From positions 6,112,001 to 6,176,000 of the forward strand of contig OY761158.1 of assembly GCA_963664405.1 (NCBI GenBank): DNA of 64,000 bases, in the 5' to 3' direction. The notes beneath the pieces were generated by a model. The model did not search any database. It worked only from the letters and a program-made list of their open reading frames with translations, and was not told where the DNA came from. Shown here in pieces: positions 1 through 64,000 of the stretch. This DNA comes from Thermoanaerobaculia bacterium. GTDB taxonomy: Bacteria > Acidobacteriota > Thermoanaerobaculia > Multivoradales > Multivoraceae. A program made the translations under genes and the position numbers. How positions within the stretch are numbered: the stretch's first letter is position 1; each line of letters begins with the position of its first letter.

Positions 1-666
1 ATTCAGCGGCGCGTGCACGGAGACATAGTCGGATCGCTCCAACAGCTCACCGAGACCCACCGGCTCGACTCCGGCCTCGGTCATCTTGAGCTCGGAAACG
101 TAGGGGTCGTAGGCGATGATGTGAAAGCCGAAAGGCTTCGCTCTCTTCGCCACCGCGCGCGCGACGTTGCCGAAAGAGACGAGCCCGAGGGTGCGCCCCC
201 ACAATCGTGGTATGTCCACGAAAGCCGGGCGGCCGTTAGCCCACGCACCCTCTCTCACCATGCGATCCATGACGTTCAATCGGCGGGCGGAAGCGAGAAT
301 GAGCGCCATGGCATGATCGGCCACTTCCTCGATGAAGACGTCAGGCACGTTGGTGACGACGATGCCCGCCTTGGTCGCGGCGGGGACCTCGACCGTATCG
401 GTGCCGACGCTACCGCAGCCGATGACCACGCAGCCATCGAGATTCTCGATGATGCGAGCATCGATGAAGCGCCAACGCGCGATGACGGCATCTGCGTCCG
501 TGGCCTCGGCGATGAAGTCCTCGATGCTCTCCGCTTCGACCTGCACGATCTCGGCGCCGATGGGGTCCAGGGCCTCGCGCTCGAGTGCGTAGCTCTCGTC
601 TCCCATGTCGAAGCTCGGCCCTCGGGGCGCCTGTACCACAATCTTGTGCTTTCGCTCGGCGTTCAA
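1..666 (-). CDS. CtBP-like D-2-hydroxyacid dehydrogenase (3' end beyond window)
   Basis: Missing from the ORF track. Manual minus-strand translation from TTG (666, GAGGAG upstream): LNAERKHKIVVQAP...GCGSVGTDTV...GIVVTNVPDVFIEEVADHAM...SVHAPLN. Closely parallels the 20372-21433 protein. Confidence 0.85.
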   Translation of the reverse strand, partial: MNAERKHKIVVQAPRGPSFDMGDESYALEREALDPIGAEIVQVEAESIEDFIAEATDADAVIARWRFIDARIIENLDGCVVIGCGSVGTDTVEVPAATKAGIVVTNVPDVFIEEVADHAMALILASARRLNVMDRMVREGAWANGRPAFVDIPRLWGRTLGLVSFGNVARAVAKRAKPFGFHIIAYDPYVSELKMTEAGVEPVGLGELLERSDYVSVHAPLN

Positions 667-963
667 TTCTTCGCTCCTCTCCTCGTTGGCAACCCAGCCT
701 CTGCCGGGCTCCCCAGTATTCCACAGACGGCGGCTCTTGCCACGACTGTCTACGCGTGACGTCGGCGAGATCGCTCTCCGCCTCGTCGACCGGTGCGATA
801 TGATCGATGGCGCCGTAAGAAAAACGCTTGTATCTTGTTTCCGGCCCTCTTCGATTGCGAAGCGGATCTTCTGGAGTATGAGAATGTTGCCGCCAGCAAG
901 CCGGGAGAGGTCGCGCGGCTCGAGAAGCTTCTTGTAAGTGCCTGAAGGAGGGCTGGTTCCTTT

Positions 964-3519
964 ATGAGATCGAGAATCATTCTGCTCGTGTCGCTTCTCT
1001 TCTCGTCGCCGCTGCTCGGCTACGACTTGCCCGCCGAGCTGCGTCAGCGTGTCGATCGTTTGGTGGCGGGGGTCGAAGCCTCGCCGACCACTGCCAATAA
1101 CGCCGTCGAGCGCATGGGCGTGCTCTGGGAGTGGGCTAACGAGGTGTCGGTGCAGGGAGGCTTCGTGCCGCAGAACCTATCTCTCGCCGCACTGTCCATT
1201 CTGCAGGCTCCCGACTATCGCGACCCCGCCAACCCGAGCTTCGGAGCCGATCAGATCGCGGCGGTCGACAACTATACCCGTCATCTTGCCATTCTCGACG
1301 AGGAGCCGAACGCACTGGGAACGGTCTCGATCGAACCTGCTTCAGTCGAGGCGGACACTTTGCAGACGATCCGAGTCACTTGGCGGGTCGGTAGCGCCGG
1401 CGTGGCGGAGGGGGGCGCTCTGATGGTCGCCAGAGGGCGCGCTGGCGGCTACGGCCGCATCCAGACCGAGAATCCGGCGGGCGATAACTACGTCTCGGTG
1501 AGCAGTGGCAATGGGGCAGTGCGTTTCGAGCGCGACGGAGAGGCGCCGGCCTGGGGCCCTTCGATCATCGCGGCCGGGGAGACATTCCCTCTGTTTCGGG
1601 TCCGAGGTGGAGCGTTGAATGAGGGCGATGAGGTTACCGTCGTCTACGGCGACCGCTCGGGCGGAAGCAAGGGCTTCAAGATCGGCATCTTCTCGAACGA
1701 CGCCATAACTCTGCCACTGCAAGTCGATCCCGGCGACGGGAGCTTCTTCTCGGTACCGGTCGCGAGCTTCCGAGTCGTTGGCGGCGAAGCATTCGGAGTC
1801 CATGGTTTCGCACCTTCGATCGTCGCCACCCGCGAGCGCTTCACCATCTCGGTGCGCAGCGAGGACCGCTACTACAACCGAGCGACGGGGGCGATTCCCG
1901 CCTACGAGGTCTATGTCAACGGCGAGCGTGACGGCGAGCTGCCGGCCGGCCAAGCGCTGCACGATCTGCCGATGCGTTTCGCCAAACCCGGCGTCTACCG
2001 CATCTCTCTGCGTAGCTCGGACGGCGCGATCGCGGGAACCGCCAACCCGGTCTGGGTGCAGAAAGAGCCGACGACGCGCCTCTACTGGGGCGAGACCCAC
2101 GGCCACTGCGGTTTCGCCGAGGGGCAGGGGACACCCGAAGGCTACTTCGGCTTCGCCCGTGATGACGCCAAGCTCGATTTCGTCACCCTTACCGAGCACG
2201 ACATCTGGCTGACCGATGGCGAATGGAAGTACCTCAACGAGGTCGCTGCCGAGTTTCATCGCGAGGGAGAGCTGATCGTCTACCCCGGCTACGAGTGGTC
2301 GATGCGTCGGCAGTGGGGTGGGCATCACAACGTCTTTTTCCGCCGCCCGGGCTTCGAGCGCGTGTCGAGCCATGAAGCACCCGTCCTGACTATGTTGTAT
2401 CGGGGGCTACGCGAAAAGCACGATCCCGCCGATGTTCTGATCATCCCCCATGCCCACCAGAATGGCGACTGGCGCCTCAACGACTTCGAGATGGAGCGCC
2501 TGATCGAAGTGATGTCGGGACACGGCACTTTCGAGTGGTTCGGGCAGCGCTATCTGGAGAGCGGCTTCCGGGTCGGCTTCGTCGGCGCCTCCGACGACCA
2601 TCGCGGCCACCCGGGGTACTCGCCCGGGCATCCGTCGACCGAGGGCCGGCGCTCCGGCATCTTCCAGTTCGGCGGCCTGGCCGCGGTCTGGGCACGAAAC
2701 AAGAGCACCGACACTGTCTTCGACGCCCTGAAGGCGCGCAGCGCCTACGGCGTTACCGGCGCACAGCGCATCATTCTCGACGCTCGCCTCAATGGCAGTG
2801 GAATGGGGCGCGAGCTCGAGCCCTCGGAGACTCGGGAGATTGAGGGTCGGGTCATCGGTACCGGGCCGATTCGTGCCATCGAGCTGATCAAGAACAGCAA
2901 GGTGGCGGCGAGCTTCGATCCCGGTGGAGGAGAGGCGGCGAGTGGGGAAGTCGTGGTCGGCTTCGTCTCCGAGTCCTACATCTCGAGGCCGAACCGCGAC
3001 AATCCGCGCGGCCATCGCACCTGGCGGGGCTCTCTGGAGGTCGAGAATGGGGAGGTGGTGAGTGTGCGTTACCTCGGTACGCCGCACCTCGACGCCGACC
3101 GGCTCGAAATCCAAGATGGCAGAGTGCTCTTCGACGTTGCCACACGGGGATCGCGTCGCTCCATCGCCCTGACTCTCGAGGGCGCTTCGCCCTCGCCTCG
3201 TCTCAGCTTCGAGCTCGAGGAGGGCCGCGAGCGGGGGACAGCGCCCACCCAGATCCGGACTCCTCAGCAGTTTGCGGCAGCCCGCTTCACCCTGTCGGTA
3301 CCGACGGCCGGCGATGCGGCCAACGAGGAGGTGCTCCGGACCGGGCGCTATCGCGACCGGGTCACGGTCGAGCGGGCCGCGGGCCTGCGGGACGATGTTC
3401 AGTTTCACTTCTCGGATCGCGGCGAACCGGGAGACTGGTATTACGTGCGGGTCGAGCAGCTCGACGGCCATCTGGCCTGGTCGAGCCCGTGGTGGGTCGG
3501 CGGTGAGCCGCCTCGTTGA
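964..3519 (+). CDS. Secreted DUF3604/PHP-like metallohydrolase (long subtype)
   Basis: Signal peptide; YWGETHGH, LTEHD, GYEWS, GHHNV, IPHAH, ASDDHRGHPG motifs; C-terminal YYVRVEQ..AWSSP. Confidence 0.75.
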   Translation: MRSRIILLVSLLFSSPLLGYDLPAELRQRVDRLVAGVEASPTTANNAVERMGVLWEWANEVSVQGGFVPQNLSLAALSILQAPDYRDPANPSFGADQIAAVDNYTRHLAILDEEPNALGTVSIEPASVEADTLQTIRVTWRVGSAGVAEGGALMVARGRAGGYGRIQTENPAGDNYVSVSSGNGAVRFERDGEAPAWGPSIIAAGETFPLFRVRGGALNEGDEVTVVYGDRSGGSKGFKIGIFSNDAITLPLQVDPGDGSFFSVPVASFRVVGGEAFGVHGFAPSIVATRERFTISVRSEDRYYNRATGAIPAYEVYVNGERDGELPAGQALHDLPMRFAKPGVYRISLRSSDGAIAGTANPVWVQKEPTTRLYWGETHGHCGFAEGQGTPEGYFGFARDDAKLDFVTLTEHDIWLTDGEWKYLNEVAAEFHREGELIVYPGYEWSMRRQWGGHHNVFFRRPGFERVSSHEAPVLTMLYRGLREKHDPADVLIIPHAHQNGDWRLNDFEMERLIEVMSGHGTFEWFGQRYLESGFRVGFVGASDDHRGHPGYSPGHPSTEGRRSGIFQFGGLAAVWARNKSTDTVFDALKARSAYGVTGAQRIILDARLNGSGMGRELEPSETREIEGRVIGTGPIRAIELIKNSKVAASFDPGGGEAASGEVVVGFVSESYISRPNRDNPRGHRTWRGSLEVENGEVVSVRYLGTPHLDADRLEIQDGRVLFDVATRGSRRSIALTLEGASPSPRLSFELEEGRERGTAPTQIRTPQQFAAARFTLSVPTAGDAANEEVLRTGRYRDRVTVERAAGLRDDVQFHFSDRGEPGDWYYVRVEQLDGHLAWSSPWWVGGEPPR

Positions 3520-3578
3520 CGCTCGCAAGATCAGTCAATCGATGAGGGCCGAAGTAATCTAATTATGAGGAGCTAGGA

Positions 3579-5069
3579 ATGCAGGACTTTTGTTTTCGGT
3601 CATCGGTCTTCACGGCGGCGTTGCTGGTTCTCCTTCTCGGCTGCGGTGCGCCCGAGCCCGAGGCGCCGACGAGCGTGGAGCCCTCGCAGAAGAATGTACT
3701 TTTCATCGTGCTCGACGACTTCAACGTCGCCCTCGGCACCTACGCCCATTCGACGGCGAAAACCCCGAATATGGACCGCCTCGCCGCTCAAGGCGTGCGC
3801 TTCGATCGCGCCTACTCTCAGGATCCTGTTTGTAATCCGTCCCGGAGCTCGTTTCTGAGTGGCCGCCGCCCCGCCACCACCCAGGTCTACGGCAACTTCA
3901 CCGGGCCGCGCCACGTGATGGGAGACGTGGTGATGCTGCCCGAGCACTTTGCCGCTCAGGGCTATTTCACCGCCCGCGTTGGCAAGATCGCTCACGGCCG
4001 CTACGAAGGCCAGGTGAGCTGGGATATCTCCGAGAACGCGATCAGGCGCGAGCACTATCTGCCGGGGGTCGACCATGCGACCGTCCACGACAACACCTGG
4101 CCCGAGGACGCTCCCAGGGGCCTGTCGCGCGAGGACGCATTCGCGGGAACCGGCCGTAGCGGTGGGCTGCCGCTGACCTGGCGAGCCACCGACGAGCTCG
4201 AAGAAGAAACCCCCGACGGCAAGACCGCGCGCCGCATCGTCGAGCTCTTACGCGAGCACAAAGACGAGCCGTTCTTTATCGCCGCCGGCTTTCACAAACC
4301 CCATCAGCCCTGGGTGGCCCCGGCCAGCTTTTTCGAGCAGCATCCGGTGGAAGAGATCGTGTGGCCCCATACACCGGAAGACGACCTCGACGACATCCCG
4401 GCTCCAGCGCTAGGCAACTATCCTGACGACAAGGAGCACAGCAGGCTGCAGGAGCGTCAGGCGATCGCGGCCTACCACGCGACAGTGACGCTAGTCGACA
4501 ATCAGGTCGGCCTACTGCTTGACACTCTGCAAGAGCTCGGTCTGGAGGAATCGACCATCGTCATGCTAGTCAGCGATCACGGCTTCCATCTCGGCGAGCA
4601 CGGAGGCCTGTGGCGCAAACACACCCAGTTCGAAGAATCGACACGGGTACCCCTGATCGTCCGGTCGCCGGGCCACGCGTCCGGCGCCACGACTCAGGGC
4701 CTGGTCGAGCTGGTCGATCTCTACCCGACCCTGGCCGACCTCTGCGACCTCCCTCTCCCCGCCGGCCTCGAAGGCAAGAGCTTTCGGCCGCTGCTCGAAG
4801 ATCCCAGCCGCAGCTGGAAGACCGCGGTCTTCTCCGGCGCGCAGCGACATGGCTTTCACGGCCGGACCGTGCGTACCACTCGCCACCGCTACACCGAATG
4901 GACTCCGCTCGAAGGCGATGGAGAGGTGCTACTGGAGCTCTACGACCTCGAGGTCGACCCGCACGAGTTCAAGAACCTCGCCTCTTTGGCTGAGCACCTA
5001 GAGCTGAGAGACGATCTCGCGCGTCAGCTCGCGGCCGATTGGCAGGCGGTGGCGCCGACGGCGCGTTGA
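3579..5069 (+). CDS. Sulfatase, iduronate-2-sulfatase-like, lipoprotein
   Basis: CNPSR formylglycine motif, VLDD, GKIAH, FHKPH, SDHG; lipobox LLGC. Confidence 0.9.
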   Translation: MQDFCFRSSVFTAALLVLLLGCGAPEPEAPTSVEPSQKNVLFIVLDDFNVALGTYAHSTAKTPNMDRLAAQGVRFDRAYSQDPVCNPSRSSFLSGRRPATTQVYGNFTGPRHVMGDVVMLPEHFAAQGYFTARVGKIAHGRYEGQVSWDISENAIRREHYLPGVDHATVHDNTWPEDAPRGLSREDAFAGTGRSGGLPLTWRATDELEEETPDGKTARRIVELLREHKDEPFFIAAGFHKPHQPWVAPASFFEQHPVEEIVWPHTPEDDLDDIPAPALGNYPDDKEHSRLQERQAIAAYHATVTLVDNQVGLLLDTLQELGLEESTIVMLVSDHGFHLGEHGGLWRKHTQFEESTRVPLIVRSPGHASGATTQGLVELVDLYPTLADLCDLPLPAGLEGKSFRPLLEDPSRSWKTAVFSGAQRHGFHGRTVRTTRHRYTEWTPLEGDGEVLLELYDLEVDPHEFKNLASLAEHLELRDDLARQLAADWQAVAPTAR

Positions 5070-5091
5070 CGCGCTGACGGGGCGCGATATT

Positions 5092-6159
5092 GTGCCGTCC
5101 ATGCGACGAGCGATCTCGACTCTAGTGATCGCCGCGCTCTTCGTGAGCGCCGGACCGGGCGCAGCCACGACGGGTGAGTGCACTCCTGACACACTCGATG
5201 CCTGCGGCTACGGCCCCTCCCTGGAGCAGGGCTTCACGACCGCGCCCGAGCGCACCGTAGAGCTCGATTACACCGACGTCACGGGGGCGAAGCGACGCTT
5301 CTCGATCGCGCTGCGGCGCCCGCTCGACGCGCCGGAGCCGCTGCCGATCGTAGTCTGGTCCCACGGCGGCGCGCTAGGTCAGAACGATCCCGCGAAGGTG
5401 GGCACCGGCTGGGGCCGCGTCTTCACCGGCGCCGGATACCTGTTCGTCGCCATCGCCCATCATCAACGTGGCGGCGTCGGGCAGCGCCTGCCGATCTGCG
5501 AGGCCCTGGGCTACGACGAGAAGGCCTGCGAGAGGTTCAAGTTCCTGAACTGGGACCGTCCGCACGACGTGGCGAGGGTTCTCGACTGGATCGACCAGCA
5601 GGCGGCGGGCCCGCTGCTGGGGCGTATCGACCCGCGTCGGCTGGCCTATGCCGGGCACTCGGCCGGAGCCGGTGCGGCGCTCGCGGTGGCGGGTGCGGGG
5701 CGCGACTTCGCCGGCAACGTGCGCACGCTCTCCGATCCGCGGCCGCTGGCCTTCATCGGCGACTCGCCACAGGGCGTCGGTTACGACGGTTTCGAGGCGA
5801 CATCCTTCGAAGCGATCTCTCGGCCGTTCCTAACCCTGAGCGGTGTCGGCGACGCCACAAACTCTCATCCCGCCCAGGAGCGGCGCGACGCCTTCGAGCG
5901 CATGATGCCGGGCAACGCCTTCCTCGGCTGGATCACCGACCCGGCCACACGCCATGGCACCTTCAATCTGGAAGCGCGTGCCTGCATGCGTGGCGGCGCC
6001 GAAGAGACCCGGTGTGCAAAGCACCTCGAGTGGCTCGCTGCGGCTGCGCTCGCCTTCGTCGACAGCTACTTGCGAGGCGACGCCGACGCTCGCGCCTATC
6101 TCGAATCCGACCGGTTGGGCGTTCTCAGCGGCGGCGCGTTCGAGCTGTCGCGTCGCTAG
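5092..6159 (+). CDS. Secreted alpha/beta hydrolase
   Basis: Signal peptide, SHGG oxyanion region, GHSAG nucleophile elbow. Confidence 0.75.
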   Translation: MPSMRRAISTLVIAALFVSAGPGAATTGECTPDTLDACGYGPSLEQGFTTAPERTVELDYTDVTGAKRRFSIALRRPLDAPEPLPIVVWSHGGALGQNDPAKVGTGWGRVFTGAGYLFVAIAHHQRGGVGQRLPICEALGYDEKACERFKFLNWDRPHDVARVLDWIDQQAAGPLLGRIDPRRLAYAGHSAGAGAALAVAGAGRDFAGNVRTLSDPRPLAFIGDSPQGVGYDGFEATSFEAISRPFLTLSGVGDATNSHPAQERRDAFERMMPGNAFLGWITDPATRHGTFNLEARACMRGGAEETRCAKHLEWLAAAALAFVDSYLRGDADARAYLESDRLGVLSGGAFELSRR

Positions 6160-6234
6160 CGGAGGTACCGGGCCTGTCGTGGAAGAATCTGGAACCGATG
6201 CTCCCGCGTCACTGCGCTGACGCATAGAGGAATC

Positions 6235-7983
6235 ATGGTGATGAGACGGGTTCGAGTCAGCGTGCTCTGGATCGTGCTCTGGTCGTTAGCCAGTGTAGCC
6301 TCGGCCCAGGATCGTGTGGTCGTCCGGGGAGGAACCCTGCTGGATGTGCGAGACGGTAGTCTGAGAGCAGACGCGGTCATCGTGGTCGAGGGAGATCGAG
6401 TGGTGTCGGTCACCACCGGCGGGTCCGCACCCGCGGGAGGCACGATCCTGGATGCCACCGGGAAGTTCATCCTCCCCGGCTTCGTCGATGTCCACGTTCA
6501 CTACCCCGGTTGGGCGGCTGAGCTCTTTTTGAACCACGGAATCACCACGGTGGTGGACCTGGGCAACTCATATGAGTGGATCAAGGCGCAGAGGGAGGGG
6601 ATCGAGCGGGGAGCCATTCCGGGGCCTCGGCTCTTTCACGGCGGCAAGATCCTCGACGCCCCCCGTCAACTGTCGGTGGACCCGAACGGCATCTCCCAGA
6701 AGACCTACCAGCCGGTCGCGAGCGCCGAAGAAGCCCGCCGTGCGATGCGGAAGTACGTCGGCAATGTGCAGGTAATGAAAGTGTATGGCGACCGCCTAGC
6801 TCCGGCCGCCTTGCGTGCGGCGGTGGAAGAGGCCGACAAAGTCAACATACCGGTGATCGGCCATTTCACGGACGTCCGCGACGCTATCGAGGCCGGAGCT
6901 CACGGAGTCGAGCACACCGCGTCGGTGGCCGGGGCCATCGTCGACCCCGAGGCTCTGGCAGAGGCGCAGCCGAAGCTACGACAGGGCTTCAGGTACCGAC
7001 CCGAGGCCGTCATCGACGAGACGAAAGTTCCCGAGATCGTTCGCTCGATGGTGGAGGCTGGTCTCTATCTGAATCCGACCCTGAGGCAGACCTGGAGGGG
7101 AGACCGCACCCATCGAGAGCTCGGGTTTCCGTACCAGGATTTCGATTTGCTGATCAACAATTGGAGGCTGCGCTACGTCCCCGCGGACTACCCCGCCCTG
7201 GTGCTGAGGGGTTACCAGCAGATCGGGCCATGGAACTGGGCTGATCTCTCCCAGTACGAGCAGGACTTCCACCATAGGAGCTTCCAGAATTCTTCGCTCA
7301 TCGCCAAGGTGTTCGTGGATGCCGGAGGCAAGCTCTATGCGGGAACCGACGCGGGGGCAAACGTCACGCCGGGCCTGGCAATGCATCAGGAGCTCCAGCT
7401 GATTGTCAGAGCCGGCATCGGTGAGTTGCAGGCACTGCAGGCAGCTACCCTAAACCCGGCCGAGTTGATGCGAATGGCGGGTCGCCTCGGTACGGTCGAA
7501 GAAGGAAGTGTCGGCGACCTTCTCATCTTGGAGGAAAACCCCCTGCAGGACATCCGCAACACGCGAAAGATCTGGAAGGTGATGAGCCGAGGGCAGATCC
7601 TGAGTGGGGAATACGATCCTGACTTTCGAAATCCCATTCCCAGGGATCTCTTGGTGGATTACTTCCCATCCCCCGCGATTCAGGATGTTTCTCCTGAGGC
7701 TCTACTGGAGGGGGCCGGCGAGGTGACTCTGACGCTGAGAGGCACCGGCTTCACTCCCTACTCCACCGTCCACTTCGGTGGAGTCGAGCTCGAGACCGAA
7801 TGGATCGGTCCGTCCCGGATGACTGCCGAGCTCGTGGCCGAGTTGCTGCGACCGGGAACCTTCGCCGTGAGGGCGGAGAATCCGGGCTTTGGCGGGAGGC
7901 CTACTCTTGTCTCCAACGAGTTTCTTGTCCCGGTGATCCCGACGGCACTCGCTCCCACGGAGTTCCCGTCTCCGAAAGTATGA
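6235..7983 (+). CDS. Secreted amidohydrolase with C-terminal IPT/TIG-like domain
   Basis: PGFVDVHVH, VEH, AGTD, ATLNPA motifs; C-terminal P.I..VSP...VTLTLRGTGF Ig-like segment. Confidence 0.8.
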   Translation: MVMRRVRVSVLWIVLWSLASVASAQDRVVVRGGTLLDVRDGSLRADAVIVVEGDRVVSVTTGGSAPAGGTILDATGKFILPGFVDVHVHYPGWAAELFLNHGITTVVDLGNSYEWIKAQREGIERGAIPGPRLFHGGKILDAPRQLSVDPNGISQKTYQPVASAEEARRAMRKYVGNVQVMKVYGDRLAPAALRAAVEEADKVNIPVIGHFTDVRDAIEAGAHGVEHTASVAGAIVDPEALAEAQPKLRQGFRYRPEAVIDETKVPEIVRSMVEAGLYLNPTLRQTWRGDRTHRELGFPYQDFDLLINNWRLRYVPADYPALVLRGYQQIGPWNWADLSQYEQDFHHRSFQNSSLIAKVFVDAGGKLYAGTDAGANVTPGLAMHQELQLIVRAGIGELQALQAATLNPAELMRMAGRLGTVEEGSVGDLLILEENPLQDIRNTRKIWKVMSRGQILSGEYDPDFRNPIPRDLLVDYFPSPAIQDVSPEALLEGAGEVTLTLRGTGFTPYSTVHFGGVELETEWIGPSRMTAELVAELLRPGTFAVRAENPGFGGRPTLVSNEFLVPVIPTALAPTEFPSPKV

Positions 7984-7990
7984 GACAGTT

Positions 7991-8887
7991 GTGAGGGCTG
8001 GTCATCAGGTGGTTATGACTCTTCAGCGGACGTTGCTGGTCACCCTCCTTTCGCTGGCCGGCTCTGCATCTGTCTGGGCTGAGTGCGGCGAGGCCGGCGT
8101 CGCGGTCCAGATACTAGGGTCGGGCGGCCCGACCGGGTCGAGTCGCGCGTCGGCCGGATACATTGTCTGGATCGACGGAGTCAGCCGCATTATGGTGGAC
8201 GCCGGCGGCGGCACCTTCGCGCATTTTCATGAGTCGGGTGCGAAGGTCGATGACCTGCAACTGCTCGCGCTGAGCCATTTTCATCCCGATCACTCTGCTG
8301 AAGTGCCGGCGATTTTGTGGCCGCGAGGTGGCAACCTGCGCGTCTCAGGCCCGTCTGGGAGCGCGGGATTCCCCTCGCTAGGCGAATTCCTCGACGGCTT
8401 GTTTGGCGCGAATGGCGTATTCCGAGTGTTGAATAGCCGTGCGAGCTTCGACCCGGTAACGGTAGACGCGGCAGTGCGAGCTCCGGTGGAAGTGCTTGCC
8501 GACGAAGAAGTGCGGGTCTCGGCTATCGGCGTGCCGCACGGTTCGGTTCCTGCACTGGCATATCGAGTCGAGGTCGGTGGCTCGAGTGTCGTCTTCAGCA
8601 GTGACCAGAATGGCTCGGATCCGGCGTTTGTGAAGTTCAGTCGCGGCGCGGACGTCTTGATCGTTCATTTCGCCGGTTCGGAAGAAGGCGGCCGAGCGCA
8701 GAGCCGGAATCTGCACGCCAAACCGAGCGTTTGGGGACAGATTGCGACCGATGCCGAGGTCGGCACTCTAGTTCTCAGCCACATCTCTTCGAATCAGGAT
8801 TTCGATGCGAACCTGGCGCATCTGAAGTCACGCTATAGCGGACCACTCGTGGTGGCTGAAGATCTGATCTGCGTAGCTGTCGACTAG
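7991..8887 (+). CDS. MBL-fold metallohydrolase (RNase Z/arylsulfatase-like), secreted
   Basis: LGSGGP, MVDAGGG, SHFHPDH, VPHG, LSH motifs. Start may be the ATG at 8015. Confidence 0.8.
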   Translation: MRAGHQVVMTLQRTLLVTLLSLAGSASVWAECGEAGVAVQILGSGGPTGSSRASAGYIVWIDGVSRIMVDAGGGTFAHFHESGAKVDDLQLLALSHFHPDHSAEVPAILWPRGGNLRVSGPSGSAGFPSLGEFLDGLFGANGVFRVLNSRASFDPVTVDAAVRAPVEVLADEEVRVSAIGVPHGSVPALAYRVEVGGSSVVFSSDQNGSDPAFVKFSRGADVLIVHFAGSEEGGRAQSRNLHAKPSVWGQIATDAEVGTLVLSHISSNQDFDANLAHLKSRYSGPLVVAEDLICVAVD

Positions 8888-9041
8888 GGCTGGCCGCCCA
8901 GGGCACCCCACCTCACCGCGTGCTCGTCACTCCGCTCCTCGCCGTACGCAGAGTACGGCTGCGTCGCCTCGTTCCTGCGCTGCGGCGATCTGGGGCACCC
9001 TGAACGCCCAGCACGGGTTGATGCGAGAAACGCTGGTCTAG
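8884..9041 (-). repeat. CTAG-bounded hairpin element, copy 1 (degenerate left arm)
   Basis: Minus-strand core GACGCAG-CCGTAC-tctgc-GTACGG-CGAGGA; inner inverted repeat with G.T pairs on the minus strand; right end GAAACGCTGGTCTAG identical to the end of the 19945-20110 copy. Confidence 0.7.
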
Positions 9042-9193
9042 TACATGCGTTGCCTTGGTTTGAAACTAGAGGTTTGACCCGTACTCTCGAATTTACATTT
9101 CTGACGTGAGCTTTTCACCCTCTTGACGACTTCGAAGTCGGGGCTCCATACACTTCGAAAGCGCAGTGTTTTACACCTGAAAAGGAGAACAAT

Positions 9194-9415
9194 ATGTCTG
9201 GAGAAACTCGGAACCATCTGGAGCATGTGCTCGAGAACGTCAAGACCAGCCGTCGTGAGGCTCTAAAGCGCCTGCTCGTCGGTGGTGGTGTCTTGGCGGT
9301 TCTACCCCCCGTATCGGTCGCGCTGGCCCAGGGCGGAGGCCGGGGCAAGGGCGAGGGCGGAGGCCGGGGCCGGGGCAAGGGCGAGGGACCAGGCACAGAA
9401 ACAGGAACAGAGTGA
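9194..9415 (+). CDS. Putative RiPP precursor / twin-arginine peptide with Gly-Arg-Lys repeat core
   Basis: Strong RBS AAAGGAG; SRREALK, hydrophobic stretch, ALA-Q; core GGGRGKGE-GGGRGRGKGE; stop overlaps next start (GTGA). Confidence 0.75.
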   Translation: MSGETRNHLEHVLENVKTSRREALKRLLVGGGVLAVLPPVSVALAQGGGRGKGEGGGRGRGKGEGPGTETGTE

Positions 9416-10581
9416 AACTCCTCCTCGTCAAACCTTCAGCGCTGGTGGCGCCGGTGGGAGACGGCTACGTCGTCTACGATGTCGAGGAGGATCAGCTACA
9501 CCACTTGAATCCTTCGGCAGCCCTGATCGTGGAGTTGTGTGACGGCTCCCGTCATCTCGACCAGATCAGGGCTGCTCTCCTCCCTCTGCTCGGCGAGTCC
9601 GGATGGGAGGATTGCGTTCGCTGGATCGACGAGGCGGAGAGGACTGGCCTACTGGTGAGCGGGCCTCCCGCTGGGCTCGGTGGCGCCGAGGTCTCCGCCA
9701 ACCGACTCGTCGAGCTTGCGGATCGCCTTCGTAGCGATGACCGAGTACTCGCGGCGTTCGTTTGCCAGACGCACGCCGCCGAGCTGGCTCCCGACGAGCC
9801 GCTGATGTGGTGTCGACTCGGTGAGCTCGCTCACATCGTCGGTCGCAGAGCCGAGGCGCGCGAAGCGTACGAGCGCTACTTCGAAAGACATCCTGAGGAC
9901 GCGGAGGTCGAGCACATTCTGGTGGCACTCCGCGATGATGCGCCACCGGCGCGAGCTTCCGATCAGTTCATCGAGCAGCTCTATTCGCGCTTCGCATCTT
10001 TCTACGACACCAACATGTGCGACGAGCTCGAGTATCGGGCCCCTCGCCGGCTGTTCGAGGTCGTTTCTCCGACTCTGGCGGGTCGCGATCAGCTCGACGT
10101 GCTGGATCTCGGTTGTGGCACGGGGCTGAACGGCGAGCTGCTTCGCGCTCATGCGCGGCGACTGATTGGTATCGACCTTTCGCCGCAGATGATCGAGCGG
10201 GCTCAGGAGAGAGCGGTCTACGACGAGCTGCATCAGGCAGAGATCACGGCCTGGCTGGAGGGCTGTGCCGCGCGCTACGACCTGATTGCCGCCTGCGACA
10301 CGCTGATCTACTTCGGCGACTTACGCCAGGTGGTGCTGCCGGCGGCACGCAGGCTGAGTGCGAACGGAACGATCGCTTTTACCGTCGAGCGGGGCGACAA
10401 CGCCCCGTTTCAGCTCGGCGACTCGGGGCGCTTCACCCACCACCCCGATCATCTGCGTGCCGTGGCGGCCGAGACTGGACTGTCGGTAGTGGGAATCGAG
10501 GAGACCGTGCTGCGCTCAGAGTACGGCGATCCCGTGGAAGGGCTGGTTGCCGTGTTCTCTACTGACTCGGTCCCTCCCTAG
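9412..10581 (+). CDS. PqqD/RRE - TPR - class I SAM methyltransferase fusion (COG4976-like)
   Basis: N-terminal GYVVYD..HHLNPSAALIVELCDG (PqqD/RRE pattern); TPR-like helices; VLDLGCGTG motif I; DLIAACDTLIYFGDL; SGRFTH. Confidence 0.85.
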   Translation: MKLLLVKPSALVAPVGDGYVVYDVEEDQLHHLNPSAALIVELCDGSRHLDQIRAALLPLLGESGWEDCVRWIDEAERTGLLVSGPPAGLGGAEVSANRLVELADRLRSDDRVLAAFVCQTHAAELAPDEPLMWCRLGELAHIVGRRAEAREAYERYFERHPEDAEVEHILVALRDDAPPARASDQFIEQLYSRFASFYDTNMCDELEYRAPRRLFEVVSPTLAGRDQLDVLDLGCGTGLNGELLRAHARRLIGIDLSPQMIERAQERAVYDELHQAEITAWLEGCAARYDLIAACDTLIYFGDLRQVVLPAARRLSANGTIAFTVERGDNAPFQLGDSGRFTHHPDHLRAVAAETGLSVVGIEETVLRSEYGDPVEGLVAVFSTDSVPP

Positions 10582-10734
10582 TCGTCGGCGACTTTGCCTA
10601 CCACCTGACCCAACATCTCTTCAACACCGAGGAGCGTCTGTTCGCCGATCCCGACGGCACCATCCGAGCGCGTTGCCGACTTGGCCGGAGTCGACTTTCG
10701 ACGTGTGCGCTTATGGATCTTTGCCCGTACTGCT
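10581..10734 (+). pseudogene. C-terminal remnant of APH(6)/hydroxyurea-resistance-type kinase
   Basis: VVGDFAYHLTQHLFNTEERLFADPDGTIR, frameshift, RVADLAGVDFRRVRLWIFARTA; no start or N-terminus. Confidence 0.6.
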
Positions 10735-10798
10735 GTCACGCCTCCAGACGGGAGAGGGATGCGGTCCCCGCCTTCTTGCGATCGATCGCGCCGCACTG

Positions 10799-10966
10799 AA
10801 AGTGGACCGTAACACTCGAACGTTTAGTGGCTGAGTGAGTCATTCGTGGTCGAGATCAAGGCGCGCTGACGCAGGCATATCGGGGACTATGTCGAGGAAG
10901 CGTAACGCAGAGATCGGCCGCGAGGGCCGCTCAGGCGCTAAACGTTTGGGTGTTACGGCCCACTAG
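10799..10966 (+). repeat. Hairpin element, copy 2 (right end CTAG, left end degenerate AAAG)
   Basis: Arms AGTGGACCGTAACACTCGAACGTTTAG / CTAAACGTTTGGGTGTTACGGCCCACTAG; core GGCGCGCTGACGCAGGCATAT..ATGTCGAGGA shared with copy 3. Confidence 0.8.
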
Positions 10967-11036
10967 ATCGAAGGAGACTGCTCGAGGGCGCCTGGAGGCG
11001 GGATACCATCGCCAGGCGCGGAAGGAGAATCTCCTT

Positions 11037-12563
11037 ATGTTGATTCGAGTCATCGCCCTCCTCTTCCCTTCGCTGTTGATGGTTGTTGCTGGCTTCGCCC
11101 AGGATCGGGCGCGCCCGAACATCCTCTTCATCTTTTCGGACGACCACGCCTATCAGGCGATCAGCGCCTACGGCTCGCGGATCAACCACACCCCGAATAT
11201 CGATCGCCTTGCCCGGGAGGGGATGAGGTTCGAGAACGCCCTGGTCACCAACTCGATCTGCGCGCCGAGTCGGGCGGTGATCCTCAGCGGCAAGTACAGC
11301 CACCTCAACGGTGTTCTCGACAACGTCCTGGCCTTCGACGGCTCGCAGCAGACCTTCCCGAAGCTGCTTCAGCAGGCCGGGTATCAGACCGCGATGATCG
11401 GCAAGTGGCATCTCAAGAGCGATCCGACCGGGTTCGATCATTGGGAGGTGCTGCCCGGGCAGGGCTCCTACTACAACCCCGACATGCGCATCGAGGGAGG
11501 GGAGCGGCAACATCACGGCTATGTGACCGACATCATCACCGATCTGACCTTGGAGTGGCTCGAGGAGAAGCGTGACGACGATCGGCCGTTCATGGTGATG
11601 ACCCAGCACAAAGCCCCGCATCGCAACTGGATGCCGGGTCCAGAGCATCTGACGCTCTACGACGGGGTGACGCTGTGGGAGCCGCCGACGCTCTTCGACG
11701 ACTATGCCAACCGTGCGAGCCCGGCACGTCTCCAGGAAATGGAGATCGGGCGTCACATGAGGGATTGGCACGACCTGAAAATCAAGCCGCCAGCCGATAC
11801 TCCCGAGAGCGATCTCCTACTACGAAGGTGGCTTCTGACCTACGGTCGCCTCGACGAGGGGCAGCGATTGGTTTGGGATGCCATCTACGAGCCCAAGAAC
11901 GCTGCGTTCGCGGCGGCCAATCTCAAGGGGCGCGAGCTGGTGCGCTGGAAGTACCAGCGCTACATCAAGGATTACCTGCGCACCATCGCTTCCATCGACG
12001 ACAATGTCGGGAGACTTCTGCGCTACCTCGATGCGACCGGCCTGGCGGAGAACACCGTCGTCATCTACAGCTCCGACCAGGGTTTCTACCTGGGGGAGCA
12101 CGGCTGGTTCGATAAACGGTGGATGTATGAAGAGTCACTCAAGACTCCACTCCTCGTGCGCTGGCCCGGCGTGGTGGCAGGGGGAAGCGTCAACACCGAC
12201 ATGGTCTCCAACCTGGATTACGCCGAGACTTTCCTGGAGATCGCGGGCGTCGAGGCTCCCGATGCGATGCAGGGCCGGAGCCTGGTGCCACTACTCGCCG
12301 GCAGCACTCCCGGCGATTGGCGGCAGAGCTTCTACTACCACTACTACGAGAAGGGGGTGCACAACGTGGCGCCCCACGAAGGCCTGCGGACCCCGACCCA
12401 CAAGCTGATCTCCTACTACGAGACCGGAGAGTGGGAGCTCTTTGATTTGGAAGCCGACCCTCACGAGCTGCGAAGTGTGTATGGTGCGAAAGGTTACCGG
12501 CGGCTTCAGAGTGAGCTACTGGAGGAGATGGAACGGCTGCGGCGTGAGTTGGGCGTGCCCTGA
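11037..12563 (+). CDS. Sulfatase (N-acetylglucosamine-6-sulfatase-like)
   Basis: CAPSR, FSDDH, GKWHL, HKAPH, SDQG. Start moved to ATG 11037 (signal peptide, AAGGAG upstream). Confidence 0.9.
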
Positions 12564-12676
12564 GCTCACCCTCCACTAGGGGACTCTGGCACGCCGCGCG
12601 CGGCATCGCGCAGGAGAAGAACTCGGCGGCGGGTCGGGCTCCACTCACAGCGCGCGGCCATCGATCCCGGTCAGGC

Positions 12677-12705
12677 TTGACGCGACACCCACCAGACTCT
12701 AGTGT
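12677..12705 (+). promoter_or_regulatory. Putative sigma70 promoter
   Basis: TTGACG-N17-TAGTGT, 24 bp upstream of the ALDH start, with a GGAGG RBS between. Confidence 0.5.
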
Positions 12706-12729
12706 GTCCCGACCACTGGAGGCGACACC

Positions 12730-14280
12730 GTGACCCGCATCGAGAGCTACCTCAACGACACCTGGCAGAGCGGCCGGGAACCCATGATCGCACTCGTTAA
12801 TCCTGCCACCGAAGAGACACTGGCCGAGACCTCGACGCAAGGTTTGGACTTCACGGCGGCCCTCGCCTTCGCCCGAGACGTGGGCGGACCCTCCCTGCGC
12901 GCGCTGGGATTCGAGGGTCGATCCACACTGCTCGAGGAGATGAGCCGTCTGCTTTACGAACAACGTGAGCGCCTGATCGAAATCTCCATTGCCAACGGCG
13001 GCAACACACGCGGAGACGCCAAATTCGACATCGACGGGGCGACCGGCGCCCTGACCTACTATTCACGGCTCGGTTCCCAATTGGGCACCGGCAACGCGCT
13101 CTGGGATGGCGAATCCGAGCAGCTCGCGCGCTCGCCGCGCTTCCACGGCCGCCACCTCATGGTCCCTCTCCGAGGAGCGGCGGTGCATGTCGGCGCCTTC
13201 AATTTTCCCGCCTGGGGTACCTTCGAGAAGGCGGCCGTTGCCTTGCTGGCGGGCGTTCCGGTGGTCAGCAAGCCCGCTACATCTTCCTGCTTGCTGACTT
13301 GGGAGATGACGCGGATCCTGGTCGAGTCGGGAGTCCTGCCCGCGGGCAGCTTCCAGCTCGTCGCGGGATCGGCGGGAGATCTCCTTGCAGGCCTCGGGGG
13401 CCAGGATACCCTCGCTTTCACGGGCTCAGCGGACACAGCGGCACGCCTCCGCGCCGGTGCGGGTCCGGTACGCGAGAGCACCCGTATCAACATCGAGGCC
13501 GACTCTCTCAACGCGGCCCTTCTCGGCCCTTCGGTCGAGACCGGGACGACGGTGTGGGACGCTTTCATCCGGGCGGTCGTCAGCGAGATGACGCAGAAGG
13601 CTGGCCAGAAGTGCACGGCCATCCGTCGCATCATCGTTCCGACGAGCCAGATAGACAATGTCCAGGAAGCTCTCTGCGCGGAGCTGGCCGAGGTCAAGGT
13701 GGGCAACCCGGCCTTGGAGGAGGTTCGTATGGGACCCCTCGCGACGGCGGACCAGCTCGAGGATTATCGGGCGGGAGTGGCTAGCTTGGCAGAACAAGCG
13801 CGCATTGTCTTCGGAGATCCCACACGCGTAGATACCCTTGGCGTCCCTGCTGGCAAGGGTTATTTCGCGGCGCCGGTCCTGCTGCGAGCCGAGAATGCTC
13901 TGGCCGCCCACGAGGTACACCGCCGCGAGGTTTTTGGCCCCGTGGCGACATTGCTGCCCTACGATGGTAGCGTCGCAGAGGCCGTTGAGATCGTCGCGCG
14001 CGGTGGTGGCTCGCTGGTCAGCTCGGTCTTTGCGACAGACCGTGATTTCCTCAGCAGTGTCCTGCCGGAGCTGGCTCCCTACAACGGCCGCATTCTGGCG
14101 ATCGACCCGAAAGTCGCGGAGGTGGCCACGCCTCATGGCACCGTGCTTCCTTCGGTTGTCCACGGTGGCCCTGGACGTGCGGGAGGTGGCGAAGAGCTGG
14201 GTGGGAGACGGGGGCTCTCTTTCTATATGCAACGCTCCGGTCTGACCGGAAACCGAGCTCTGATCGACAAGATCGTGTGA
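12730..14280 (+). CDS. 3,4-dehydroadipyl-CoA semialdehyde dehydrogenase / PaaZ ALDH-domain-like protein
   Basis: AFNFPAWG, KPAT, FTGSA, EADSLN, KAGQKCTAIRR, HGGPGRAGGGEELGG; no MaoC domain. Confidence 0.85.
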   Translation: MTRIESYLNDTWQSGREPMIALVNPATEETLAETSTQGLDFTAALAFARDVGGPSLRALGFEGRSTLLEEMSRLLYEQRERLIEISIANGGNTRGDAKFDIDGATGALTYYSRLGSQLGTGNALWDGESEQLARSPRFHGRHLMVPLRGAAVHVGAFNFPAWGTFEKAAVALLAGVPVVSKPATSSCLLTWEMTRILVESGVLPAGSFQLVAGSAGDLLAGLGGQDTLAFTGSADTAARLRAGAGPVRESTRINIEADSLNAALLGPSVETGTTVWDAFIRAVVSEMTQKAGQKCTAIRRIIVPTSQIDNVQEALCAELAEVKVGNPALEEVRMGPLATADQLEDYRAGVASLAEQARIVFGDPTRVDTLGVPAGKGYFAAPVLLRAENALAAHEVHRREVFGPVATLLPYDGSVAEAVEIVARGGGSLVSSVFATDRDFLSSVLPELAPYNGRILAIDPKVAEVATPHGTVLPSVVHGGPGRAGGGEELGGRRGLSFYMQRSGLTGNRALIDKIV

Positions 14281-14379
14281 TCCGCCGCGGGATCCAACAG
14301 CTGCTTCCGTCATCCGTATTCAGCCGTTCTCAGCGCTGGCCGAGTTTGCCGTAGAAGAGGTGCCTGCCCCCTTCGACGG

Positions 14380-14436
14380 CTAGCCTGGACTATTCATGAG
14401 GTCCGTAGTAGGAGCTTCATGAATAATCCAGGCTAG
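14380..14436. repeat. 57-bp CTAG-bounded palindrome between convergent genes
   Basis: CTAGCCTGGACTATTCATGA...TCATGAATAATCCAGGCTAG; the right CTAG supplies the stop of the minus-strand gene. Confidence 0.75.
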
Positions 14437-15353
14437 GGACAGGCGGTGGCGAAGGCCGATGTATCGGTGATCGCCGCCGCAGACGTGCCCAGCGGGTTCA
14501 TGTATTGCCTGACGGTGCCGTACTCGGTGTCGGTCACCGTCAACGTGTACTCCACATTGGTGGTGGCCGCGGCGAAGGCCCAGTAATTGCCGTTGATGCT
14601 ACAGCCGTCGAGCACCTTCACCATCATCTCCCAGTTGTCGGGGCTGAAGAACCAGAAAACCCCCGAGTCGTCAGAGCTGATGGTGGGATAGCCACTGCCG
14701 ACTTGACCCTTGAAGTCACGCCAGCTGATCTCGACCCGGAAGCGTCCTCCGTTCAGACACATCGTAGTGTCGTCGGCGGTGCAGCCGTCGCCGCCTCCGG
14801 TGATCTGGCCTTTGAAGTAGCGCGAGGCTTGCTCGTAGGCGTCCGGGCCGATCTTGGCGCCCATGAAGCGGCCGGGGATGTCGTCGGCGGTGGGGTGGAT
14901 GCCGCCGTAGATGCGCGAGAGACTGCACTCGTCGGCGGCATCGTAGTACTTTGCCCACTGCAAGGTGACATCGACGCTCGGGCCCTCTTCGAAGACGAGG
15001 AACTCGTTCTGCGGGGCGAAGAACTCACCGAGACCGCCGGGAAAGAACTCGTCGCCGGTGAGCATCGACATTACCGCCGCCGCGGCTCGGCTGTAGGTAC
15101 TGTGCCCAGAGACGTAGCCCGCGAACGGCGGGGTGACGAAGGTCGGACGTTGGTAGGGCCACCAGTCTTCGGCCAGAATCCATCCCGTCCCGGCGCTGTC
15201 GATCGCGGGATTGAAGATGAAGCCGGGGCCGCGCCAGGCGTAAACCGCGATCTTGCCGATGTTGGCGCCGCCGACGCCGGCCAGGTGTTGGTGAAAACCG
15301 CCGGGTCCGGTACTTTCTTCGGTCACCAGCTCGATCGAGCCGGGGTGAAGCCC

Positions 15354-16717
15354 GGATGTGTCCCGTTTTTTGTGGAAATGGGTTCAGGCGTAGTCCTCCG
15401 AGTCGTCTTTTGCTAAATCCTACCGTTTACGCGGCCCTCTCAACCTCGAGCAGGAGCTGAAGCGCCCGGTAGCCGTTAATCCTTCGCAGGTGTATCTGCC
15501 CGAAGGCGACGAGCCCCCAGAGGAGCGTGACGCCGGCAGCCTCGGTGGCAAAGGAGCCCTGGGTTTTAGTGCGGCGACGAAACTCGCGGTTCAGGTTCTC
15601 CAGAGCGTTGGTCGTGCGCACCGAACTCCACAGCGATTTGGGGAGCTCGTAGAAGGTCAGTAGCTGGAACCCTGCCTCCTCAAGGCTGCGAGCCACCGCC
15701 GGGACTAGTCGCGACCACTTGGTGATGAACGCCGCGTAGGCCTTGCGGGCCTGTGCCGCGTCCTCGGCTCGTACGATCGAGTGCCAGTCACGCCGCAGCT
15801 CGTCGTGTGCGTGCACCGGGCAGTGTTTCTTCAGATTCTCCCACTTGTGTTGGACGCAGCGCTGGACTTTGACCTCAGGCCAAGCCTTCAGCGCCGCGGC
15901 CAGCCCTTTGTGGCCATCCGTGACCAGGTAGCGCGGAGCCTGAAGACCTCGGGCCTTCAGATCCTCGATCAGCCACTTCCAGTGCTCGGCGGCCTCGCTC
16001 GCGGCTAAACGTAAGGCCACCAGCACCTTGGTGCCGCCCGGAGTCACACCCAGCACCACCAGCACCGGTACCGAGACCACTCGACGGGCCAAGCGGACCT
16101 TCAGGTGAAAGCCATCGAGAAACAGAAGCACGTAGGACTCCTCCGACAGATCGCGCTCACTCCAGCGAGCAAAAAGCTCCTTCAGCCGAGACACCACACG
16201 CGAAACTGCGCTCTTGGACAGGTGCTCCTCACCCAGCAGCGGAGCCAATGCCTTCTTGATCCGGCGGCTGTTAGCGCCAGCCAGATACGCACCCAGGATC
16301 GCGTCATCGACCTCCTGCGTACGACGAGCGTAACGCGGCACGATCGCACTGCGAAACTCTACGCTGGCCCCATCCTCGCCGACTAGCCGTCCTCGTGGAA
16401 TGTCCAGTTCCTTCGACCCACACGCCGTCGTGATCAGACGACGCTGCTTGCCGTTGCGATAGCCCGCACGCTCGCCTGAACGCTCGTAGGCGCTGCAGCC
16501 CAGCGCCTCGGACAGCTCTTCCTCGAGTGTGATCTCGATCGCCGCACGAACACGCTCGCGTAACAACGAACGAATGTCCTGACGGAAGCGTGCAGCTTCC
16601 CCTTCCTCGTTGATATTCTCCACCATGGCGTAATCCTCCGTTCGCCCTAACCGGCGATGTGTTTGACCACTAGGAGGTTACGCCATTCTCAATTTCCACA
16701 GCATTCGGGACGGATCC
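15354..16717 (-). mobile_element. IS256-family insertion sequence, 1364 bp, 8-bp TSD TGAAGCCC
   Basis: Imperfect TIRs GGATGTGTCCCG..TGTGGAAAT..GGCGTA and GGATCCGTCCCG..TGTGGAAAT..GGCGTA; TSD at 15346-15353 and 16718-16725. Confidence 0.95.
15427..16626 (-). CDS. IS256-family (Mutator-like) transposase
   Basis: YRNG, LSKSAVSR, LFLDG, VTDG, QRCVQHK, RTTNALENLNREFRRRTK. Confidence 0.95.
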   Translation of the reverse strand: MVENINEEGEAARFRQDIRSLLRERVRAAIEITLEEELSEALGCSAYERSGERAGYRNGKQRRLITTACGSKELDIPRGRLVGEDGASVEFRSAIVPRYARRTQEVDDAILGAYLAGANSRRIKKALAPLLGEEHLSKSAVSRVVSRLKELFARWSERDLSEESYVLLFLDGFHLKVRLARRVVSVPVLVVLGVTPGGTKVLVALRLAASEAAEHWKWLIEDLKARGLQAPRYLVTDGHKGLAAALKAWPEVKVQRCVQHKWENLKKHCPVHAHDELRRDWHSIVRAEDAAQARKAYAAFITKWSRLVPAVARSLEEAGFQLLTFYELPKSLWSSVRTTNALENLNREFRRRTKTQGSFATEAAGVTLLWGLVAFGQIHLRRINGYRALQLLLEVERAA

Positions 16718-18091
16718 TGAAGCCCTATGCCCAGGGGATCGTAGGACATCCCACCTGGGTCCGAGCTCTGCCCCCTGTCGGCCATGTAGCGGATGGCTGA
16801 GATCGGTCGGACATAGTCGTACCAGCCTTTGGCCCCCCAGGCCGCGATGGCGACGTCGTGCATGGCGCCGCCCAGGGTGAGATAAACCTTGACGTCCCAC
16901 TCCAGATCGTTGAGCACCGGGCCAGTGCCCTCGAGACGCTTGACTACCTGCGGATGGTCGGAGACGTAGTTGGCGATCGTGAACCAGTGTCCCGGCGGGG
17001 TCTCGGAGTCGGGCCCGTCGGCCCAGAACTCCGCCAGAATGCGGTAGTAGTCGCCGGCCGGGACGATCTGAGGAGCGTAGGCTTCGCCGGTCACCGGGTT
17101 CAGGTCGTAACCGTCACCGTCATTGGTGCCGAGAGTGTTGTCCCCGTTCGAGGCCGGGCTGACGTCGATCATGACTCCGCCCGTGGGGTCCAGGAGCCCA
17201 CTCCACTCGATGACCTGCTCGAAGCCGGATTTGTACGCAGCGTCGGTCCCGCTTCCGATATAGGGCGGTGGCCCCGGGTCGTGGTAGACCCAATACTCGA
17301 AGCCGGCCCGCTCGTAGACTGTCAGGTCCTCTTCCTTCAGCGCGAACGGAAGCACCAGGCCCCATTCCGGGCTCAAGAAGTCGGGAACGCCGGTGGGGAA
17401 GAGATTGCCCGACTGGTCGACAAAGAACTCGAGCGCCAGCGGTTGCCAGCGGTTCGGGTCGACGATGTCGGGGTTGCCTGGCAACACTGGCAGCATAGGG
17501 GGGTTGATCGGGGTGTAAGAGAGGTTGGCATAGTCGCCCGCTTCATTGGCGCCGTCGCTCAGCCCCAAGTCGATGTAGGCCTCGGCGATGCGGTTGCCGA
17601 GTGCGGCCGGAGAATCTCCGGAGGTGCTGGAGAATCCCTTGTCGTAGCCCAGGGTGTCCATCAGGGCATCGAAGGAGGGGAGCGAGTCTTCGGCACCGGG
17701 CGAGCTCGCGAATCGCCACTTCAGCAGCCGATAGGCGGCGTAGCTGACTGCTTCTTCTCGCGCCGCTTCGACGTCTGCGGCGCTGGCTTGCTCGTGGTTC
17801 AGCCAGGTGTCGGTAGTGGGGTCGTAGGCCGCCCAGGCGTCCCACATCGCTGCGGAGGTATGAAAGAGGTTGCGTGCGTGGACGGTGGGTCGGGCAAAGT
17901 CGCCACGGATGGCGTCGAGAAGCGCTTCGTTCCACTGTCGAGCGACCGAGTGCTGGGCAATGGCCCCCGTTGCAGTCAGGAGGAGCAGAAGGCCTGCAAG
18001 CACAATTGCCGTGCTGGCTCGAGCCCGAGAGTCGACTCTTCTTGTATGGAGCAAGTCCTGAGTCCCCGTATTGTTGAGGGCGTTATTTCCC

Positions 18092-20137
18092 TCATGGGGT
18101 ATACCAGATCGGCGAGGACCATGCACGCTCCTGCAGGGTGGGTGGAAGATCCTGACGCGGCTCGACGCCGGCCCGAATCGCATCCCAGGTCGACCAGCGA
18201 CAGCTTGGATTCTCCAGCACCCGCACGTGGTAGAAGGCCCGCTGGGCGGCGTCGAAATCCGGGTCGGTCCACAGAGCACGCAGCTCACTGGCGCCGACAT
18301 CTTCACCGAAGGTGCAATCGTCGAGGTTCACTTCGGCGCCGTTGTCGGGGCAGCGGTGGGTGCTCGAGCTCACCTCCAGGCCGTCGGAGCAGCCGACGTC
18401 GTAGACACGCTCGTGCGCCTCGCCGTCGGCCACCCAGCCCTTGACCACCTGTAGCCGCTGGAGTGGAGCGCTATTCGGGTCGCGTACGGCCCACGCTAGA
18501 AAGCGAGGTGCATGACCGGTTTCAGCCGGAAGATCGCCGCCCATCGCAACGCCACCGGCGTAGGCCACTTCGATCATGTTCGGATCTGCGACCAGCCCGT
18601 CCTCGAAGTCGTAGCCGGCGAAGAAGCGGATACGCATGCGCGGTCCAGAAGTGGCGAAGGTCTCTTTGCGCCGAAAGGCGTCATAGATCGATTCCCGCGT
18701 GTTCTCCTCCGCCCATACTCCGGCAAGGCCCGAGGCTCCCCAGTAGTGGTAGTAGTTGCTGGTGTACTCGGACCCGTCTTCGTTGGGGGCGTCGAGGGGC
18801 ACGGATCCGCGCTGCTCCGGTGTTGCGTCATTGCGGCCGACCTTGCTGAAGAAATTGTCTTCCTCCTGAGAGCCTGCGGCATTGTGGGAGTCGCTCGAGC
18901 CGATGAGGCCGAAGCGATAGGGGTTGAAGCCCTGCGCTTCTTCCATCTCCAGGCCGTTGAGATACGCCTCTCGCACATAGCTCCCCGAGGGTGTGCTCGG
19001 AGTCGTGGTGGCGATGATGTAGGGGAAGATCTCGAAATCCGCCCATTCGTCGTTGGGCGATAGGGCAGGATGAGTGTCGGAGGTACCTTTGACCTGGGTG
19101 ATCTCTACCAGGGGCTCATTGCGCATTCTTTGCTCGGCGTAGGCTGCGTCGAGAGGCTCACCCTCGAACTTCTCGAGCTCGAACATCTGGCCGTTCGACC
19201 CGTTCGAGTTGTGGGGGATGGCCAGCGCTTCCATCCCCGCCTCACGCTTGCCATCCATCCACGACCACAGAGCCTCCGGGTTCATCGAATCGAGGCGACT
19301 GAAGGGGATGTCGGGCACCGCACTGCCCCGAAAGATCACATTGCGATGGAGGTTCTGCCCTTCCGGGCTTCCCGTGTACTCGTATGCGATGAAGGTCGTG
19401 AACTTACCGGGGTCGTTGTGTCGCTCGGCGGAGGCGACGATCTCCCGCCAGGCCGAGCGAACGACCTCCTTGTCGAGCATGCCGGTGCGCTGGCCCAGGG
19501 TGTGACTCCTCATCTCAGTGAACGCCGTTCGACGTTCGTCGTCGGTGGTCGCCGAGTTGATCTGCTTGGCGAGAGGAGTCTTCGACACTTCCTGCTCGGG
19601 GTCGGACATCGCCTTGAGCATGCCAAGAAAGCTGGCGTGATCCGCGACGGCGTAGAAATCGAGGGGTGCCGACATCTGCACATCGAATCCTGCCGCATGC
19701 TGGATCGCCTCCCCTTTTGCATAGCGATAGGCGTCCTCGGGGCCGGAGCGCGTGCCGAAGATGAAGGCGTCATAGGAGAACACGGTGTGCACGTGCACGT
19801 CGCCGAAGTAGGCGTTGCGAAGGGGGTTCGGCGTCAGTGGGCCGTTTGCGGTGGACGCCAGAGCTTCGAGGGCCGGGTTGTCGATGCCCACTTCGCCGCC
19901 GGATCCGCCACAGCCAGCAATTGCGGAGGCGAGGAGAACGATGGCTAGACCAGCGTTTCCAAAGTTCGTGCTGCATAGCTCGAGGTCATTCTGTTCGCTG
20001 GCTAGGCGCGCTGACGCAGGCATATTGGGCAATATGTCGAGGAGGCGAAACGACGCCAGCGGGCAGAAGGGCCCGAGATATGTGCGCGAACTTTGGAAAC
20101 GCTGGTCTAGTGAGCTCAGTCGGGGGATGTGTTTCAT
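18092..20137 (-). CDS. DUF3604 lipoprotein (PHP-like) with in-frame 54-codon hairpin insertion in its signal peptide
   Basis: YFGDVHVHT, ADHA, AYEYT, NLHRNV, IPHNSNGSNG, KGTSDTHP, QERAWSSPIWY; ATG 20137 with GGAG RBS. Confidence 0.85.
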   Translation of the reverse strand: MKHIPRLSSLDQRFQSSRTYLGPFCPLASFRLLDILPNMPASARLASEQNDLELCSTNFGNAGLAIVLLASAIAGCGGSGGEVGIDNPALEALASTANGPLTPNPLRNAYFGDVHVHTVFSYDAFIFGTRSGPEDAYRYAKGEAIQHAAGFDVQMSAPLDFYAVADHASFLGMLKAMSDPEQEVSKTPLAKQINSATTDDERRTAFTEMRSHTLGQRTGMLDKEVVRSAWREIVASAERHNDPGKFTTFIAYEYTGSPEGQNLHRNVIFRGSAVPDIPFSRLDSMNPEALWSWMDGKREAGMEALAIPHNSNGSNGQMFELEKFEGEPLDAAYAEQRMRNEPLVEITQVKGTSDTHPALSPNDEWADFEIFPYIIATTTPSTPSGSYVREAYLNGLEMEEAQGFNPYRFGLIGSSDSHNAAGSQEEDNFFSKVGRNDATPEQRGSVPLDAPNEDGSEYTSNYYHYWGASGLAGVWAEENTRESIYDAFRRKETFATSGPRMRIRFFAGYDFEDGLVADPNMIEVAYAGGVAMGGDLPAETGHAPRFLAWAVRDPNSAPLQRLQVVKGWVADGEAHERVYDVGCSDGLEVSSSTHRCPDNGAEVNLDDCTFGEDVGASELRALWTDPDFDAAQRAFYHVRVLENPSCRWSTWDAIRAGVEPRQDLPPTLQERAWSSPIWYTP
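19945..20110 (+). mobile_element. CTAG-bounded hairpin element, copy 3 (166 bp), MITE/RPE-like
   Basis: Perfect 24-bp terminal inverted repeat CTAGACCAGCGTTTCCAAAGTTCG; core GACGCAG-GCATATT-gggc-AATATGT-CGAGGA; precise removal restores a canonical signal peptide. Confidence 0.85.
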
Positions 20138-20371
20138 CTCGATCACTCCAGGAAAGTAGCTGAGTCGTACGAGTAACGGAGGGGACTCACGATCCTACAC
20201 CCGCTGTCGGGTGGTCTTTGTCGACGGCTGCGCTGCGGTACTCTCTCGGTTCCTAGAAGGTCAGGAATCGAACCAGGGGTGCCCGACCAGGGGCGCTGGA
20301 CCAGGAGTGCCCCTACCCTTGGCGAATCGGAGGCGAGTGATGGCAGTGAAGAAGAAAAGAGCAAGTCCGTA

Positions 20372-21433
20372 GTGCGAAGGAAGAAAGTCGTGGTGCAGCT
20401 TCCCGGGATCGCCCGCATCGCGTCGGGGTCGCTCGCGAGTCGCTACAAGCATGAACTGGAAGCCTTGCGTCCGGCCGGTGTCCGCCTCGTCGAAGTGCAG
20501 GCGAGCACCGAGGACGAGCTGATCGAAGGCTCGCGCGATGCCGATGCGCTGATCACCTCCTGGGGAATCAAGATCTCAAAGCGCGTGATCGCCGGGCTCG
20601 ATCGTTGTGTCGTAATCGGAGTCGGCAGCGTCGGGGTCGACATGGTCGACATCGCGGCGGCCACCGAGGCCGGTATCGTGGTCACCAACGTACCGGATGT
20701 GTTCATCGAGGAAGTTGCCGATCACGCAATGATGATGCTTCTGGCCTCGGCGCGGCGAGCACGTGAGATGGACGCCCTGGCGCGCGAGCAGAGGTGGTTC
20801 GAGGGGCGCCCACTGCTCAACGAAACCCCGCGCCTGTGGGGGCAGACGCTCGGCTTGGTCGCTTTCGGCAACGTAGCTCGAGCGGTGGCGCGGCGTGCCA
20901 AGCCGTTCGGATTCAAGGTAATTGCCGCCGACCCTTATGTGACCGAGCTGAAGATGACCGGCGAAGGCGTCGAGCCGGTGGATCTGAACGAGCTACTCGA
21001 GCGCTCCGACTACATCTCTGTTCACGCACCGCTGAACAATGAGACCCGCCACCTGCTTTCGACCGCCCAATTCAAGAAGATGAAGAAGACGGCGATCGTG
21101 GTCAACACCTCCCGCGGGCCGGTGATCGATGAGACGGCACTGATCAAGGCCCTGCGCCAAGGCGAGATCGCCGGCGCCGGGCTCGACGTGCTGGAGAAAG
21201 AGCCGCCCAATCCCAGGAATCCGCTGCTCAAGATGCCGAACGTTCTGCTCTCGCCTCACATCGCCTCGGCATCGACGAGGATGCGCCCCCAGACTCGCCG
21301 CCGGGTCGGCTACGAGGTGGCGCTCGCTCTGGGTGGACGTTGGCCGATGAGCTGTGTGAACCCCACGGTGTTGCCGCGTGCCTCCCTCGAGCGCTGGCAG
21401 CCGGTACCGATGGAGCGTGGACCGAATCGGTAG
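20372..21433 (+). CDS. CtBP-like D-2-hydroxyacid dehydrogenase
   Basis: VTNVPD, EEVADH, GLVAFGNVA, NTSRG, GLDV, SPHIA; GTG 20372 chosen by alignment with the paralog at 1-666. Confidence 0.85.
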   Translation: MRRKKVVVQLPGIARIASGSLASRYKHELEALRPAGVRLVEVQASTEDELIEGSRDADALITSWGIKISKRVIAGLDRCVVIGVGSVGVDMVDIAAATEAGIVVTNVPDVFIEEVADHAMMMLLASARRAREMDALAREQRWFEGRPLLNETPRLWGQTLGLVAFGNVARAVARRAKPFGFKVIAADPYVTELKMTGEGVEPVDLNELLERSDYISVHAPLNNETRHLLSTAQFKKMKKTAIVVNTSRGPVIDETALIKALRQGEIAGAGLDVLEKEPPNPRNPLLKMPNVLLSPHIASASTRMRPQTRRRVGYEVALALGGRWPMSCVNPTVLPRASLERWQPVPMERGPNR

Positions 21434-21460
21434 GGTCAGCTGAGGGCCAGGCGTCCCGAA

Positions 21461-22204
21461 TCAGCCCGCCAGGCGCATCAGATAGAACACGTAGCCATAC
21501 GATCCTTCGCGGGCACGAAACAAATCGATCTCACCTTGGGTTTGATCGAGCACCGCAAGCGCCGCAGGTTCTGTGGTGCGTGGCCTGCGCTCCAGGATTC
21601 TCCTTTCAAGCTCGCCGTAGTAGCCGCTCCACCAATCCTCCTCCGGTAGCACGAAGCCCCTGATGGCGTGGAAGCCTGCGGCGACAGTACGACGGCGATT
21701 CTCATCGAGCGTGCCCATACCGGGGTAGGCGGCGCTCCAGAAGTCGACTGCCGGGGCCGGCGGAGAATGGGTCAGCCAGGTCAGCTCGGTCACCGCGACG
21801 ACGCCATCATCCCGAAGCAGCGGTCGCCAAGCCTCGAGGCCTGCCTGAAAGCCCATGTTGTAGATCGCCCCCTCCGACCAGATGAGATCGAAGGATCTCT
21901 CAGCAAAGTCGAGGTCGGCCATGGATTTGCACCGAGTGTCGATCTGCTGGTCGACGCCCTCGGCCGCTGCTTGCGCCCGCAGCTGCTCGAGGAGCTCTTC
22001 GAGCAAGTCGACGGCAACGATGGTGCCACCCGTCTGTCGTGCGAGAGCGAGGGTCTGCCGTCCGCTGCCGCACCCGACGTCGAGGATGCGGGGCGTGGTT
22101 CCGAGCTCTGGAAGAAAGGCGAGAGCTCTCGAGGTGGAGGCATCACTACCAGGGCCCTGCTGTGGCAGTCCCCGGAACAGGTCGGGTAGGAGGCCGCCTG
22201 GCAT
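21461..22204 (-). CDS. Class I SAM-dependent methyltransferase
   Basis: QGPGS, ILDVGCGSG, FDLIWSEGAIY, YGYVFY. Confidence 0.85.
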   Translation of the reverse strand: MPGGLLPDLFRGLPQQGPGSDASTSRALAFLPELGTTPRILDVGCGSGRQTLALARQTGGTIVAVDLLEELLEQLRAQAAAEGVDQQIDTRCKSMADLDFAERSFDLIWSEGAIYNMGFQAGLEAWRPLLRDDGVVAVTELTWLTHSPPAPAVDFWSAAYPGMGTLDENRRRTVAAGFHAIRGFVLPEEDWWSGYYGELERRILERRPRTTEPAALAVLDQTQGEIDLFRAREGSYGYVFYLMRLAG

Positions 22205-22223
22205 CGATACAGACCGACTGCGA

Positions 22224-24788
22224 CTACTGAGAGGAGTAGCCACCGACCCAGGTCGGGCTCGACCAGGCGCTGGCATCGTTCAGCTGTCGTACCCGAACGT
22301 AGTAGTAGTCGCCTTCGCGTGGCTCGTCGGTGTCGGTGTAGTTGAATTCGATATCACGCTCGCCGTCAGCGATGTGGCGGACGGTAATGCTGTCATCCGG
22401 ATAGCCTTCGATCGGCATCTTGCGCTCGAGTCGGCCGCGACGGAGGTCGCCGAGGGCCAGCCGTACGCGCCCGCCCTCGATGGTGGCTCGTTCGCGGAAG
22501 AAGGGCGGCGCTGAACCCGTTTCGGCGGCGTCTTCGAGATCGAGGACGAGTGCCGCCCCCGGTTGCACATTCGACAGGGCTAGCCTCAGGGAGCTCATCT
22601 CGCCGCGGGTATTGGTCGCGAAACGTGCGCCCCGCTCGTGGGGCTCGAGCCGCTGGGTGGTGGGGTTGGTGAAGTCGGTGGCGCTGACTGCGTCCACCCG
22701 TGCGCCGGAGACGGTGAGGTCGCCGATCCAGTGCCGCCAGCCTCGCGGCGCGTCGCCGGCGTGGAGCGGGGTCGGGTCGGAATAGAACGAGAGCAGAAGC
22801 TCCATCGACCCTCCGCGGCTTGCCTGGGCCGAAGAATACTCGCGCTCCCAGATCTGCTCGCCGTTCTTCATCAGATGGATCGACTCGATCGGGGCGGTAC
22901 CGATGACCCGGCCGCGGATCTCCCTGGTCTCGGAAAAGGGGGCTCGCTGACCCATTTCGACCCCGTTCACCTTGACGTCGAGGATCATCCGGTCGCCGGT
23001 GGTGGCGTAGGTACGCCGCTCTTTCATGGCGTCGAAGATCGCGTCCCGCGACCGCTCCGGGGCCATCACCGCTCCCAAGCCGCCCCGTTGCGCCAGCGAG
23101 TTGCGATTCGGTCCCGAGTAGCCGGGGTGTGACAGGTGGTCGTCGGAGGCCGCGGTCACTCCGACCAGCTGGCCGTGGGCCAGATACGCCTTGATGAACC
23201 ACTCGAAGGAGCCGTGCATCGACATCATCTCGACAAGGGACTCGAGCTTGACGTCCGACTGTCGATAGTCGCCAGGGTTGTGAGCGTGGGGGATGGTCAG
23301 TACGTCGGCCGGGTCGTAGCGCTCTTTCAGCTCCTGGTAGAGCTGCGACAAGCCAGGGTACTCGAGACCTGAGACTCGCTCCTGGTCGCCGATAGTGCGG
23401 AAGAGCACATTGTGATGGCCGCCGTAACGAGCGGCACGGGTCCACTCCCACCCCAGATAGGGAATGAATCGCCCAGGCTCATCGAACTCCGCGCTGGTTT
23501 TTCGCATCAGCTCCCACTCGCCGTCGTCGAGCGAGCTGTCGTGCTCGGAATGGGTGACGTAGTCGAGGCGGGCGTCATCGCGGGCGAATTCCAGGAAGAA
23601 ATTGACCGCGCCGATCCCTTCCGCATAGCCGGAGTGCCCGTGGGTGTCGCCCCAGTAGATGCGGCGCTCAGGGTTCTCGACCACCAGAATCGGGTTCGCC
23701 TCGCCGGTGATCGAACCGTCTTGGGAGCGCAGAGTGATCCAGTGGGGCCCGACCTCGTCGAGGGCCATGTTGACGAGAGTGATCGCCTGGTCGCCGGCCG
23801 GAGTGGAGGAGTGGAGCTCGCCGTTGACGAGGATGTCGAAGGCGGGAATGTCGCCGGTGGCGCGGTTGAAGAAAGCGTCTTCAGCGCGTACCGAGAGCTC
23901 GAACGATTCACCAGGGGTCACGAGGCTCGGCGCGAAACCATGGACTCCGGAAGCATGGGTGCCGGTGACGACAAAGGGCAAGAGAGGCAAGGGTCGCCAT
24001 TCGCTCGAGCCGTCCAAGTCGACATAGAGAGGAAATGGCATGCGACCGCCCGAGGTCGAGGTCATCAGCAGTCCCTCGCCGCCGCCGCTGGTATCGCCGA
24101 TGGTGATGGTGACGGTTTCGCCGGGGTCGAGCTCACCTACCGTCACTCGGAAAGCAATCGCGGGCACGGGGGCCCGGAATCCGCCATGGGGGCCCGAGGC
24201 CATGAACCCCTCCTCGAGCTCCAAGTTGACATCGTCGTCGCTGGTCGCGATCGAGACGTAGCCGGCACCGGTCGGATCGGCGGTCTGGTAGGGCGCGGAG
24301 TTGACATTGAAGTGCCGAGCGACCCAGAAGCCGCCGCCGGTTTGAACCGGATGAGTGCCGACCGTCCAGATCTGCTTCAAGGTGGCATAGGTCCGTGCTT
24401 CGAAGGGTCCCAACGACTCGGCTCTGAGCTCGCCGAGCGCGCCCTCTTCCTCACGCAGAGTGAACTCCCTCACCAGTTGGTCGACGGTGGCCGCAGCGGC
24501 TAGGGCGGCCTGGCCCTGGGGTGGGATGGTCGCGTAGAGCCGCACTCCAGGCCCACCGAGACCGACCTCGCCGCCTGCCAGTGCGTAAGCGTCGACCCAA
24601 TCGGCAAGAACAATTGACCGCTCGCCGAGAGTGCTTGCGTCGGTCGGGCTTGCGCTGACGTCCGCTTTCAGTTTCTCGATCGCGGCGCGCAGTCCACTAT
24701 CGGTAGTTTGCTGCGCGTGCTCGCCGGTTCCAGACCCACAGCCGCCCGCCAGGAGACCGATGAGACAGATTGTGTTCAACACTCTCAT
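22224..24788 (-). CDS. DUF3604/PHP-like metallohydrolase lipoprotein (long subtype, paralog of 964-3519)
   Basis: MRVLNTICLIGLLAGGC lipobox; YWGDTHGH, SEHD, GHHNV, IPHAH, ASDDH, AWSSP. Confidence 0.8.
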   Translation of the reverse strand: MRVLNTICLIGLLAGGCGSGTGEHAQQTTDSGLRAAIEKLKADVSASPTDASTLGERSIVLADWVDAYALAGGEVGLGGPGVRLYATIPPQGQAALAAAATVDQLVREFTLREEEGALGELRAESLGPFEARTYATLKQIWTVGTHPVQTGGGFWVARHFNVNSAPYQTADPTGAGYVSIATSDDDVNLELEEGFMASGPHGGFRAPVPAIAFRVTVGELDPGETVTITIGDTSGGGEGLLMTSTSGGRMPFPLYVDLDGSSEWRPLPLLPFVVTGTHASGVHGFAPSLVTPGESFELSVRAEDAFFNRATGDIPAFDILVNGELHSSTPAGDQAITLVNMALDEVGPHWITLRSQDGSITGEANPILVVENPERRIYWGDTHGHSGYAEGIGAVNFFLEFARDDARLDYVTHSEHDSSLDDGEWELMRKTSAEFDEPGRFIPYLGWEWTRAARYGGHHNVLFRTIGDQERVSGLEYPGLSQLYQELKERYDPADVLTIPHAHNPGDYRQSDVKLESLVEMMSMHGSFEWFIKAYLAHGQLVGVTAASDDHLSHPGYSGPNRNSLAQRGGLGAVMAPERSRDAIFDAMKERRTYATTGDRMILDVKVNGVEMGQRAPFSETREIRGRVIGTAPIESIHLMKNGEQIWEREYSSAQASRGGSMELLLSFYSDPTPLHAGDAPRGWRHWIGDLTVSGARVDAVSATDFTNPTTQRLEPHERGARFATNTRGEMSSLRLALSNVQPGAALVLDLEDAAETGSAPPFFRERATIEGGRVRLALGDLRRGRLERKMPIEGYPDDSITVRHIADGERDIEFNYTDTDEPREGDYYYVRVRQLNDASAWSSPTWVGGYSSQ

Positions 24789-24819
24789 TCTAGATACCCC
24801 CTCGTTTCGACGCCCGGCT

Positions 24820-25203
24820 CCAATACTCGCAGAATTGGTCTGCGCCGTTGCCCGAGGCGAATAGGAAGCAACGCCGGAGTGCGCCCTCCTCGTCGCCAAT
24901 ACTTACAGATTCGGTCTGCGCCGTGGTCCGAAGCGAATAAGAAGCAACGCCCAAGTTCGCCCTCCTCGGCTCCAATGCTCACAGATTCGGTCTGCGCCGT
25001 TGCCCGAAGCGAATAAGAAGCAACGCCCAAGTGCGCCGTCCTCGTCGCCAATACTTACAGATTCGATCTGCGCCGTTGCCCGAAGCGAATAAGAAGCAAC
25101 GCCCAAGTGCGCCGTCCTCGTCGCCAATACTTACAGATTCGATCTGCGCCGTTGCCCGGAGCGAATAGGAAGCAACGCCCGAGCGCGCCGTCCTCGGCGC
25201 CAA
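24820..25203. repeat. Tandem array of five 76-bp units
   Basis: CCAA at 24820, 24896, 24972, 25048, 25124, 25200 (exact 76 period); units near-identical, with GCGCCGTCCTCG(T/G)CGC and CGTTGC..GCAACG hairpins. Confidence 0.95.
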
Positions 25204-25210
25204 AGAGCAA

Positions 25211-25250
25211 TTAGCTGGGGGAAATGATATCCATCATTTTCTCCGGCTAA
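25211..25250 (+). repeat. 40-bp TTAG..CTAA hairpin (GGAAATGAT family)
   Basis: TTAGCTGGGGGAAATGAT-atcc-ATCATTTTCTCCGGCTAA; homologous to 57599-57638. Confidence 0.75.
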
Positions 25251-26713
25251 ATGAACCACTTGATGTGGTCGCCGTTGTAGTCGGTCTCGACACTTCGCAC
25301 TCCCCTGGGCTGCTTCGGCGCCATCTCTTCGCCCCAGCGATCGAAGGCTTTCTTCATCTTGGTGACGAGATCCGGGTGCTTGGCCGCCATATCCTTCGAT
25401 TCGCCCGGATCTCGCTCGACGTTGTAGAGGCGCTCGAGATCGGACCCGATCATGAGCAGCTTCCATTCTCCGTAGCGTACAGCGGCGTTGGGCCCGGAGC
25501 GCCAAAACAGGTACTCGTGAGGTGCCCCCTGTTTCTCTCCCGTGAGGTAGGGAATCAGATTGACTCCGTCGAGTCGGTACTGCGCGGCGTCTTCCTCGCC
25601 GGCGACGGCCAGCGCTGTCGGGAAGAAATCGAGCGAGCTGACGGGGTGTCGGTATACCTCGCCCGCGGGGATCCGACCCTTCCACTGCACCAGATACGGA
25701 ACCCGGGTGCCGCCGTCGTAAAGATTGCGCTTGTGCCCGATCAGAGGCCGATTGTGCACCCGCTCGACATCGTTGCCCTCGGTGGCGCCGTTGTCGCTGG
25801 CGAAGATCACCAGAGTCTTCTCTTCCAGGCCCTCCTCCCGAAGCTTGGCGAGAACGGCGCCGACGGCATCGTCGAGCGCGCTCACCATCCCTGCATAGAT
25901 GCGCCGTGTTTCGTTCTCATGTTGGGGGAAGCGCTGGTAGTACTCGTCAGTGACTTGCATGGGGGAGTGCGGGGCGTTGAAGGCGAGGTAGAGAAAGAAG
26001 GGTCGATCTTTGTTTCGCTCGATGAACCCAACGCCTTCATTACCCAGGTGATCGGTCAGGTATTCCTCCAGCGGCACAATCTCACGCCCGCGGTACAAGC
26101 CGAGCATCCGATCGGGGTTTTCTCTCAGCCCCGCTATGCCGGGGATGCCTCCTTGCGAGATCTTGGGCTCGTCGACCGAGAGGTAGTGGGCACCGGGCCA
26201 CTTCGGGTCCAGATAGTTCATCCCTGCCGACATACCTACAAAGTAGTCGAACCCGCGATCGAGCGGATGGAGGAGCTCTCTCATCCCCAACTGCCACTTG
26301 CCGATCGCGGCGTTGGCGTAACCGACTTTCTTGAGAGCGTTGGCGATGGTCGTGTGCCCGATGCCGAGGGTTCCCCTTGCCGCCCCGATCGGCGGATTCA
26401 CCCCCGAATTGAGCTCCTTTCCCCAGCGCTGCTGATAGCGGCCGGTCATCAGGCCGTTGCGGGAGGGATTGCATACGGGTGCTGTCATATAGCCGGAGGT
26501 GAAGCGGATCCCATTGCGCCCAATCGAGTCGATGTGGGGTGTCGGAATGTCACTTCCATAGGAAGAGACGCTGCCGTAGCCGAGGTCGTCCGCAAAGAGG
26601 ATGACGATGTTGGCCTGGTCGCCTTGGGCGGCGCCGGCGGCGAGGCCCAGCAGGGCGAAGAGCGAGAGGGCGGTGGCCGTACGGAGCGCCGCGTCCAACC
26701 GTTTGTCTGGCAT
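25247..26713 (-). CDS. Sulfatase (arylsulfatase/GALNS-like), secreted
   Basis: ADDLGYG, CNPSR, GKWQLG, FNAPH, SDNG; start set at MPDKRL. Confidence 0.9.
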   Translation of the reverse strand: MPDKRLDAALRTATALSLFALLGLAAGAAQGDQANIVILFADDLGYGSVSSYGSDIPTPHIDSIGRNGIRFTSGYMTAPVCNPSRNGLMTGRYQQRWGKELNSGVNPPIGAARGTLGIGHTTIANALKKVGYANAAIGKWQLGMRELLHPLDRGFDYFVGMSAGMNYLDPKWPGAHYLSVDEPKISQGGIPGIAGLRENPDRMLGLYRGREIVPLEEYLTDHLGNEGVGFIERNKDRPFFLYLAFNAPHSPMQVTDEYYQRFPQHENETRRIYAGMVSALDDAVGAVLAKLREEGLEEKTLVIFASDNGATEGNDVERVHNRPLIGHKRNLYDGGTRVPYLVQWKGRIPAGEVYRHPVSSLDFFPTALAVAGEEDAAQYRLDGVNLIPYLTGEKQGAPHEYLFWRSGPNAAVRYGEWKLLMIGSDLERLYNVERDPGESKDMAAKHPDLVTKMKKAFDRWGEEMAPKQPRGVRSVETDYNGDHIKWFI

Positions 26714-26831
26714 GGTCAAGTGATCGTACCAGCACTGGCAGTTGATCGTTATCCCTACCTCCCCCCTTGCATGTCGTCGAGGCCTACGGGTGTAGTGCGC
26801 TGGGTCCATCGCTCCCGAGGAGAGGCGCTAA

Positions 26832-27083
26832 GATGCCGACGACACCGTTCGGGTGAACGGTTCGGCGACAGTGGTGAGTAAGGACACTCTGGAGGAGCGG
26901 GGAGCGATGCTCGCGGTGTACCAGCCTGACGAAAAGGCAAAGAATCTTCAGGGTCTGTTGATCCGAGTCGATGAGGTCTACACTCATTGCCCGCGTTCAT
27001 TGAAGTTCGGAGGCCTCTGGGATACCGAGGAGATCGAGCGCAACCAGAAGACTCGGCCCCTTCCCGCCCGAGAGGTGAGCTGA
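26832..27083 (+). pseudogene. C-terminal remnant of pyridoxamine 5'-phosphate oxidase-like FMN-binding protein
   Basis: DTVRVNGSA...VDEVYTHCPRSLKFGGLWD; in-frame TAA just upstream, N-terminal half absent. Confidence 0.6.
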
Positions 27084-27085
27084 CC

Positions 27086-27766
27086 ATGCGATTCGCCCTT
27101 TTTCTCTGTCTCTGCCTCGCCCTGATGCCGACCGAGGCCCAAGCGGAAGAAGCCGGTTGGATCGATCTCTTCAACGGCCGAGACCTGCAAGGCTGGACCC
27201 GACGCGGTGGGGAAGCCGAGTACCGAGTAGAGAAGGGTGCGATCGTGGGATCGACCGTGCTCGACACCTCGAACACCTTTCTGTGCACTGACCGCGACTA
27301 CGGCGACTTCACACTCGAGCTCGAGTTCAAGGTCGATCCCGATCTCAATTCGGGAGTACAGATCCGTAGCCATGTCTACGACAGAGAGAAGACGGCCATG
27401 ATCGGCGGCAAGACCAGGGTCAAACCGGCGGGCACGGTCTACGGTTACCAGGTCGAGATCGACCCCAGCGACCGCGCCTGGACGGGTGGAATCTACGACG
27501 AATCTCGCCGGGGGTGGCTGGTCGATCTGAGCCGCGACGAGGCCGCGCGCAAGGCGTTCAAAGCCGGGGCCTGGAACCACTTCAGAATCGAGGCACGAGG
27601 CTCGTCGATCAAGACCTGGGTCAACGGTGTACTCGCCGCCGATCTCTACGACGGAATGACCGCGAGCGGTTTTATCGGACTGCAGGTCCACAGCGTCGGC
27701 ACCGACGAAGAGCGGAAGGGAATCGAGACGCGGTGGCGCAACATCCGCATCAAGCCCTACGAGTAG
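27086..27766 (+). CDS. DUF1080 / 3-keto-disaccharide hydrolase-family protein
   Basis: LFNGRDLQGW, YGDFTLELEFK, NSGVQIRS, GYQVEI, WNHFRI, GFIGLQVH, WRNIRIK. Confidence 0.9.
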   Translation: MRFALFLCLCLALMPTEAQAEEAGWIDLFNGRDLQGWTRRGGEAEYRVEKGAIVGSTVLDTSNTFLCTDRDYGDFTLELEFKVDPDLNSGVQIRSHVYDREKTAMIGGKTRVKPAGTVYGYQVEIDPSDRAWTGGIYDESRRGWLVDLSRDEAARKAFKAGAWNHFRIEARGSSIKTWVNGVLAADLYDGMTASGFIGLQVHSVGTDEERKGIETRWRNIRIKPYE

Positions 27767-27780
27767 ACCGGAGTGAGTGG

Positions 27781-28788
27781 CTAAACCCTGTAGATCCGCG
27801 TCGCGGTGCCGTAGAACATCGCGTGCTTTTCGTTCTCAGAGAAGTCCGCCACGATCTTCTTGAAGCCGTTCCAGAGCACCTGGTACGAGAGCGAGAGCTT
27901 GTCGACCGGATAGTTACTCTCGAACATGCAGCGCTCGGGTCCAAAGCACTCGATGGTGTGGAGGTAGTACTTTCGCTGCGCTTCCACGAAGTCGTCTGAA
28001 GTCGGAGGCGCCTCGTCTCGGTCCCAACCGAAACCGTTGTCCGGCATCGCCATTCCGCCGAGCTTGGCGAACACATTGGGGCACTCGGCAATGGCCGCCA
28101 GGTCTTGGGTCCATTGCTCGAAGATCTCTTCCTGCATACCTGCGTAGGCGCCGACGCCCAGCGGGGTGCCGAAGTGATCGAGGATCATGGTCGTCTCGGG
28201 GACGGCTTGCGCCAGGGAGCGGAAGTCCTGGTTCTGATGAAAGAAGTGCCAGGTGTCGTAGGTGTATCCCATGCGCCCCAGGGTCCTGACGCCGGTGCGG
28301 AAATCTTCACGGGAGTAGGGGCAGGGGCGACCTCGTCCCGCGTTGGTGAGAGTCCCGGTTGGATCGCTCGGCCCGGCATGGCGGATCCCTCGAAAGAGGC
28401 CGTGACCCGCTTCTTCGTGGGCGAGAAGAACCTCTTCGACACCCTCGCCGAGGGTCATGTCGGCGTGGCTGACGATCCCCGCGATCGTGGCCTTGCCTTC
28501 CTGCTTTGCGCTCTCTTGGGCAATCGCGGTGACGAACTCGGTCTCACCAACCGGCTTGAGGTGATCGGGTCCGCTGTCGCGGTAGCCGGAGTGGCAGTCG
28601 ATGAAGATGGTCTTCTCGACGTTGTGGCCCGAGCCGGTATCGGCCCACAGGTCTTCGAGAAGGTAGGAGCCCCATTTCCCAGGCTTGGCCCAGAGATGGT
28701 GGTGGGTGTCGATGATCGGCCGCTCTGGGTCGACGATCTCTTCGCTGACAGAGGCAAGCCATTCGGCGGATCCTGGTGTGGGCATCAT
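27781..28788 (-). CDS. Amidohydrolase_2-family lactonase-like protein
   Basis: IIDTHHHLW, FRGIRH, ILDHFG, KLGG, MFESNYPVD. Confidence 0.85.
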   Translation of the reverse strand: MMPTPGSAEWLASVSEEIVDPERPIIDTHHHLWAKPGKWGSYLLEDLWADTGSGHNVEKTIFIDCHSGYRDSGPDHLKPVGETEFVTAIAQESAKQEGKATIAGIVSHADMTLGEGVEEVLLAHEEAGHGLFRGIRHAGPSDPTGTLTNAGRGRPCPYSREDFRTGVRTLGRMGYTYDTWHFFHQNQDFRSLAQAVPETTMILDHFGTPLGVGAYAGMQEEIFEQWTQDLAAIAECPNVFAKLGGMAMPDNGFGWDRDEAPPTSDDFVEAQRKYYLHTIECFGPERCMFESNYPVDKLSLSYQVLWNGFKKIVADFSENEKHAMFYGTATRIYRV

Positions 28789-28818
28789 TGTTCTCCGTGG
28801 TGATTTTTGGCCGGTGCC

Positions 28819-30048
28819 TCAACTCGGCGCCGCGCCCTGAGTGCCGATGTAGACGGCGTAGAGTGACTGGCTTGCCGCCATGAACAGGCGATTGCGCTTG
28901 GGCCCGCCGAAACACAGATTGCCGCAGACCTCGGGCAGACGAATGCGGCCGATGAGCTTCCCCGCCGGTGTCCACACCGTCACCCCGTTGTAGCCGACAT
29001 TGTTGCCGGCGTTGCTCGACGCCCACAGATTGCCCGCGACGTCGCAGCGCAGGCCATCGGGCCCGCATTTCACGCCGTCGACCACACAGTCGGTGAAGAG
29101 GCGATGGTTGGAGAGCTTGTTGTCGGCGCCGACGTCGAAGGCAAAGACCTGCCCCTTGCCGCCCGATCCGGTATCGCCGGGCCCCTTGCCTGTGCTGGCG
29201 ACATAGAGCGTCTTGTAGTCGGGAGAAAAGCAGAGACCGTTGGGATCGGGCACCTGGTCTTCGGTGGCGACCCGCGCGAGCTTGCCGCTGGGATCCCATC
29301 GGTAGCACTGGGTCGGCAGCTCTCGCTTCCAGGCGCCGATGCCGGGCGGTTGGCCGAGAGTGGGGTTGAGAAGGCCGGCCGGGTTGGTGGGCCCTCCGGC
29401 CGCATCGGGGGCACCTTCGTAGAGCATTCCGCCATAGGGCGGATCGGTAAACCAGATGCTGCCGTCGGGATGGGGAACGGCGTCGTTCGGAGAGTTGAGT
29501 CGCTTGCCCTCGAACGAGTCGGCAAGCACGATAGCCGAGCCGTCGAGCTCGTAGCGCACCACGCGACGCATCAGATGCTGGCACGAGATCTGCCGGCCCT
29601 GGAAGTCGAAGGTGTTGCCGTTACTGTTCTGCGAGGGCGCTCGAAAGACGCTTACATGCCCGTCGTCCTCCAGCCAGCGCATCTGCCGGTTGTTCGGGAT
29701 GTCGCTCCAGATCAGGTATCGACCTTGGGAGCTCCAAGCCGGACCCTCGGCCCAGAGTGCGCCGGTCCAGAGACGCTGGATAGCGGAATTCGGTTGCGTC
29801 AGGCCACGGAACGAAGGATCGACAACGATGACATCCGGGTCCCAGAAGTAAGTGGTCGGTGCGGCCCCCGGTCCGAAATCGCGCGGTGGGGTGGTGACCG
29901 TACTCGGTGGCAGGACCGGCCTCGTCGCCTGCTGAGCCAGAGCGACCCCGCTGCCGATCGCCACGGCGCCGGAACCCAGCCCCACAGCCTTGATGAGCGT
30001 TCGTCGCGACACCGCCCGGTCGCCTATCGTCGCCTTTTCTGTCGCCAT
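28819..30048 (-). CDS. Tat-exported SMP-30/gluconolactonase
   Basis: SRRTLIK Tat motif; WAEGP, SDIPNN, NSPND, FTDPPYG, PNGLCFSPD, PDGLRCD. Confidence 0.9.
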   Translation of the reverse strand: MATEKATIGDRAVSRRTLIKAVGLGSGAVAIGSGVALAQQATRPVLPPSTVTTPPRDFGPGAAPTTYFWDPDVIVVDPSFRGLTQPNSAIQRLWTGALWAEGPAWSSQGRYLIWSDIPNNRQMRWLEDDGHVSVFRAPSQNSNGNTFDFQGRQISCQHLMRRVVRYELDGSAIVLADSFEGKRLNSPNDAVPHPDGSIWFTDPPYGGMLYEGAPDAAGGPTNPAGLLNPTLGQPPGIGAWKRELPTQCYRWDPSGKLARVATEDQVPDPNGLCFSPDYKTLYVASTGKGPGDTGSGGKGQVFAFDVGADNKLSNHRLFTDCVVDGVKCGPDGLRCDVAGNLWASSNAGNNVGYNGVTVWTPAGKLIGRIRLPEVCGNLCFGGPKRNRLFMAASQSLYAVYIGTQGAAPS

Positions 30049-30094
30049 CTCTGCCTCCTCGCCGCGGAGTCTCTCATGCATCGCAGTACCTCTT

Positions 30095-31006
30095 TTACCC
30101 GCCTCCGAGCTCCCTGATTCTTGCCAGCCTCTCGCCTTCGTTCGCTTGCAGCCACGGGTCGCTGCCGAGTCGTTCATGTGCGATCGCGAAGTGCGGCTTC
30201 GCCTCCTCCGCGCGGTCGAGTAAGAGCAAGCATTCGCCGATCTCTTCTTGCGTGTACCCTTCGGCCTCCTTGCCGGCGCGCTCGGGATGGTCCAGCAGCG
30301 GGAGCTGGATCACGAGAGCTTCTTCGACGCGACCGAGCAAGCGCAGCATCTTTGCTTTGGACCACAGCGCGATGCTCGCTTCGAAGCTTCTGCCGAGACT
30401 CTCCCTGAAGAGACGATCCTCTTCGAAGAGAGTCAGTGCCCGCTCGTGCTCGCCTCTGTCGCTGTAAGTCCACGCGAGGTTGTTACGCAGCGGTCCCAGC
30501 CAGCCGCGCACGCCTTCATCCTTGGCAGCCATCGCCATCTCGATCGCGCGCTCGTTCCACCGGATCGCCTGATCGGGCTCCTCGACGATGCCGAGCATGT
30601 GGGCGGCGTCGACGGCGAGGCCCTCGAATCCGCCACTCTGCGCGAGCGACAGCGCGGATTCGAAGTGCGCGACGGATGCGGCCGCGTCGCCACTGCTGTT
30701 GATCACCCGCCCACGTTCCAGATTCAGGCGCACCCGAGCCAGCTGCATATCTTCCGTTAGAGCCTCCTCGGCTTCATTCAGCACTTCATGGGCGTCGCCG
30801 AAACGCCGCTGAAGGCCGACGGATCTTGCCAGCTGCGTCAGCGCCTCGGCGGCGTAAGCGTCGTCGGCTGCTGCCTCCCCGCGCTCTTTGAGCTCTCTGA
30901 AGCGGGCTTCGCTCGCGGCGGGGTTCCCGAAATCCCACGCGCTGTCTACTTTGGGCAGTAAGTCAGGCACGGTCGCCGGCGCGTTTTCCAAGAGGCGGGC
31001 GAACAC
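30095..31006 (-). CDS. Tetratricopeptide repeat protein
   Basis: WDFGNPAASEARF, ALTQLARS.GL, LERGR, DAAHML, NNLAW helical repeats. Confidence 0.75.
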   Translation of the reverse strand: MFARLLENAPATVPDLLPKVDSAWDFGNPAASEARFRELKERGEAAADDAYAAEALTQLARSVGLQRRFGDAHEVLNEAEEALTEDMQLARVRLNLERGRVINSSGDAAASVAHFESALSLAQSGGFEGLAVDAAHMLGIVEEPDQAIRWNERAIEMAMAAKDEGVRGWLGPLRNNLAWTYSDRGEHERALTLFEEDRLFRESLGRSFEASIALWSKAKMLRLLGRVEEALVIQLPLLDHPERAGKEAEGYTQEEIGECLLLLDRAEEAKPHFAIAHERLGSDPWLQANEGERLARIRELGGG

Positions 31007-31009
31007 GGA

Positions 31010-31708
31010 TCAGCCGCAAAGCTGATCGGCGAGATCCGTGTAGTTCTCGGCGAGGATATCGAAGGAGGAGGTGTCGCCACGGCTTCCTGGCTCTCGCAGT
31101 TTCGGCTGTACGAACGCGGTCTTCAATCCGGCACGGGCCGCGGCTGCGAGGTCCCCGGGGTGTACTGCGACCATCATGACTTCTCCGGGTAGAGCGCCGA
31201 GCAATGAAGCGGCCTTGCGGTAGGCCTCCGGTTCGGGCTTGTATACGCCGAGGAACTCGCAGGATAGATAGGCGTCCCAGTCGATTCCGGCATGCTTGGA
31301 GCTGTCGACGGCGATAGACAGCGACAACACGGTGAGTATGGAGACGATGTAGTCCTCTCGCAACCGACTCAAGGCAGCCGGTACATCGGGCCACACGTCC
31401 ATTTGGTGCCAAGCGTCGTTGAGTTGGTCTCTTTCAGCCTCGGTGAGCTCGAGTCCTGAATACTTGTCGGCAAGCTCATCGAGAACGGTGCGGTGTAGCT
31501 GGTCCGCATTCTGCCAGGGAAGGTCGCCGGCTCGTACTTTCGCCAAGGTTTCGAACATGCGCCTTCGCCAGTCGAAGGCGAAGGACTCGTCGTCGACGTC
31601 GACGCCCTTTTGCGAGGCGAGCTGGCGCAGTGCAGTTCGGGTGGCGGTTTGCCAGTCGAAGATGCTTCCTCCGACGTCGAAAGTGAGGGCTTTGATCCCG
31701 TTTTTCAT
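31010..31708 (-). CDS. Haloacid dehalogenase type II (HAD)
   Basis: FDVGGSIFDW, YKPEP, MMVAVHPGDL..A..AGLKTAFV. Confidence 0.85.
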   Translation of the reverse strand: MKNGIKALTFDVGGSIFDWQTATRTALRQLASQKGVDVDDESFAFDWRRRMFETLAKVRAGDLPWQNADQLHRTVLDELADKYSGLELTEAERDQLNDAWHQMDVWPDVPAALSRLREDYIVSILTVLSLSIAVDSSKHAGIDWDAYLSCEFLGVYKPEPEAYRKAASLLGALPGEVMMVAVHPGDLAAAARAGLKTAFVQPKLREPGSRGDTSSFDILAENYTDLADQLCG

Positions 31709-31712
31709 CTGT

Positions 31713-33209
31713 TCACCTTGGGAAAGTGTCTATGCCCGGCTTCGGGTCCGGCTGAGTCGCCAGGATCGCTGCGAGTCGTTCCACCACCTGAGGTCGCTCC
31801 ATCGCGAGGTTCTTCCGCTCGAGAGGATCGGTCTGGTAGTCGTAGAGCTCATAGTCCTGCCCGCCCTGCTCGCCGATTGCTTTCCATTCAACCAGACGAT
31901 AGCGCTGCGTGCGGATTGCCCGGCCCAGGCGGTTGCCTTTGGGATAGCAGTGGTAGGCGTAGCCACCGCGCGCGGGTTTCTCACCCTTCAACAGCGGTAC
32001 CAGACTGTCGCCGTCGATCGGCTGGGGCCCGGTTGGCGTCGGTAAGCCCGCCAACTCGGTGAGGGTGGGGAAGAGGTCGACGGTTTCGACCAGGGCGCTG
32101 GAGCTCGAGCCTGGCTTGGTGATTCCGGGGGCCGAGATCAGGATCGGAATCCGATTGGCTTGTTCATAGTTGGTGTGCTTGGTCCACATGCCGTGGTCGC
32201 CGAGGTGGTAACCGTGGTCCCCCCACAAGACGATGATCGTGTTCTCTTCGAGTCCCAGGCGGTCGACCTCGTCGAGCACTCGACCCACCTGCGCATCCAT
32301 GTAGCTGAGGGCTGCGAAGTAGCCGTGAATGAGCGTACGCTGCATCTCGTCGGCGACGGGAGGCTTCTCGGGGATCGGCTTGTAGGCCGACAATTCACCG
32401 AGCGTCTTGCCGGCGTAAGCCGGAGCGCCCTGCGGTGGCTCCCTCAATTCCGCGAGCGAGAGCGCGCTTGGATCGTAGAGATCCCAGTACTTCTTCGGAG
32501 CGCAGAAGGGCAGGTGCGGCTTGGTGAATCCGAGGGCCAGAAAGAACGCCTGGCCGGACTCTTTGTAGGCCTTCAGCCGTTTGATTCCTTCGCTGGCGAT
32601 GCGTCCGTCGGCGTAGGCTCCGTCGTCGACATCCGCCTTCTCCCAAGCCGCGCCGCGAGTGAGTCCCGCTGCAGACTTGTTGCTGAAGAGGGCCTCTTCA
32701 CGGGTGAGCTGGCCGTTGGTGCTGTCCGGGAGCACATAGTCGATCACTTTGTCCGGGTGGAAGGGCACGCTCCAAGAGTGGGTGTCGTTGATGTTGCCGT
32801 GTCCGATATGAAAGACCTTGCCCACCCCGGCCGAGTGATACCCGTTCTGCTTGAAGTACTGTGGCATCGTGACCGCATCGGGCACCGCTTTGCGAAAGTG
32901 GGTTTGCAGTCGATAGATCCCGAGCGACGTCGACCGCGATCCCACCAGCAGATTGTTGCGCGAGGGGGCACAGACCGCTTGATTGGTATAGGCCATATCG
33001 AATCGCATGCCCCTCGCGGCCAGCCGATCAAGGTTCGGTGAGTGAACCCATTTCTCTCCGTAGGCTCCGAATGCAGGCTTGAGATCGTCGACCAGAATGA
33101 GGAGGACGTTGGGTTTAGCCACGTCCGCGAAAATGAGCTGCGGACACAATCCGAGACACGAAAGGACAAGAGCAAGCGCAGCTGGTCTCGGGTTCATCCG
33201 ATTCATCAT
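31713..33209 (-). CDS. Sulfatase, iduronate-2-sulfatase-like
   Basis: VDDLKP, CAPSR, GKVFH, KPHLPF, WGDHG. Confidence 0.9.
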   Translation of the reverse strand: MMNRMNPRPAALALVLSCLGLCPQLIFADVAKPNVLLILVDDLKPAFGAYGEKWVHSPNLDRLAARGMRFDMAYTNQAVCAPSRNNLLVGSRSTSLGIYRLQTHFRKAVPDAVTMPQYFKQNGYHSAGVGKVFHIGHGNINDTHSWSVPFHPDKVIDYVLPDSTNGQLTREEALFSNKSAAGLTRGAAWEKADVDDGAYADGRIASEGIKRLKAYKESGQAFFLALGFTKPHLPFCAPKKYWDLYDPSALSLAELREPPQGAPAYAGKTLGELSAYKPIPEKPPVADEMQRTLIHGYFAALSYMDAQVGRVLDEVDRLGLEENTIIVLWGDHGYHLGDHGMWTKHTNYEQANRIPILISAPGITKPGSSSSALVETVDLFPTLTELAGLPTPTGPQPIDGDSLVPLLKGEKPARGGYAYHCYPKGNRLGRAIRTQRYRLVEWKAIGEQGGQDYELYDYQTDPLERKNLAMERPQVVERLAAILATQPDPKPGIDTFPR

Positions 33210-33489
33210 ACTGCGGCGAGCGGATGGTTGGACTAGTGAGTGGCGTGGCCGCTGCGCAATATCTTGGCAAGGATTTTGCGACTAGTGAGTGAGCGACAAG
33301 TCGAGAGTTCCGGATGCCGCTCATCGCAAGGGTTCCGGGCTTCGAAGCCCACCCAGGTTGACGAAAATCGGGACCAAGGCCTGTCAAAAATTCGGGTGCC
33401 TCCGTGGTGCCACATTCCTCGCTCGCTGAACGGGCGGGATTCTATCGGCCTTCGGCCATTTGGGCTTATGCCCAGGGAGAGATGATCGG

Positions 33490-34809
33490 ATGACAAGAAG
33501 GGGTCCTTTTCTCGCAGTCCTGCTCCTCGCCGCAGTCGCGGCCGTGCCAGTCACCGCAAACCAGACCGTACTCGCGATCTCGAAGATTGCGGATTTCCTC
33601 TACGTCATCGACCCGAGCCTCGGGACCATTCTGACGGACTTGGAGCTCAGCGGCACCAATCTCCGCAGTGGCTTCACGCTCGGGCTCGCGGTAAGCCCGG
33701 TGACCGGCGAAGTCTTCTCCGTGCTGCGCTTCGACAACCCCGATGGCGACAATCACCCCCTCCTGGTGATCGATCCGGTGTCAGGGGTGGCCACCGAGAT
33801 CGGTAGTACCGGAGGCTCAGGCAACCTGAAGTTCGCCGATCTTAGTTTTGGGACCGACGGTACCCTCTACGGTGTGACCGGTGACGGCTCACCGACATCT
33901 CCCTCATCCCTCTTCATCATCGATACGTCGACGGGTTTTGCGACTCTGAAATTCGCTCTGGGGAACGGAGACGACGGCGAAGCTATCGCCTTCAACCCAG
34001 AGGATGGGCTCATCTACCACTTCTCTGGCTTTGGAGATCTGATTTTTGAGTCGGTCGATGCAACGACCGGTGCCACGACCGCGATCCCTCTCTCGGGGCC
34101 CGACGGCAACAACTTCCAAGAAGTGCTTTCGATGACCTACGCCGGCAATAGTAGCTTCTACACCGTCGATAGGGCTGGCAATGTCACCGTGGTTTCGACC
34201 GCAGGCGTTGCTACTACGAGCGGAGATCTCGGCAACCTGGCCAAGGGAATCGCCGTCATGCGGCCTATCGCCCTCTGTCTTGATCAGGAAGAGGTCGCCG
34301 ATAGTCAGTGTCTGGCCGACGCCTCGGTTGACGCCGGCTCCTTCGACCCCGACGGCGACTCGGTGACGCTCACGCAGAGCCCGGCGAGCCCCTACGGTCT
34401 TGGCGTGAGTGACGTAACCCTCAGCGTCTCGGACGGCGACGTGTCCACGAGCTGCGAGGCGAAGGTGACAGTCGTGGACCTCGCCCCGCCTGACGTGGAG
34501 TGTGGCCTACCAGCGAGTCTTGGTCCGCCGGACACACCTGTCGTCATTCAGGCGACGGCCGAAGACAACTGCAGCGCAACTGCCACGGTGGGGCCGGTCG
34601 ATTGCTACAAGCTCAACGGTGCCGGTAAGCGGATCGATGCCAACGATTCGTGCTCCGTCGTCAGCAGCGGTGACACCGTCACCATCCTGAACACCGGCGG
34701 CGTAGGTACCGTGCTCGAGTGGGAGGCTACCGCCGAGGACTCGAGTGGAAACACCGCCACCGAGACGTGCTCGATCGAAGTGTCGAATCCCGGCAAAGGT
34801 AAGAAGTAG
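33490..34809 (+). CDS. Secreted beta-propeller-like protein with Cys-containing HYR/Ig-like C-terminal domains
   Basis: Signal peptide; repeated ID..TG.AT.IG blades; GSFDPDGD..T...VTL.V.D and ATAED..GN..TC segments. Confidence 0.65.
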   Translation: MTRRGPFLAVLLLAAVAAVPVTANQTVLAISKIADFLYVIDPSLGTILTDLELSGTNLRSGFTLGLAVSPVTGEVFSVLRFDNPDGDNHPLLVIDPVSGVATEIGSTGGSGNLKFADLSFGTDGTLYGVTGDGSPTSPSSLFIIDTSTGFATLKFALGNGDDGEAIAFNPEDGLIYHFSGFGDLIFESVDATTGATTAIPLSGPDGNNFQEVLSMTYAGNSSFYTVDRAGNVTVVSTAGVATTSGDLGNLAKGIAVMRPIALCLDQEEVADSQCLADASVDAGSFDPDGDSVTLTQSPASPYGLGVSDVTLSVSDGDVSTSCEAKVTVVDLAPPDVECGLPASLGPPDTPVVIQATAEDNCSATATVGPVDCYKLNGAGKRIDANDSCSVVSSGDTVTILNTGGVGTVLEWEATAEDSSGNTATETCSIEVSNPGKGKK

Positions 34810-34889
34810 CGCCACTCTCGTCGTGGAGCGCGTCGGCACCGTCCCTTCTCGGTGCTCAGGTACGACATCCTGGACTCTGAGCCTGAGAC

Positions 34890-35012
34890 TTCGACGCCTT
34901 CGAGCAGGCCGATGTCACCTCGACCCGACGCTACGGCGGAACCGGTTTGGGATTCTCAATTACCAAACGCTTGGTCGAGTTTCTTGACGGGCGTATCGGC
35001 GTCACCAGCGAC
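34890..35012 (+). pseudogene. Histidine kinase HATPase_c (F/G2 box) remnant
   Basis: [41 protein letters not shown]; in-frame TGA at 34884. Confidence 0.8.
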
Positions 35013-35066
35013 GTCCTTCGGTTGAGATTCTCCGGCTAGGTAGAGCGGAGTTGCCTACGACCATTT

Positions 35067-36368
35067 TCAACGCTGCTGCCACTCCCCACCCTGCATCACG
35101 CGTTCGATCTTGCGTGTGTTTTGGATGTCGGCCTCGGGATCCGCAAACAGAAGAACGAGATCTGCGATCTTGCCGCGGGTCAGAACCCCGAACTCGGCAG
35201 CTCCGCCCTCCAACTGCTTTGCTCCGTTTCCAGTAGCCGCTGCGATCGCCTGGACTGGCGACAGGCCGGCTTCGACAAAGAGGCGCATCTCGTGGTGGGT
35301 TGCCCACCCGAAGGGGACATTGCCCGCACCGCTGTCCGAGCCGACGAGGAGGGTCACTCCGGCGTCACGCATGGCGCGCACGAAGTGCTGTTGTCTGGCG
35401 TAGATCGTCCGCCAGCGCGCGGTCGCCGGGCTGGCCAAGATCTGCTCCCGGGTCTCCGCGCTCTCCAGCCGCTCGAGTGTGGCGGCTCTGAATCCGGCAC
35501 GGATGTCGGGGTCGCTCAGCTGATCGGGGTTCTCGGGCAGGAACCATGAATCTTGCGTCTTGGTAAGGGCGGGAGCGAACGAGAGACCCAGCTCCTTCGC
35601 CTTCTGGCCGAAGGCGAGCCCCACCTCATGGGAGCGTACGCCGTGGAGAAACTGCCGTACGCCGACCTCCGCCAACTGCCAGATGTCGGCCTCATCGAAG
35701 ACATGGGCCACGGTCGGAATCCCGTGGAGCCTCGCTTCGTCGGCGATCGCGGCACGGATCTCAGGCGAGATCTTCTTCTTGGTGCCGTTCCAATCGTCGA
35801 TCCACATCTTGACGAAGTCCAGCCGGCCGGAGGTCTGCGAGCGCACCATCTCACGCGCCTCTTCCTCACTCGTGGGCGCGTTCATCCCTGGCGGATTCCC
35901 GTCCGGATAGATGAATCCAACGCCGGCGGTGTAAAGCCGTGGGCCCGGGATGACTCCGGCCTCGGCATCCGCCATTATGGCGAGATTGTCCTCGCGATCG
36001 TTTCCCATGCCGCGAGTCGTTGTCACTCCCATCCGCAGTTGAGCGAGGTACTGCCGCTCGACCTCCTCACGGCCGCCGCCGTAGTGGCAGTGGAGGTCGA
36101 TGAGGCCGGGAATCACCACTTTGCCGGCACCGTTTACGATCTCCGCCTCCTCGGGAAGAGCCGTAACGGAGCGCCTTCCCACGCTTTCGATTCGGCCGTC
36201 GCGAATTACGATCAGGGAGTCGTAGATCGGCTCGGCGCCTGTCCCGTCGATGAGCTTGGCTCCTACGATGGCAATTGCCTGGGGCCCGATCGTTGGCGGT
36301 GCGCTCTCGCTTTGACATCCGACCGCGAGGATGGCGACGCTCAGAAGAGACAGCAGAGGACGTTTCAT
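35067..36368 (-). CDS. Amidohydrolase-family lipoprotein
   Basis: Lipobox AVGC; PGLIDLHCH, VGSDSG, ATGNGA, GKIADLVL. Confidence 0.85.
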   Translation of the reverse strand: MKRPLLSLLSVAILAVGCQSESAPPTIGPQAIAIVGAKLIDGTGAEPIYDSLIVIRDGRIESVGRRSVTALPEEAEIVNGAGKVVIPGLIDLHCHYGGGREEVERQYLAQLRMGVTTTRGMGNDREDNLAIMADAEAGVIPGPRLYTAGVGFIYPDGNPPGMNAPTSEEEAREMVRSQTSGRLDFVKMWIDDWNGTKKKISPEIRAAIADEARLHGIPTVAHVFDEADIWQLAEVGVRQFLHGVRSHEVGLAFGQKAKELGLSFAPALTKTQDSWFLPENPDQLSDPDIRAGFRAATLERLESAETREQILASPATARWRTIYARQQHFVRAMRDAGVTLLVGSDSGAGNVPFGWATHHEMRLFVEAGLSPVQAIAAATGNGAKQLEGGAAEFGVLTRGKIADLVLLFADPEADIQNTRKIERVMQGGEWQQR

Positions 36369-36592
36369 CTCCGTAGAATCTTCTCGAATGCTAGAGTCCC
36401 AATCGAAGTCAGTCGACCGATAGGAGAAGCCGGCGCGCCAATGGCGCGGGCTTCCGGAAAATGACAGATATCACTTCCATCAGCTAGTGGTTTCTGGCCG
36501 AGTGCCCATCTGGGCGACTCGCTAGCCTGCTGCGCAGGCCGCGACACTCCGTTTTCTGTACACCGATCTCTACTCCTCCGGGAGGGGGGCGC

Positions 36593-38179
36593 ATGTCTTC
36601 TATCGTCTTCGACAAGGTCGACTTTCACTATAGCAAGCCGTTCTGCGACGTCTTCACCGGCGTCGACCTCGTGATCGACACCGACTGGCGGACGGCTCTC
36701 GTTGCGCGCAACGGGCGAGGCAAGACCACGCTTCTGCGTCTGATCGCCGGCGACGCTCGGCCTACTCGCGGGCACCTCGAGGCCGATTTGACAGCGCTGA
36801 TCTTTCCCTACGATCCGCCAAGCCCGGCGGCGGCCACTCGCTCGGTGATTCGCGCCGCGGTGGCCCCATTCGACGCCTGGGCACTGCGGATGACTGAGCT
36901 CAGCGAAGACCCGAGTGAGGAGGCGATAGAGCGCTACGGTGAGATCGCGTCACGCTTCGAGGAGGCGGGTGGGTACGAGATCGACTCTCGAATCGAGCGC
37001 GAGGTCGCGGCTCTGGGTCTCGACGCCGAGATCCTCGAGCGGCCTTTCACTACGCTCAGCGGTGGCGAGCAGACCCGGGCCCTGATCGCCGGCCTCTTTC
37101 TCAGCCCTGGCGCCTTCCCGCTCATCGACGAGCCGACGAACCATCTCGACATGGCGGGTCGAAGCTTGTTGGCCGACTACCTTTCACGCAAGAACGGGTT
37201 CATTGTCGCCTCTCACGACCGCGCACTTCTCGATGCCTGCGTCGACTACGTGGTCGCGATCGAGAGGTCCGGCATCTCTGTCATCCACGGCAACTACTCG
37301 ACCTGGCGAGAGCAGCGGGATCGCACAGAGGAGCACGAGCGGCGGCGTAGAGAGAACCTCGAGCGCGAGGTGAGCCAGCTCCGTAAGGCCTCCGGCGCGC
37401 GCCGCCAGGGCGCCACGAAGAAGGAGCGGGAGAAGCGAGGGGCGGCAGACAAAGGCTTCATCGGTCATCGGGCGGCGAAGCAGATGAAGCGGGCCATCGA
37501 AATCGAACGGCGGGTCGAGCGCCGACTCGAGGAGAAGGAGGGCCTGTTACCGAACTGGGAAAAGGACCGCTCTCTAAAGCTCGAAGCTCGTGCCGACGGG
37601 CCGACCATCGTCCTCACGGTCAACAACCTGCGTCTCACTCTCGAGGACCGCGCACTGGTCGATAACCTCTCTTTCACTCTTCGGCGCGGCGATCGTATAG
37701 TCCTCACCGGTCCCAACGGCTGCGGCAAGTCGACCCTCCTCGATGCGATCGCTGGAGAGTCTCTCGCCGGTCCCTTCTCGACCGGCGGTACGGTCTCGCG
37801 CCCGGCGCATCTGCGTTGCTGCCGTAGCTTTCAGCTTCCGGTCTGGAATCACGGGTCGCTGGCCGAGGTCCTCGAGCGAGCCGGGATCGACGAGACGCGT
37901 TTCCGCCAGATGCTCGGCGTCCTCGACGTGGACCGGGAGGTCTTCGACCACCCACTGGAGACCTTGAGCCAAGGGCAGCTGAAGAAGGTGGATCTTGCGC
38001 GCTCACTGATGGACCCCGCCGATCTCTTGATCTGGGACGAGCCGATGAACTTCATCGACGTTTTGTCGCGGGAGCGAATCGAAGAAGCGATTCTCGCCGG
38101 GGAGCCCACTCTCCTGATCGTCGAGCACGATCGAGCCTTCGTCGATCGGGTGGCGACCGAGGTCATCGCCCTCGGCTAG
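36593..38179 (+). CDS. ABC-F ribosomal protection-like ATPase, Lsa-like
   Basis: Two NBDs, no TM segments; IDTDWR..RNGRGKTT, LSGGE, IDEPTNHLD, DKGFIGHRAAKQMKRA linker, WDEPMNFIDVLSR. Confidence 0.8.
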   Translation: MSSIVFDKVDFHYSKPFCDVFTGVDLVIDTDWRTALVARNGRGKTTLLRLIAGDARPTRGHLEADLTALIFPYDPPSPAAATRSVIRAAVAPFDAWALRMTELSEDPSEEAIERYGEIASRFEEAGGYEIDSRIEREVAALGLDAEILERPFTTLSGGEQTRALIAGLFLSPGAFPLIDEPTNHLDMAGRSLLADYLSRKNGFIVASHDRALLDACVDYVVAIERSGISVIHGNYSTWREQRDRTEEHERRRRENLEREVSQLRKASGARRQGATKKEREKRGAADKGFIGHRAAKQMKRAIEIERRVERRLEEKEGLLPNWEKDRSLKLEARADGPTIVLTVNNLRLTLEDRALVDNLSFTLRRGDRIVLTGPNGCGKSTLLDAIAGESLAGPFSTGGTVSRPAHLRCCRSFQLPVWNHGSLAEVLERAGIDETRFRQMLGVLDVDREVFDHPLETLSQGQLKKVDLARSLMDPADLLIWDEPMNFIDVLSRERIEEAILAGEPTLLIVEHDRAFVDRVATEVIALG

Positions 38180-38595
38180 AGGCTTCCCCTTGGCACCACC
38201 CATTCCACCGACTGGCCGGTGACTTCAGAGATCGTGTCGTAATCGCTGTCGTAGTGCAGAACCGTGAGGTTGGCGATCTCGGCCGCTGCGGCGACCAGGA
38301 GATCGGGTATCGGAACGCGATGCCGGCCGCTCTTGGCGAGCTCTCCCTGAACATCCATCGCCCGTTCAAAAACCTCTTCGCTGAGTGGAACCTTCGGGTA
38401 GGCGAGGGCCCGCCGTTCCCGTGTACGCCTGTGCTCCTCGAAGCTTCGGACGCTGTAGAGCACTTCGAGGTCGACGATCGAACAGCTTGCCACCTCACCA
38501 GCTTCGATGATGGGAGCCAATCGCCGCCTTACCGGCTCGAGCGGCATTCGTGAGAGCGCACTCTTGTCGGCAAGAAAGCGGGTCACGACCGCCAC
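38176..38595 (-). CDS. vapC: PIN-domain toxin
   Basis: ADKSA, DLEV, DLLVAAAAE, LHYDSDYD. Confidence 0.85.
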   Translation of the reverse strand: MAVVTRFLADKSALSRMPLEPVRRRLAPIIEAGEVASCSIVDLEVLYSVRSFEEHRRTRERRALAYPKVPLSEEVFERAMDVQGELAKSGRHRVPIPDLLVAAAAEIANLTVLHYDSDYDTISEVTGQSVEWVVPRGSL

Positions 38596-38798
38596 GCCCC
38601 GGCCATCACTTCCGGGTCGGCCAGGTCGAGATCCTTCATCCGGGTCAGCGCCTTGACCTCCTGACGCCTGGCTTCCGTCCGCAAAACGTCGCGAAACGCC
38701 TCTTCGACGGTCTCCCTGATTGTGCTCGTGTCGAGGATCCGTTTCGCAGCTTCGAGCAATTCGTCGTCGATCTCTACGCTTGTCTTTCTACTTCCCAT
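38583..38798 (-). CDS. vapB: VapB antitoxin
   Basis: [27 protein letters not shown]; overlaps vapC start. Confidence 0.85.
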
Positions 38799-38909
38799 TC
38801 GTTGGACCTTTTCGGTGCGATCGAAAGGAGAATATCAAGAATGGGGGAATTGGATATCTCTTTGAGTCGTGTCTAGATATCTATTCATTCGGGCAGAATT
38901 CAGCTTCCG

Positions 38910-39058
38910 ATGACACTCGAAGCAGGTTCGACTCTCGTTACGAGATCCTTGCGCCGTTGGGAGCCGGCGGCATGGGGGAGGTCTACCGCGCCCGCGACCT
39001 CAATCTCGAACGCGAGGTCGCATTTCTCGAGAAGTACTTCGGCCCAGTCGAGCGCTAA
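38910..39058 (+). pseudogene. Collapsed Ser/Thr protein kinase remnant
   Basis: MTLEAGSTL, frameshift, [29 protein letters not shown], then [11 protein letters not shown]. Confidence 0.8.
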
Positions 39059-39063
39059 CGGCT

Positions 39064-40977
39064 CTACGGCGTATACCAGATCGGCGAGGACCAGGCGCGC
39101 TCCTGAATCGTGGCAGGGAAGTCCTGACGCGGTGCGACCCCGGCACGCAGTGCGTCCCAGGTCGACCAGCGGCAGGTCGGGTTCTCCAGCACTCGCACGT
39201 AGTAGAAGGCCCGCTGGCCGGCGTCGAAGTCCGGGTCCGTCCAGGTGGTCTTGAGCTCGGTAGCGCCGACACCCTCACTGATCGAGCAATCGCTCAGATC
39301 GACGGAGGCCCCATTGTCTGGACAGCGATGAGTGGCCGAGTTGACAGCAAGTCCGTCTGAGCAGGCGACGTCATAGACGCGCTCCTCGGTTTCGGTGCCC
39401 ACCGACCAACCTTTGACGATCTGCACCCGCTGAAGGGGTGCAGTCATGGCGTCGCGCATCGCCCAGACCAGGAAGCTGGGTGCGCCGCCTCCGTTGAGAT
39501 CGCCGCCCATCGGCACGCCGGCCCGATAGGCTGTCTCGATCAGATCCGACGCCTCGAGGTCGAGCCCCGCCAGATCCGTGCCGCCGAAGAAGCGCACTCG
39601 CATGCGCGTGCCGGAGGTGGCGAAGGTTTCTTTACGGCGCATGCCGTCGAAGAGAGATGAGCGGGTGTTCTCCTCGGCCCATACCCCGGCAAGACCCGAG
39701 CCGCCGTTAGTGATGGTGGTGGTGAAGGGGTAAGTGCGACCGCTGCCGTCGTCGACCGCCTCGATGTCGCCCGTCGGCTCACTGGGTACCGAGGCCCGTT
39801 GCTCGGCCGAGTTGGTTTGTAGCCCGGATGCGCCCCAGAAGTCCTCTTCACTAAAAGAGCCGGCCGCGACATGGGTGTCACTGGAGCCGATGACGCCGAG
39901 CTTGTAAGGGTTGTCGAGACCGCTGGCCTCGATCTCGAGCCCGCGGCGAAAGGCGTCGCGGACATAGCTCCCCGGCGGCTCACTGAGGATACTTGTCGAG
40001 ACCCGATAGGGCATGATCTCGAAGTCGGCCCATTCGTCGTTGGGAGAGAGGGAAGGATGGGTTTCCGAGGTGCCTTTGGTCTGAGTGATCTCGGCGAGTG
40101 GCTCGTTGCGGCTGCGCTTCTCGACGTAGGCGCTGTCGATGGCGCCGCCCTCGAAATACTCCTTCTCGAACATACGGCCGCCGGAACCGTTCATGTTGTG
40201 AGGGATGGCCAGCGCTTCGATGCCGTCGGCGCGCCACTCGTCCATCTTCGCCCACAGGTCTTCGGGATTGAAAGAGTCGAGGCGCGAGAAAGGAATGTCG
40301 GGCACCTTCGAGCCACGGAAGACCACATTGCGGTGTAGGTTCTCGTAGATACCGCCAGGACCGGCCGAGGTGTACTCATAGGCGATAAAGGCGGTGAAGA
40401 CGCCTGGGTCATTGTGGCGGTTCGCGGATGCGGCGATCTCGCTCCATGCGGAGCGCACGATGTCCTTGTTGAGATGCGTCCTTATGCTCGGGTCGGCGTC
40501 TTTCATATAGCGGACGTAGGGCTGCATGGCGGCAAAAATACTCTGTCGCTCGGCCTGGGTCTCGCCCCCGTTCCGTACGGTCTCGGCCGCCGGGTGACCA
40601 TAGGCCGGCGAGTCGGGGTCGTTCATCGCGACCAACATGCCCAGGTAGTTGGCGTGGTCGGCAACGCCTTGAAAGTCCAAGGGTCGGTCGAGCTTCAAGT
40701 CGAAGCCCGCGGGATGCTTGATGGCGTTACCCTTGGCATATTCGTAGGCCTCGTCAGGACCGGCTCGCGTTCCGAACACGAATGCGTCGTACGAATAGCG
40801 GGTGTGGACGTGGAGGTCGCCGAAGTAGGCGTTGCGCTCGTGCGGTGCTGCCGCCGAGCCGGATTCGCCGGCATCTCGGCGCGCCGCATCACTCTCGTGT
40901 GTCGACGGATCCGGAGTCTCGGTGGAGCAAGCCGCAATTAGAGAAGCACCCAGAAGCAGCGCAGTGATTCGGCGCAT
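39064..40977 (-). CDS. DUF3604 lipoprotein
   Basis: MRRITALLLGASLIAAC; YFGDLHVHT, NLHRNV, KGTSETHP, QERAWSSPIWY. Confidence 0.9.
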   Translation of the reverse strand: MRRITALLLGASLIAACSTETPDPSTHESDAARRDAGESGSAAAPHERNAYFGDLHVHTRYSYDAFVFGTRAGPDEAYEYAKGNAIKHPAGFDLKLDRPLDFQGVADHANYLGMLVAMNDPDSPAYGHPAAETVRNGGETQAERQSIFAAMQPYVRYMKDADPSIRTHLNKDIVRSAWSEIAASANRHNDPGVFTAFIAYEYTSAGPGGIYENLHRNVVFRGSKVPDIPFSRLDSFNPEDLWAKMDEWRADGIEALAIPHNMNGSGGRMFEKEYFEGGAIDSAYVEKRSRNEPLAEITQTKGTSETHPSLSPNDEWADFEIMPYRVSTSILSEPPGSYVRDAFRRGLEIEASGLDNPYKLGVIGSSDTHVAAGSFSEEDFWGASGLQTNSAEQRASVPSEPTGDIEAVDDGSGRTYPFTTTITNGGSGLAGVWAEENTRSSLFDGMRRKETFATSGTRMRVRFFGGTDLAGLDLEASDLIETAYRAGVPMGGDLNGGGAPSFLVWAMRDAMTAPLQRVQIVKGWSVGTETEERVYDVACSDGLAVNSATHRCPDNGASVDLSDCSISEGVGATELKTTWTDPDFDAGQRAFYYVRVLENPTCRWSTWDALRAGVAPRQDFPATIQERAWSSPIWYTP

Positions 40978-41131
40978 GAAAACCTCCTCGTGGCCAAAAC
41001 CGTTATGTGACTGGCGAGGCATCTTACACCCGCGGCCGGGGGCAGTTGGGTCACCCTTCCCGTCGACGAGCGGTGTCAGCCAGCGCCTCTATCTTAGGTC
41101 CACGCCGAGTGGGATATGATTTCGACCACTT

Positions 41132-41953
41132 GTGCTGATCAGATCGAAGGTTCCCCGATCGCGCCGCTCCAGCAGAGCGGCGTTGCTCGTTTTCGCCATG
41201 GTCCTACTGGCCTTGACGGTAGTGGCGCAGGAACCGGGGGATCCCGACGCTGATCGGATCGCCGGACAGACCGACGCGGACCGTGAGCGCGGCGAGAAGC
41301 TGTTCGAAGCTCACTGTGCCCGCTGCCACAGCGTTGGCGGCACCGGCGGTGAGGGACCTGCACTGACCCGCCCGACTCTGCGCCGAGCCGCCGATCACTC
41401 GGCGCTGGTGGCGCTCATCCGTCTGGGGATCGTCGGCACGGAGATGCCGGCGAACTCGATGCTGAGCGAGGACGAGGCCTGGCAGATCGCCGGCTATGTC
41501 CGCTCCCTCGGCCGGGTCGAGATCGGGCCGCTCCCTGGCGACCCATCGAACGGCCGGACGCTTTACGACGAGCAGGGCTGTGAGGCCTGCCATATCCTCC
41601 GGGGGCAGGGACGAGGCATCGGGCCCGAGCTCACCGACATCGGCATCCGCCGAGGCGCCGACCACCTGCGCCAGGCCTTGATGGATCCGGCCGCCGTGAT
41701 CGCGGACGACTACCTGATGGTTCGCGTGCGCACGGCCGATGGCCGCACGCTGCGCGGCCTGCGCCTCAACGAAGACGCCTTCACCATCCAGCTCCGCGAC
41801 GCCGACAACCGCCTCCACTCCTTCGACAAGGCCGAGATCCAGGCCCTGCGCAAGGAGCCGGGATCTACCGTCATGATCTCCTACGCCCGGCGTCTTTCGA
41901 AGCGAGAGCTCGACGATCTCGTCGCCTGGCTGGCCAGCTTACGCGGAGACTGA
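41132..41953 (+). CDS. Diheme c-type cytochrome
   Basis: CARCH and CEACH; GP.LT.IG motif; signal/anchor peptide. Confidence 0.85.
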   Translation: MLIRSKVPRSRRSSRAALLVFAMVLLALTVVAQEPGDPDADRIAGQTDADRERGEKLFEAHCARCHSVGGTGGEGPALTRPTLRRAADHSALVALIRLGIVGTEMPANSMLSEDEAWQIAGYVRSLGRVEIGPLPGDPSNGRTLYDEQGCEACHILRGQGRGIGPELTDIGIRRGADHLRQALMDPAAVIADDYLMVRVRTADGRTLRGLRLNEDAFTIQLRDADNRLHSFDKAEIQALRKEPGSTVMISYARRLSKRELDDLVAWLASLRGD

Positions 41954-41956
41954 CTC

Positions 41957-43552
41957 GTGATCAGAGCCGCAGCGTCTGTCCTACTCCTGATCTTCGCCCC
42001 CGGCCTCCTGGCCGCCCAGGTGCCGTACGAGCGCATCCGCGACACGGACAAGGCACCGGGGAGCTGGTTGACTTACTCCGGCAACTACGGCGCCCACCGA
42101 TTCTCGCCACTCGACCAGATCACACCAGACAACGTTGCCGATCTCGAGACCATCTGGGTCTACCAGGTGCAGGAGGCGGGACTGGTCGAGACGACGCCGC
42201 TGGTGGTCGACAACGTCATGTACATCACCGAGCCGCCGAGCACGGCCACCGCCCTCGACCTGCGCACCGGCCGGCGTCTATGGACCTGGCGGCGCCCGCT
42301 GCCCCAGGAGCTCCTGACCATCGGCTTTCCCCGGGTCAATCGCGGCGTCGCCATTCTCGACGATGCCGTCTTCATCGGTACCCTCGACGCTCATCTCTTC
42401 GCCCTCGACGCCAAGTCCGGCGCCGTCCGCTGGGAGACGATCGTGGCCGACAACGCCACCGGTCACTCGATCACCATGGCGCCGCTCGCCCTGGACGGCA
42501 AGGTGATCGTCGGCATCAGTGGCGGTGAGGCCGGAATCCGCGGCTTCATCGACGCCTACGACGCCGCCATCGGCGAACGACTTTGGCGGTTCTGGACGAT
42601 TCCCGGCCCCGGCGAACCGGGCAACAACACCTGGGGCGGCGACGCCAGTTGGAGGACCGGGGCCGGCGCCACCTGGCTCACCGGCTCCTACGACCCGGAC
42701 CTCGACCTGCTGTACTGGGGCACCGGCAATCCGGGACCCGACTGGAACGGCGACGCGCGCCCTGGGGACAACCTCTACACGAGCTCCGTCGTCGCGCTCG
42801 ACCCGGACACAGGCGAGCTTCGCTGGCACTTCCAGTTCACGCCGCACGACCTCCACGACTGGGACGCAAATCAGATCCCGGTGCTGGTCGACCTCGAGCT
42901 GTCAGGAGAGCCGCGCCGGGTCCTGGCCATGGCCAACCGCAACGCCTTCTACTATCTCCTCGACCGTTCGAGCGGTCGCTTCCTGCGCGCCACGCCATAC
43001 GCCAAGCAGACCTGGGCGGAGCGTATCGACGAGCTGGGTCGTCCGGTGGTATTGCCGAACACGGAGCCCACCGAAGAGGGCAGCCTGGTCTACCCAAGCC
43101 TGCAAGGCGCCACCAACTGGTTCAGCCCGGCCTACAGTCCGAGGACCCAACTGCTCTATGTGCCGACGCGCGAGATGGGAGCGGTCTACTTCAAGAGCGA
43201 CGTCGACTACGAGCCCGGCAAGCCGTTCATGGGAGGTGGCGAGCAGGCTCTGGACGGCGAGGACGCTTACGGCGCCATCCGGGCTCTCGACGCAAGGACG
43301 GGCGAGCGCAAGTGGGAGTTCCGTCTACGAACGCCTCCGTGGTCGGGTGTCGTGGCGACCGCCGGTGGGCTCGTCTTCGGTGCCTCCAACGAGGGCAATG
43401 TCTTCGCTCTGGACGCGGAAACCGGCGAGCCACTCTGGCGCTTCCAAACCGGCGGCGCCGCGCGCGCCAACCCGATCTCCTTCCTTATCGATGGCAAGCA
43501 GCGCGTCGCCACAGCTGCCGGCAACGCGCTCTTCGTCTTCGGCCTCGACTGA
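41957..43552 (+). CDS. PQQ-type beta-propeller dehydrogenase (alcohol dehydrogenase-like)
   Basis: WLTYSGNY..RFSPLDQI, ETTPLVVD, VNRGVA, FQFTPHDLHDWD, repeated A.D..TG...W motifs. Confidence 0.9.
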   Translation: MIRAAASVLLLIFAPGLLAAQVPYERIRDTDKAPGSWLTYSGNYGAHRFSPLDQITPDNVADLETIWVYQVQEAGLVETTPLVVDNVMYITEPPSTATALDLRTGRRLWTWRRPLPQELLTIGFPRVNRGVAILDDAVFIGTLDAHLFALDAKSGAVRWETIVADNATGHSITMAPLALDGKVIVGISGGEAGIRGFIDAYDAAIGERLWRFWTIPGPGEPGNNTWGGDASWRTGAGATWLTGSYDPDLDLLYWGTGNPGPDWNGDARPGDNLYTSSVVALDPDTGELRWHFQFTPHDLHDWDANQIPVLVDLELSGEPRRVLAMANRNAFYYLLDRSSGRFLRATPYAKQTWAERIDELGRPVVLPNTEPTEEGSLVYPSLQGATNWFSPAYSPRTQLLYVPTREMGAVYFKSDVDYEPGKPFMGGGEQALDGEDAYGAIRALDARTGERKWEFRLRTPPWSGVVATAGGLVFGASNEGNVFALDAETGEPLWRFQTGGAARANPISFLIDGKQRVATAAGNALFVFGLD

Positions 43553-43561
43553 GGTCCCGGG

Positions 43562-44527
43562 TCATCCCTCGACGAAACACTCCTCGAGGCCCGCGCTCGT
43601 GAGCCAGTCGAGCACGGCGCTCCGCTCACTCTCATTCGACAGATTTTGGAGACGCTCCGTGATCAGGGTGGCCGAAAACGGCGGATACGGACGTGTCAAA
43701 TAGCTCACGTCCTCGTCGTAGATCACCGCATGAAACGCCTTGGCGCCTGCGGCCTGGGCCTCCCGATTCGCCAGTAGGTAAGGCCTGTAGGTGTCCCGCA
43801 TCTCGCCAAGCACGAAGCGCGCAAACTCGGTGGACTCGGGAAACGGAGCAAGCTCGCCGGATCCATCCCATTTCTCCGCTTCGCTCTCACACCATGCAAT
43901 CACGCCGGGATAACCCGCGGTGATCTTCTTCGGATCCGGGTCCATGTTGGTGTGCGCGCGCAGGCCTCCGAGCACGATGCAATCCACCGCCGTGGGTCGA
44001 TTGCCAAGGAGATAGGGCGTGTCCTCGAGCTGTGCCTCCGCCGCCTCCAGTATTCGCACATACTCCGCCTCGGCCTCTCGCTGCTGAATCTCCGATTCGG
44101 TTCCGGTGGCGCGACATGCGCGCGGACCCCAGGCGAGCACCCGGGCCGCCATCTCTTCGTTGCCTGCCATGCGACTCGACGCGAAGCGTGCACTTTCCTC
44201 GTAGTGCCAGCGATAGTGCACCATGGTGCGCGCGATCCACTCGTCGAAGTATTCCTCGACCACCTGCACCAGCACCCCGATCGGACCCGCTGGAAACAGC
44301 CGCCGCCGGGGGAAGCGTTCGTCCAGCATCGTCATCAGCGGCGTAGTATCGGCGATCATCCAGTTCTCTGGAGTGTGAAGCACCGGAACCTGATGCGTTC
44401 CTGAGCGCTGTTCGGCTTCAGGGGTCTTCCTCTTCATCTCGAAGTCGGCGCCGTAGAATCTCATCGCCGCTTCGAGCTTGCGCGTGAAGTAGCTGAGCTC
44501 GCCGCCGTAGATCGTGTAGTGGCCCAT
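43562..44527 (-). CDS. Glutathione S-transferase-like protein
   Basis: GGELSYFTRK, QVPVL, DTTP, YLLGNRPT; GGAGG RBS before ATG 44527. Confidence 0.8.
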   Translation of the reverse strand: MGHYTIYGGELSYFTRKLEAAMRFYGADFEMKRKTPEAEQRSGTHQVPVLHTPENWMIADTTPLMTMLDERFPRRRLFPAGPIGVLVQVVEEYFDEWIARTMVHYRWHYEESARFASSRMAGNEEMAARVLAWGPRACRATGTESEIQQREAEAEYVRILEAAEAQLEDTPYLLGNRPTAVDCIVLGGLRAHTNMDPDPKKITAGYPGVIAWCESEAEKWDGSGELAPFPESTEFARFVLGEMRDTYRPYLLANREAQAAGAKAFHAVIYDEDVSYLTRPYPPFSATLITERLQNLSNESERSAVLDWLTSAGLEECFVEG

Positions 44528-44606
44528 ATCGTTTCCTCCCGTCGGAATCTTATACGTACAGCCCGCCTGCTTCATCGGTCGCGCCGAGTAGATGCTGCCG
44601 CTTGCC

Positions 44607-44637
44607 TCCTTGACAAGGAATGAGTCCTTGCTAGGGT
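44607..44637 (+). promoter_or_regulatory. TA operon promoter with palindromic operator
   Basis: TTGACA-N16-TAGGGT (TGn-extended); overlapping palindromes TCCTTG-A-CAAGGA and CAAGGA-N5-TCCTTG. Confidence 0.65.
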
Positions 44638-44641
44638 AAGG

Positions 44642-44938
44642 ATGATGGCGAAAGTCACGAGCAAGCTTCAGGTCACGATTCCCAAGGCCATTGCGAGTGA
44701 GTTTGGAATCGAGCCGGGCGACGAGATCGAGTTCCAGGCCGCCGGCGAGGTGATTCGCATCATTCCGCCTCGCGGGCGCCGCCGTCTGCGTCTCAGCTTG
44801 GAGGAGCGCCTCCGGCTCTTCGATGAAGCGACGGCCCGTCAACGGGAGCGCGAGAAGACGATGAAGCTCCCCGCCGAGAAACCCCGCCGGCGCGATTGGA
44901 AACGCGAGGATCTCTACACTCGTGGCAAGTCTGGTTGA
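44642..44938 (+). CDS. AbrB/MazE/SpoVT-type antitoxin
   Basis: KVTSKLQVTIPK....FGIEPGDEIEF. Confidence 0.85.
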   Translation: MMAKVTSKLQVTIPKAIASEFGIEPGDEIEFQAAGEVIRIIPPRGRRRLRLSLEERLRLFDEATARQREREKTMKLPAEKPRRRDWKREDLYTRGKSG

Positions 44939-45431
44939 TACCAACGTCATCGTTTACTGCTTTGATGCCCGGGACGCCGAGAAGCAGCGCATCGCTCGCG
45001 AGCTTCTCCGCCGCGGCATGATCGAAGGGGAACTGGTTCTCCCTCATCAGGCAATCATCGAATTCGTCGCTGCGGTGACGCGCCCCCGCAAGGACCTCGG
45101 CGGGGCCCCGCTGCTCGTTCGGGAGCACGCCTATCGGCAGGCTCGAGAGTTGATGAGTCAGTACCCGATTCTGTATCCGGGCCCAGAGGTCCTCGACACT
45201 GCCTTGTTGGGCGCCGCCACCTACGGCCTCTCGTGGTTCGATGCTCATCTTTGGGCGTACGCTGAGGTGAACGGTCTGTCCGAGCTCTTGTCCGAGGACT
45301 TCGAGCACGGCCGCTACTACGGCAGTGTCCGGGTCGTCGATCCTTTCCTTGCGGCCGCGGGAGAAGTTCACGAACTGCCGCCGATGTATGACTCAGACTC
45401 TCTGCCCCGGGGTGGGGCAACGAGCGAGTAG
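44922..45431 (+). CDS. PIN-domain toxin
   Basis: LVDTNVIVY, EF, SWFDAHLWA, LLSEDF..G; overlaps antitoxin. Confidence 0.85.
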   Translation: MASLVDTNVIVYCFDARDAEKQRIARELLRRGMIEGELVLPHQAIIEFVAAVTRPRKDLGGAPLLVREHAYRQARELMSQYPILYPGPEVLDTALLGAATYGLSWFDAHLWAYAEVNGLSELLSEDFEHGRYYGSVRVVDPFLAAAGEVHELPPMYDSDSLPRGGATSE

Positions 45432-45470
45432 GATGGCTCTCACCGCCGGCGACCGGACGAAGGAGCAGCG

Positions 45471-46205
45471 ATGAAGATCGAAGTCGAAGGGGCAACCTTG
45501 CATGTCGAAGTCTCGGGACCGGCCGAAGCTCCCGCGGTACTCCACTGGAACGGCGCTTGGTGCACGAGCCATATGTGGGATCCGGTCGTGCCACGGATCG
45601 AGGATCGACTGCGGACCGTGCGCTTCGACACTCGCGGCATCGGCCAGTCGACGCCGGCGGCGGATCCGGCGCAGTACTCGATGGAGCAGTACGTCGCCGA
45701 TGCTGACGCGATCCTCGACCATCTGGGCATCGAGCGCGCCTACGTCTGGTCCCATTCCTGGGGCTCGCGGGTCGCGCTCGCCTATGCCTTCCTACGCCCC
45801 GAGCGGGTGATTCGCCTCGCTCTTTTTGATGCGTCGATCGGCGCTGCCGACGTCGAGGCGCAGAGGCTCGGGCACAAGAAGGCGATGGAGAGACAGGCGG
45901 CTGCGGGCATAGAGCGTTTCCCTCGACCCGCCGGCTTGAATGACAACGACCACCCAGACGAGGTGCAACCGGCTTTGGCGGGCGTGGGTGGGTTCGATCT
46001 GGTGGCAGCCGCGAAGGGGTTGGAGGTCGAGACATTGGTCGCCACCGGCGACTGTGATCCCAACCTGCCCTCGAGTCGCGATCTGGTGGAGCTGGCTCCG
46101 CGCGCGCGACTCGTGGTGATGGAGAACGTAGGCCACGGCTCGGTTCTCCAGCGTCCCGATCTGACCACCGAGCTCTTCCTCGACTTCATCGAAGAGGCCC
46201 AGTAG
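45471..46205 (+). CDS. Alpha/beta hydrolase
   Basis: FDTRGIGQS, SHSWGS, GDCD, VGHG. Confidence 0.85.
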   Translation: MKIEVEGATLHVEVSGPAEAPAVLHWNGAWCTSHMWDPVVPRIEDRLRTVRFDTRGIGQSTPAADPAQYSMEQYVADADAILDHLGIERAYVWSHSWGSRVALAYAFLRPERVIRLALFDASIGAADVEAQRLGHKKAMERQAAAGIERFPRPAGLNDNDHPDEVQPALAGVGGFDLVAAAKGLEVETLVATGDCDPNLPSSRDLVELAPRARLVVMENVGHGSVLQRPDLTTELFLDFIEEAQ

Positions 46206-46241
46206 CGGCCCGATCGAGCCCTGCCTCTCGATCGGCCTCGC

Positions 46242-47477
46242 TCAGAGAGCGGTATCACCCCTGAACAGACGCTGAGCGATGGTGCGAGAGAGGATCTCGT
46301 TGGTGCCGTCGGCGACATTGACGATCCGCAGCGACTGCCAGGCCTCGGTCAGGCCCAGATCGTTGGTGAAGCCGAGGCCGCCGTGGGTCTGGATGGCGCG
46401 GTCCACCGCCCTCACTCCGACCTGAACCGAGTAGGCTTTGGTCATGCTCAGCTCCTTGACCGCCCTCTCGCCGCGGTCGAGAAGCTGGGAGGCATTGAGC
46501 CCCATCAGATGGGCGGCGTGGAGCTCGGTGGCGGATTCGGCGAGAGGAAAGGAGATGCCTTGATACTCGGAGATGGTGCTGCCGAAGGCGACCCGCTCCT
46601 GGGCGTAGCCGAGCGCCTTCTCCAGTGCCCAGCGGCCGTAGCCGACCGCCCGTGCCGAGTTGTAGACCCGGCCCAGTGAGACGCCGTAGAGCGCGGCCCG
46701 GAGTCCCTGGCCCTCCTCTCCCACGATCTGCCAGGGCTCGGCGCGCAAGCCGTCGAAGCCCAGCTCGACTTCGTCGCTGCCGAGATGGCCGAAGATGCGC
46801 AGCACGCGTTTGACCTCGAAGCCGGGCGAGTCGGTCGCCACCAGGAAGGCGGTGATGCCGCCGCGGCCGGCGTCGCGGGCCTGTGGGTCGGTGACCGCGA
46901 AGAGGATGCAGTAGTCGGCCAAGGCGCCGTTGCTTGTCCATATCTTGCCACCATTGATCCGCCAGCCGTCGCCGTCGCGCGTCGCCGTCGTCTGCATCCC
47001 GCTCACGTCCGAGCCGCCGCCGGGCTCGGTGAGCCCGAAGCACATCGATCGGGTGCCGTCCATCAGACCCGGGAGCACTCTTTCCCGCGCTTCGTCTGTC
47101 ACCTTCTCGAGCAATCGACTGGGCCCGAAGGCCCAGTGGGCAAGGGCGTAGAGCATCAGCCAGTGCTTGGGCCCGAAGCGGCGGAAGAGTCGTTGCCAGG
47201 CTGCGTAGTAGGCCAGGTGACCCAGGCCGCCGCCGCCGAGCGCCTCGGGCACACACATCGAGTAGAAGCCCTCCGCCGCCGAAGCGATCCTGACCTCGCG
47301 GATGAGCTCGACGACCTCGTCGCTGAGGCGGCCGTCTTCGCGGTGCAGCCTTCGCGGGTCTTCGAAGAGCGTGGAGTGGTCCTGGTGGCGGGGCCGAATC
47401 TCGCGCTCGGCGAAATCGGCGATGCCTGCGCATGCGGTTTCGATCTCCTCGGGAAGCTCGAAGGCGATGGCGCTCAT
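46242..47477 (-). CDS. Acyl-CoA dehydrogenase
   Basis: FGLTEPGGGSD, INGGKIWTSN, RVAFG, QTHGGLG, ADGTNEI. Confidence 0.9.
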   Translation of the reverse strand: MSAIAFELPEEIETACAGIADFAEREIRPRHQDHSTLFEDPRRLHREDGRLSDEVVELIREVRIASAAEGFYSMCVPEALGGGGLGHLAYYAAWQRLFRRFGPKHWLMLYALAHWAFGPSRLLEKVTDEARERVLPGLMDGTRSMCFGLTEPGGGSDVSGMQTTATRDGDGWRINGGKIWTSNGALADYCILFAVTDPQARDAGRGGITAFLVATDSPGFEVKRVLRIFGHLGSDEVELGFDGLRAEPWQIVGEEGQGLRAALYGVSLGRVYNSARAVGYGRWALEKALGYAQERVAFGSTISEYQGISFPLAESATELHAAHLMGLNASQLLDRGERAVKELSMTKAYSVQVGVRAVDRAIQTHGGLGFTNDLGLTEAWQSLRIVNVADGTNEILSRTIAQRLFRGDTAL

Positions 47478-47568
47478 GGGGCAATGATAGTGCGTGGCGC
47501 GGTCGAGCGTGACCCGGTCGAAGGTAGACTACGCGCCGTTCGCGGAAGAAAACCGGAAGGACGAGCTT

Positions 47569-48579
47569 ATGAGCTATCGAATCCTCTGGCCCTTCATACG
47601 CTGGGCAGACGCGAGGGAAATCGAGATCGAGTCGGTCGGACCTGAGGGCACTGCGGAGTTCGAGCAGTCCTTTGAAGACGTAAGCGACGACCAGTGGGCG
47701 GGCTGCGACGCATTGGTTTGTGGCCCCGACGTGCCACCCGAATATCGTGCGAAGCTCTCGAAGTGCAAGATCTTGGTCACGCCGAAAGTCGGCTTCGACA
47801 ACATTGACCTGCGCGCCTGGGGGGAGCTCGGGATTCCGGTCTCGAACGTGCCGGACTATGGCACCCTAGAAGTGGCCGACCACGCCATCGCCCTCATGCT
47901 GACGCTGATGAAGGGCATCGCCTTCCACACCGATCGCCTGCGCCGGGACATCGCCTCCTCGTGGCAGCCCGCGCTCAACCCCTACGGCAGACGTCTCTCG
48001 GCCTGCTCCTTCGGCGTCGTCGGCTGCGGACGCATCGGCACCGCCGCCGTTCTACGCGCCAAGGCCTTCGGTATGCGATGCGTCTTCTACGACCCCTATC
48101 TGCCGAACGGAGCCGAGCTCGCGCTGGGAGTGGAGCGGGCGCACTCCCTCGCCGCCCTCTTCGCCTCGAGCGATGTGGTCAGCATTCACACGCCGCTCGA
48201 CGAAGACACGCGCGAGCTGATCGATGCCGAAGTGCTGTCGCACTCGAAGGAGGGTCTGATCCTCATCAACACGGCGAGGGGCGGAGTCATCGATCTCGAA
48301 GCGCTCTACGACGCGCTGAAGAGTGGTGGCGTGCAGGCAGCCGGCCTCGATGTCCTTCCTGTCGAGCCCGCGGACATCGGGCATCCTCTCATCCGCGCCT
48401 TTACCGCCGAGGAAGATTGGCTTCACCACCGTCTGCTCCTGACGCCTCACTCCGCATTCTGCACCCCCGAGTCGATGCGCGACATGCGCTTCAAGGGCGG
48501 CGAGGTGGCGATGACCTATCTACGCGAAGGGCGGTTGCAAAACGTCGTCAACCGGGCGTATCTGACGCCCGACTTCTGA
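47569..48579 (+). CDS. CtBP-like D-2-hydroxyacid dehydrogenase
   Basis: VGFDNID, NVPDYGT.EVADH, GCGRIG, NTARG, TPHSAF. Confidence 0.9.
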   Translation: MSYRILWPFIRWADAREIEIESVGPEGTAEFEQSFEDVSDDQWAGCDALVCGPDVPPEYRAKLSKCKILVTPKVGFDNIDLRAWGELGIPVSNVPDYGTLEVADHAIALMLTLMKGIAFHTDRLRRDIASSWQPALNPYGRRLSACSFGVVGCGRIGTAAVLRAKAFGMRCVFYDPYLPNGAELALGVERAHSLAALFASSDVVSIHTPLDEDTRELIDAEVLSHSKEGLILINTARGGVIDLEALYDALKSGGVQAAGLDVLPVEPADIGHPLIRAFTAEEDWLHHRLLLTPHSAFCTPESMRDMRFKGGEVAMTYLREGRLQNVVNRAYLTPDF

Positions 48580-48743
48580 CGCCGCTCGAGTTGCTCTCCT
48601 GCGCTTAGTAGCGGGACCTAGTTCTGCTAGGGTAGATCTAGATTCACTTGGACCCTGCTGACCCTCACCGCGATGGACGATTTTCTCGCTTCGCTGGGCT
48701 GGCTCGAGGCTGAGCCGACACTCCCGGGGGAGCCCGAAGACAG

Positions 48744-51038
48744 ATGACGTTGCCGCAGCCTGGTCCTCATCGGCCCGACATCGACGGCTTGCGGGGAATC
48801 GCCGTTGCCGGTGTGGTCTTGTTTCATCTGGGCTTCACCAGCTTCGGGGGCGGCTTTGTCGGCGTCGACGTCTTTTTCGTCATCAGTGGGTTTCTCATTA
48901 CCCGCCTCATCCTCGATGACCTCGGTGCCGGCCGATTTTCGTTCGCGCACTTCTACGCCCGTCGTGCGCGACGAATCTTGCCCGCGTTGCTGACTACCGT
49001 GGTGCTGAGTCTGCTCGGTGGCCACCTGCTGTTCTCGCCCGCGCACTACGAGAGGCTGGCCCAGGTGGCCTCGTTCGCGACCCTGGCGGCCTCGAACTTC
49101 TACTTCTTCTCGGAGAGCGGGTACTTCGACATCGATTCCAGCGTCAAGCCCCTGCTTCACACCTGGTCGCTCGCAGTGGAGGAGCAGTTCTACGTCTTCT
49201 GGCCGCTCGCCCTCTACCTTTGTTTCAGGCTCGCGCGGCGCTGGATTCCCTTTCTCGTCTGCGCGGCCGGAGTTGTGAGCCTCACCTTCTCGCAATTCTT
49301 GCTTGAGGTCAGCCCCAGCGCCTCCTTTTACCTGGCTCCGTTCCGCGCCTTTGAGCTCTGCCTCGGTGCACTGATGATCTGGGCTCTGCGGGCGCCGCCT
49401 CCCTTCCGCTGGATTGATGAGCTCCTCTTTCTGCTCGGTCTCGGTCTGATGGTCGCGCCGATGGTGCTCTTCAGCGAGAACACCCTCTTTCCCGGTGTCC
49501 GCGCCCTGGTTCCCTGCGGGGGCGCGGCGATCTCGATCTACAGTGGCGGCCGGGCACGTCTGGCGCTTGTGCTGAAAAGCGCGCTCGTTGTCTGGATGGG
49601 GAAGATCTCTTACTCTTTGTACCTGGTGCACTGGCCGGTTATCGTGTTTTACGGTTACTGGAACTTCGGGCCGTTGGACCGGAGCCAGGCCGTCGTTGCG
49701 GCGGCTCTGTCGCTGGTGGCTGCGACGATCATGTTCCGATTCATCGAGACCCCCTTCCGCGAGCGAAGGGTCGAGGCCGTTCGCCTGGCACCTTCGACGG
49801 TGGGGTGCGTGTTCAGCTGTCTCGTCGCCTTGATCATGGTGGGCGCTTCGCTCGTCCGGGGCCAGAACGGGTTTCCCTCGCGTGTCAGGGAGTCGTTTCA
49901 GATCATCCCACGCGCCGGAGACGATTTGAGGCAGGTGCGGGAGCTGTGCAGGATGGTCCCCAACGGCGAGCGCCTGAGGCTGTGCAGGTTCGCCGCCGAG
50001 AGCGACGGGACCTACGACTATGTTCTCCTCGGCGATAGCCACGCGGAGCACTCCTTGTACGGCCTCGATCACGTGCTGCGAGAGAAGGGTCTTTCAGGGC
50101 TCTTCGTGGCGACCGGTGACGACAACGTTCCGCTCGTGGGAGGCGTATTGTTCTCCGGGGGTGTCGCCGGCCGCACCGACACCGACAAGGCTTTCGCCTA
50201 TCTCGACGGGATCGAGTTTCGGCATGTCATCCTGGCGGCGCGTTGGCACCTCTACGTGAACTCCAAGGCCCACGATCAGAGCAGCGCGAGGATCTACAAA
50301 TGGGGAGAGCATCAGGGGGATGACTTGTCCTCTTCGCACGCCGCTCTGGCGGCCGCTACGCAGCATACGGTCGAGCTCTTCCGAGATCGCGGCAAGCCCG
50401 TGTCTATCCTCGGACAGGTTCCACCCTTCGGACCGGATCCCAACCTATGCTTCAACCGCCCGGACTTTCTCAGTGATCTATCGGGGAAGCGGTGTGGCGG
50501 CATGCCGCAATCCAGGGTGGTCGAGATCGCGCGACTCTCCGACGAGCTCTTCGGAAGACTGTCGAAGGAAGTGGGGTTCGAGTTCATCAACCTCACCTGG
50601 GAGCTCTGCAAGGAGGAGTGCTCTTCGGTCATCGACGGTACCTTCATCTACCGCGACGACGATCATCTGAATCGCTTCGGTAGTGCTGTGATTGCGCGCC
50701 GCTTGTTCGAACCCAAGCCCGGGCGGCCGCAGCTCTGTCCTTCGTGTCTGCGCCGCGCGCCGGCCGATTGGAACTCCGCCTCTTCTTCGGCACCCTCGCC
50801 ACCGGCTCCTACCAAAGCGCGCACGGTCGTCGCCGAAGCACCACGACCGACGACGTCGAATCGATCTCGCACGGCTTCCGCAGCGGTGCCGTTGGTTTCG
50901 GGCGCCAAGCAGATCCTGAACTCGACTGGGGGTGGTGCGGGGGCGTTGCTCGACGGCCCTCTCGGCATTGCGGCCGACCCGTCTGGCAACGTCTTCGTCA
51001 CCGGTTTCGCCTCCGACAATGTCTTTCGCATTCAGTGA
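48744..51038 (+). CDS. OafA/OatA-like acyltransferase 3 + SGNH domain, with aberrant C-terminal tail
   Basis: RPDIDGLRGIAV, GVDVFFVISGFLIT, HTWSLAVEEQFY, ISYSLYLVHWP, GDSHA, YRDDDHL. Confidence 0.9.
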   Translation: MTLPQPGPHRPDIDGLRGIAVAGVVLFHLGFTSFGGGFVGVDVFFVISGFLITRLILDDLGAGRFSFAHFYARRARRILPALLTTVVLSLLGGHLLFSPAHYERLAQVASFATLAASNFYFFSESGYFDIDSSVKPLLHTWSLAVEEQFYVFWPLALYLCFRLARRWIPFLVCAAGVVSLTFSQFLLEVSPSASFYLAPFRAFELCLGALMIWALRAPPPFRWIDELLFLLGLGLMVAPMVLFSENTLFPGVRALVPCGGAAISIYSGGRARLALVLKSALVVWMGKISYSLYLVHWPVIVFYGYWNFGPLDRSQAVVAAALSLVAATIMFRFIETPFRERRVEAVRLAPSTVGCVFSCLVALIMVGASLVRGQNGFPSRVRESFQIIPRAGDDLRQVRELCRMVPNGERLRLCRFAAESDGTYDYVLLGDSHAEHSLYGLDHVLREKGLSGLFVATGDDNVPLVGGVLFSGGVAGRTDTDKAFAYLDGIEFRHVILAARWHLYVNSKAHDQSSARIYKWGEHQGDDLSSSHAALAAATQHTVELFRDRGKPVSILGQVPPFGPDPNLCFNRPDFLSDLSGKRCGGMPQSRVVEIARLSDELFGRLSKEVGFEFINLTWELCKEECSSVIDGTFIYRDDDHLNRFGSAVIARRLFEPKPGRPQLCPSCLRRAPADWNSASSSAPSPPAPTKARTVVAEAPRPTTSNRSRTASAAVPLVSGAKQILNSTGGGAGALLDGPLGIAADPSGNVFVTGFASDNVFRIQ

Positions 51039-51092
51039 GCTTGCGGCCTGGCCCCGCCGTTGGCGACGAGCCGGCCGAAGGCGTGGATCTAG

Positions 51093-51696
51093 CGGCCGAC
51101 GTCTCTCGGCCTGCTCCTTCGGCGTCGTCGGCTGCGGACGCATCGGCACCGCCGCGGTCCTGCGCGCCAAGGCCTTCGGCATGCGTTGCACCTTCTACGA
51201 CCCCTATCTGCCGAACGGAGCCGAGCTCGCGCTGGGAGTGGAGCGGGCGCACTCCCTCGCCGCCCTCTTCGCCTCGAGCGATGTGGTCAGCATTCACACG
51301 CCGCTCGACGAAGACACGCGCGAGCTGATCGATGCCGAAGTGCTGTCGCACTCGAAGGAGGGGTTGATCCTCATCAACACGGCGAGGGGCGGAGTCATCG
51401 ATCTCGAAGCGCTCTACGACGCGCTGAAGAGTGGTGGCGTGCAAGCGGCCGGTTTGGACGTCCTTCCCACTGAGCCGGCGGATATCGATCATCCTCTGAT
51501 CCGTGCCTTCATCGCCGAGGAGGACTGGCTTCATCACCGACTACTTCTGACTCCTCACTCAGCCTTCTGCACCCCCGAGTCGATGCGCGATATGCGCTTC
51601 AAGGGCGGTGCGATTGCGGTGACCTACCTACGCGAGGGCAGGCTGCAGAACGTCGTCAACCGGGCTTATCTGCCGCTCGACTTCGACGCGAGCTGA
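51093..51696 (+). pseudogene. 5'-truncated duplicate of the 47569-48579 dehydrogenase
   Basis: Aligns to 47985 onward (offset 3108), near-identical with mostly synonymous changes; no N-terminal region. Confidence 0.9.
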
Positions 51697-51840
51697 TCAC
51701 CAGTGGCGGGACCAAGCGTACTGCTATGGAACGCCTCCTGCCCGGATAGTATCGGTGCCTAGAAGCGCATTACCAACTATGGTGTCCTTTGTCGACACAT
51801 GGGACCGATCGATGTCCCGAGCTCTCTCGTTTCCAGGGAT

Positions 51841-52476
51841 ATGAACGAACCAAGAGACATCTTCGAGATTCTCCACACCACCCGCGCGATGCGGCGACTG
51901 AAGCCCGACCCGCTGCCGGACGAGCTGGTTGACCGAATCCTCCAGGCCGGGATCTCGGCGCCCAGTGGCGGTAACCGGCAGAATTGGGGCTTCGTCGTCG
52001 TGCGCGATCCTGAGATCAAGAAACGGGTGCAGGTCTTCTACAAGCGCGCCTTCGATGAGGTGGTTGGACCGCGTTACGCTACCAGCGATCCACCCCGCGG
52101 AGTCACTAGAGATCAATACCAGCGGCAACATCGGGCAGTCGAGTACCTCACCGATCACTTCCACGAGGCGCCGGTGTGGATTGTCGCCTGCCTGGACTCC
52201 GGCGCGACGCGACCGGGACGGGGCGCCGGCGCGTCGATTTACCCGGCGGTGCAGAACATGCTGCTGGCGGCTCGGGCGTTGGGACTCGGTGCGACGCTGA
52301 CCACGCGGCATATGTTGCACGGTAGGGAGGTTGACGAGATCTTGCGCCTTCCCGAAGGCATACACTCTTACGCGATCGTACCCATCGGCTACCCCATGGG
52401 CCGCTTTGGGCCGGTGCGCCGGTCGCAAAGAGGGATCGTGTTCGAAGACACCTGGGGCGGTCCCCGGAGTGGATAG
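51841..52476 (+). CDS. Nitroreductase-family protein
   Basis: RAMRRLKPDP, APSGGNRQNW.FVVV, QNMLLAARALGLG, IGYP. Confidence 0.9.
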   Translation: MNEPRDIFEILHTTRAMRRLKPDPLPDELVDRILQAGISAPSGGNRQNWGFVVVRDPEIKKRVQVFYKRAFDEVVGPRYATSDPPRGVTRDQYQRQHRAVEYLTDHFHEAPVWIVACLDSGATRPGRGAGASIYPAVQNMLLAARALGLGATLTTRHMLHGREVDEILRLPEGIHSYAIVPIGYPMGRFGPVRRSQRGIVFEDTWGGPRSG

Positions 52477-52485
52477 AGCCCCGGT

Positions 52486-53607
52486 TCAGCGACCCTTGTT
52501 TTCGTAGTACTCCTTTTCCAGCTGCCGGGCCCCACGCAGCATGCCGCCCATCGAGTAGTTGCCTTCGTGGCAGGCGTACTCGAAGAGCCTCTGATCGGTG
52601 CGGGGGAAGGGGAGTGAACCACCGTAAGCGGCTGTCCGGTCCGGGTCTTCGACCTCGAACTCGTACATCAGAGTGTCTTTGTCGATGCGGGTGAAGCGCT
52701 CGACGACGTGCCGGCCTTCGTGAGGCTGGCCGGGGCTGCGCACGAGCGCGGATCCTTCCTTGGAGTAGGCGGCCGCTTCGGGCTTGTGCGGAACGCTGGC
52801 ACGCTTGAAATTGGTAGTGTCGACGACCAGAGTGTCGCCCTCCCACCAGCCGATCGAGTCACCGCCCCAGGAGATCATCTCCGCCGGCAGGTGTTCGGCC
52901 GGGCGCCCGTTGGCGGTGAGGCGTATCACCCGCGCCCAGTGCTGCCACTCGACCAGAATCGTGACGTGGGTGTCAGTCTGTGTGATGGTCTTCACATTGT
53001 TGTAGGTCGTGGGCTGCATCGGTACGGTTGCGCCGCCGCTGTAGAGGCAGCGGGTGGTGTGAGTCTGGTACTCGGGGTGGTCGTATAGGTCGTCGTCGGC
53101 CTCGAGCCACCAAGCGTCGCCCGGGTTCTTGTTGTAGATGCCGAGAGTCCTGGCCTGCATTGCCCTGCCCTGGTCGGAGAGAGGGGGCAGCTGTCCGTTG
53201 GAGGGATTGGTGATCACCGAGTTGCGATACTTGCCATCCACCTTGAAGGCGCCAGAGCCACGATCCCACCAGAATCGATTGTGCCCGCCGATGTTACTCG
53301 GGTGCCCGTCACCACCCGTGGGGGGCGCCGGCCGGTCGCCGTCGATGGGGGCGATGTCGTGCTCGTAACCGTCTGCGGCACTGGAGGCGATGTCCTGGGC
53401 CTCTTCGTCGGTCATATAGGGCGACTCGCCGTACTTGGGATTGCGCGTGAACGGCGTCAGCCATTTGATGTCGTAGGTCCCGGAGAGATCCGGCTTGCCG
53501 TCATGTCGTCGGGGAGCTTCCTCCTCCGCTCCCATGATCGGGGCGTACACCAGGCAGAGAAGGACGATCAGGAATAGTCTCGTTGTTCGCATGTTCGGTT
53601 TCTCCAT
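52486..53607 (-). CDS. Secreted conserved hypothetical protein (PDLSG...YACHEGNY family)
   Basis: Signal peptide; GKPDLSG, GDSIGWWEGDTLVVDTTNF, VVERFTR, FEYACHEGNY. Confidence 0.75.
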   Translation of the reverse strand: MEKPNMRTTRLFLIVLLCLVYAPIMGAEEEAPRRHDGKPDLSGTYDIKWLTPFTRNPKYGESPYMTDEEAQDIASSAADGYEHDIAPIDGDRPAPPTGGDGHPSNIGGHNRFWWDRGSGAFKVDGKYRNSVITNPSNGQLPPLSDQGRAMQARTLGIYNKNPGDAWWLEADDDLYDHPEYQTHTTRCLYSGGATVPMQPTTYNNVKTITQTDTHVTILVEWQHWARVIRLTANGRPAEHLPAEMISWGGDSIGWWEGDTLVVDTTNFKRASVPHKPEAAAYSKEGSALVRSPGQPHEGRHVVERFTRIDKDTLMYEFEVEDPDRTAAYGGSLPFPRTDQRLFEYACHEGNYSMGGMLRGARQLEKEYYENKGR

Positions 53608-53805
53608 TCAGCTTTCATGATCAGACAAGACATTCTTGCGCGGTTTCGCTGTTTCCGCCATCCCTGGTGGAAAGCTTATGCAGAGTCGACGGTGGGCGCT
53701 TGCCGCCTTGGTCGGGGCCATTCCCTGGGAGGAACCCGGCGGGCAAAGCCCGAGCCACGTCGGGCCCGCTGCGCTATATTGCAGCCTTCACGGAGGTAAC
53801 CCCTA

Positions 53806-55221
53806 ATGAAGATGTTCTTTCTTGGTAAGTGGGTCGAGAAGTCGGAGACGATCGAGGTCAAGAACCCCTATGACGGCTCTGTTGTCGATACGGTGCCGAA
53901 GGGCGACGCGGGAGATGTCGACGCCGCCATCGCCGGCGCGGTCGAGGGCGCTGAGATCATGCGTCGGATGCCGGCCTACGACCGGTCGCAGATCCTGCGC
54001 AAGGCAGCGCAACTGATGCACGAGCGCGAGGACGAGCTCGGGCGCGTCATCGCTCAGGAGGAAGGTAAGACGCTGGCCGAAGGCGTCTTCGAGGCCTCGA
54101 GGGCGGTGGAGACGATGGATGTCTCGGCCGAGGAAGCCAAGAGACTGACCGGTGAGGTCCTTCCGCTCGACGGGGCTCCCGGTGCGGCGGGGCGGCTGGG
54201 CATCACGCTGCGGGTTCCCTGCGGCGTCGTTGCGGCGATCACGCCCTTCAACTTCCCCCTCAATCTGGTGTGCCACAAGGTCGGGCCGGCGCTGGCGGCG
54301 GGCAACTCGGTGATCGTCAAGCCCGCAACGGACACCCCGCTCTCCGCCTTGAAGCTGGTAGAGATTCTGCTCGAAGCGGGGCTGCCTCCGTTGGCGATTA
54401 CGTGTGTGACCGGCCCGGGAGGAGAGATCGGTAAGGTCATCTCCGGCGATTCGCGGGTGCGCAAGATCAGCTTTACCGGAAGCCGCGACGTAGGAGAGGT
54501 CATCTGCCGGGACGCCGGTCTCAAGCGAGTGACGATGGAGCTGGGCTCGAACAGTCCGCTGATCGTGATGGAAGATGCAGACATGGAGAAGGTCGCCGCA
54601 GCGACCGTGGCCACCGGCTACTCGAACGCCGGTCAGGTTTGCATCTCGGCCCAACGAGTCATCGCGCTGGACGGTGTGTATGAGGAGTTCCTCGACGCAC
54701 TGACTCCGCAGGTTGCCGCCATCGCCGCCGGAGATCAGCTCGCGGACGGCACCACCATGGGGCCGATGATTCGCGAGAGCGATGCGGTGCGGGTGGGGGA
54801 GTGGATCGACGAGGCCGTGGCCGCAGGGGCTCGCGTGCTCGTCGGTGGAGGCCGGCAGGGCGCTCTACTCGAGCCGACTCTAGTCGCGGACATGCAGCCG
54901 GATATGCGCATCAGTCGCGAGGAGATCTTCGGACCCGCGGTGGGTGTCGCTCGAGCCGCCGATATCGACCAGGCGATCGCCCTGGCCAACGACTCCCGCT
55001 ACGGACTCAGCGCCGCGATTTTCACCCAGAATATCGACTCGGCGCTCAAGTTCGCGCGCGAGGTCGAGTCAGGCAATATTCACATCAACTGGGGGCCGCA
55101 GTGGCGCGCCGATCTCATGCCCTACGGCGGACTGAAAGAGAGCGGCTTCGGTAAAGAAGGACCGAAGTACGCCATCCACGAGATGACCGAGATGAAGACG
55201 GTCATCTTTCACGGGAGTTGA
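53806..55221 (+). CDS. Aldehyde dehydrogenase
   Basis: ITPFNFP, FTGS, ELGSN, GQVCIS, EEIFGP, YGGLKESG. Confidence 0.92.
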   Translation: MKMFFLGKWVEKSETIEVKNPYDGSVVDTVPKGDAGDVDAAIAGAVEGAEIMRRMPAYDRSQILRKAAQLMHEREDELGRVIAQEEGKTLAEGVFEASRAVETMDVSAEEAKRLTGEVLPLDGAPGAAGRLGITLRVPCGVVAAITPFNFPLNLVCHKVGPALAAGNSVIVKPATDTPLSALKLVEILLEAGLPPLAITCVTGPGGEIGKVISGDSRVRKISFTGSRDVGEVICRDAGLKRVTMELGSNSPLIVMEDADMEKVAAATVATGYSNAGQVCISAQRVIALDGVYEEFLDALTPQVAAIAAGDQLADGTTMGPMIRESDAVRVGEWIDEAVAAGARVLVGGGRQGALLEPTLVADMQPDMRISREEIFGPAVGVARAADIDQAIALANDSRYGLSAAIFTQNIDSALKFAREVESGNIHINWGPQWRADLMPYGGLKESGFGKEGPKYAIHEMTEMKTVIFHGS

Positions 55222-55961
55222 GTACGGTGGACGATGGCGAACGCGTGGTTCGTGTCGAAGTCAACGAGGGATGGGCGGAGGTTGTGCTTGACCGACCGCA
55301 GCGTAAGAACGCTCTCACCGGGCCCCTTGCCGTACAGCTGAAGGACGCCGTGATCCGGCTGAACGGCGATGAGGAGATCGCCGCGATCGTGCTGCGGGGC
55401 GAGGGGGGAAGCTTCTGCTCGGGGATCGATCTCAAGGAGCTCCAGGCGGATCCGCCACACCCCTGGGCCGCGGATCTTCAGCGGGATCTTCGTGCAGCGC
55501 ACCTAGCTCTTTTCGCCTGCACAGTGCCGATCTTCGGGGCGTTCGAGCGCTACGGGATCAATGCCGGCGCTGCGGTGGCGCTCGCCTGCGATGTGTTGAT
55601 AGCAGGTGAGTCGGCCTTTCTCCAGATCGGTGAGATCCAGCAGGGGGCCGATATCCCGATCAATGCCGCTTGGCTGCGAATCCGTGTCGGTGAGGCCATT
55701 GCGGCACGGATCACTCTCTACGGCGATCGAGTGCCGGCCTCCGAGCTCTATCGCCTCGGTCTGGTCGCCGAAGTGGTGGCGGACGACGAGGTCCTGCCGC
55801 GGGCCCGCGCCCTTGCCGAGCGTCTCGCGGGATTTCCGAAGGGGAGTCCGGCACAGGTCAAGCGCGCGCTACGGGCCCAGGGAGCGGTCGAGGACCCCGA
55901 GGACTGGTTTCAGCTCGCCTCCGGCGCTGCTCTGCGGAGCGCGGACCAGGTTCGGGACTGA
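55218..55961 (+). CDS. Enoyl-CoA hydratase/isomerase family
   Basis: LDRPQRKNAL, SFCSGIDL, ALACD; overlaps ALDH stop. Confidence 0.85.
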   Translation: MSTVDDGERVVRVEVNEGWAEVVLDRPQRKNALTGPLAVQLKDAVIRLNGDEEIAAIVLRGEGGSFCSGIDLKELQADPPHPWAADLQRDLRAAHLALFACTVPIFGAFERYGINAGAAVALACDVLIAGESAFLQIGEIQQGADIPINAAWLRIRVGEAIAARITLYGDRVPASELYRLGLVAEVVADDEVLPRARALAERLAGFPKGSPAQVKRALRAQGAVEDPEDWFQLASGAALRSADQVRD

Positions 55962-56083
55962 AGCCAGGGCGAGGTCGAATCACCAGTTCGGCGGTCGCAC
56001 CCAGTCGGGGGGCGGTGGAGCGACTTCCTTGGTCTGTATCGGTGGCTCGTGAGCCGCACTGCCGGTCTTGCCTGGGCGCGGGA

Positions 56084-57466
56084 TCAGCAGCTTCGATTCG
56101 CGACCAGGCCGATCGGGCGCGCCGTCGCAGGAACGTCGATGCCGGGATCGACAGGCCAGTTGGGGCCGTCCCCCAACTCCTCACGTGCCTGGTCGAGCAG
56201 GCCCTCCAAGCGCTCAGTGATCTCGCGGTTCCGGGCCGCGACATCGGTGGTCTCGGAGATGTCGGTTTCGAGGTCGTAGAGCTCGCCGTTGGCATGGAGC
56301 TTCCAACGGCCACTTCGAACGGCGCCCAGTTGGTAGCCTTTGTAGTAGTAGAGGGCATCGTAGTGAGAGGCTCGCTCGATCTCGCCCAAAAAGACGCGAG
56401 AGATGTCGTGACCGTCGATGACCCGATCGGTCGGCGCCGTGGTGCCCGCCAGTGCGGCGAAGGTCGGAAGGACATCCATCGTGCTTGCCACTCCGTCATA
56501 GGAGACACCGGCAGGTACGGTTCCCGGCCACCAGGCGATGGTGGGCTCGCGCATGCCACCTTCATAGGTGCTGCCTTTGCGTCCCCGCAGGGGGCCCGCA
56601 CTGCCGCGGGCCGGGCCGTTGTCCGAGGTGAATAGGACGAAGGTGTCTTCGGCCAGGCCGAGCTCTTCCAGCTTGGAGAGAACCTGGCCGACGCTCCAGT
56701 CGAGCTCCTCGATGGCATCGCCCAGAATCCCATTGCTGGAGTTTCCGCGGAACGCGTCTCCCGCGTACAGCGGGACGTGAACCATGGTGTGCGCCAGATA
56801 GAGAAAGAAGGGCGTCTGCTGATTCTGCTCGATGAAGCGGAGGGCCTCTTCCGTGTAGCTCCCGGTCAGGAAAGACTGGTCCTCTGGGACCTCGAGGATG
56901 ACTTCGTTGTTGCGGAGCAGCGGGATCGGAGGATAGTTCCGCGGGCTGCGAGGCATGAAGGGGCTCATGTCGTTCGAGTAGGGGAGCCCGTAGTAGGAGT
57001 CGAAGCCGTTTTGGGTCGGCAGGAACTCCGGCTGATCGCCAAGATGCCACTTACCCACCATTCCGGTCGCGTAACCCTGCTCGCGGAGGATCTCGGCGAC
57101 AGTTAGCTCATCGGCATGGATGCCCTGGGTGTCGGCCGGCATCAGGACCGGGTGCCAGGAGCCGGTTTGGAGACCGTTGCGAATCGGGTAGGAGCCGGTC
57201 ATCAATGCCGCTCGAGAGGGGGTGCAGAGAGGGGCGGCGTAGAAGCTGGTCAGCTTCATCCCTTCGGCGGCCATGCGGTCGAGGTGTGGCGTGCGATTGG
57301 CCGTCGAGCCGAAGGGGCCGATGTCTCCGTAGCCCATGTCATCGATGAAGATGATCACCAGGTTCGGCAGCCGCTCGACGACCTCTTCCGGTGTGCCCGT
57401 CGAGCACGAGCAGATGCACAAGAGAACCGCGAGGAGCGTTGCTCGATCCGTCACGCGACTGATCAT
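56084..57466 (-). CDS. Sulfatase (arylsulfatase A-like), lipoprotein
   Basis: IDDMGYGD, CTPSR, GKWHLG, PYSNDM, SDNGP. Confidence 0.9.
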   Translation of the reverse strand: MISRVTDRATLLAVLLCICSCSTGTPEEVVERLPNLVIIFIDDMGYGDIGPFGSTANRTPHLDRMAAEGMKLTSFYAAPLCTPSRAALMTGSYPIRNGLQTGSWHPVLMPADTQGIHADELTVAEILREQGYATGMVGKWHLGDQPEFLPTQNGFDSYYGLPYSNDMSPFMPRSPRNYPPIPLLRNNEVILEVPEDQSFLTGSYTEEALRFIEQNQQTPFFLYLAHTMVHVPLYAGDAFRGNSSNGILGDAIEELDWSVGQVLSKLEELGLAEDTFVLFTSDNGPARGSAGPLRGRKGSTYEGGMREPTIAWWPGTVPAGVSYDGVASTMDVLPTFAALAGTTAPTDRVIDGHDISRVFLGEIERASHYDALYYYKGYQLGAVRSGRWKLHANGELYDLETDISETTDVAARNREITERLEGLLDQAREELGDGPNWPVDPGIDVPATARPIGLVANRSC

Positions 57467-57501
57467 TTAGGAAGGTCTGACCTGATCATCTGTAGGTGTC
57501 C

Positions 57502-57638
57502 GAATGCGCCGTCCTCGGCGCCATGTTCAACATCCGGAGGAAATGATAGCGATCATTTCCGTAGGAGTCTGAATGCGCCGTCCTCGGCGCCATGTCATTT
57601 AGCTTTTGGAAATGATACTCATCATTTCCGAAAGCTAA
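57502..57638 (+). repeat. Two 69-bp-spaced REP-like units (GCGCCG-TCCT-CGGCGC plus GGAAATGAT hairpin)
   Basis: GAATGCGCCGTCCTCGGCGCCATG at 57502 and 57571, each followed by GGAAATGAT-N4-ATCATTTCC. Confidence 0.85.
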
Positions 57639-58441
57639 TGTCTTATTCGGTCGGTGAGTTGGAGGACGAAGCCGCCTGCGTCTTTCGGGTGAACGAACCA
57701 GTGGGGGTCGTTATGGACGTGTCGGACTCCGGCTTCGTCGGCCCGCGCCAACGTCTGCTCGAGATCGGCGACCGGGGTGGCCACCGCCTGGACGCCCTCC
57801 CCCGCCTTCTCGAGGCGATCCGCGACCGCCGAGGACTGACCCGCGAGCGGGCTGATGAGCTCCACCATCTGTTCTCCGAGCTCGAGTCTGGCAGCTTCGA
57901 AAGCGCCACCAGAGATCGGGTGCACGCCCATTTGAATGGCTGTGGCGCCGGTGATCTTTTCCCATCTCGAGCTCGCGCTCCGGAGGTCGGCGACTCGCAC
58001 CGCGACGTGGTCGAGACGGGCGCTTGCTGAGCCGCCACCGCCCCCAAGGTCGATTCGGGGTGTTAGCTGCACGAGGATCCCGTTGGCGGATTTTGGATGA
58101 ACGAAGACATGGCCGTCGGCCTCGAGGAGCCGGGCCCCGTCCGCCTCGAGTGCCGCGCGAGTAGCATCGAGGTCCGGAGCCGGGAGGCACACCAGATAGA
58201 ACCCCGGACCGCTCGCTTGCAAGCGTCGTTGGATAGCTCTTCCGATGCCGGCTTCGGGCTCGCCGAGAGGCTGGGCGAGCTCGATCATCGCCGCGCCGAG
58301 CTCGAAGCGCCAAAGACTGGCGGAACCGTCGGGAGAGGGATGCTGCGAAGGGCTGGCGCCGGTGACGGCTTCGTAGGTGCGGACGAACCTTGGGTCGTCG
58401 ATGGCGACGACGATGTGATCGAGAGTGCTTGGTTGGCTCAT
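57635..58441 (-). CDS. Two-domain VOC/glyoxalase (methylmalonyl-CoA epimerase-like)
   Basis: Duplicated LDH(I/V)..., IEL..P, FVHPK.A.G..(L/V)QL. Confidence 0.8.
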   Translation of the reverse strand: MSQPSTLDHIVVAIDDPRFVRTYEAVTGASPSQHPSPDGSASLWRFELGAAMIELAQPLGEPEAGIGRAIQRRLQASGPGFYLVCLPAPDLDATRAALEADGARLLEADGHVFVHPKSANGILVQLTPRIDLGGGGGSASARLDHVAVRVADLRSASSRWEKITGATAIQMGVHPISGGAFEAARLELGEQMVELISPLAGQSSAVADRLEKAGEGVQAVATPVADLEQTLARADEAGVRHVHNDPHWFVHPKDAGGFVLQLTDRIRH

Positions 58442-58497
58442 GGGTCGTAACTCGCCTTTCGGAGATGGGAGAAACCTAGTCTAGCGAAGCTTGGCGC

Positions 58498-59484
58498 TCA
58501 GAAGGCGGCGACGCGCTCGATCACCCAGAAGGTCGCGATGCTGCCGAGACTGTAGGCGGCGGCTCGTTCGAGAAGGCGCTGCCGTCGCGGGGTCCGGAGT
58601 AGGCGGTAGAGGCCCCACAGAGTGATACCGAAGAGACTCGCGAACGCAATCTGACCGGCCTCGATGCCGAGATTGAACAGCAGCAGAGTCAGCGCCAGAT
58701 CACCCCGCGGCAGGTCTATCTGAAGTAGGGCCCCGGCGAAGCCGAATCCGTGCAGGAGTCCGAAGGCGAAGGCCATGCGCCAGGGTCGCGACAGGCCGTC
58801 ATCTCGGTCGTTGCGGCGGGCGATCTCGTACGCTAAGTAGACAATCGACAGAGCGATGAAGACCTCGACCGGTGGGGATGGCACACGGACGAGATCGAGG
58901 ACGGTCAGCCCGAGCGTGAGCGAGTGAGCCAGGGTGAAGGCGGTGATCGTCTCGACGATAGGGCGGGTCGAGCGAAGAAGGAGAATCATTCCGGCGACGA
59001 AGAAGAGGTGATCGAGCCCGCCGAAGATGTGCTCGACGCCCAACAAGAAACGATCCTTGATGCCCGTGACACCGCCGCTCAGCGGCACCTCGGTGAAGGC
59101 TTCCGAGAAGACGCGCGCCGAGCGGTTAGCCTCGAGGTCCTCGACCCGCACCAGCACCTCGACGAAGCCGCCGTCGATGCCGACCAGGCCGAGCACCGGG
59201 GGCGGGCCGTCGAGAGCGCAGGAGAAGGTCCGTTGGATCACCAGGTTGCCCGGCCGCTCGTAGCGGCGCTCGGCGACGGTGTCTTCGCACTGAGACGGAA
59301 GGCGCGTTTCGATCGGCCACGCCGAGCGTCCGAGCATCGGAACCTTGAGCGCCGAGGTGTACTCGCGGGGAGCGGTCTCGCGGATGTCGAGAAACGCCAT
59401 CCGCGTCTCGTGCGCGCCGGTCGCAATCGGGTACAGGAGGAGGCCGAGAAAAGCCGAGCCCGACAACCACAGCGGTGAGCGCAC
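58498..59484 (-). CDS. HupE/UreJ-2 family membrane protein
   Basis: Signal + AHE; LGVEHI.GG.DHL.F, TAFTLAHSLTL, FGLLHGFGFA, FNLGIEAGQ. Confidence 0.88.
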   Translation of the reverse strand: MRSPLWLSGSAFLGLLLYPIATGAHETRMAFLDIRETAPREYTSALKVPMLGRSAWPIETRLPSQCEDTVAERRYERPGNLVIQRTFSCALDGPPPVLGLVGIDGGFVEVLVRVEDLEANRSARVFSEAFTEVPLSGGVTGIKDRFLLGVEHIFGGLDHLFFVAGMILLLRSTRPIVETITAFTLAHSLTLGLTVLDLVRVPSPPVEVFIALSIVYLAYEIARRNDRDDGLSRPWRMAFAFGLLHGFGFAGALLQIDLPRGDLALTLLLFNLGIEAGQIAFASLFGITLWGLYRLLRTPRRQRLLERAAAYSLGSIATFWVIERVAAF

Positions 59485-59488
59485 CTCC

Positions 59489-60385
59489 CTAGTCTCCCGT
59501 GTTGCTCGGCAAGGGCTGGCTTTTGGCGGCCGGATAGGGGGCTACTTCGACTTCGTAAAGCGCAAGCATTTCGCGGTAGCGTTGCTCCTCCTCCGCGTCA
59601 CCGGTCTCTCGACGCCAATCCTCGAGCACCTGCTCTCGTGCGTCTTCGAAGTCTCGCTGGCGTGACGGTGTGAAGGTGTCGATTCGAACCAGGTGGAATC
59701 CGTAGGCGGAGGGAACAGGGCCGAACCACGAATCCGCGCCGTCGGGGCCGCTCGCACGAGTGAGTAGCGCATCTCGAAATGCAGTGCCGAATACCCGCAC
59801 CAGTCGCTGGCTACTCTGCTCTGTCAGCGTCTTCGACGCGTGGAAGCTGTCATCGTCGACAGCGTCGCCCTGATGGAGGCGCTCGAGGGCGGCGGCAGCG
59901 TCCGCTGCCGCTCGCTCGCCGCGCTCATCGGCGTTGAAGAATTTGTGGGTCAGGCTCAGCTCTGCCGATTCTCGGTAGCGCTCGAGGTTCGCATTGTAAT
60001 GCGCTCGCAGCTCGCCTTCTTTCGGCTCGGTCATCGCCACGACGTCGATGAGTGCGAGCTCGAGCTTGTCGGCGAGGCGTCGGCGTACCAAGGCGTCGTT
60101 GTCGTCGAGATTGAGTGCGAGCGCCTCGCGGTAGAAGACCTCCTCCCGGATGCGGTCGGCGACCATTCCGGAGAGCTCGGCTTCGGTCGGGGGCCGTCGC
60201 CATTGCGCATGCCACAGTGCCGTCAGCCGTTGGAGCTCGTAGTGGTCGATGGTGATCTTGCGCTGTCTTGCTTCGTCGCTGCCGCCGCCGATCGCGTAGA
60301 AGACGAAGCCGAGCGCGCCCAGGGCGAGAAAGTGGGTGAGGGGATCGCGCAGGATGCGCCGTGCCCTGGACCCTCCCGTGGCCAA
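59489..60385 (-). CDS. PpiC-type peptidyl-prolyl isomerase (Rotamase_2)
   Basis: RDPLTHFLALG anchor, REEVFYREALAL.LD..D..VRRRL, WFGPVPSAYGFHLV. Confidence 0.85.
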   Translation of the reverse strand: MATGGSRARRILRDPLTHFLALGALGFVFYAIGGGSDEARQRKITIDHYELQRLTALWHAQWRRPPTEAELSGMVADRIREEVFYREALALNLDDNDALVRRRLADKLELALIDVVAMTEPKEGELRAHYNANLERYRESAELSLTHKFFNADERGERAAADAAAALERLHQGDAVDDDSFHASKTLTEQSSQRLVRVFGTAFRDALLTRASGPDGADSWFGPVPSAYGFHLVRIDTFTPSRQRDFEDAREQVLEDWRRETGDAEEEQRYREMLALYEVEVAPYPAAKSQPLPSNTGD

Positions 60386-60386
60386 A

Positions 60387-62110
60387 CTACTCGTCGGGCT
60401 GATACCAGATCGGCGACGTATAGGCCCGCTCCTGCAGTGTCGGCGCGAGATCTCCCCGCGGCGGCAGTCCGGCGGCAGCGGTGTCGTAGGTCGACCAGCG
60501 TGGGGTCGGAATCTCGATCACGCGCAGGTAATAGAAGGCCGGCACGTCGGCATCGAAATCAGGATCGGTCCACACCGCCCGCAGGGTCGCGGCGCCAATA
60601 TCGTTGGTGTACGTCGCTTTCCATACGTCGACCGTGTTGCCGACGGGCGGCGCCTTGTCGGTGGGGCCGACTTCGCGGCCGTCCGACAGCGTCAGATCGT
60701 AGATGCGCTCGAAGGTCTCGCCGTCGTCGGTCCAGCCCTTGATCAACTGGATACGGTCGAGATTTGCGCCCTTCGGATCTTTCGCCGCCCATACGACGAA
60801 GTGTGGGGGGGCGTGCGCCGACCCTCGCAGGACGCCGCCCATGGGGACGCCACCGGCATAGCCTGCCCTGACCCAGTCATTCTTATCGAGGATGTCGCTG
60901 TCATAGTGCCAGCCGCCAAAAAAACGCACCGTGATGCGGGGCCCCGTAGTGGCGTAGGTCTCGCGACGGCGTATTCCCGCGAAGAGCTCTTCGCGGGTAT
61001 TCTCCGGCGCCCAGATGGCGGTCAAGCCTGCCGCGCTGCGCCCTTGAAAAGGCATCCGGCTCCAGGTGCTCGTGGTCAGGCGCTCTTCGAGAGTGCCGTC
61101 GACCGTGTCGCCGGACATGCTGCTCATGTTGTTTTCTTCTACCGCCGAGGTGCCGGAGTGGAAGTCCGTCGCTCCCGCAAAGCCGAACTGGAAGGGGTTG
61201 TAGCCTTCCTCTGCCTGTAGCCGGACCCCGTTCCTCAGGGCTTCACGGACGTAACTGCCCGGCACTTTGCCGATTCTGCCTTCGGCGACCAGGAGCTCGG
61301 GAAAGAGCTCGAAGTCGGCAAACTCGTCATTCGGCGACATCACCGGATGGGTCTCGGAGGTACCCTTTGCCTGCGTGATCTCGACCACGGGCTCGTTGCG
61401 CATGCGCTGCACGGCGTAGCTCGCGGTCAGCGGCTCGCCGGCGAAATCGACCAGCGCGAACATCCGCCCGTCGCTCACATTCATATTGTGTGGGATCGCG
61501 ACGGCGTCGACGTTGTGCGCGCGCTGGGTATCGAGGTAATCCCAGAGGTCTTCGGGGTTATCCGAGTCTTCTCCGGAAAACGGCATTGGCAGGCCTTTAG
61601 TGTCTTCGAAGATCACACAGCGGTGAAGGTTGCCGCGGTCGATAGCAACGGTCCATTCGTAAGCGGCGAAAGTGGTGAACTCGCCCGGCGCGTTGTGCCG
61701 ATCGGCGGACGCGACGATCTTGCGCCAGACCTCACGGCCGACCTCTGGGTGGTCGAAGAGCTCCATGTTCTCTCCGGTGCGGCGGGCATTGCTCCAGTCA
61801 TAGAGGCCCTGCAGTCGGGTCTCCCGGTCGCGCGAGTTGGCTCGTTTGACGATGGGGTGGTCGCGATCAGGATGATTGGGGTCGGTGAAGGTCTGGAGGA
61901 CGCCGAGATTTTCGGCGTGGTCGGTCACCGCCATGAAATCGAAAGGCGTTCCGAGTTGAATGCGGGTGCCCCCGATGTGCGCCACCTCTTCCCCCTTGGC
62001 ATAGCGGTAGGCATCGTCGGGCGTCCGCTCCGTACCGAAGGCGAAGGCGTCATTCGAATAGCGGGTGTGGAGGTGGAGATCGCCGAAGTAGACGTTCTCG
62101 GCCGGCTCAG
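60387..62110 (-). pseudogene. DUF3604 protein, 5' end (signal peptide) displaced by transposon end
   Basis: Begins abruptly at EPAENVYFGDLHLHT; DUF3604 motifs intact to QERAYTSPIWY; upstream in-frame ATG lies in the element's terminal repeats. Confidence 0.75.
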
Positions 62111-62143
62111 TGAGAGTGATCACGGTAATCGATGGCGGGCTGA

Positions 62144-62491
62144 TCACAGTAAATGATGGTCTGGGTCTTGGCTGCTGTCGCGGATGAGAGTTTCAAGGTA
62201 CCGGAGGTAGCCGTTATCGAGGGGTCTATCGCGAATCTCTCGGATGACGGGGAGGAAGTAGTGGAGACTCTGGATGGGGGTTGTGGTGTGTGCCTCGTTG
62301 CATCTCCTGGCGGCGACGAGTAGTAAGGCAGCGTTGATGGTGTCGAGGGTAACGCCGTTTCGATAGAGATGTACGGCGAGGCGGCGATCGGCGTTTCTGA
62401 CTCGTCCGGTGGTTTGGGGATGTCGTCGATAGAGCTCGAGGACGCTCTGGAGGTGCCGTCGTTGTTGCTGGGCGGATGGGGAGTCAGGCAC
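62144..62491 (-). CDS. Hypothetical transposon accessory protein
   Basis: Overlaps ATPase stop; VLELYRRHPQTTGR..DRRLA..L, PIQSLHYFLPVIRE. Confidence 0.65.
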   Translation of the reverse strand: MPDSPSAQQQRRHLQSVLELYRRHPQTTGRVRNADRRLAVHLYRNGVTLDTINAALLLVAARRCNEAHTTTPIQSLHYFLPVIREIRDRPLDNGYLRYLETLIRDSSQDPDHHLL

Positions 62492-63329
62492 GGGCTTTCC
62501 TGGGAGAGCGCTGGGAGGTAGGTGGCGAGAAGACCTCGAGGTAGAGCTTCTGATCGATGTTGGGTAGCTCTTCTTTGGCGGCCATGGCGAGGAGCTCGTT
62601 GGCCATGTGTGCGAGTACTCTGAGGTTTCTGGCGGCGTGCTCGGCGAGAGTGGTGATGACCTCGTGGTCGAGGAGACTGGGGTTTCCGGCTTGTGTCAGG
62701 GAGTGCTGGAGCCATTCGGCCAACGTCTCTGGGGGCAGGTAGTCGAGGAGGAGGAGGCGTACGCGGATGCGGCTGGCGACGGGTAGGAAATCGTCTCGTC
62801 GGAAGAGCTGTGTGAGTCGGGAGTCGCCGCACAGGACGACGGTGAGGATGGAGCGTGAGTCGAAGTCCGCAGAGGCGAGGATGCGCAGTTCGGCCAGCAC
62901 GTTGGCGGCGAGCTCCTGTGCTTCGTCGATCAAGAGTACGGGTCTTTGATGGGTGGCATCGACATGGGAGAGCCAGGTCTGTCGGAGGGCTTTGAATCCG
63001 GCCCATCGGTTGTGTGGATTGAGCGGGACCCCGAAGAGCTGTCCGAGCTCACGGTAAAAGTCGGCGAGACTGCTCTGTGGCCGCGTGAGGACTCCGGTGC
63101 GCAGGTCGGGCAGGTGTTGAAGGTGGTGAGCGAGGGTGCGTAGAGCGACCGACTTGCCGGTGCCGGGATCACCGGAGATCAATGCGAAGCCACCGTCGTG
63201 GACGAGGGTCTCCAGGCGCCAGCAGAAGTGGTCGAGATGCGGGTGTCGCCACAGCGCTTCGACGGGGATGTTGGGGGTAAAGGGGTTCCATTTGAGTCCG
63301 AAGAGTGCCAGTAGTTTCTGGTTGTTCAC
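62484..63329 (-). CDS. ExeA-like AAA+ ATPase (transposition helper)
   Basis: FGLKWNPF, GDPGTGKS Walker A, LLIDEAQ Walker B. Confidence 0.9.
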   Translation of the reverse strand: MNNQKLLALFGLKWNPFTPNIPVEALWRHPHLDHFCWRLETLVHDGGFALISGDPGTGKSVALRTLAHHLQHLPDLRTGVLTRPQSSLADFYRELGQLFGVPLNPHNRWAGFKALRQTWLSHVDATHQRPVLLIDEAQELAANVLAELRILASADFDSRSILTVVLCGDSRLTQLFRRDDFLPVASRIRVRLLLLDYLPPETLAEWLQHSLTQAGNPSLLDHEVITTLAEHAARNLRVLAHMANELLAMAAKEELPNIDQKLYLEVFSPPTSQRSPRKARA

Positions 63330-64000
63330 GGTGTCTCCTTTTTGAGGTAGGCGGGCGGGAGCCCGGTGGCGGCGTACTCCGCCATGTGTTTGCGGAGTAG
63401 GGGTGCGATGCCAGGCTCCGGGCCTGTCGGCTCGTCGGTGCTCTGGGGTTGGATCGGGCGGCGGATGCCGGAAGCGTTTCTTGCCTTGTCGATGGGGTAG
63501 AGGCGCTCGAGTGGGACGTCGGAGCTTTCGTCGACCATGAAGACGGAGCTTTTCTCCCAGCTCTGGTATCGCACCGAGATCCGGTTGAGATGATGGAAAC
63601 GAGAGGGGATCTCGAAACGGGTGCCGTCAAGACTGATGGTGCCGTCGCTTTGGCGCTGGGTGCGCTTTCGAGCGGCGGTGAAGGCGAAGCGCAGCTCGTC
63701 CAGGCTGGGGCAGATCCGAGAGACGGAGGGACCCTCGAGAAAGCGGTCGAGCGGCGTCTGGCCGGTCTCGGAATGGACGCTGCGGTGATACTCCATCTCC
63801 ACCCAAGCCAGCGTCGCCTCATTGAGCAATGCCAGATTGAGATCCGCGTGTCCTTCGAGCATGGCGAGGAGGCGGGATTCGACTTGAGAAAAGAAGTTTT
63901 CTTGTTTCCCGTTTTGATAGGGGCTCCGGGGCAATGTGGTGCGATGGACGACGGAGAGGCGTAGGAGCCCCTCGGTGGTCTCGTCGGCGATCATGGCGCT
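63326..64000 (-). CDS. DDE integrase/transposase with Mu-transposase C-terminal domain (5' beyond window)
   Basis: SAM.., PYQNGKQENFF, YHRSVHSETGQTP, RTQRQSDGTISLDG.RFEIP. Confidence 0.88.
   Translation of the reverse strand, partial: SAMIADETTEGLLRLSVVHRTTLPRSPYQNGKQENFFSQVESRLLAMLEGHADLNLALLNEATLAWVEMEYHRSVHSETGQTPLDRFLEGPSVSRICPSLDELRFAFTAARKRTQRQSDGTISLDGTRFEIPSRFHHLNRISVRYQSWEKSSVFMVDESSDVPLERLYPIDKARNASGIRRPIQPQSTDEPTGPEPGIAPLLRKHMAEYAATGLPPAYLKKETP

Follow-up and report, generated by a model that had tools for sequence, protein, structure and literature searches.

A conserved gene pair encoding a peptide with a predicted twin-arginine leader and an RRE-TPR-methyltransferase fusion: a candidate peptide-modification module in Thermoanaerobaculia

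The solved RREs, among them the B1 proteins of lasso-peptide systems (TbiB1, 5v1v; TfuB1, 6jx3), PbtF (8t19) and LynD (4v1t), share a winged-helix fold and a PqqD signature, bind the leaders of precursor peptides and pass the core on to the enzyme with which they work. Precursors bearing a signal peptide are, in the words of the authors of the bufferin and oxazolin papers, rare and highly unusual for bacterial RiPPs, and Sec-signal precursors are the only exceptions reported there (PMC11626156, PMC12452194). These MNIO-modified RiPPs carry a Sec signal peptide in place of a classical leader, are modified in the cytoplasm, exported by the housekeeping machinery and cut by signal peptidase, with no dedicated protease or exporter; the bufferin enzyme, an MNIO with a DUF2063 partner, modifies Cys, and the signal peptide is dispensable for the modification (PMC11626156, PMC12452194). 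Methyl-lysine has been described in the Lys-rich repeats of the mycobacterial protein HBHA (PMC8467707). TPR repeats joined to a methyltransferase core characterise the COG4976-type ‘predicted TPR repeat methyltransferases’ and METTL27-like enzymes. In the GRRM system of cyanobacteria, a radical SAM/SPASM maturase is encoded beside a short precursor whose C-terminal region is repetitive and extremely rich in Gly; we know of no Tat signal in that system. The cytoplasmic proteins TorD, DmsD and NapD bind the twin-arginine signal of a single substrate until its maturation is complete.

The window, a stretch of 64,000 nucleotides from a Thermoanaerobaculia bacterium, carries a 73-aa ORF with an ATG start (9194..9415, + strand), preceded at a distance of 6 nt by a Shine-Dalgarno-like AAGGAG (9182..9187, +) read from the sequence. 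The TGA stop of this ORF (9413-9415) overlaps the GTG start (9412-9414) of a 389-aa ORF (9412..10581, +), forming GTGA, and this start agrees with the N-termini of the homologues. According to the leader HMM, the first gene encodes a putative precursor comprising a leader, or Tat signal (residues 1-45), and a Gly/Arg/Lys-rich core (residues 46-73), while the second, on the evidence of the ORF list, Pfam and an AlphaFold2 model, encodes an RRE-TPR-methyltransferase fusion. The DNA of the core contains a tandem duplication encoding GGGRGKGE-type repeat units (9330..9387, +), for which Tandem Repeats Finder gives either a period of 24 with 2.2 copies and 90% matches, or a period of 30 with 1.9 copies and 92% matches. 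The strong ribosome-binding site, the two ORFs with their GTGA overlap and the duplication of the peptide tail at the DNA level had been described in an earlier sequence-only reading of this locus, and all are borne out by the sequence, the ORF list and the repeat analysis. A scan of positions 8700-11100 returned no promoter-like sites and a single terminator-like site (11022-11036), no more than is expected from shuffled sequence.

Of the 21 full-length fusion loci collected, 19 were assessable, their upstream DNA extending for 300 nt or more; in 18 of these a leader ORF lies just upstream of the fusion gene on the same strand, and in the remaining one (L018) the fusion gene is interrupted by an in-frame stop. 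Left out of the count were a locus with a partial match (L010), three in which the fusion is cut at a contig end (L027-L029), one with 6 nt of upstream DNA (L019) and one with 220 nt, in which the contig edge leaves just a Lys/Gly-rich tail in view (L005). These counts overstate the independence of the observations, because 16 of the 18 leader matches belonged to the training set of the HMM and the loci include sets of close relatives (L006/L009, L020-L023, L096/L097); L096 and L097, which lay outside the training set, score 43 bits. None of 74 TPR-methyltransferase loci without an RRE has a leader match (E<0.01). In each of two phylum samples of 401 genomes the full-length fusion occurs in three genomes, and whole-profile leader matches of at least 56 bits were found in exactly these 3+3 genomes, each just upstream of the fusion. 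The expectation of the sequence-only reading that homologous fusions would be preceded by a short RR-containing ORF is thus upheld, reciprocally in the two samples. An alternative scan for Lys-rich windows (20 aa with at least 5 Lys) gave matches at 15 of the 21 full-length loci and at 16 of the 74 controls, where they fell in unrelated frames; as it failed to discriminate, it was abandoned for the leader HMM.

No third conserved gene was found among the 19 loci, and no lasso cyclase, protease, transporter, YcaO or radical SAM enzyme is conserved beside the fusion, which agrees with the earlier proposal of a minimal two-gene module. In several bacterial phyla the two genes are found again in unchanged order and orientation, and such recurrence is far beyond chance. 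The arrangement is that of a RiPP system, with a short precursor gene adjoining an enzyme gene, a conserved leader and a variable core.

We lean, if only slightly, towards reading the pair as a self-contained peptide-modification module. The first 45 residues of the 73-aa precursor would have two roles, directing export by Tat and providing the leader that the enzyme recognises, and the PqqD-like RRE domain would bind this leader in the cytoplasm, most likely through an L-[DE]-x-x-L-x-x-V N-region beside the RR pair. The strongly acidic TPR and methyltransferase part would use SAM to methylate several positions in the disordered cationic core, the most likely acceptors being the epsilon-amino groups of Lys. 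The released peptide would be exported by Tat and cut by signal peptidase after a conserved Ala, and we infer that the product would be a short methylated Lys/Gly-rich peptide, periplasmic or extracellular, whose production would require no dedicated protease or transporter.

The N-terminal part of the enzyme, residues 1-88 (9412..9675, +), is assigned to the RRE (PqqD-like winged-helix) domains by Pfam, profile search and Foldseek. The Pfam PqqD model (PF05402, cut-off 23.4 bits) scores 29.7 bits in the whole protein, at residues 19-57, and 32.2 bits on the isolated residues 1-90, and it matches all 18 homologous N-domains at E<=0.01; the PKMT winged-helix model PF21782 matches two of the 18. 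The N-domain profile finds TfuB1 (6jx3_B) by sequence with an E-value of 0.0025. The model of the isolated domain (pLDDT 88.9) has as its top Foldseek match TbiB1 with leader (5v1v_A; TM 0.78/0.79, rmsd 2.5), and the next PDB matches are the RRE of PbtF (8t19), LynD (4v1t), TruD and TfuB1 (TM 0.75/0.78); the Foldseek E-values are modest, 3.5e-3 at best, despite the high TM-scores. The predicted fold, a winged helix with a three-stranded sheet plus helices, is superposable on the solved RREs. The suggestion that this N-terminus would score as PqqD/RRE, made from the sequence before any search, has therefore held.

Prediction of the complex of this domain with the leader gave an ipSAE of 0.58 (runs 0.60/0.58/0.57) against 0.01 for the best of three controls, in a band where such predictions are more often wrong than right unless binding is likely beforehand. 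The pLDDT of the partner was at least 61, and the runs agreed in at least 53% of contacts. When the tool was calibrated, 58 of 80 solved complexes came up to the mark, as did 2 of 110 mismatched pairs, and the range at or below an ipSAE of 0.60 held only 7 of the 80 solved complexes together with both passing mismatches; the prediction used custom alignments, for which these counts hold only roughly. Part of the score may reflect likeness, since RRE-leader complexes have already been solved. The result is a weak pointer to binding of the leader by the RRE.

The AlphaFold2 model of the whole 389-aa fusion has a pLDDT of 91.3 and a pTM of 0.85. TPR-like helical repeats, comprising five helices at residues 96-173 (9697..9930, +), are delineated by the secondary structure of the model and a PDB profile search, in which the family profile matches TPR proteins with E-values down to 7.6e-20; the single-sequence Pfam TPR matches on residues 110-173 are weak and under the cut-off. 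A class I SAM-dependent methyltransferase domain follows at residues 181-389 (9952..10578, +). It is matched over the cut-offs, within residues 209-326, by the Pfam models Methyltransf_25/12/11/23/31 (40-51 bits, the first three at 47-51), and its Gly-rich motif I, VLDLGCGTG, occupies residues 230-238 (10099-10125), in keeping with the Rossmann-like seven-strand fold of this class. Foldseek assigns a probability of 1.00 to many class I methyltransferases, with matches to NodS, ToxA, UbiG, NTMT1 and a phosphatidylethanolamine N-methyltransferase (TMt 0.6-0.74), and the PDB profile search finds METTL27 (7qcb, E 5.4e-14). The TPR and methyltransferase assignments of the sequence-only reading are accordingly supported by the Pfam, PDB profile and Foldseek searches.

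The substrate is less readily read from the fold. Full-length Foldseek and PDB sequence searches returned just generic class I methyltransferases and designed TPR proteins, so that no substrate can be inferred from them, and the domain resembles generic small-molecule and N-methyltransferases (NodS, ToxA, UbiG, METTL27). The PrmA profile scores 15.1 bits on the enzyme, below its cut-off of 22, and the PKMT catalytic families do not match the enzyme family, which places it outside the known protein-lysine methyltransferase families (PrmA, rickettsial PKMT); the model of daptide-type RiPP methyltransferases, NF041820, scores 20.5 bits against a cut-off of 175. Many homologues are named ‘predicted TPR repeat methyltransferase’ by JGI, and the RRE-less COG4976-type relatives match residues ~100-381 of the enzyme at 33-43% identity. 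As the domain is both generic and outside the established lysine-specific families, the composition of the cores was the sole guide to the methyl acceptor.

The core of the window peptide, residues 46-73 (9329..9412, +), contains 14 Gly, 3 Arg, 2 Lys and 4 Glu and has a net charge of +1. Family cores are hypervariable and of low complexity, with unrelated repeat types such as GKG, KGD, KSSN, GYYGKGD and runs of K, and the net charge is positive in all 16. The only residues common to the 16 cores are Lys, which makes up 7-40% of residues, and Gly. A core of 8 aa or more is present in 143 of the best 150 leader-bearing representatives, and at least two Lys occur in 127 of these cores. The enzymes are acidic, with net charges of -9 to -29 in 30 of 30, and thus complementary in charge to the cationic cores. 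On these grounds the core lysines are the most likely methyl acceptors.

The same module and logic could operate with another acceptor, namely Arg, the carboxylates of Asp/Glu or of the C-terminus (as O-methyl esters), the amides of Gln/Asn, or the backbone nitrogen. Of the 16 cores, that of the window peptide has the lowest Lys content, with 2 Lys and 3 Arg among its 28 residues, and Arg stands there in an RG/RGG-like context, from which the sequence-only reading had proposed methylation of Arg; the fold itself does not single out an acceptor, since O-methyltransferases as well as N-methyltransferases are found among its matches (UbiG, NodS, NTMT1). Across the family, however, Arg is absent from 10 of the 16 cores, so that the Arg proposal finds no support there, while Asp and Glu are both missing from one core (L012) and Ser, Thr, Asn and Gln from two (L007, L025). 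The fusion enzymes share 50-65% identity over their full length, a level that favours a single chemistry common to all. A non-Lys acceptor is therefore unlikely, if not strongly so.

A further reading removes the peptide from the role of substrate: the RRE-like domain would be a dedicated export chaperone or regulator of the Tat leader, in the manner of TorD, DmsD or NapD, the methyltransferase would act on a small molecule or another protein, and the peptide would be a cargo or adaptor. The nearest methyltransferase structures are indeed mostly small-molecule enzymes, and TPR-methyltransferases without an RRE are common; the lack of an adjacent peptide of this kind at all 74 such loci indicates that the catalytic domain has a life independent of these peptides. 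Against this reading stand the fusion of the RRE to the methyltransferase and its strict pairing with the peptide. Fusion is how RREs deliver substrates to a fused catalytic domain in the known systems covered by the cited account (PMC7470986). The match of acidic enzymes with cationic cores also speaks for the peptide as substrate, and no other conserved gene is present to supply a different one, which makes the chaperone role without peptide methylation quite unlikely.

Methylation of the peptide followed by Tat export, the reading that we favour, places two functions in the leader. Its N-region, residues 1-19 (9194..9250, +), contains in alignments A2 and A4 the L-[DE]-x-x-L-x-x-V block with a nearly invariant L13, which by its conservation is a candidate RRE recognition element. 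The twin-arginine motif S-R-R-E-A-L-K follows at residues 19-25 (9248..9268, +); TIGR01409 (TAT_signal_seq) matches residues 18-43 of the window peptide with 20.1 bits against a cut-off of 16.7, and R20 and R21 are invariant in the 16 aligned family peptides. A hydrophobic h-region of Gly, Ala, Val and Leu, residues 26-45 (9269..9328, +; alignments A2 and A4), ends in A-L-A, and its last residue, A45, immediately before the core, is likewise invariant in 16 of 16, suggesting a predicted signal-peptidase site after it. The hallmarks of Tat substrates (RR motif, moderately hydrophobic h-region, small residue at -1) are thus all found in the window peptide, and TatC (PF00902) is encoded in the host genome (232.7 bits at G000:C1:2695857-2696489). 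The first 45 residues are therefore predicted, from sequence, to form a Tat export signal with its own conserved N-region, and a leader of this kind explains why no protease or transporter gene adjoins the pair. The ‘SRR’ segment to which the sequence-only reading had drawn attention is present, although its nature as a twin-arginine signal was not recognised; that reading is accordingly supported in part, its domains, upstream ORF and two-gene module standing and its Arg methylation finding no support.

The leader is also a specific family rather than a generic Tat signal, since the leader HMM has one strong match in the 6.78-Mb genome, the window peptide at 73.9 bits, and the next best reaches 15.8 bits. 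The mean column identity of the leader alignment is 47%. When the leader of the window peptide served as query in a word-based search, the sole match was that peptide itself, and the names of 10 leader-bearing representatives consist of ‘hypothetical protein’ plus one evidently spurious name. Some of the leader-bearing representatives carry folded domains (BON, EF-hand) and may pair with partners other than the fusion. Matches of the peptides to the ‘TrAA12-like’ model PF22807 (4 of 16, and none of 6 re-scanned peptides) were treated as a low-complexity artefact. Elsewhere in the host genome, another small ORF that is PqqD-linked also contains an RR motif (L003).

The RR leader could instead be an RRE recognition sequence that merely resembles a Tat signal, with a product that stays in the cytoplasm, is anchored in the membrane or leaves by another route. 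TIGR01409 matches only 8 of the 16 family peptides at E<=0.01 and the Pfam TAT_signal model only one, Ala takes the place of the consensus Phe of Tat signals in the motif of the window peptide, and the other PqqD-linked RR peptide of the genome would fit such a signature. In all 16 peptides, nevertheless, the RR pair is accompanied by a hydrophobic segment rich in Gly and Ala, a conserved Ala precedes the core, and TatC is available in the host. BON domains, borne by some of the relatives, are typical of periplasmic proteins, and the missing protease and transporter genes fit the use of the general export machinery, so that a mere resemblance to Tat signals is decidedly improbable. That the small ORF is a chance frame in this GC-rich region, where several overlapping ‘shadow’ ORFs occur on both strands, or adjoins the methyltransferase gene without functional meaning, can practically be dismissed, given the strong ribosome-binding site, the conservation of the leader protein sequence across Acidobacteriota and Planctomycetota loci with entirely different core DNA, the 308 representative clusters that share the leader at E<=1e-3, and the reciprocal co-occurrence in the two 401-genome samples.

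Tentatively, and with somewhat more doubt than confidence, the proposed module may be extended. The Tat signal itself would be the RRE leader, and the enzyme would act in addition as a Tat ‘proofreading’ chaperone that poly-methylates Lys before releasing the peptide. The secreted methyl-Lys-rich peptides would possibly be protease-resistant polycations for adhesion, matrix or mineral binding, and the module would have spread horizontally through at least three phyla. Methylation of the HBHA tail protects it against proteases.

If the module functions as proposed, it would be the first case known to us of a Tat signal as a RiPP leader, the RRE-methyltransferase fusion would provide a first candidate substrate for the large and substrate-less COG4976/TPR-methyltransferase group, and the peptides would constitute a family of secreted, multiply methylated, Lys-rich disordered products. 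The leader/RRE pair could then also be used as a transferable tag to target methylation and Tat export. As the module comprises two genes only, co-expression followed by mass spectrometry would test it directly. The literature searched contained no description of a Tat-leader peptide paired with an RRE-methyltransferase, and no curated family was found. Searches for a RiPP precursor with a twin-arginine signal and a methyltransferase, and for a RiPP lysine methyltransferase with a precursor peptide and an RRE, returned nothing, and that for a RiPP with a Tat signal as leader returned an unrelated preprint only. A review retrieved with RRE and methyltransferase/TPR terms contains no such architecture. 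The words ‘methyltransferase’, ‘TPR’ and ‘tetratricopeptide’ are absent from the main text of the RRE-Finder paper, whose supplementary novel-fusion figures might show a related fusion, and ‘Tat’ is missing from the main texts of both the bufferin and the oxazolin paper, bufferins using Sec (PMC11626156, PMC12452194).

The locus shares features with each of the known systems and differs from each. With the lasso B1 proteins and the other solved RREs it has in common the fold and signature of its N-terminal 88 residues; unlike them, its RRE is fused through a TPR to a class I methyltransferase, its proposed leader is a Tat signal, and the module is without a lasso cyclase, protease, YcaO or radical SAM enzyme. 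The TPR and methyltransferase core is that of the COG4976-type relatives, which have neither an RRE domain nor a leader ORF. The GRRM system, whose NCBIfam models do not match the family peptides, is set apart by its enzyme, a radical SAM protein rather than a class I methyltransferase. The Tat chaperones TorD, DmsD and NapD have another fold, serve cofactor insertion into redox enzymes and contain no methyltransferase. The nearest functional analogue of the proposed product is HBHA, a surface or exported bacterial protein whose low-complexity Lys-rich tail is multiply methylated on Lys; it is a larger protein without the Tat-leader and RRE logic, and the likeness drawn here is one of function. 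Bufferins and oxazolins resemble the proposed module in bearing a general-secretion signal on the precursor and in using no dedicated protease or exporter, whereas the leader of the present family, in contrast to the dispensable Sec signal of bufferins, is of a predicted Tat type, conserved and family-defining. Set beside these systems, the gene pair is a good candidate for a modified secreted peptide of a new kind, which would extend RRE-dependent peptide modification.

A 73-aa peptide ORF with an ATG start (9194..9415, + strand) is followed by a 389-aa enzyme ORF with a GTG start (9412..10581, + strand), the start of the second overlapping the stop of the first as GTGA. This is the arrangement that the sequence-only reading had described, and both the ORF list and the sequence bear it out. 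The motif AAGGAG is located six bases before the peptide ATG (9182-9187, + strand), and the GTG is taken as the correct start of the enzyme since its homologues start at the equivalent position. The DNA-level duplication claimed for the tail of the peptide ORF is real, with about two copies of period 24 or 30 and 90-92% matches (9330-9387, + strand). The ORFs on either side of the pair (3579..5069, 10950..12563 on the + strand, and neighbours) resemble, by eye, secreted sulfatases, an amidohydrolase and a protein of metallo-beta-lactamase fold, none of which is kept beside the pair in other loci. The translation of a 399-aa ORF at 15427..16626 (- strand) resembles a Mutator/IS256-type transposase, possibly relevant to the acquisition of this region.

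In Pfam, the enzyme matches PqqD (PF05402) at residues 19-57 (29.7 bits, cut-off 23.4), weakly TPR at residues 110-173, and, over residues 209-326, families of class I methyltransferases (40-51 bits). NCBIfam contains no equivalog for it, all matches being far under the cut-offs. An AlphaFold2 model of the full enzyme built on 30 homologues (pLDDT 91.3, pTM 0.85) is made up of an N-terminal domain that is rich in beta strands and also has helices, a run of five TPR-like helices (residues 96-173), and a Rossmann-type domain. Modelled alone (pLDDT 88.9), the N-terminal domain has leader-binding RREs as its closest PDB neighbours in Foldseek, with TbiB1 in complex with its leader at the top (TM 0.78/0.79, rmsd 2.5 A), followed by the PbtF RRE, LynD, TruD, TfuB1, TigE, SuiB, CteB, ThcOx and MccB, at E-values that are modest (3.5e-3 at best). 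A profile of 18 homologous N-terminal domains retrieves TfuB1 by sequence (E 0.0025), and every one of the 18 is recognised by the Pfam PqqD model (E<=0.01). Because of these RRE neighbours, the TfuB1 match and the uniform PqqD matches, the domain is classified, from profiles and models, as a member of the PqqD/RRE family, as had been proposed from its sequence.

By sequence, the catalytic part belongs to the class I methyltransferases, and there to the COG4976 / TPR-methyltransferase kind. It resembles NodS, ToxA, UbiG, ChlM, NTMT1 and a phosphatidylethanolamine N-methyltransferase in structure (Foldseek) and METTL27 in a PDB profile search, likenesses that leave the substrate unfixed. PrmA scores below its cut-off, and the enzyme falls outside every established protein-lysine methyltransferase family in Pfam and outside the daptide methyltransferase family of NCBIfam.

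The fusion of RRE, TPR and methyltransferase is common in metagenomes, with 680 matches at E<=1e-3 among 8000 scored candidate proteins. The 119 matches listed besides the window's own protein show 51-65% identity over 88-100% of the query; many carry the JGI name 'predicted TPR repeat methyltransferase'. Where the source of a fusion is named, it is for example Pirellulales (Planctomycetota), Micropepsaceae (Pseudomonadota), or Terracidiphilus or another member of the Acidobacteriota. Twenty-one distinct loci with the full-length fusion were collected, and at 19 of them the sequence extends 300 nt or more upstream of it; a locus with no upstream DNA (L019) and four partial ones (L010, L027-L029) were not counted. 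At 18 of the 19 assessable loci a small ORF lies just ahead of the fusion on the same strand, and its product combines an RR motif with a hydrophobic stretch and a low-complexity tail that contains Lys; a short upstream ORF of this sort is what the sequence-only reading had suggested looking for. At the sole locus without it, L018, the fusion is interrupted by an in-frame stop (locus 1805-1807), and at L005, with only 220 nt upstream, a Lys/Gly-rich tail is visible at the contig edge. Three fusion genes seem damaged in the assemblies, through assembly error or decay: besides L018, that of a Pirellulales MAG (L007/L098) contains one in-frame TGA (locus 4436-4438), and that of L008 has frameshifts.

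A leader HMM was built from 16 of the upstream peptides and scores 60-77 bits on these training sequences, which make up most of the leader matches, several fusion loci also being closely related; on the out-of-sample loci L096 and L097 it scores 43 bits. TPR-methyltransferases lacking the RRE are also common (L013-L015, L030-L095, L099-L103). They are related to enzyme residues ~100-381, and their frames are often 450-640 aa and therefore have longer N-terminal regions. The leader ORF is absent at all of these loci, with 0 of 74 matching the leader HMM at E<0.01. The cleanest evidence is reciprocal. Among 401 genomes sampled from the phylum to which the window belongs, three have the full-length fusion (the window's own, G000, and G318 and G351), and whole-profile leader matches (64-70 bits) occur in exactly these genomes, each time within several hundred bases ahead of the fusion; the remaining matches (25-28 bits) cover the generic signal part only, in larger frames of 130-932 aa. 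Likewise, among 401 genomes from the phylum that includes the Pirellulales locus, the three fusion carriers (G401, G460 and G781) are identical to the genomes with strong leader matches. Across the window's 6.78-Mb genome the HMM has one match at 73.9 bits, the second best reaching 15.8 bits, so the leader represents a specific family rather than any Tat signal. The association of peptide and fusion is solid and widespread, and its patchy distribution across the named phyla suggests horizontal spread. No further conserved gene was found around the pair in the neighbourhoods of the collected loci.

The peptide consists of a polar N-region (residues 1-19), the motif S-R-R-E-A-L-K, a Gly/Ala/Val/Leu stretch ending in A-L-A (to residue 45) and a core of 28 residues, among them 14 Gly, 3 Arg, 2 Lys and 4 Glu. 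Residues 18-43 match the NCBIfam model TAT_signal_seq (20.1 bits, cut-off 16.7), and a TatC gene is present elsewhere in the genome. In the family alignment of leaders, the RR and the Ala immediately preceding the core are invariant, and the N-region contains a conserved block, L-[DE]-x-x-L-x-x-V, with one nearly invariant Leu. We know of no ordinary Tat signals that conserve such a block, and it is proposed as a putative recognition element for the RRE. The cores behind the leader carry unrelated repeat types (GRGKG, GKGG, KGD, GKGQ, KSSN, GYYGKGD, an eight-Lys run and a two-Cys Lys-rich motif). Lysine, present in all 16 (7-40%), is the sole nucleophile-bearing side chain common to all; Arg is absent from 10, Asp and Glu from one, and Ser/Thr/Asn/Gln from two. 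The precursor belongs to no curated family in Pfam or NCBIfam, and the sequence sources label these peptides 'hypothetical'.

When the leader profile alone was run against 1.84 billion representatives, regardless of gene context, 308 proteins matched at E<=1e-3, 42 of them at 1e-10 or better; nearly all are 40-230 aa long and begin with the leader. In the top 150, a core of 8 aa or more is present in 143, and 127 of these cores have at least two Lys. Some relatives carry folded domains between or after Lys/Gly repeats: an EF-hand that passes the Pfam cut-off in P0156 (26.0 bits, cut-off 25.4), EF-hand-type matches in P0216 and P0246, and BON domains that pass the cut-off of 27 in P0146 (32.8) and P0175 (27.9). 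Because of these carriers, the leader family is not limited to pure low-complexity peptides.

The cores have a positive net charge in 16 of 16 peptides (+1 to +19), while all 30 enzymes examined have a net charge of -9 to -29, and 24 of the 30 contain five Lys or fewer; the two Lys in the 389 residues of the window's enzyme place it in the lowest ~2% of the long ORFs of its genome. Enzymes and cores are thus complementary in charge. A predicted enzyme-peptide complex, run on our own alignments, reached an ipSAE of 0.58 (best of three controls, 0.01; partner pLDDT at least 61, contact agreement at least 53%), a score to which solved RRE-leader complexes may add. In calibration, 58 of 80 solved complexes and 2 of 110 mismatches came up to the mark, and the range up to 0.60 contained only seven of the solved complexes plus both passing mismatches. 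The prediction is weakly suggestive of leader binding by the RRE.

The analysis establishes the domain identities, the gene pairing, the layout of leader and core, and the charge match. The best-supported reading is leader-dependent methylation of the core guided by the RRE, after which Tat would export the peptide and signal peptidase would cleave it. In the cytoplasm, the RRE would bind the leader and guide the methyltransferase to the core, where lysine is the probable acceptor; the modified peptide would then be exported via Tat and cut by signal peptidase, presumably at the end of the leader. Export through Tat is post-translational, and chaperones that bind the signal often retain Tat substrates until they have matured, for which reason this route suits a modified peptide; by analogy, the RRE could act here in the role of such a chaperone.

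The same genome contains a second PqqD-linked locus outside the window (L003, G000:C1:5847148-5850267; minus strand, 317..2576 in locus coordinates). It encodes a GT4 glycosyltransferase (1689..2576), a stand-alone PqqD-like protein of 100 aa (1390..1692; lasso_PqqD and HPr-rel-A PqqD models, below cut-offs), an HprK-like P-loop kinase (524..1393; HprK_rel_A model, below cut-off) and a 55-aa ORF with an RR motif and a hydrophobic stretch (317..484; leader HMM 12.2 bits, E 0.053), possibly a further peptide with an RR leader that relies on a chaperone of the PqqD type.

No description of the module was found in the full-text literature searched or in the RRE-Finder paper's main text. It would work like RRE-dependent RiPP pathways, and in export logic it resembles the bufferins, whose Sec signals, according to PMC11626156 and PMC12452194, lead to export and cleavage by housekeeping machinery; use of such machinery would likewise account for the lack of an adjacent protease or transporter remarked on in the sequence-only reading. 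What sets the system apart from both groups is its Tat signal, an RRE fused to a methyltransferase, and cores that are disordered and rich in Lys. Functionally, the proposed product comes closest to mycobacterial HBHA with its tail rich in methyl-lysine (in part after PMC8467707).

Follow-up and report, generated by a model that had tools for sequence, protein, structure and literature searches.

The window analysed here is a 64,000-nucleotide stretch of the genome of a Thermoanaerobaculia bacterium. On its forward strand a short gene, encoding a peptide with a twin-arginine leader, is followed directly by the gene of a methyltransferase that carries an N-terminal RRE domain (Table 1). The ATG at 9194 is the earliest start codon in the frame of the precursor, and the stop codon is the TGA at 9413–9415. 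The pair is translationally coupled in the window, the two genes sharing 4 nt (GTGA) where the GTG start codon at 9412 meets the precursor TGA. Each element listed for the precursor in the earlier note was found in place and the observation was confirmed: the motif S-R-R-E-A-L-K forms residues 19–25, a Gly/Ala-rich hydrophobic h-region forms residues 27–42 (LLVGGGVLAVLPPVSV), and residues 43–46 read A-L-A-Q, so that a low-complexity tail of 28 residues follows A45. This tail contains 14 Gly, 3 Arg, 2 Lys and 4 Glu, with no Cys and no hydrophobic residues, and much of it is encoded by two near-identical DNA repeats of 24–30 nt at 9330–9387. A promoter and terminator scan of positions 8800–11000 returned no sites of either kind. 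No protease or transporter gene flanks the pair within the window, where the neighbouring genes encode sulfatases, an amidohydrolase, an MBL-fold hydrolase and an aldehyde dehydrogenase-like ORF.

Table 1. Features of the precursor and methyltransferase genes, in positions of the window.
Feature	Position	Strand	Basis and comment
Shine-Dalgarno-like AAGGAG	9182..9187	+	Sequence; 6 nt 5' of the ATG
Precursor gene, 73 aa and stop	9194..9415	+	Sequence, Tat HMM, alignment, leader profile
n-region, residues 1–19, with the family motif here H-L-E-H-V-L-E-N-V	9194..9250	+	Alignment; candidate RRE docking site (putative role)
Twin-arginine codons, R20 R21	9251..9256	+	Alignment and profile matches
E-A-L-K, Gly/Ala-rich h-region and c-region ending A-L-A, residues 22–45	9257..9328	+	TIGR01409, alignment
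Core/tail, residues 46–73, Gly/Arg/Lys/Glu low complexity	9329..9412	+	Presumed methylation substrate and exported product
PqqD(RRE)-TPR-class I SAM methyltransferase gene, 389 aa	9412..10581	+	GTG start; Pfam, model
RRE (PqqD-fold) domain, about residues 1–85	9412..9666	+	PF05402; AF2 model; structure matches
TPR helices, about residues 110–185	9739..9966	+	TPR_14, TPR_9 and TPR_15 matches; model helices 96–173
SAM-binding Rossmann core, residues 205–326, motif-I glycines intact	10024..10389	+	Methyltransf_25/12/11, E 3e-13 to 4e-12

Species genomes, metagenomes and two genome scans that each spanned a phylum supplied the related loci, and 13 of them contained a full-length enzyme gene together with readable upstream DNA (the window, L002, L003, L004, L005, L012, L013, L018, L020, L021, L022, L101 and L102). 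A peptide gene lies directly upstream of the enzyme gene and on the same strand at 12 of the 13 loci, L020 being the one locus where the enzyme gene has no upstream peptide gene. The upstream ORFs encode 67–154 aa and are built alike, with about 19 residues before the twin arginines and, after these, a hydrophobic segment that leads through a site of small residues into a tail of low complexity. Two pairs of loci are close to one another (L002 with L005 and L101 with L102), and about 10 of the 12 peptides are therefore independent. The peptide ORF of L004 has no standard start codon at the family start point, its conserved frame beginning right after an AAGGAGG; GGAG-type sites lie 5' of the ATG in most of the related loci. 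Three further candidates stand outside this count: L017 has no upstream DNA, L001/L097 is cut by the contig edge so that 43 final codons of a K/R/G-rich ORF are left, and L006 was dropped as a partial, weak match (E 3e-15) from a genome with no match at 1e-50.

In loci other than the window the two genes are separated by 3–410 nt. Folding of these spacers gave a strong stem-loop in four of five relatives (z −2.8 to −5.3), the value for L013 not being significant. Stem-loops between precursor and enzyme genes are common in such operons. An all-against-all comparison of ORFs of at least 90 aa across the 13 loci revealed that, apart from the enzyme gene and the ORF that shadows it in antisense, none recurs in three or more loci. 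The enzyme gene is thus the only shared neighbour and the unit consists of two genes, so the argument of the earlier note that only two genes are present holds across all 13 loci. Taken across these alignments the precursor-methyltransferase pair is conserved. The cassette is sparse in both phylum-wide scans: the enzyme matched in 6 of 401 genomes of its own phylum at E ≤ 1e-40, three of them full length including the genome of the window, and a scan with the enzyme alignment at E ≤ 1e-70 of the phylum to which a Pirellulales MAG belongs matched in 4 of 401 genomes, three of them full length.

Alignment of the 12 peptides showed that L13, R20, R21, L24, S41 and A45 are invariant, and an alignment restricted to the leaders added A35. 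A profile of the 50-residue leaders was built from the 12 sequences, the leader of the window included, and was searched against 1.84e9 cluster representatives, giving 267 matches at E ≤ 1e-3 and 44 at E ≤ 1e-10. The arrangement RR-x-h-h is present in 149 of the best 150 profile matches, the exception being a protein of 1,069 aa that was matched in ten short stretches. The 149 representatives all begin with the leader and are 40–194 aa long (median 96), and in 115 of them the RR falls at residue 20 or 21. The twin arginines are therefore conserved among homologous peptides, in 12 of 12 aligned members as well as in the profile matches. The earlier note had also raised the possibility that the precursor ORF was the truncated 5' end of a longer Tat protein; this is refuted by the short length of the relatives. 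A direct peptide search with residues 1–46 against an index of 5.8 billion proteins returned only the sequence of the window itself, among two candidates, as the word index of that search is too coarse for such leaders, whereas the HMM search succeeded.

The same profile ranked the precursor ORF first among 111,098 open frames of its own genome, at 78.8 bits compared to 17.0 bits for the runner-up. A strict filter for RR plus a hydrophobic stretch was passed by 86 of the 57,418 ORFs of at least 40 aa in this genome, 17 of which are shorter than 200 aa. Two features speak for a precursor ORF that arose by chance in DNA of high GC content: many spurious ORFs overlap the region, and 10 loci have a gene-sized antisense ORF opposite the enzyme gene. 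This explanation has a negligible probability. It is refuted by the conservation of the peptide, which shows 23–54% protein identity between loci of several phyla, certain residues being invariant while the tails vary, and by its 267 database relatives, to which the ribosome-binding site and the stop-start coupling can be added. The precursor gene is real.

The precursor matched the NCBIfam model TIGR01409 (TAT_signal_seq) over residues 18–43 with 20.1 bits, above the curated cut-off of 16.7 bits (E 5.8e-4), and gave no matches to Pfam. The leader thus fits the Tat model, and TIGR01409 matched 10 of the 12 family members at E ≤ 1. When positions are counted from the first Arg as 0, the 149 representatives contain F at +3 (76%), L at +4 (95%), K or R at +5 (69%), L at +7 (77%), L at +8 (93%) and G at +10 (77%), while the upstream side contains L, I, V or M at −11 (93%), D or E at −10 (91%), L at −7 (95%), V at −4 (87%) and P at −2 (55%); all of these percentages are inflated, as the representatives were selected with the same profile. 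The leaders end in a Gly/Ala-rich stretch and then in a Ser/Thr-then-Ala-rich end. From the RR onward the aligned leader reproduces the Tat consensus S/T-R-R-x-F-L-K, with Ala in place of the consensus Phe in the S-R-R-E-A-L-K of the window. A second motif lies 5' of the RR, with an aliphatic and then an acidic residue followed by x-h-L-x-x-V, over positions −11 to −4, and in the same alignments it is as conserved as the twin arginines and foreign to the Tat consensus.

The five positions at which the family consensus matches the Tat motif (R, R, F, L and K/R) and the passing of the Tat HMM bear on whether the signal is instead of the Sec or another type, with RR-x-F-L-K kept only as a recognition sequence for the RRE and export by Sec as in the bufferins. 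Closely packed positive charges that directly follow the cleavage site count against Sec. A further point is an h-region that is rich in Gly and Ala and of no more than mild hydrophobicity, and the separate non-Tat motif before the RR is available for RRE recognition. Enzyme recognition would nevertheless explain the invariance of the RR equally well, and Ser or Thr is not conserved in front of it, the preceding residue being D in 23%, S in 21% and G in 16% of the family. Sec signal peptides on RiPP precursors also have a published precedent (PMC12452194, PMC11626156). Weighing both sides, export by Sec is considered improbable and Tat the preferred route. TatC was identified in the genome of the window (232.7 bits) and in all five of the other cassette genomes, which is weak evidence because 11 of 14 control genomes also carry TatC.

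A signal peptidase I site is predicted after A45, and all 12 peptides have Ala at −1 and Ser at −5. Leu and other bulky residues are frequent at −3, and two members have Asp there, making the site poorer than a canonical A-x-A. This feature could point to an uncleaved N-in signal anchor, by which the cationic tail, once methylated, would be displayed outside the cell on the cytoplasmic membrane, but the invariant residues argue against an anchor, as do the short Gly/Ala-rich h-region and the Pro before the site, which are as in cleaved signals. Retention as an anchor is judged very improbable, and cleavage after A45 is the preferred outcome.

The enzyme encoded downstream combines three domains. 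An RRE fold is present at its N-terminus, where PF05402 (PqqD) matched residues 19–57 with 29.7 bits (cut-off 23.4). The AlphaFold2 model of the whole enzyme had a pLDDT of 92.7 and a pTM of 0.87, and residues 1–95 modelled alone had a pLDDT of 84.9. The best structural match of this N-terminal model was a leader-bound lasso B1 protein (6jx3_B, Z 10.6, rmsd 2.1, 82 residues aligned), and comparison with the leader-bound RRE of TbiB1 (5v1u_A) gave a Z of 10.5; the next matches were TigE, MibB, the PbtF RRE and a PqqD domain. The fold is thus like that of the lasso B1 proteins TfuB1 and TbiB1 and of PqqD (Z 8.5 to the PqqD domain of PqqCD), but unlike these the RRE here is fused to TPR and methyltransferase domains, and the three occur in a single chain throughout the enzyme family. 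The methyltransferase motifs are intact, as 40 homologues all share the SAM motif residues G234, C235, G236, G238 and D255, indicating that catalysis is under selection. At least 680 proteins among 8,000 candidates are homologous to the enzyme at E ≤ 1e-3, and the best 119 besides that of the window are 51–65% identical across 88–100% of their length. Homologues are named 'predicted TPR repeat methyltransferase' by JGI, and the automatic Atlas name of the enzyme clusters is 'PqqD family peptide modification chaperone'. Paralogues that contain no PqqD domain (most of L014–L016 and L019–L066) have longer TPR arrays in its place, and at two paralogue loci, L029 and L040, no convincing peptide gene was identified.

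The association of the peptide with the enzyme was modelled using full alignments of both partners. The complex prediction gave an ipSAE of 0.58 (runs of 0.58, 0.61 and 0.51) compared to 0.00 for the best of three controls; at least 33% of the contacts were common to the runs and the partner pLDDT was at least 52, the contacts themselves not being reported. Of 157 solved complexes 116 attain the mark for this score, as do 2 of 215 mismatches, a calibration that is rough here owing to the custom alignments. Scores of 0.60 or below comprise only 18 of the 157 solved complexes together with both passing mismatches, and in the band of the enzyme-peptide score wrong passes outnumber correct ones, except where the pairing was already likely on other grounds. 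RRE-leader complexes have been solved before, so the pass may only reflect likeness to them. The prediction accordingly lends weak support to binding of the leader by the RRE. The earlier note took the twin-arginine segment to be the RRE-binding leader; the leader may bind, but the conserved motif before the RR is a likelier docking site than the twin arginines themselves.

The leaders of lasso, LPP and PQQ precursors use a Y/WxxP motif for RRE binding (PMC13381572). This motif is absent from the 12 aligned leaders, whose family motif is h-[DE]-x-h-L-x-x-V-x-P-x-RR and runs into the signal peptide, in contrast to the Y/WxxP of the lasso, LPP and PQQ leaders.

The tails of the 12 peptides contain 2–17 Lys, carry net charges of +1 to +16 and are almost devoid of hydrophobic residues, the tail of the window having the weakest charge (+1). 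Among nucleophilic side chains only that of Lys occurs in each of the 12 tails; Arg is absent from five, and Asp/Glu, Ser/Thr and Asn/Gln from one each. Tails rich in Lys and poor in hydrophobic residues also predominate among the 143 profile matches with a tail of at least 10 aa: the median Lys fraction was 0.17, with a value of 0.10 or more in 118 of 143; the net charge was positive in 123 of 143 and the median hydrophobic fraction was 0.09. Seven of these 143 tails contain no Lys, and two of them contain Arg and Gly only (P0151 and P0160). A few profile matches have folded-looking domains (P0234, P0263 and P0266) or out-of-frame ends. Since the 12 tails share no side-chain nucleophile other than Lys, N-methylation of Lys is predicted and that of Arg is possible; by this composition the methylated residue is most probably Lys, possibly Arg. 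The enzyme homologues (n = 40) are strongly acidic, with net charges of −9 to −29 (median −19), a property that fits a grip on polycations.

Reading the methyl acceptor from homology was attempted and dropped, as the structural neighbours are tied and mixed. In a PDB sequence search the nearest methyltransferase was METTL27 (7qcb, E 3.3e-14). The whole-enzyme model matched a set of solved class I methyltransferases that methylate N, O or C and are tied at Z 17–21; by Foldseek and VIA-align the tie includes NodS, UbiG, ChlM, NRMT1/NTM1, the PE and phosphoethanolamine N-methyltransferases, DhpI, CypM, PrmA and others. The Pfam methyltransferase matches of the enzyme are to generic class I models and, below its cut-off, to PrmA, with the PRMT family absent.

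An acceptor that is unreadable from the fold leaves room for the peptide to be an ordinary Tat-exported disordered envelope protein, with the PqqD domain serving only as an escort or proofreader or the enzyme methylating another substrate. The leader relatives with folded domains would fit this explanation, and Tat substrates have dedicated signal-binding chaperones (TorD, DmsD and NapD). It is nevertheless unlikely, as the SAM-binding residues are invariant, the RRE, TPR and methyltransferase domains are fused throughout the family, the acidity of the enzyme matches the cationic tails, and peptide and enzyme genes are tightly paired at 12 of 13 loci. The likeness of the three chaperones to the present enzyme is one of analogy, in that a cytoplasmic protein binding a twin-arginine signal could delay export until maturation is done. 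Their fold is unrelated, with no TorD-family Pfam match in the enzyme, and they act in cofactor insertion, whereas peptide methylation is proposed here.

On balance we think it probable, with appreciable room for doubt, that the pair is a two-gene RiPP-like cassette in which a dual-purpose leader docks on the RRE, Tat exports the methylated tail and signal peptidase I cuts. A Tat-like leader and an adjoining methyltransferase with a leader-binding domain together make a modified peptide that travels on general export machinery the probable product, and the dual use of the leader is well supported on comparative sequence evidence. In the proposed order of events precursor residues 1–45 would double as a Tat signal peptide, and the conserved motif immediately ahead of them, at the RR, would dock on the PqqD-fold RRE of the neighbouring enzyme. 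The very acidic TPR-methyltransferase would then hold the disordered cationic tail in the cytoplasm and methylate its Lys, possibly also Arg, residues. Upon release of the leader the signal would be read by TatBC and the peptide exported through TatABC, after which cleavage by signal peptidase I following A45 would free a methylated hydrophilic polycation outside the cytoplasmic membrane, of 28 aa in this bacterium and of about 20–110 aa in its relatives. With general export and cleavage machinery in use, a dedicated protease or pump would be unneeded. Because the docking motif abuts the RR, it may be speculated that the bound enzyme hides the export signal until release.

The cassette is placed among the RRE-dependent modified peptides, as one with a general secretion signal for its leader. 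Sec signal peptides have been described as RiPP leaders in bufferins, oxazolins and an NTHi factor (PMC11626156, PMC12452194, PMC11252979), and one of these reports calls a signal-peptide leader 'highly unusual' (PMC12452194). Lipoprotein-route signals act as RiPP leaders in the case of DybA (PMC13056109). Bufferins and other MNIO RiPPs, like DybA, share with the present cassette a general-secretion signal used as the leader, modification in the cytoplasm, and housekeeping export and cleavage (PMC12452194, PMC11626156, PMC13056109). As described there, these systems have Sec or lipoprotein (SPII) signals, an MNIO with a DUF2063 partner and Cys-rich cores, whereas the cassette described here has a Tat-type signal, an RRE-TPR-methyltransferase and a Lys/Gly-rich core without Cys. 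The bufferin-type hallmarks, an MNIO (DUF692), a DUF2063 protein and a Cys core, were absent: the only conserved neighbour is the methyltransferase, and its Pfam domains are PqqD, TPR and methyltransferase only. The terms 'Tat' and 'twin-arginine' have no occurrences in the main text of PMC12452194 or PMC13056109. In the openly accessible papers that were searched, neither a natural RiPP leader of the Tat-signal type nor a link between PqqD and Tat nor an account of this methyltransferase family was found. Papers that join RiPPs with the twin-arginine pathway appear to concern engineering or genome surveys.

Two class I lysine methyltransferases, Rickettsia PKMT2 (5doo, Z 8.6) and Mycobacterium tuberculosis Rv2067c (8hkr, Z 9.3), contain a domain that matches the RRE (rmsd 2.5, 81–82 residues aligned). 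They provide a precedent, useful as a lead only, for the pairing of an RRE-like domain with Lys methylation. Their RRE-like domain is C-terminal and their substrates are folded proteins, in contrast to the arrangement proposed here, and both are absent from the 50 best matches of the whole enzyme model.

RiPP pathways are usually recognised by the combination of precursor, enzyme, protease and exporter, and a two-gene cassette that relies on Tat and signal peptidase escapes most genome-mining rules. The leader family comprises at least 267 sequence clusters from several phyla. Should the proposed model be correct, Tat would join Sec and the lipoprotein route as an exit for modified peptides and would have a natural case of small disordered cargo, a substrate would be identified for a large and unstudied group of 'TPR repeat methyltransferases', and the timing of export by an RRE that occupies the signal peptide would be directly testable.

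A broader proposal, which we hold tentatively and consider doubtful, is that Tat-exported modified peptides are widespread, that the RRE masks the signal until the tail has been methylated, that methyl-lysine and methyl-arginine polycations act on anionic polymers of the envelope or matrix, and that the leader/RRE module can be reused with other enzymes. Masking by the RRE would then amount to a gate of the type 'modify first, then export', analogous to the cofactor proofreading of Tat enzymes, and the secreted polycations would be bacterial counterparts of histone-tail or silaffin-like peptides.

Elsewhere in the genome of the window there is an HprK-like kinase locus, which provides an example of possible reuse of the leader/RRE module; the one relative of this locus found in 301 genomes (L112) contains no RR-leader ORF. 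As an incidental observation that carries no evidential weight, when the PqqD genes of this genome were inspected for nearby RR-leaders, one of three had such a leader under the strict filter and two of three did once the filter had been loosened post hoc, the background being 6.3% per ±1.5-kb interval.

The profile built from the 50-residue leaders of 12 family peptides also matched database proteins in which the same leader precedes a differing cargo. Among the best 150 of the 267 matches, P0234, P0263 and P0266 carried, behind the leader, what looked like a folded domain, marked by a YYTTDG motif. P0129, P0145 and P0154 had a tail of approximately 90 residues that was not low-complexity. 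The tails of P0151 and P0160 contained Arg and Gly only, with no Lys.

Two further PqqD loci were examined in the genome to which the window belongs, both outside the window (see table). At the first (L009), a 55-residue open reading frame contained an RR-x-F-I-R-K motif and then a run of hydrophobic residues, and its final 8 residues were Ser-rich. Close upstream, a stand-alone PqqD protein was encoded together with an HprK-like kinase and a GT4 glycosyltransferase; over 36 aa, this PqqD protein shared 53% identity with the RRE of the methyltransferase. The leader profile ranked this frame 7th of the 111,098 open frames of the genome (13.1 bits, E 0.33). The HprK-like kinase had a single relative in the 301 genomes searched, and no comparable RR open reading frame was found at that locus. 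At the second (L108), the third PqqD gene of the genome was arranged head-to-head with a gene for a 192-residue RR-signal protein, and the pair was adjoined by a JmjC/cupin gene. The 192-residue protein was ranked 15th among the open frames of the genome (10.5 bits, E 2.1), and the residues before its twin arginines did not match the family motif.

RNA folding of the spacer between the peptide and enzyme genes gave stable stem-loops in four related loci, that of L022 being followed by a U-run. In the window, by contrast, the two genes overlap by 4 nt in place of a spacer stem-loop.

Features at loci related to the window, at other PqqD loci of its genome and in the window
Feature	Location	Strand	z
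Spacer stem-loop	L012 1439-1500		-3.0
Spacer stem-loop	L021 2389-2488		-4.7
Spacer stem-loop	L022 2332-2440		-5.3
Spacer stem-loop	L004 3087-3140		-2.8
Peptide open reading frame	L004 2769-3086		
55-aa open reading frame	G000:C1:5847464-5847631 (L009 317-484)	-	
Head-to-head pair of 192-aa protein gene and third PqqD gene	L108 727-1305 and 1435-1728	- and +	
194-aa antisense open reading frame	window 9649-10233	-	

The methyltransferase gene was irregular in two relatives from metagenome-assembled genomes, interrupted by one in-frame TGA in L003 and divided into two pieces in L004; each may be a real break or an assembly error. The L004 peptide frame lacked ATG, GTG or TTG where the family N-terminus begins, and the conserved frame started directly after AAGGAGG with an ATT codon close by, so that a non-standard start is possible.

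The methyltransferase gene of the window is shadowed by an antisense open reading frame, and a similar frame recurred over the enzyme gene in 10 loci. The simplest explanation is that coding sequence which is conserved and GC-rich gives rise to such frames incidentally.

Follow-up and report, generated by a model that had tools for sequence, protein, structure and literature searches.

The element described here is like RPEs, ERIC, QMITE, BOX, RUP, and BRE, which are multi-copy palindromic repeats of about 100–170 bp that occur in frame in ORFs. In the accessible parts of the literature, intragenic MITEs are presumed to be translated together with the host protein, and fusions at both the 5′ and the 3′ ends of genes have been described (PMC10969869, PMC3184786); the word “signal” is absent from the accessible text of the first of these sources, a 2024 review of intragenic MITEs. 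Elements of the IS630 family, such as IS630 of Shigella sonnei and ISY100, insert at TA and duplicate this target on insertion, according to the accessible part of a further source (PMC2170065).

The present copy lies in a 64-kb window (the whole stretch of DNA that was analysed, 64,000 nucleotides) of a 6.78-Mb Acidobacteriota genome, in a DUF3604 lipoprotein gene on the minus strand (Table 1). The product of this gene matches PF12228 over residues 105–681 with E = 4.4e-237 (score 788.7 bits, cut-off 20.4; 2–591 of the 591 profile positions). A preliminary description of the locus gave the length of the element as 166 bp, or 162 bp net and 54 codons after removal of one CTAG, which agrees with the sequence; read on the minus strand, it is bounded by a first CTAG at 20110–20107 and a last CTAG at 19948–19945. 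The frame was stated to be open with the element present, and the minus-strand ORF 18092..20146 is indeed free of stops across the 54 added codons. Also borne out are the GGAG ribosome-binding site ahead of the start codon (20149–20146) and the separation, with preservation of the frame, of the basic n-region MKHIPRLSS from the h-region in LAIVLLASAIAGC. The elements of a lipoprotein signal (basic n-region, hydrophobic h-region, and lipobox Cys) are all present around the insertion, in an architecture that is shared by the orthologues; the part of LAIVLLASAIAGC that we take to be the lipobox conforms to the usual pattern. A 4-bp CTAG duplication, which had also been proposed, is not established, because duplication of CTAG and duplication of TA within CTAG are indistinguishable from sequence; since the parent of the element belongs to the IS630 family, as discussed below, TA duplication in a CTAG target is implied. 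A search of positions 19700–20400 against Rfam gave zero matches at E ≤ 1, and no promoter-like or terminator-like site was found inside the element. Two terminator-like matches are located at 20198–20214, beyond the element.

Table 1. Features of the DUF3604 locus; positions are those of the 64,000-nucleotide window
Feature	Position	Strand	Remarks
MITE copy including both flanking CTAGs, 166 bp	19945..20110	.	net 162 bp = 54 codons
Terminal inverted repeat, arm 1	19945..19971	.	27 nt, 96% complementary to 20084-20110
Terminal inverted repeat, arm 2	20084..20110	.	same 20-nt end seen in other phyla
DUF3604 lipoprotein gene carrying the element	18092..20137	-	681 codons including element; Pfam PF12228
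GGAG Shine-Dalgarno-like motif	20146..20149	-	8-nt spacer to ATG; read from sequence
Start codon (ATG 20137-20135) and n-region MKHIPRLSS, nine codons	20111..20137	-	upstream of element
h-region and lipobox LAIVLLASAIAGC	19910..19948	-	directly after element; Cys codon 19912-19910; homologue alignments begin at residues 57-65
In-frame ATG within element, residue 39	20021..20023	-	no SD-like motif before; unlikely alternative start
Stretch missing from natural empty allele, 171 nt	19946..20116	.	element + 9 nt of n-region

A mobile element that is repeated in the genome has inserted secondarily into the signal-peptide codons of the gene. The preliminary description had argued for an insertion from the sequence of this one locus, and the argument is upheld both by homologues that lack the 54 residues and by a strain, about 98% identical, that lacks the element. 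In alignments with DUF3604 relatives the 54-residue segment is not ancestral, being absent from every paralogue and orthologue examined; the alignments begin at residues 57–107 of the 681-residue product, and apart from the locus itself there are two exceptions, each of which is explained. A match in genome G009 that seemingly reached residue 17 was discarded because it extends across stop codons in the DNA upstream, and the gene in question has its own short lipoprotein signal. Short lipoprotein signals are found at 11 of 11 orthologue loci, but none of the 57 family genomes searched contains a same-genus orthologue giving a precise empty site. The natural empty allele is represented by one contig from each of two sequencing runs belonging to two studies (X7 and X8), in which position 19945 is joined to 20117 and the records run through the joint without a gap; it is a single allele that is missing 171 nt, with no CTAG at the joint, and it differs from the locus at about 12 positions in 646 nt. 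Runs X1 and X3 contain the occupied allele. The two alleles, compared over the interval 19300–19945, show 9 synonymous and 2 non-synonymous changes, and the DUF3604 gene is under constraint. Most of the divergence between these alleles may predate the insertion.

The element is a non-autonomous, IS-derived transposon (MITE), one of about 139 copies in the genome. The family occupies 271 non-overlapping places in blastn searches, and from 142 pairs of ends less than 400 bp apart, 139 were retained as two-ended copies; these are 164–257 bp in length and 64 of them are exactly 166 bp, a size that is appropriate for a MITE and leaves no space for a transposase gene. CTAG is present at both ends of 116 of the 139 copies, the outer flanks are unconserved, and all family insertion sites are CTAG-like, which fits IS630-type insertion at TA with a preference for CTAG. 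To judge from the title of a 1991 paper, IS630 reportedly prefers TA within 5′-CTAG-3′. Within the window the 24-nt element end occurs twice, against zero occurrences expected from shuffles. The 57 family genomes searched yielded no full-length high-copy MITE outside the source genome. Two other Acidobacteriota MAGs contain copies (3–4 in G070 and about 8 diverged ones in G071), and extension of the signal-peptide pattern described below to these genomes was dropped because the copies are too few.

The parent of the MITE is an IS630/Tc1-mariner-type insertion sequence that targets CTAG. The exact 20-nt end of the MITE borders an element of roughly 1.28 kb in an Alphaproteobacteria MAG (G031, locus L051), which contains a 392-residue transposase with Pfam matches to DDE_3 (6e-21), HTH_32 (4e-11), and HTH_29 (1.2e-7). 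The identity of the terminal repeat in an insertion sequence from Alphaproteobacteria and in MITEs from Acidobacteriota points to cross-phylum transfer of the transposon family. In the source genome no cognate transposase was found; the only two DDE_3 genes there share 28% identity with the parent-type transposase, and their ends are unrelated to those of the MITE. Three long forms bounded by the MITE ends were considered as a resident parent and rejected, because they represent MITE copies that contain other, nested insertion sequences: from their translations, each of the two forms of 2706 bp has a tyrosine recombinase together with an IS91-like gene, and the single one of 3639 bp has IstA/IstB-like genes.

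The transposase content of the genome bears on a suggestion made in the preliminary description, that the element might be removed at the DNA or RNA level. Removal before protein synthesis would require either excision from the DNA in part of the population or loss from the RNA. It is the case that IS630-type elements excise via double-strand cuts, according to the accessible part of the source (PMC2170065), and that a natural allele without the element exists. However, nothing supports removal at this locus: the genome is without a cognate transposase, the contigs of runs X1 and X3, which carry the occupied allele, never join across the element (it should be recognized that contigs drop rare variants), and the empty allele comes from a strain that is diverged by about 2% and is missing 171 nt rather than 162 nt. 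No RNA sequencing run containing the locus is listed. We know of no mechanism for splicing a MITE out of bacterial mRNA, and removal at either level appears extremely improbable.

The caution in the preliminary description that an open frame of 54 codons could be due to chance was well placed, as about 43% of the four usable frames are free of stops in random 158-mers of the genome flanked by CTAG. When the inner sequence was shuffled 5000 times, 347 of the shuffles had at least three of the four usable frames open; among 5000 random genomic 158-mers the corresponding number was 967. The family consensus is stop-free in the frame that is used by the DUF3604 gene, and the 166-bp copies outside signal peptides are equally open (47–49 of 50). 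The view of the open frame as an adaptation is therefore rejected, since copies outside signal peptides are just as open and random 158-mers are often open.

Where copies of the family survive within genes, they do so almost exclusively in signal peptides or on TAG stop codons. With gene calls from a custom caller that takes the longest-ORF start, the element was found to occupy 48 of 829 CTAG sites at TAG stop codons and 50 of 2394 intergenic sites, and 18 of 642 sites within the first 30 codons but only 1 of 2511 in mid-gene; this census suggests that selection filters transposon insertions by the harm that they cause. In a comparison covering CTAG sites within the first 75 codons, a strong hydrophobic stretch is present in the next 20 residues at 9 of 20 sites that are occupied and at 155 of 976 that are not (Fisher p = 0.002). 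A bias of intragenic copies to lengths of 3n, which had been raised as a point to be checked, is evident in this group, as each of the 9 copies before hydrophobic stretches has a length of 3n and is free of stops throughout, compared with 39–48% of the remaining 122 copies in the three consensus-open frames. There are 17 copies (16 loci) that immediately precede an h-region and have a start codon no more than 23 codons upstream, but this list demands read-through and is hence partly circular as to 3n length. We judge it slightly more probable than its converse that the n-region/h-region junction of cleaved signal peptides, together with TAG stops, provides general safe harbours for MITEs in bacterial genes. 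If this rule is true, Sec and lipoprotein signal peptides tolerate 54–84 extra n-region residues, and the 17 natural insertions in one genome are a ready-made experiment on n-region length and charge. In the literature searched on MITEs or palindromic elements in signal peptides, no paper describing MITEs at such sites and no statement of the safe-harbour rule was found.

At the DUF3604 locus the element is probably a passenger that the cell tolerates: translation would include it, and it would then be lost together with the signal peptide. The MITE jumped, probably recently, into a CTAG overlapping the Leu-Ala codons with which the h-region begins; it adds a net 162 nt and has no stop in the consensus frame, and therefore the gene stays open and the pre-protein would gain a cytoplasmic n-region longer by 54 residues. 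Translation would still begin at the original ATG (20137) with GGAG before it, the ribosome would read through the hairpin, and the h-region and lipobox would presumably remain recognised, so that signal peptidase II would cut off the whole extended signal peptide and release an unchanged mature lipoprotein. The survival of intragenic copies almost exclusively in signal peptides and on TAG stops would thereby be accounted for.

A counter-point to a tolerated passenger is that the copy is young, differing by no more than 1 nt from five other genomic copies in blastn comparisons and being absent from the 98% identical strain, and selection may not yet have acted on it. It is possible, although we consider it unlikely, that the insertion is a recent and mildly or fully disabling one, in which the long acidic extension, or else the hairpin, makes translation or export less efficient and the gene is a nascent pseudogene, tolerated via dozens of DUF3604 paralogues. 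The youth of the copy and its near identity to others are consistent with this, and the residues immediately preceding the h-region in the frame of the gene, ASEQNDLELCSTNFGNAG, are acidic, which is unfavourable for the n-region of a signal peptide. From its predicted stability, the −87 kcal/mol hairpin, which begins 27 nt downstream of the start codon, could impede ribosomes or be a target for RNase III. Loss of one DUF3604 copy could be tolerable, as the genome contains more than 38 matches to DUF3604, and a third paralogue (genome positions 1864847–1866823) has a truncated half element with no clear h-region after it. Against a disabling insertion, the ORF is intact through 681 codons and synonymous differences outnumber non-synonymous ones, though the latter point is qualified by the possibility that most of the divergence is older than the insertion. 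The sites before hydrophobic stretches were also defined independently of the element, yet every copy there is 3n and open; since this is expected only if read-through matters, the disabling alternative is weakened.

The predicted RNA fold of the element has an energy of −87.3 kcal/mol, compared with −47.6 ± 4.25 kcal/mol for 200 shuffles (z = −9.3). A hairpin so stable and self-contained would be suited to an RNA-level regulator, a 5′-proximal structure that acts as an RNase III site or translational brake and produces an altered expression that is used by the cell, and RNase III processing of MITE stems is put forward as a hypothesis for a Coxiella MITE in the accessible part of one source (PMC5896051). 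A regulatory role is nevertheless improbable here, since copies occur in three frames, in both orientations, and in unrelated genes, with a distribution of sites that is as predicted by a harm filter, and the element has neither an Rfam match nor a promoter-like or terminator-like site. In addition, the predicted accessibility of the Shine-Dalgarno region is unchanged, the mean unpaired probability from this motif to the start being 0.32 when the element is present and 0.33 when it is absent.

The element could instead donate a new N terminus if translation were to start inside it, at the ATG at 20023–20021 or at a TTG just before it, and every usable element frame does contain an in-frame ATG 10–27 codons before the element end. 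An internal start is highly improbable, however, because the internal ATG sits in the hairpin with no SD-like motif ahead of it, whereas the original ATG keeps its GGAG, and because the resulting n-region would be net negative. A 3n length of the element would also be irrelevant to such a start, yet all signal-peptide copies are 3n.

The insertion has consequences for annotation. A lipobox Cys usually lies within about the first 35–40 residues of a lipoprotein precursor, but in this product it is residue 76 with the element, outside the usual range, as opposed to near residue 20 without it. The gene is intact, yet lipoprotein and signal-peptide predictors and start callers are likely to mis-call it, and at least 16 other genes for secreted proteins in the genome are affected likewise. 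With respect to biology, the census gives a clean view of insertion filtering in the contrast between mid-gene and stop-codon sites, and it suggests that very long n-region extensions are acceptable in signal peptides.

The case is not a new kind of system and represents a known kind of in-frame MITE. The likeness to Rickettsia palindromic elements drawn in the preliminary description is a fair one with respect to behaviour, in that both are palindromic repeats lying in frame inside genes. The present family is distinguished by ends that are clearly of the IS630 type and by CTAG as its target. The family also differs from the RPE type in that its intragenic copies are almost only in signal peptides or on TAG stops and not in mature protein bodies. 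Its relationship to the IS630 family is apparent from the DDE_3 and HTH transposase that adjoins the same terminal repeat in the Alphaproteobacteria MAG. In contrast to IS630 elements, the copy has no transposase gene, and the matching full-length element is found only in another phylum.

The element lies in the signal-peptide codons of a gene for a DUF3604 lipoprotein, and the preliminary description of it as an in-frame hairpin within a lipoprotein signal is borne out at these coordinates by the layout, the arms, the open frame and the fold. The net gain is 162 nt, or 54 codons, the host frame has no stop throughout, and the product with the element has 681 aa. Folding of the element RNA gives one long hairpin (−87.3 kcal/mol versus −47.6 ± 4.25 for shuffles; z = −9.3); that it serves as a regulatory hairpin is a reading to which we give low probability. 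The analysis shows that an IS630-type MITE has inserted at a CTAG overlapping the first Leu-Ala of the h-region, with the frame kept.

Features of the DUF3604 locus (window positions) and insertion sequences nested in MITE copies (positions in the window's own genome, G000; gene contents from reading of translations)
Feature	Position	Strand	Description
GGAG	20149-20146	minus	8 nt ahead of ATG
Start codon ATG	20137-20135	minus	DUF3604 lipoprotein gene
n-region MKHIPRLSS		minus	nine codons after DUF3604 gene start
Element	20110 down to 19945		166 bp, CTAG at both ends
Terminal inverted repeat arms	19945-19971 and 20084-20110		27 nt each, 96% complementary
LAIVLLASAIAGC codons, then DUF3604 domain		minus	directly after element
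Nested insertion sequence	G000:C1:6272417-6275122		2706 bp; tyrosine recombinase and IS91-like gene
Nested insertion sequence	G000:C1:6758844-6761549		2706 bp; tyrosine recombinase and IS91-like gene
Nested insertion sequence	G000:C1:6281697-6285335		3639 bp; IstA/IstB-like genes

DUF3604 is strongly expanded: the window's own genome has at least 38 matches, and 25 of the 31 genomes searched have some. Among the matches listed, besides the locus itself, alignments begin at residues 51-107 or later, past nearly all of the 54-residue insert, with two exceptions. One is a paralogue in the same genome (1864847-1866823) that itself has copies of the element; the other, in genome G009, was rejected as an apparent N-terminal match that runs through stop codons in upstream DNA, and the G009 gene bears a short lipoprotein signal of its own. 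Short signals (M..R/K, a hydrophobic stretch, Cys) are present in all 11 orthologue loci fetched, one of which (L037) has ...YSLAIVLAIVTILCGAC where the junction would fall. The most direct line of proof comes from public sequencing runs. Two of them, from two studies (X7 and X8), each contain one contig (4046 and 3735 nt) that joins 19945 directly to 20117, with no intervening letters and no letters in common at the joint, and that differs from the window at 12 positions in 646 nt. The claim that the element is an insertion is thus upheld by the short orthologue signals and by contigs that do not contain it. The empty site itself was found only in part as anticipated: an element-free allele exists, but it is shorter by 171 nt, not 162, having neither the element nor 9 nt (AGCTCACTA) of a precise empty site. 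It reads MKHIPRL and then AIVLL..., in frame, with no CTAG remaining, and the shortfall of 9 nt may reflect either a separate indel or an imprecise loss. In runs X1 and X3, from two other studies, identical contigs extend from the flanks into the element for 28-30 nt and then stop, and represent the occupied allele. A search for products lacking the 162 bp gave no joint across the element in these contigs, and no RNA run was found to contain the locus; with this and with no resident transposase, removal of the element at the DNA or RNA level is improbable.

Translation would start at the original ATG as before, the predicted unpaired probability from the Shine-Dalgarno sequence to the start being 0.32 in the occupied sequence and 0.33 once the element is taken out. 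Initiation at the internal ATG (20023-20021), a codon within the stem and lacking a Shine-Dalgarno sequence, has little likelihood. From the original start, the ribosome would unwind the hairpin, the 54 residues would remain cytoplasmic as part of a 63-residue n-region and, by the lipobox rule as applied here, signal peptidase II would cut off the whole extended signal and leave the mature lipoprotein unaltered. Judged from sequence and taken jointly, these steps are fairly probable. The occupied and empty alleles differ between 19300 and 19945 by 9 synonymous and 2 non-synonymous changes, and the DUF3604 gene has therefore been under constraint. A recent knock-down or nascent pseudogene of this gene, which we regard as possible but unlikely, is the main rival to the element as a passenger; counting against the passenger reading, the copy is young, with selection perhaps still to act, the insert's final 18 residues are acidic in the host frame, and many paralogues in the genome could cover a loss.

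The genome (6.78 Mb, one contig, 62.6% G+C) holds the element family at 271 non-overlapping places by blastn. When as many as 3 mismatches are allowed, its 20-nt end occurs 154 times forward and 150 times in reverse, forming 142 end pairs of <400 bp, with lengths of 166 bp (64 pairs), 165 (20), 167 (17), 179 (14), 178 (7), 244 (5), 257 (4) and a few others. The family set used here comprises 139 non-overlapping end pairs of 130-400 bp; CTAG stands at both ends in 116 of them, and bases further out are unconserved. Some 16 copies share at least 98% identity with the window copy, while the genome has no matching transposase. Three end pairs of 2.7-3.6 kb were considered as a parent element and rejected, each being a MITE copy that houses another insertion sequence. 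Within the element, at 20001-20004, lies a further CTAG, close to which the 244- and 257-bp variants have roughly 78-91 additional nt, and which may be a target of nested insertions; loose contig ends in X7 and X8 begin nearby, at 20006. Dozens of places in the genome, including window positions 10839-10907 (G000:C1:6122839-6122907), resemble the element at 70-87% identity over its interior alone (positions 33-137, 41-108 or 20-148), without its ends, and families of related hairpin repeats with different termini therefore exist.

For a census of sites, all 139 copies were cut out in silico before gene calling with a home-made dicodon caller using longest-ORF starts (5312 genes, 85% coding density); the gene calls and the hydrophobicity thresholds are our own crude criteria. 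CTAG is roughly three times rarer than base composition predicts (7314 sites versus 23143 expected). By this crude caller TAG ends 1974 of the 5312 genes, and C precedes 874 of these TAGs. Occupancy is highest at stop codons (5.8%), and about 48-50 copies lie exactly on a gene's TAG (xxC|TAG; e.g. G000:C1:117665, 436287, 671743), where insertion regenerates TAG and the protein is unaltered. Copies of the family inside genes survive only at low-harm sites.

Occupancy of CTAG sites by class, leaving out 13 copies with a retained 4-mer other than CTAG
CTAG class	Occupied/total
Stop codon (xxC TAG)	48/829
Intergenic	50/2394
First 30 codons	18/642
Codons 30-75	7/547
Last 30 codons	2/391
Mid-gene	1/2511

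For genes with a score of 30 or more, CTAG sites within the initial 75 codons were compared: a strongly hydrophobic 9-mer follows within the next 20 residues at 9 of 20 occupied versus 155 of 976 unoccupied sites (odds ratio 4.3, Fisher p = 0.002). A bias of intragenic copies to lengths of 3n, proposed as a check, is seen at these hydrophobic sites: all nine copies there are 3n and open throughout in the host frame, whereas 39-48% of the other 122 copies are both, in the three frames open in the consensus. The preliminary caution that an open 54-codon frame could be chance was justified, since the consensus is open in 3 of the 4 frames in which CTAG is not read as a stop, 47-49 of 50 166-bp copies outside signal peptides are open in these three frames and 1 of 50 is in the fourth, and at least 3 open frames occur in 347 of 5000 inner-part shuffles and 967 of 5000 random genomic 158-mers. 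A caller-free test listed 42 read-through ORFs followed by 150 or more codons; among them, 17 copies (16 loci, one gene being duplicated) directly precede an h-region, with a start codon no more than 23 codons upstream; this count, which leaves out 536155 (ORFs on both strands qualify) and 2800039 (low GC3), presupposes read-through and is circular where 3n length is concerned. Of the 17, two are in or near other DUF3604 paralogues, one of them (G000:C1:2553222-2553387) in frame between the start (...PLEM) and the h-region and lipobox LLAPILGVVVAAALTGAC, in a frame and orientation that differ from those of the window copy. A third paralogue (G000:C1:1864616-1864942) carries a complete copy upstream and, immediately behind its MTQ start, a half copy truncated to element positions 1-87, with no clear h-region next, and may be damaged. 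Further DUF3604-type genes lie in the window at 22224-24899, 39067-40962 and 60396-62111, and most DUF3604 genes of the genome have lipoprotein-type or Sec-type signals.

With one genome scanned per species, the exact 20-nt end was found in at least 8 stretches. Four of the 8 listed contain short hairpin elements, in Acidobacteriota, Vicinamibacteria and Thermoanaerobaculia MAGs; the remaining four all lie in one Alphaproteobacteria MAG (G031), and in three of these a transposase gene on the opposite strand comes next, with its 3' end facing the repeat end. At locus L051 of G031 there is a CTAG-flanked element of ~1.28 kb whose inverted ends are imperfect and whose 392-aa ORF matches DDE_3, HTH_32 and HTH_29, the IS630-family architecture. 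A 1991 paper, by its title, reportedly gives the TA within 5'-CTAG-3' as the preferred IS630 target. IS630-family elements are described as inserting at TA, which is duplicated (PMC2170065). Given a DDE_3/HTH parent with the same end and this TA/CTAG insertion habit, the window element is therefore an IS630-type MITE. No cognate transposase was found among the DDE_3 genes of the window's own genome, checked by identity and ends: there are only two, which share 28% identity with the G031 transposase and have unrelated ends. An identical 20-24-nt repeat bounds the full element in G031 (L044, L048, L049, L051) and short MITEs in several Acidobacteriota MAGs (L043, L045, L046, L050). A terminal repeat common to the two phyla points to a cross-phylum spread of the transposon family. 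In another Acidobacteriota MAG (G070), every MITE copy found and every DUF3604-region match fall within one ~180-kb stretch of a single contig (C5:1.38-1.56 Mb; L056, L059, L061, L063, L064).

A literature search for a MITE or palindromic element with a signal peptide returned no paper on point; the word "signal" is absent from the text of a 2024 review (PMC10969869), as is the term "signal peptide" from that of the Coxiella MITE paper. Repeats that extend the 5' and 3' ends of genes are on record (PMC3184786). The value of the present case lies in a clean site census and a natural empty allele. In-frame fusion of MITEs to host ORFs is described as not unusual, with Rickettsia palindromic elements (RPEs) the extreme case (PMC10969869).
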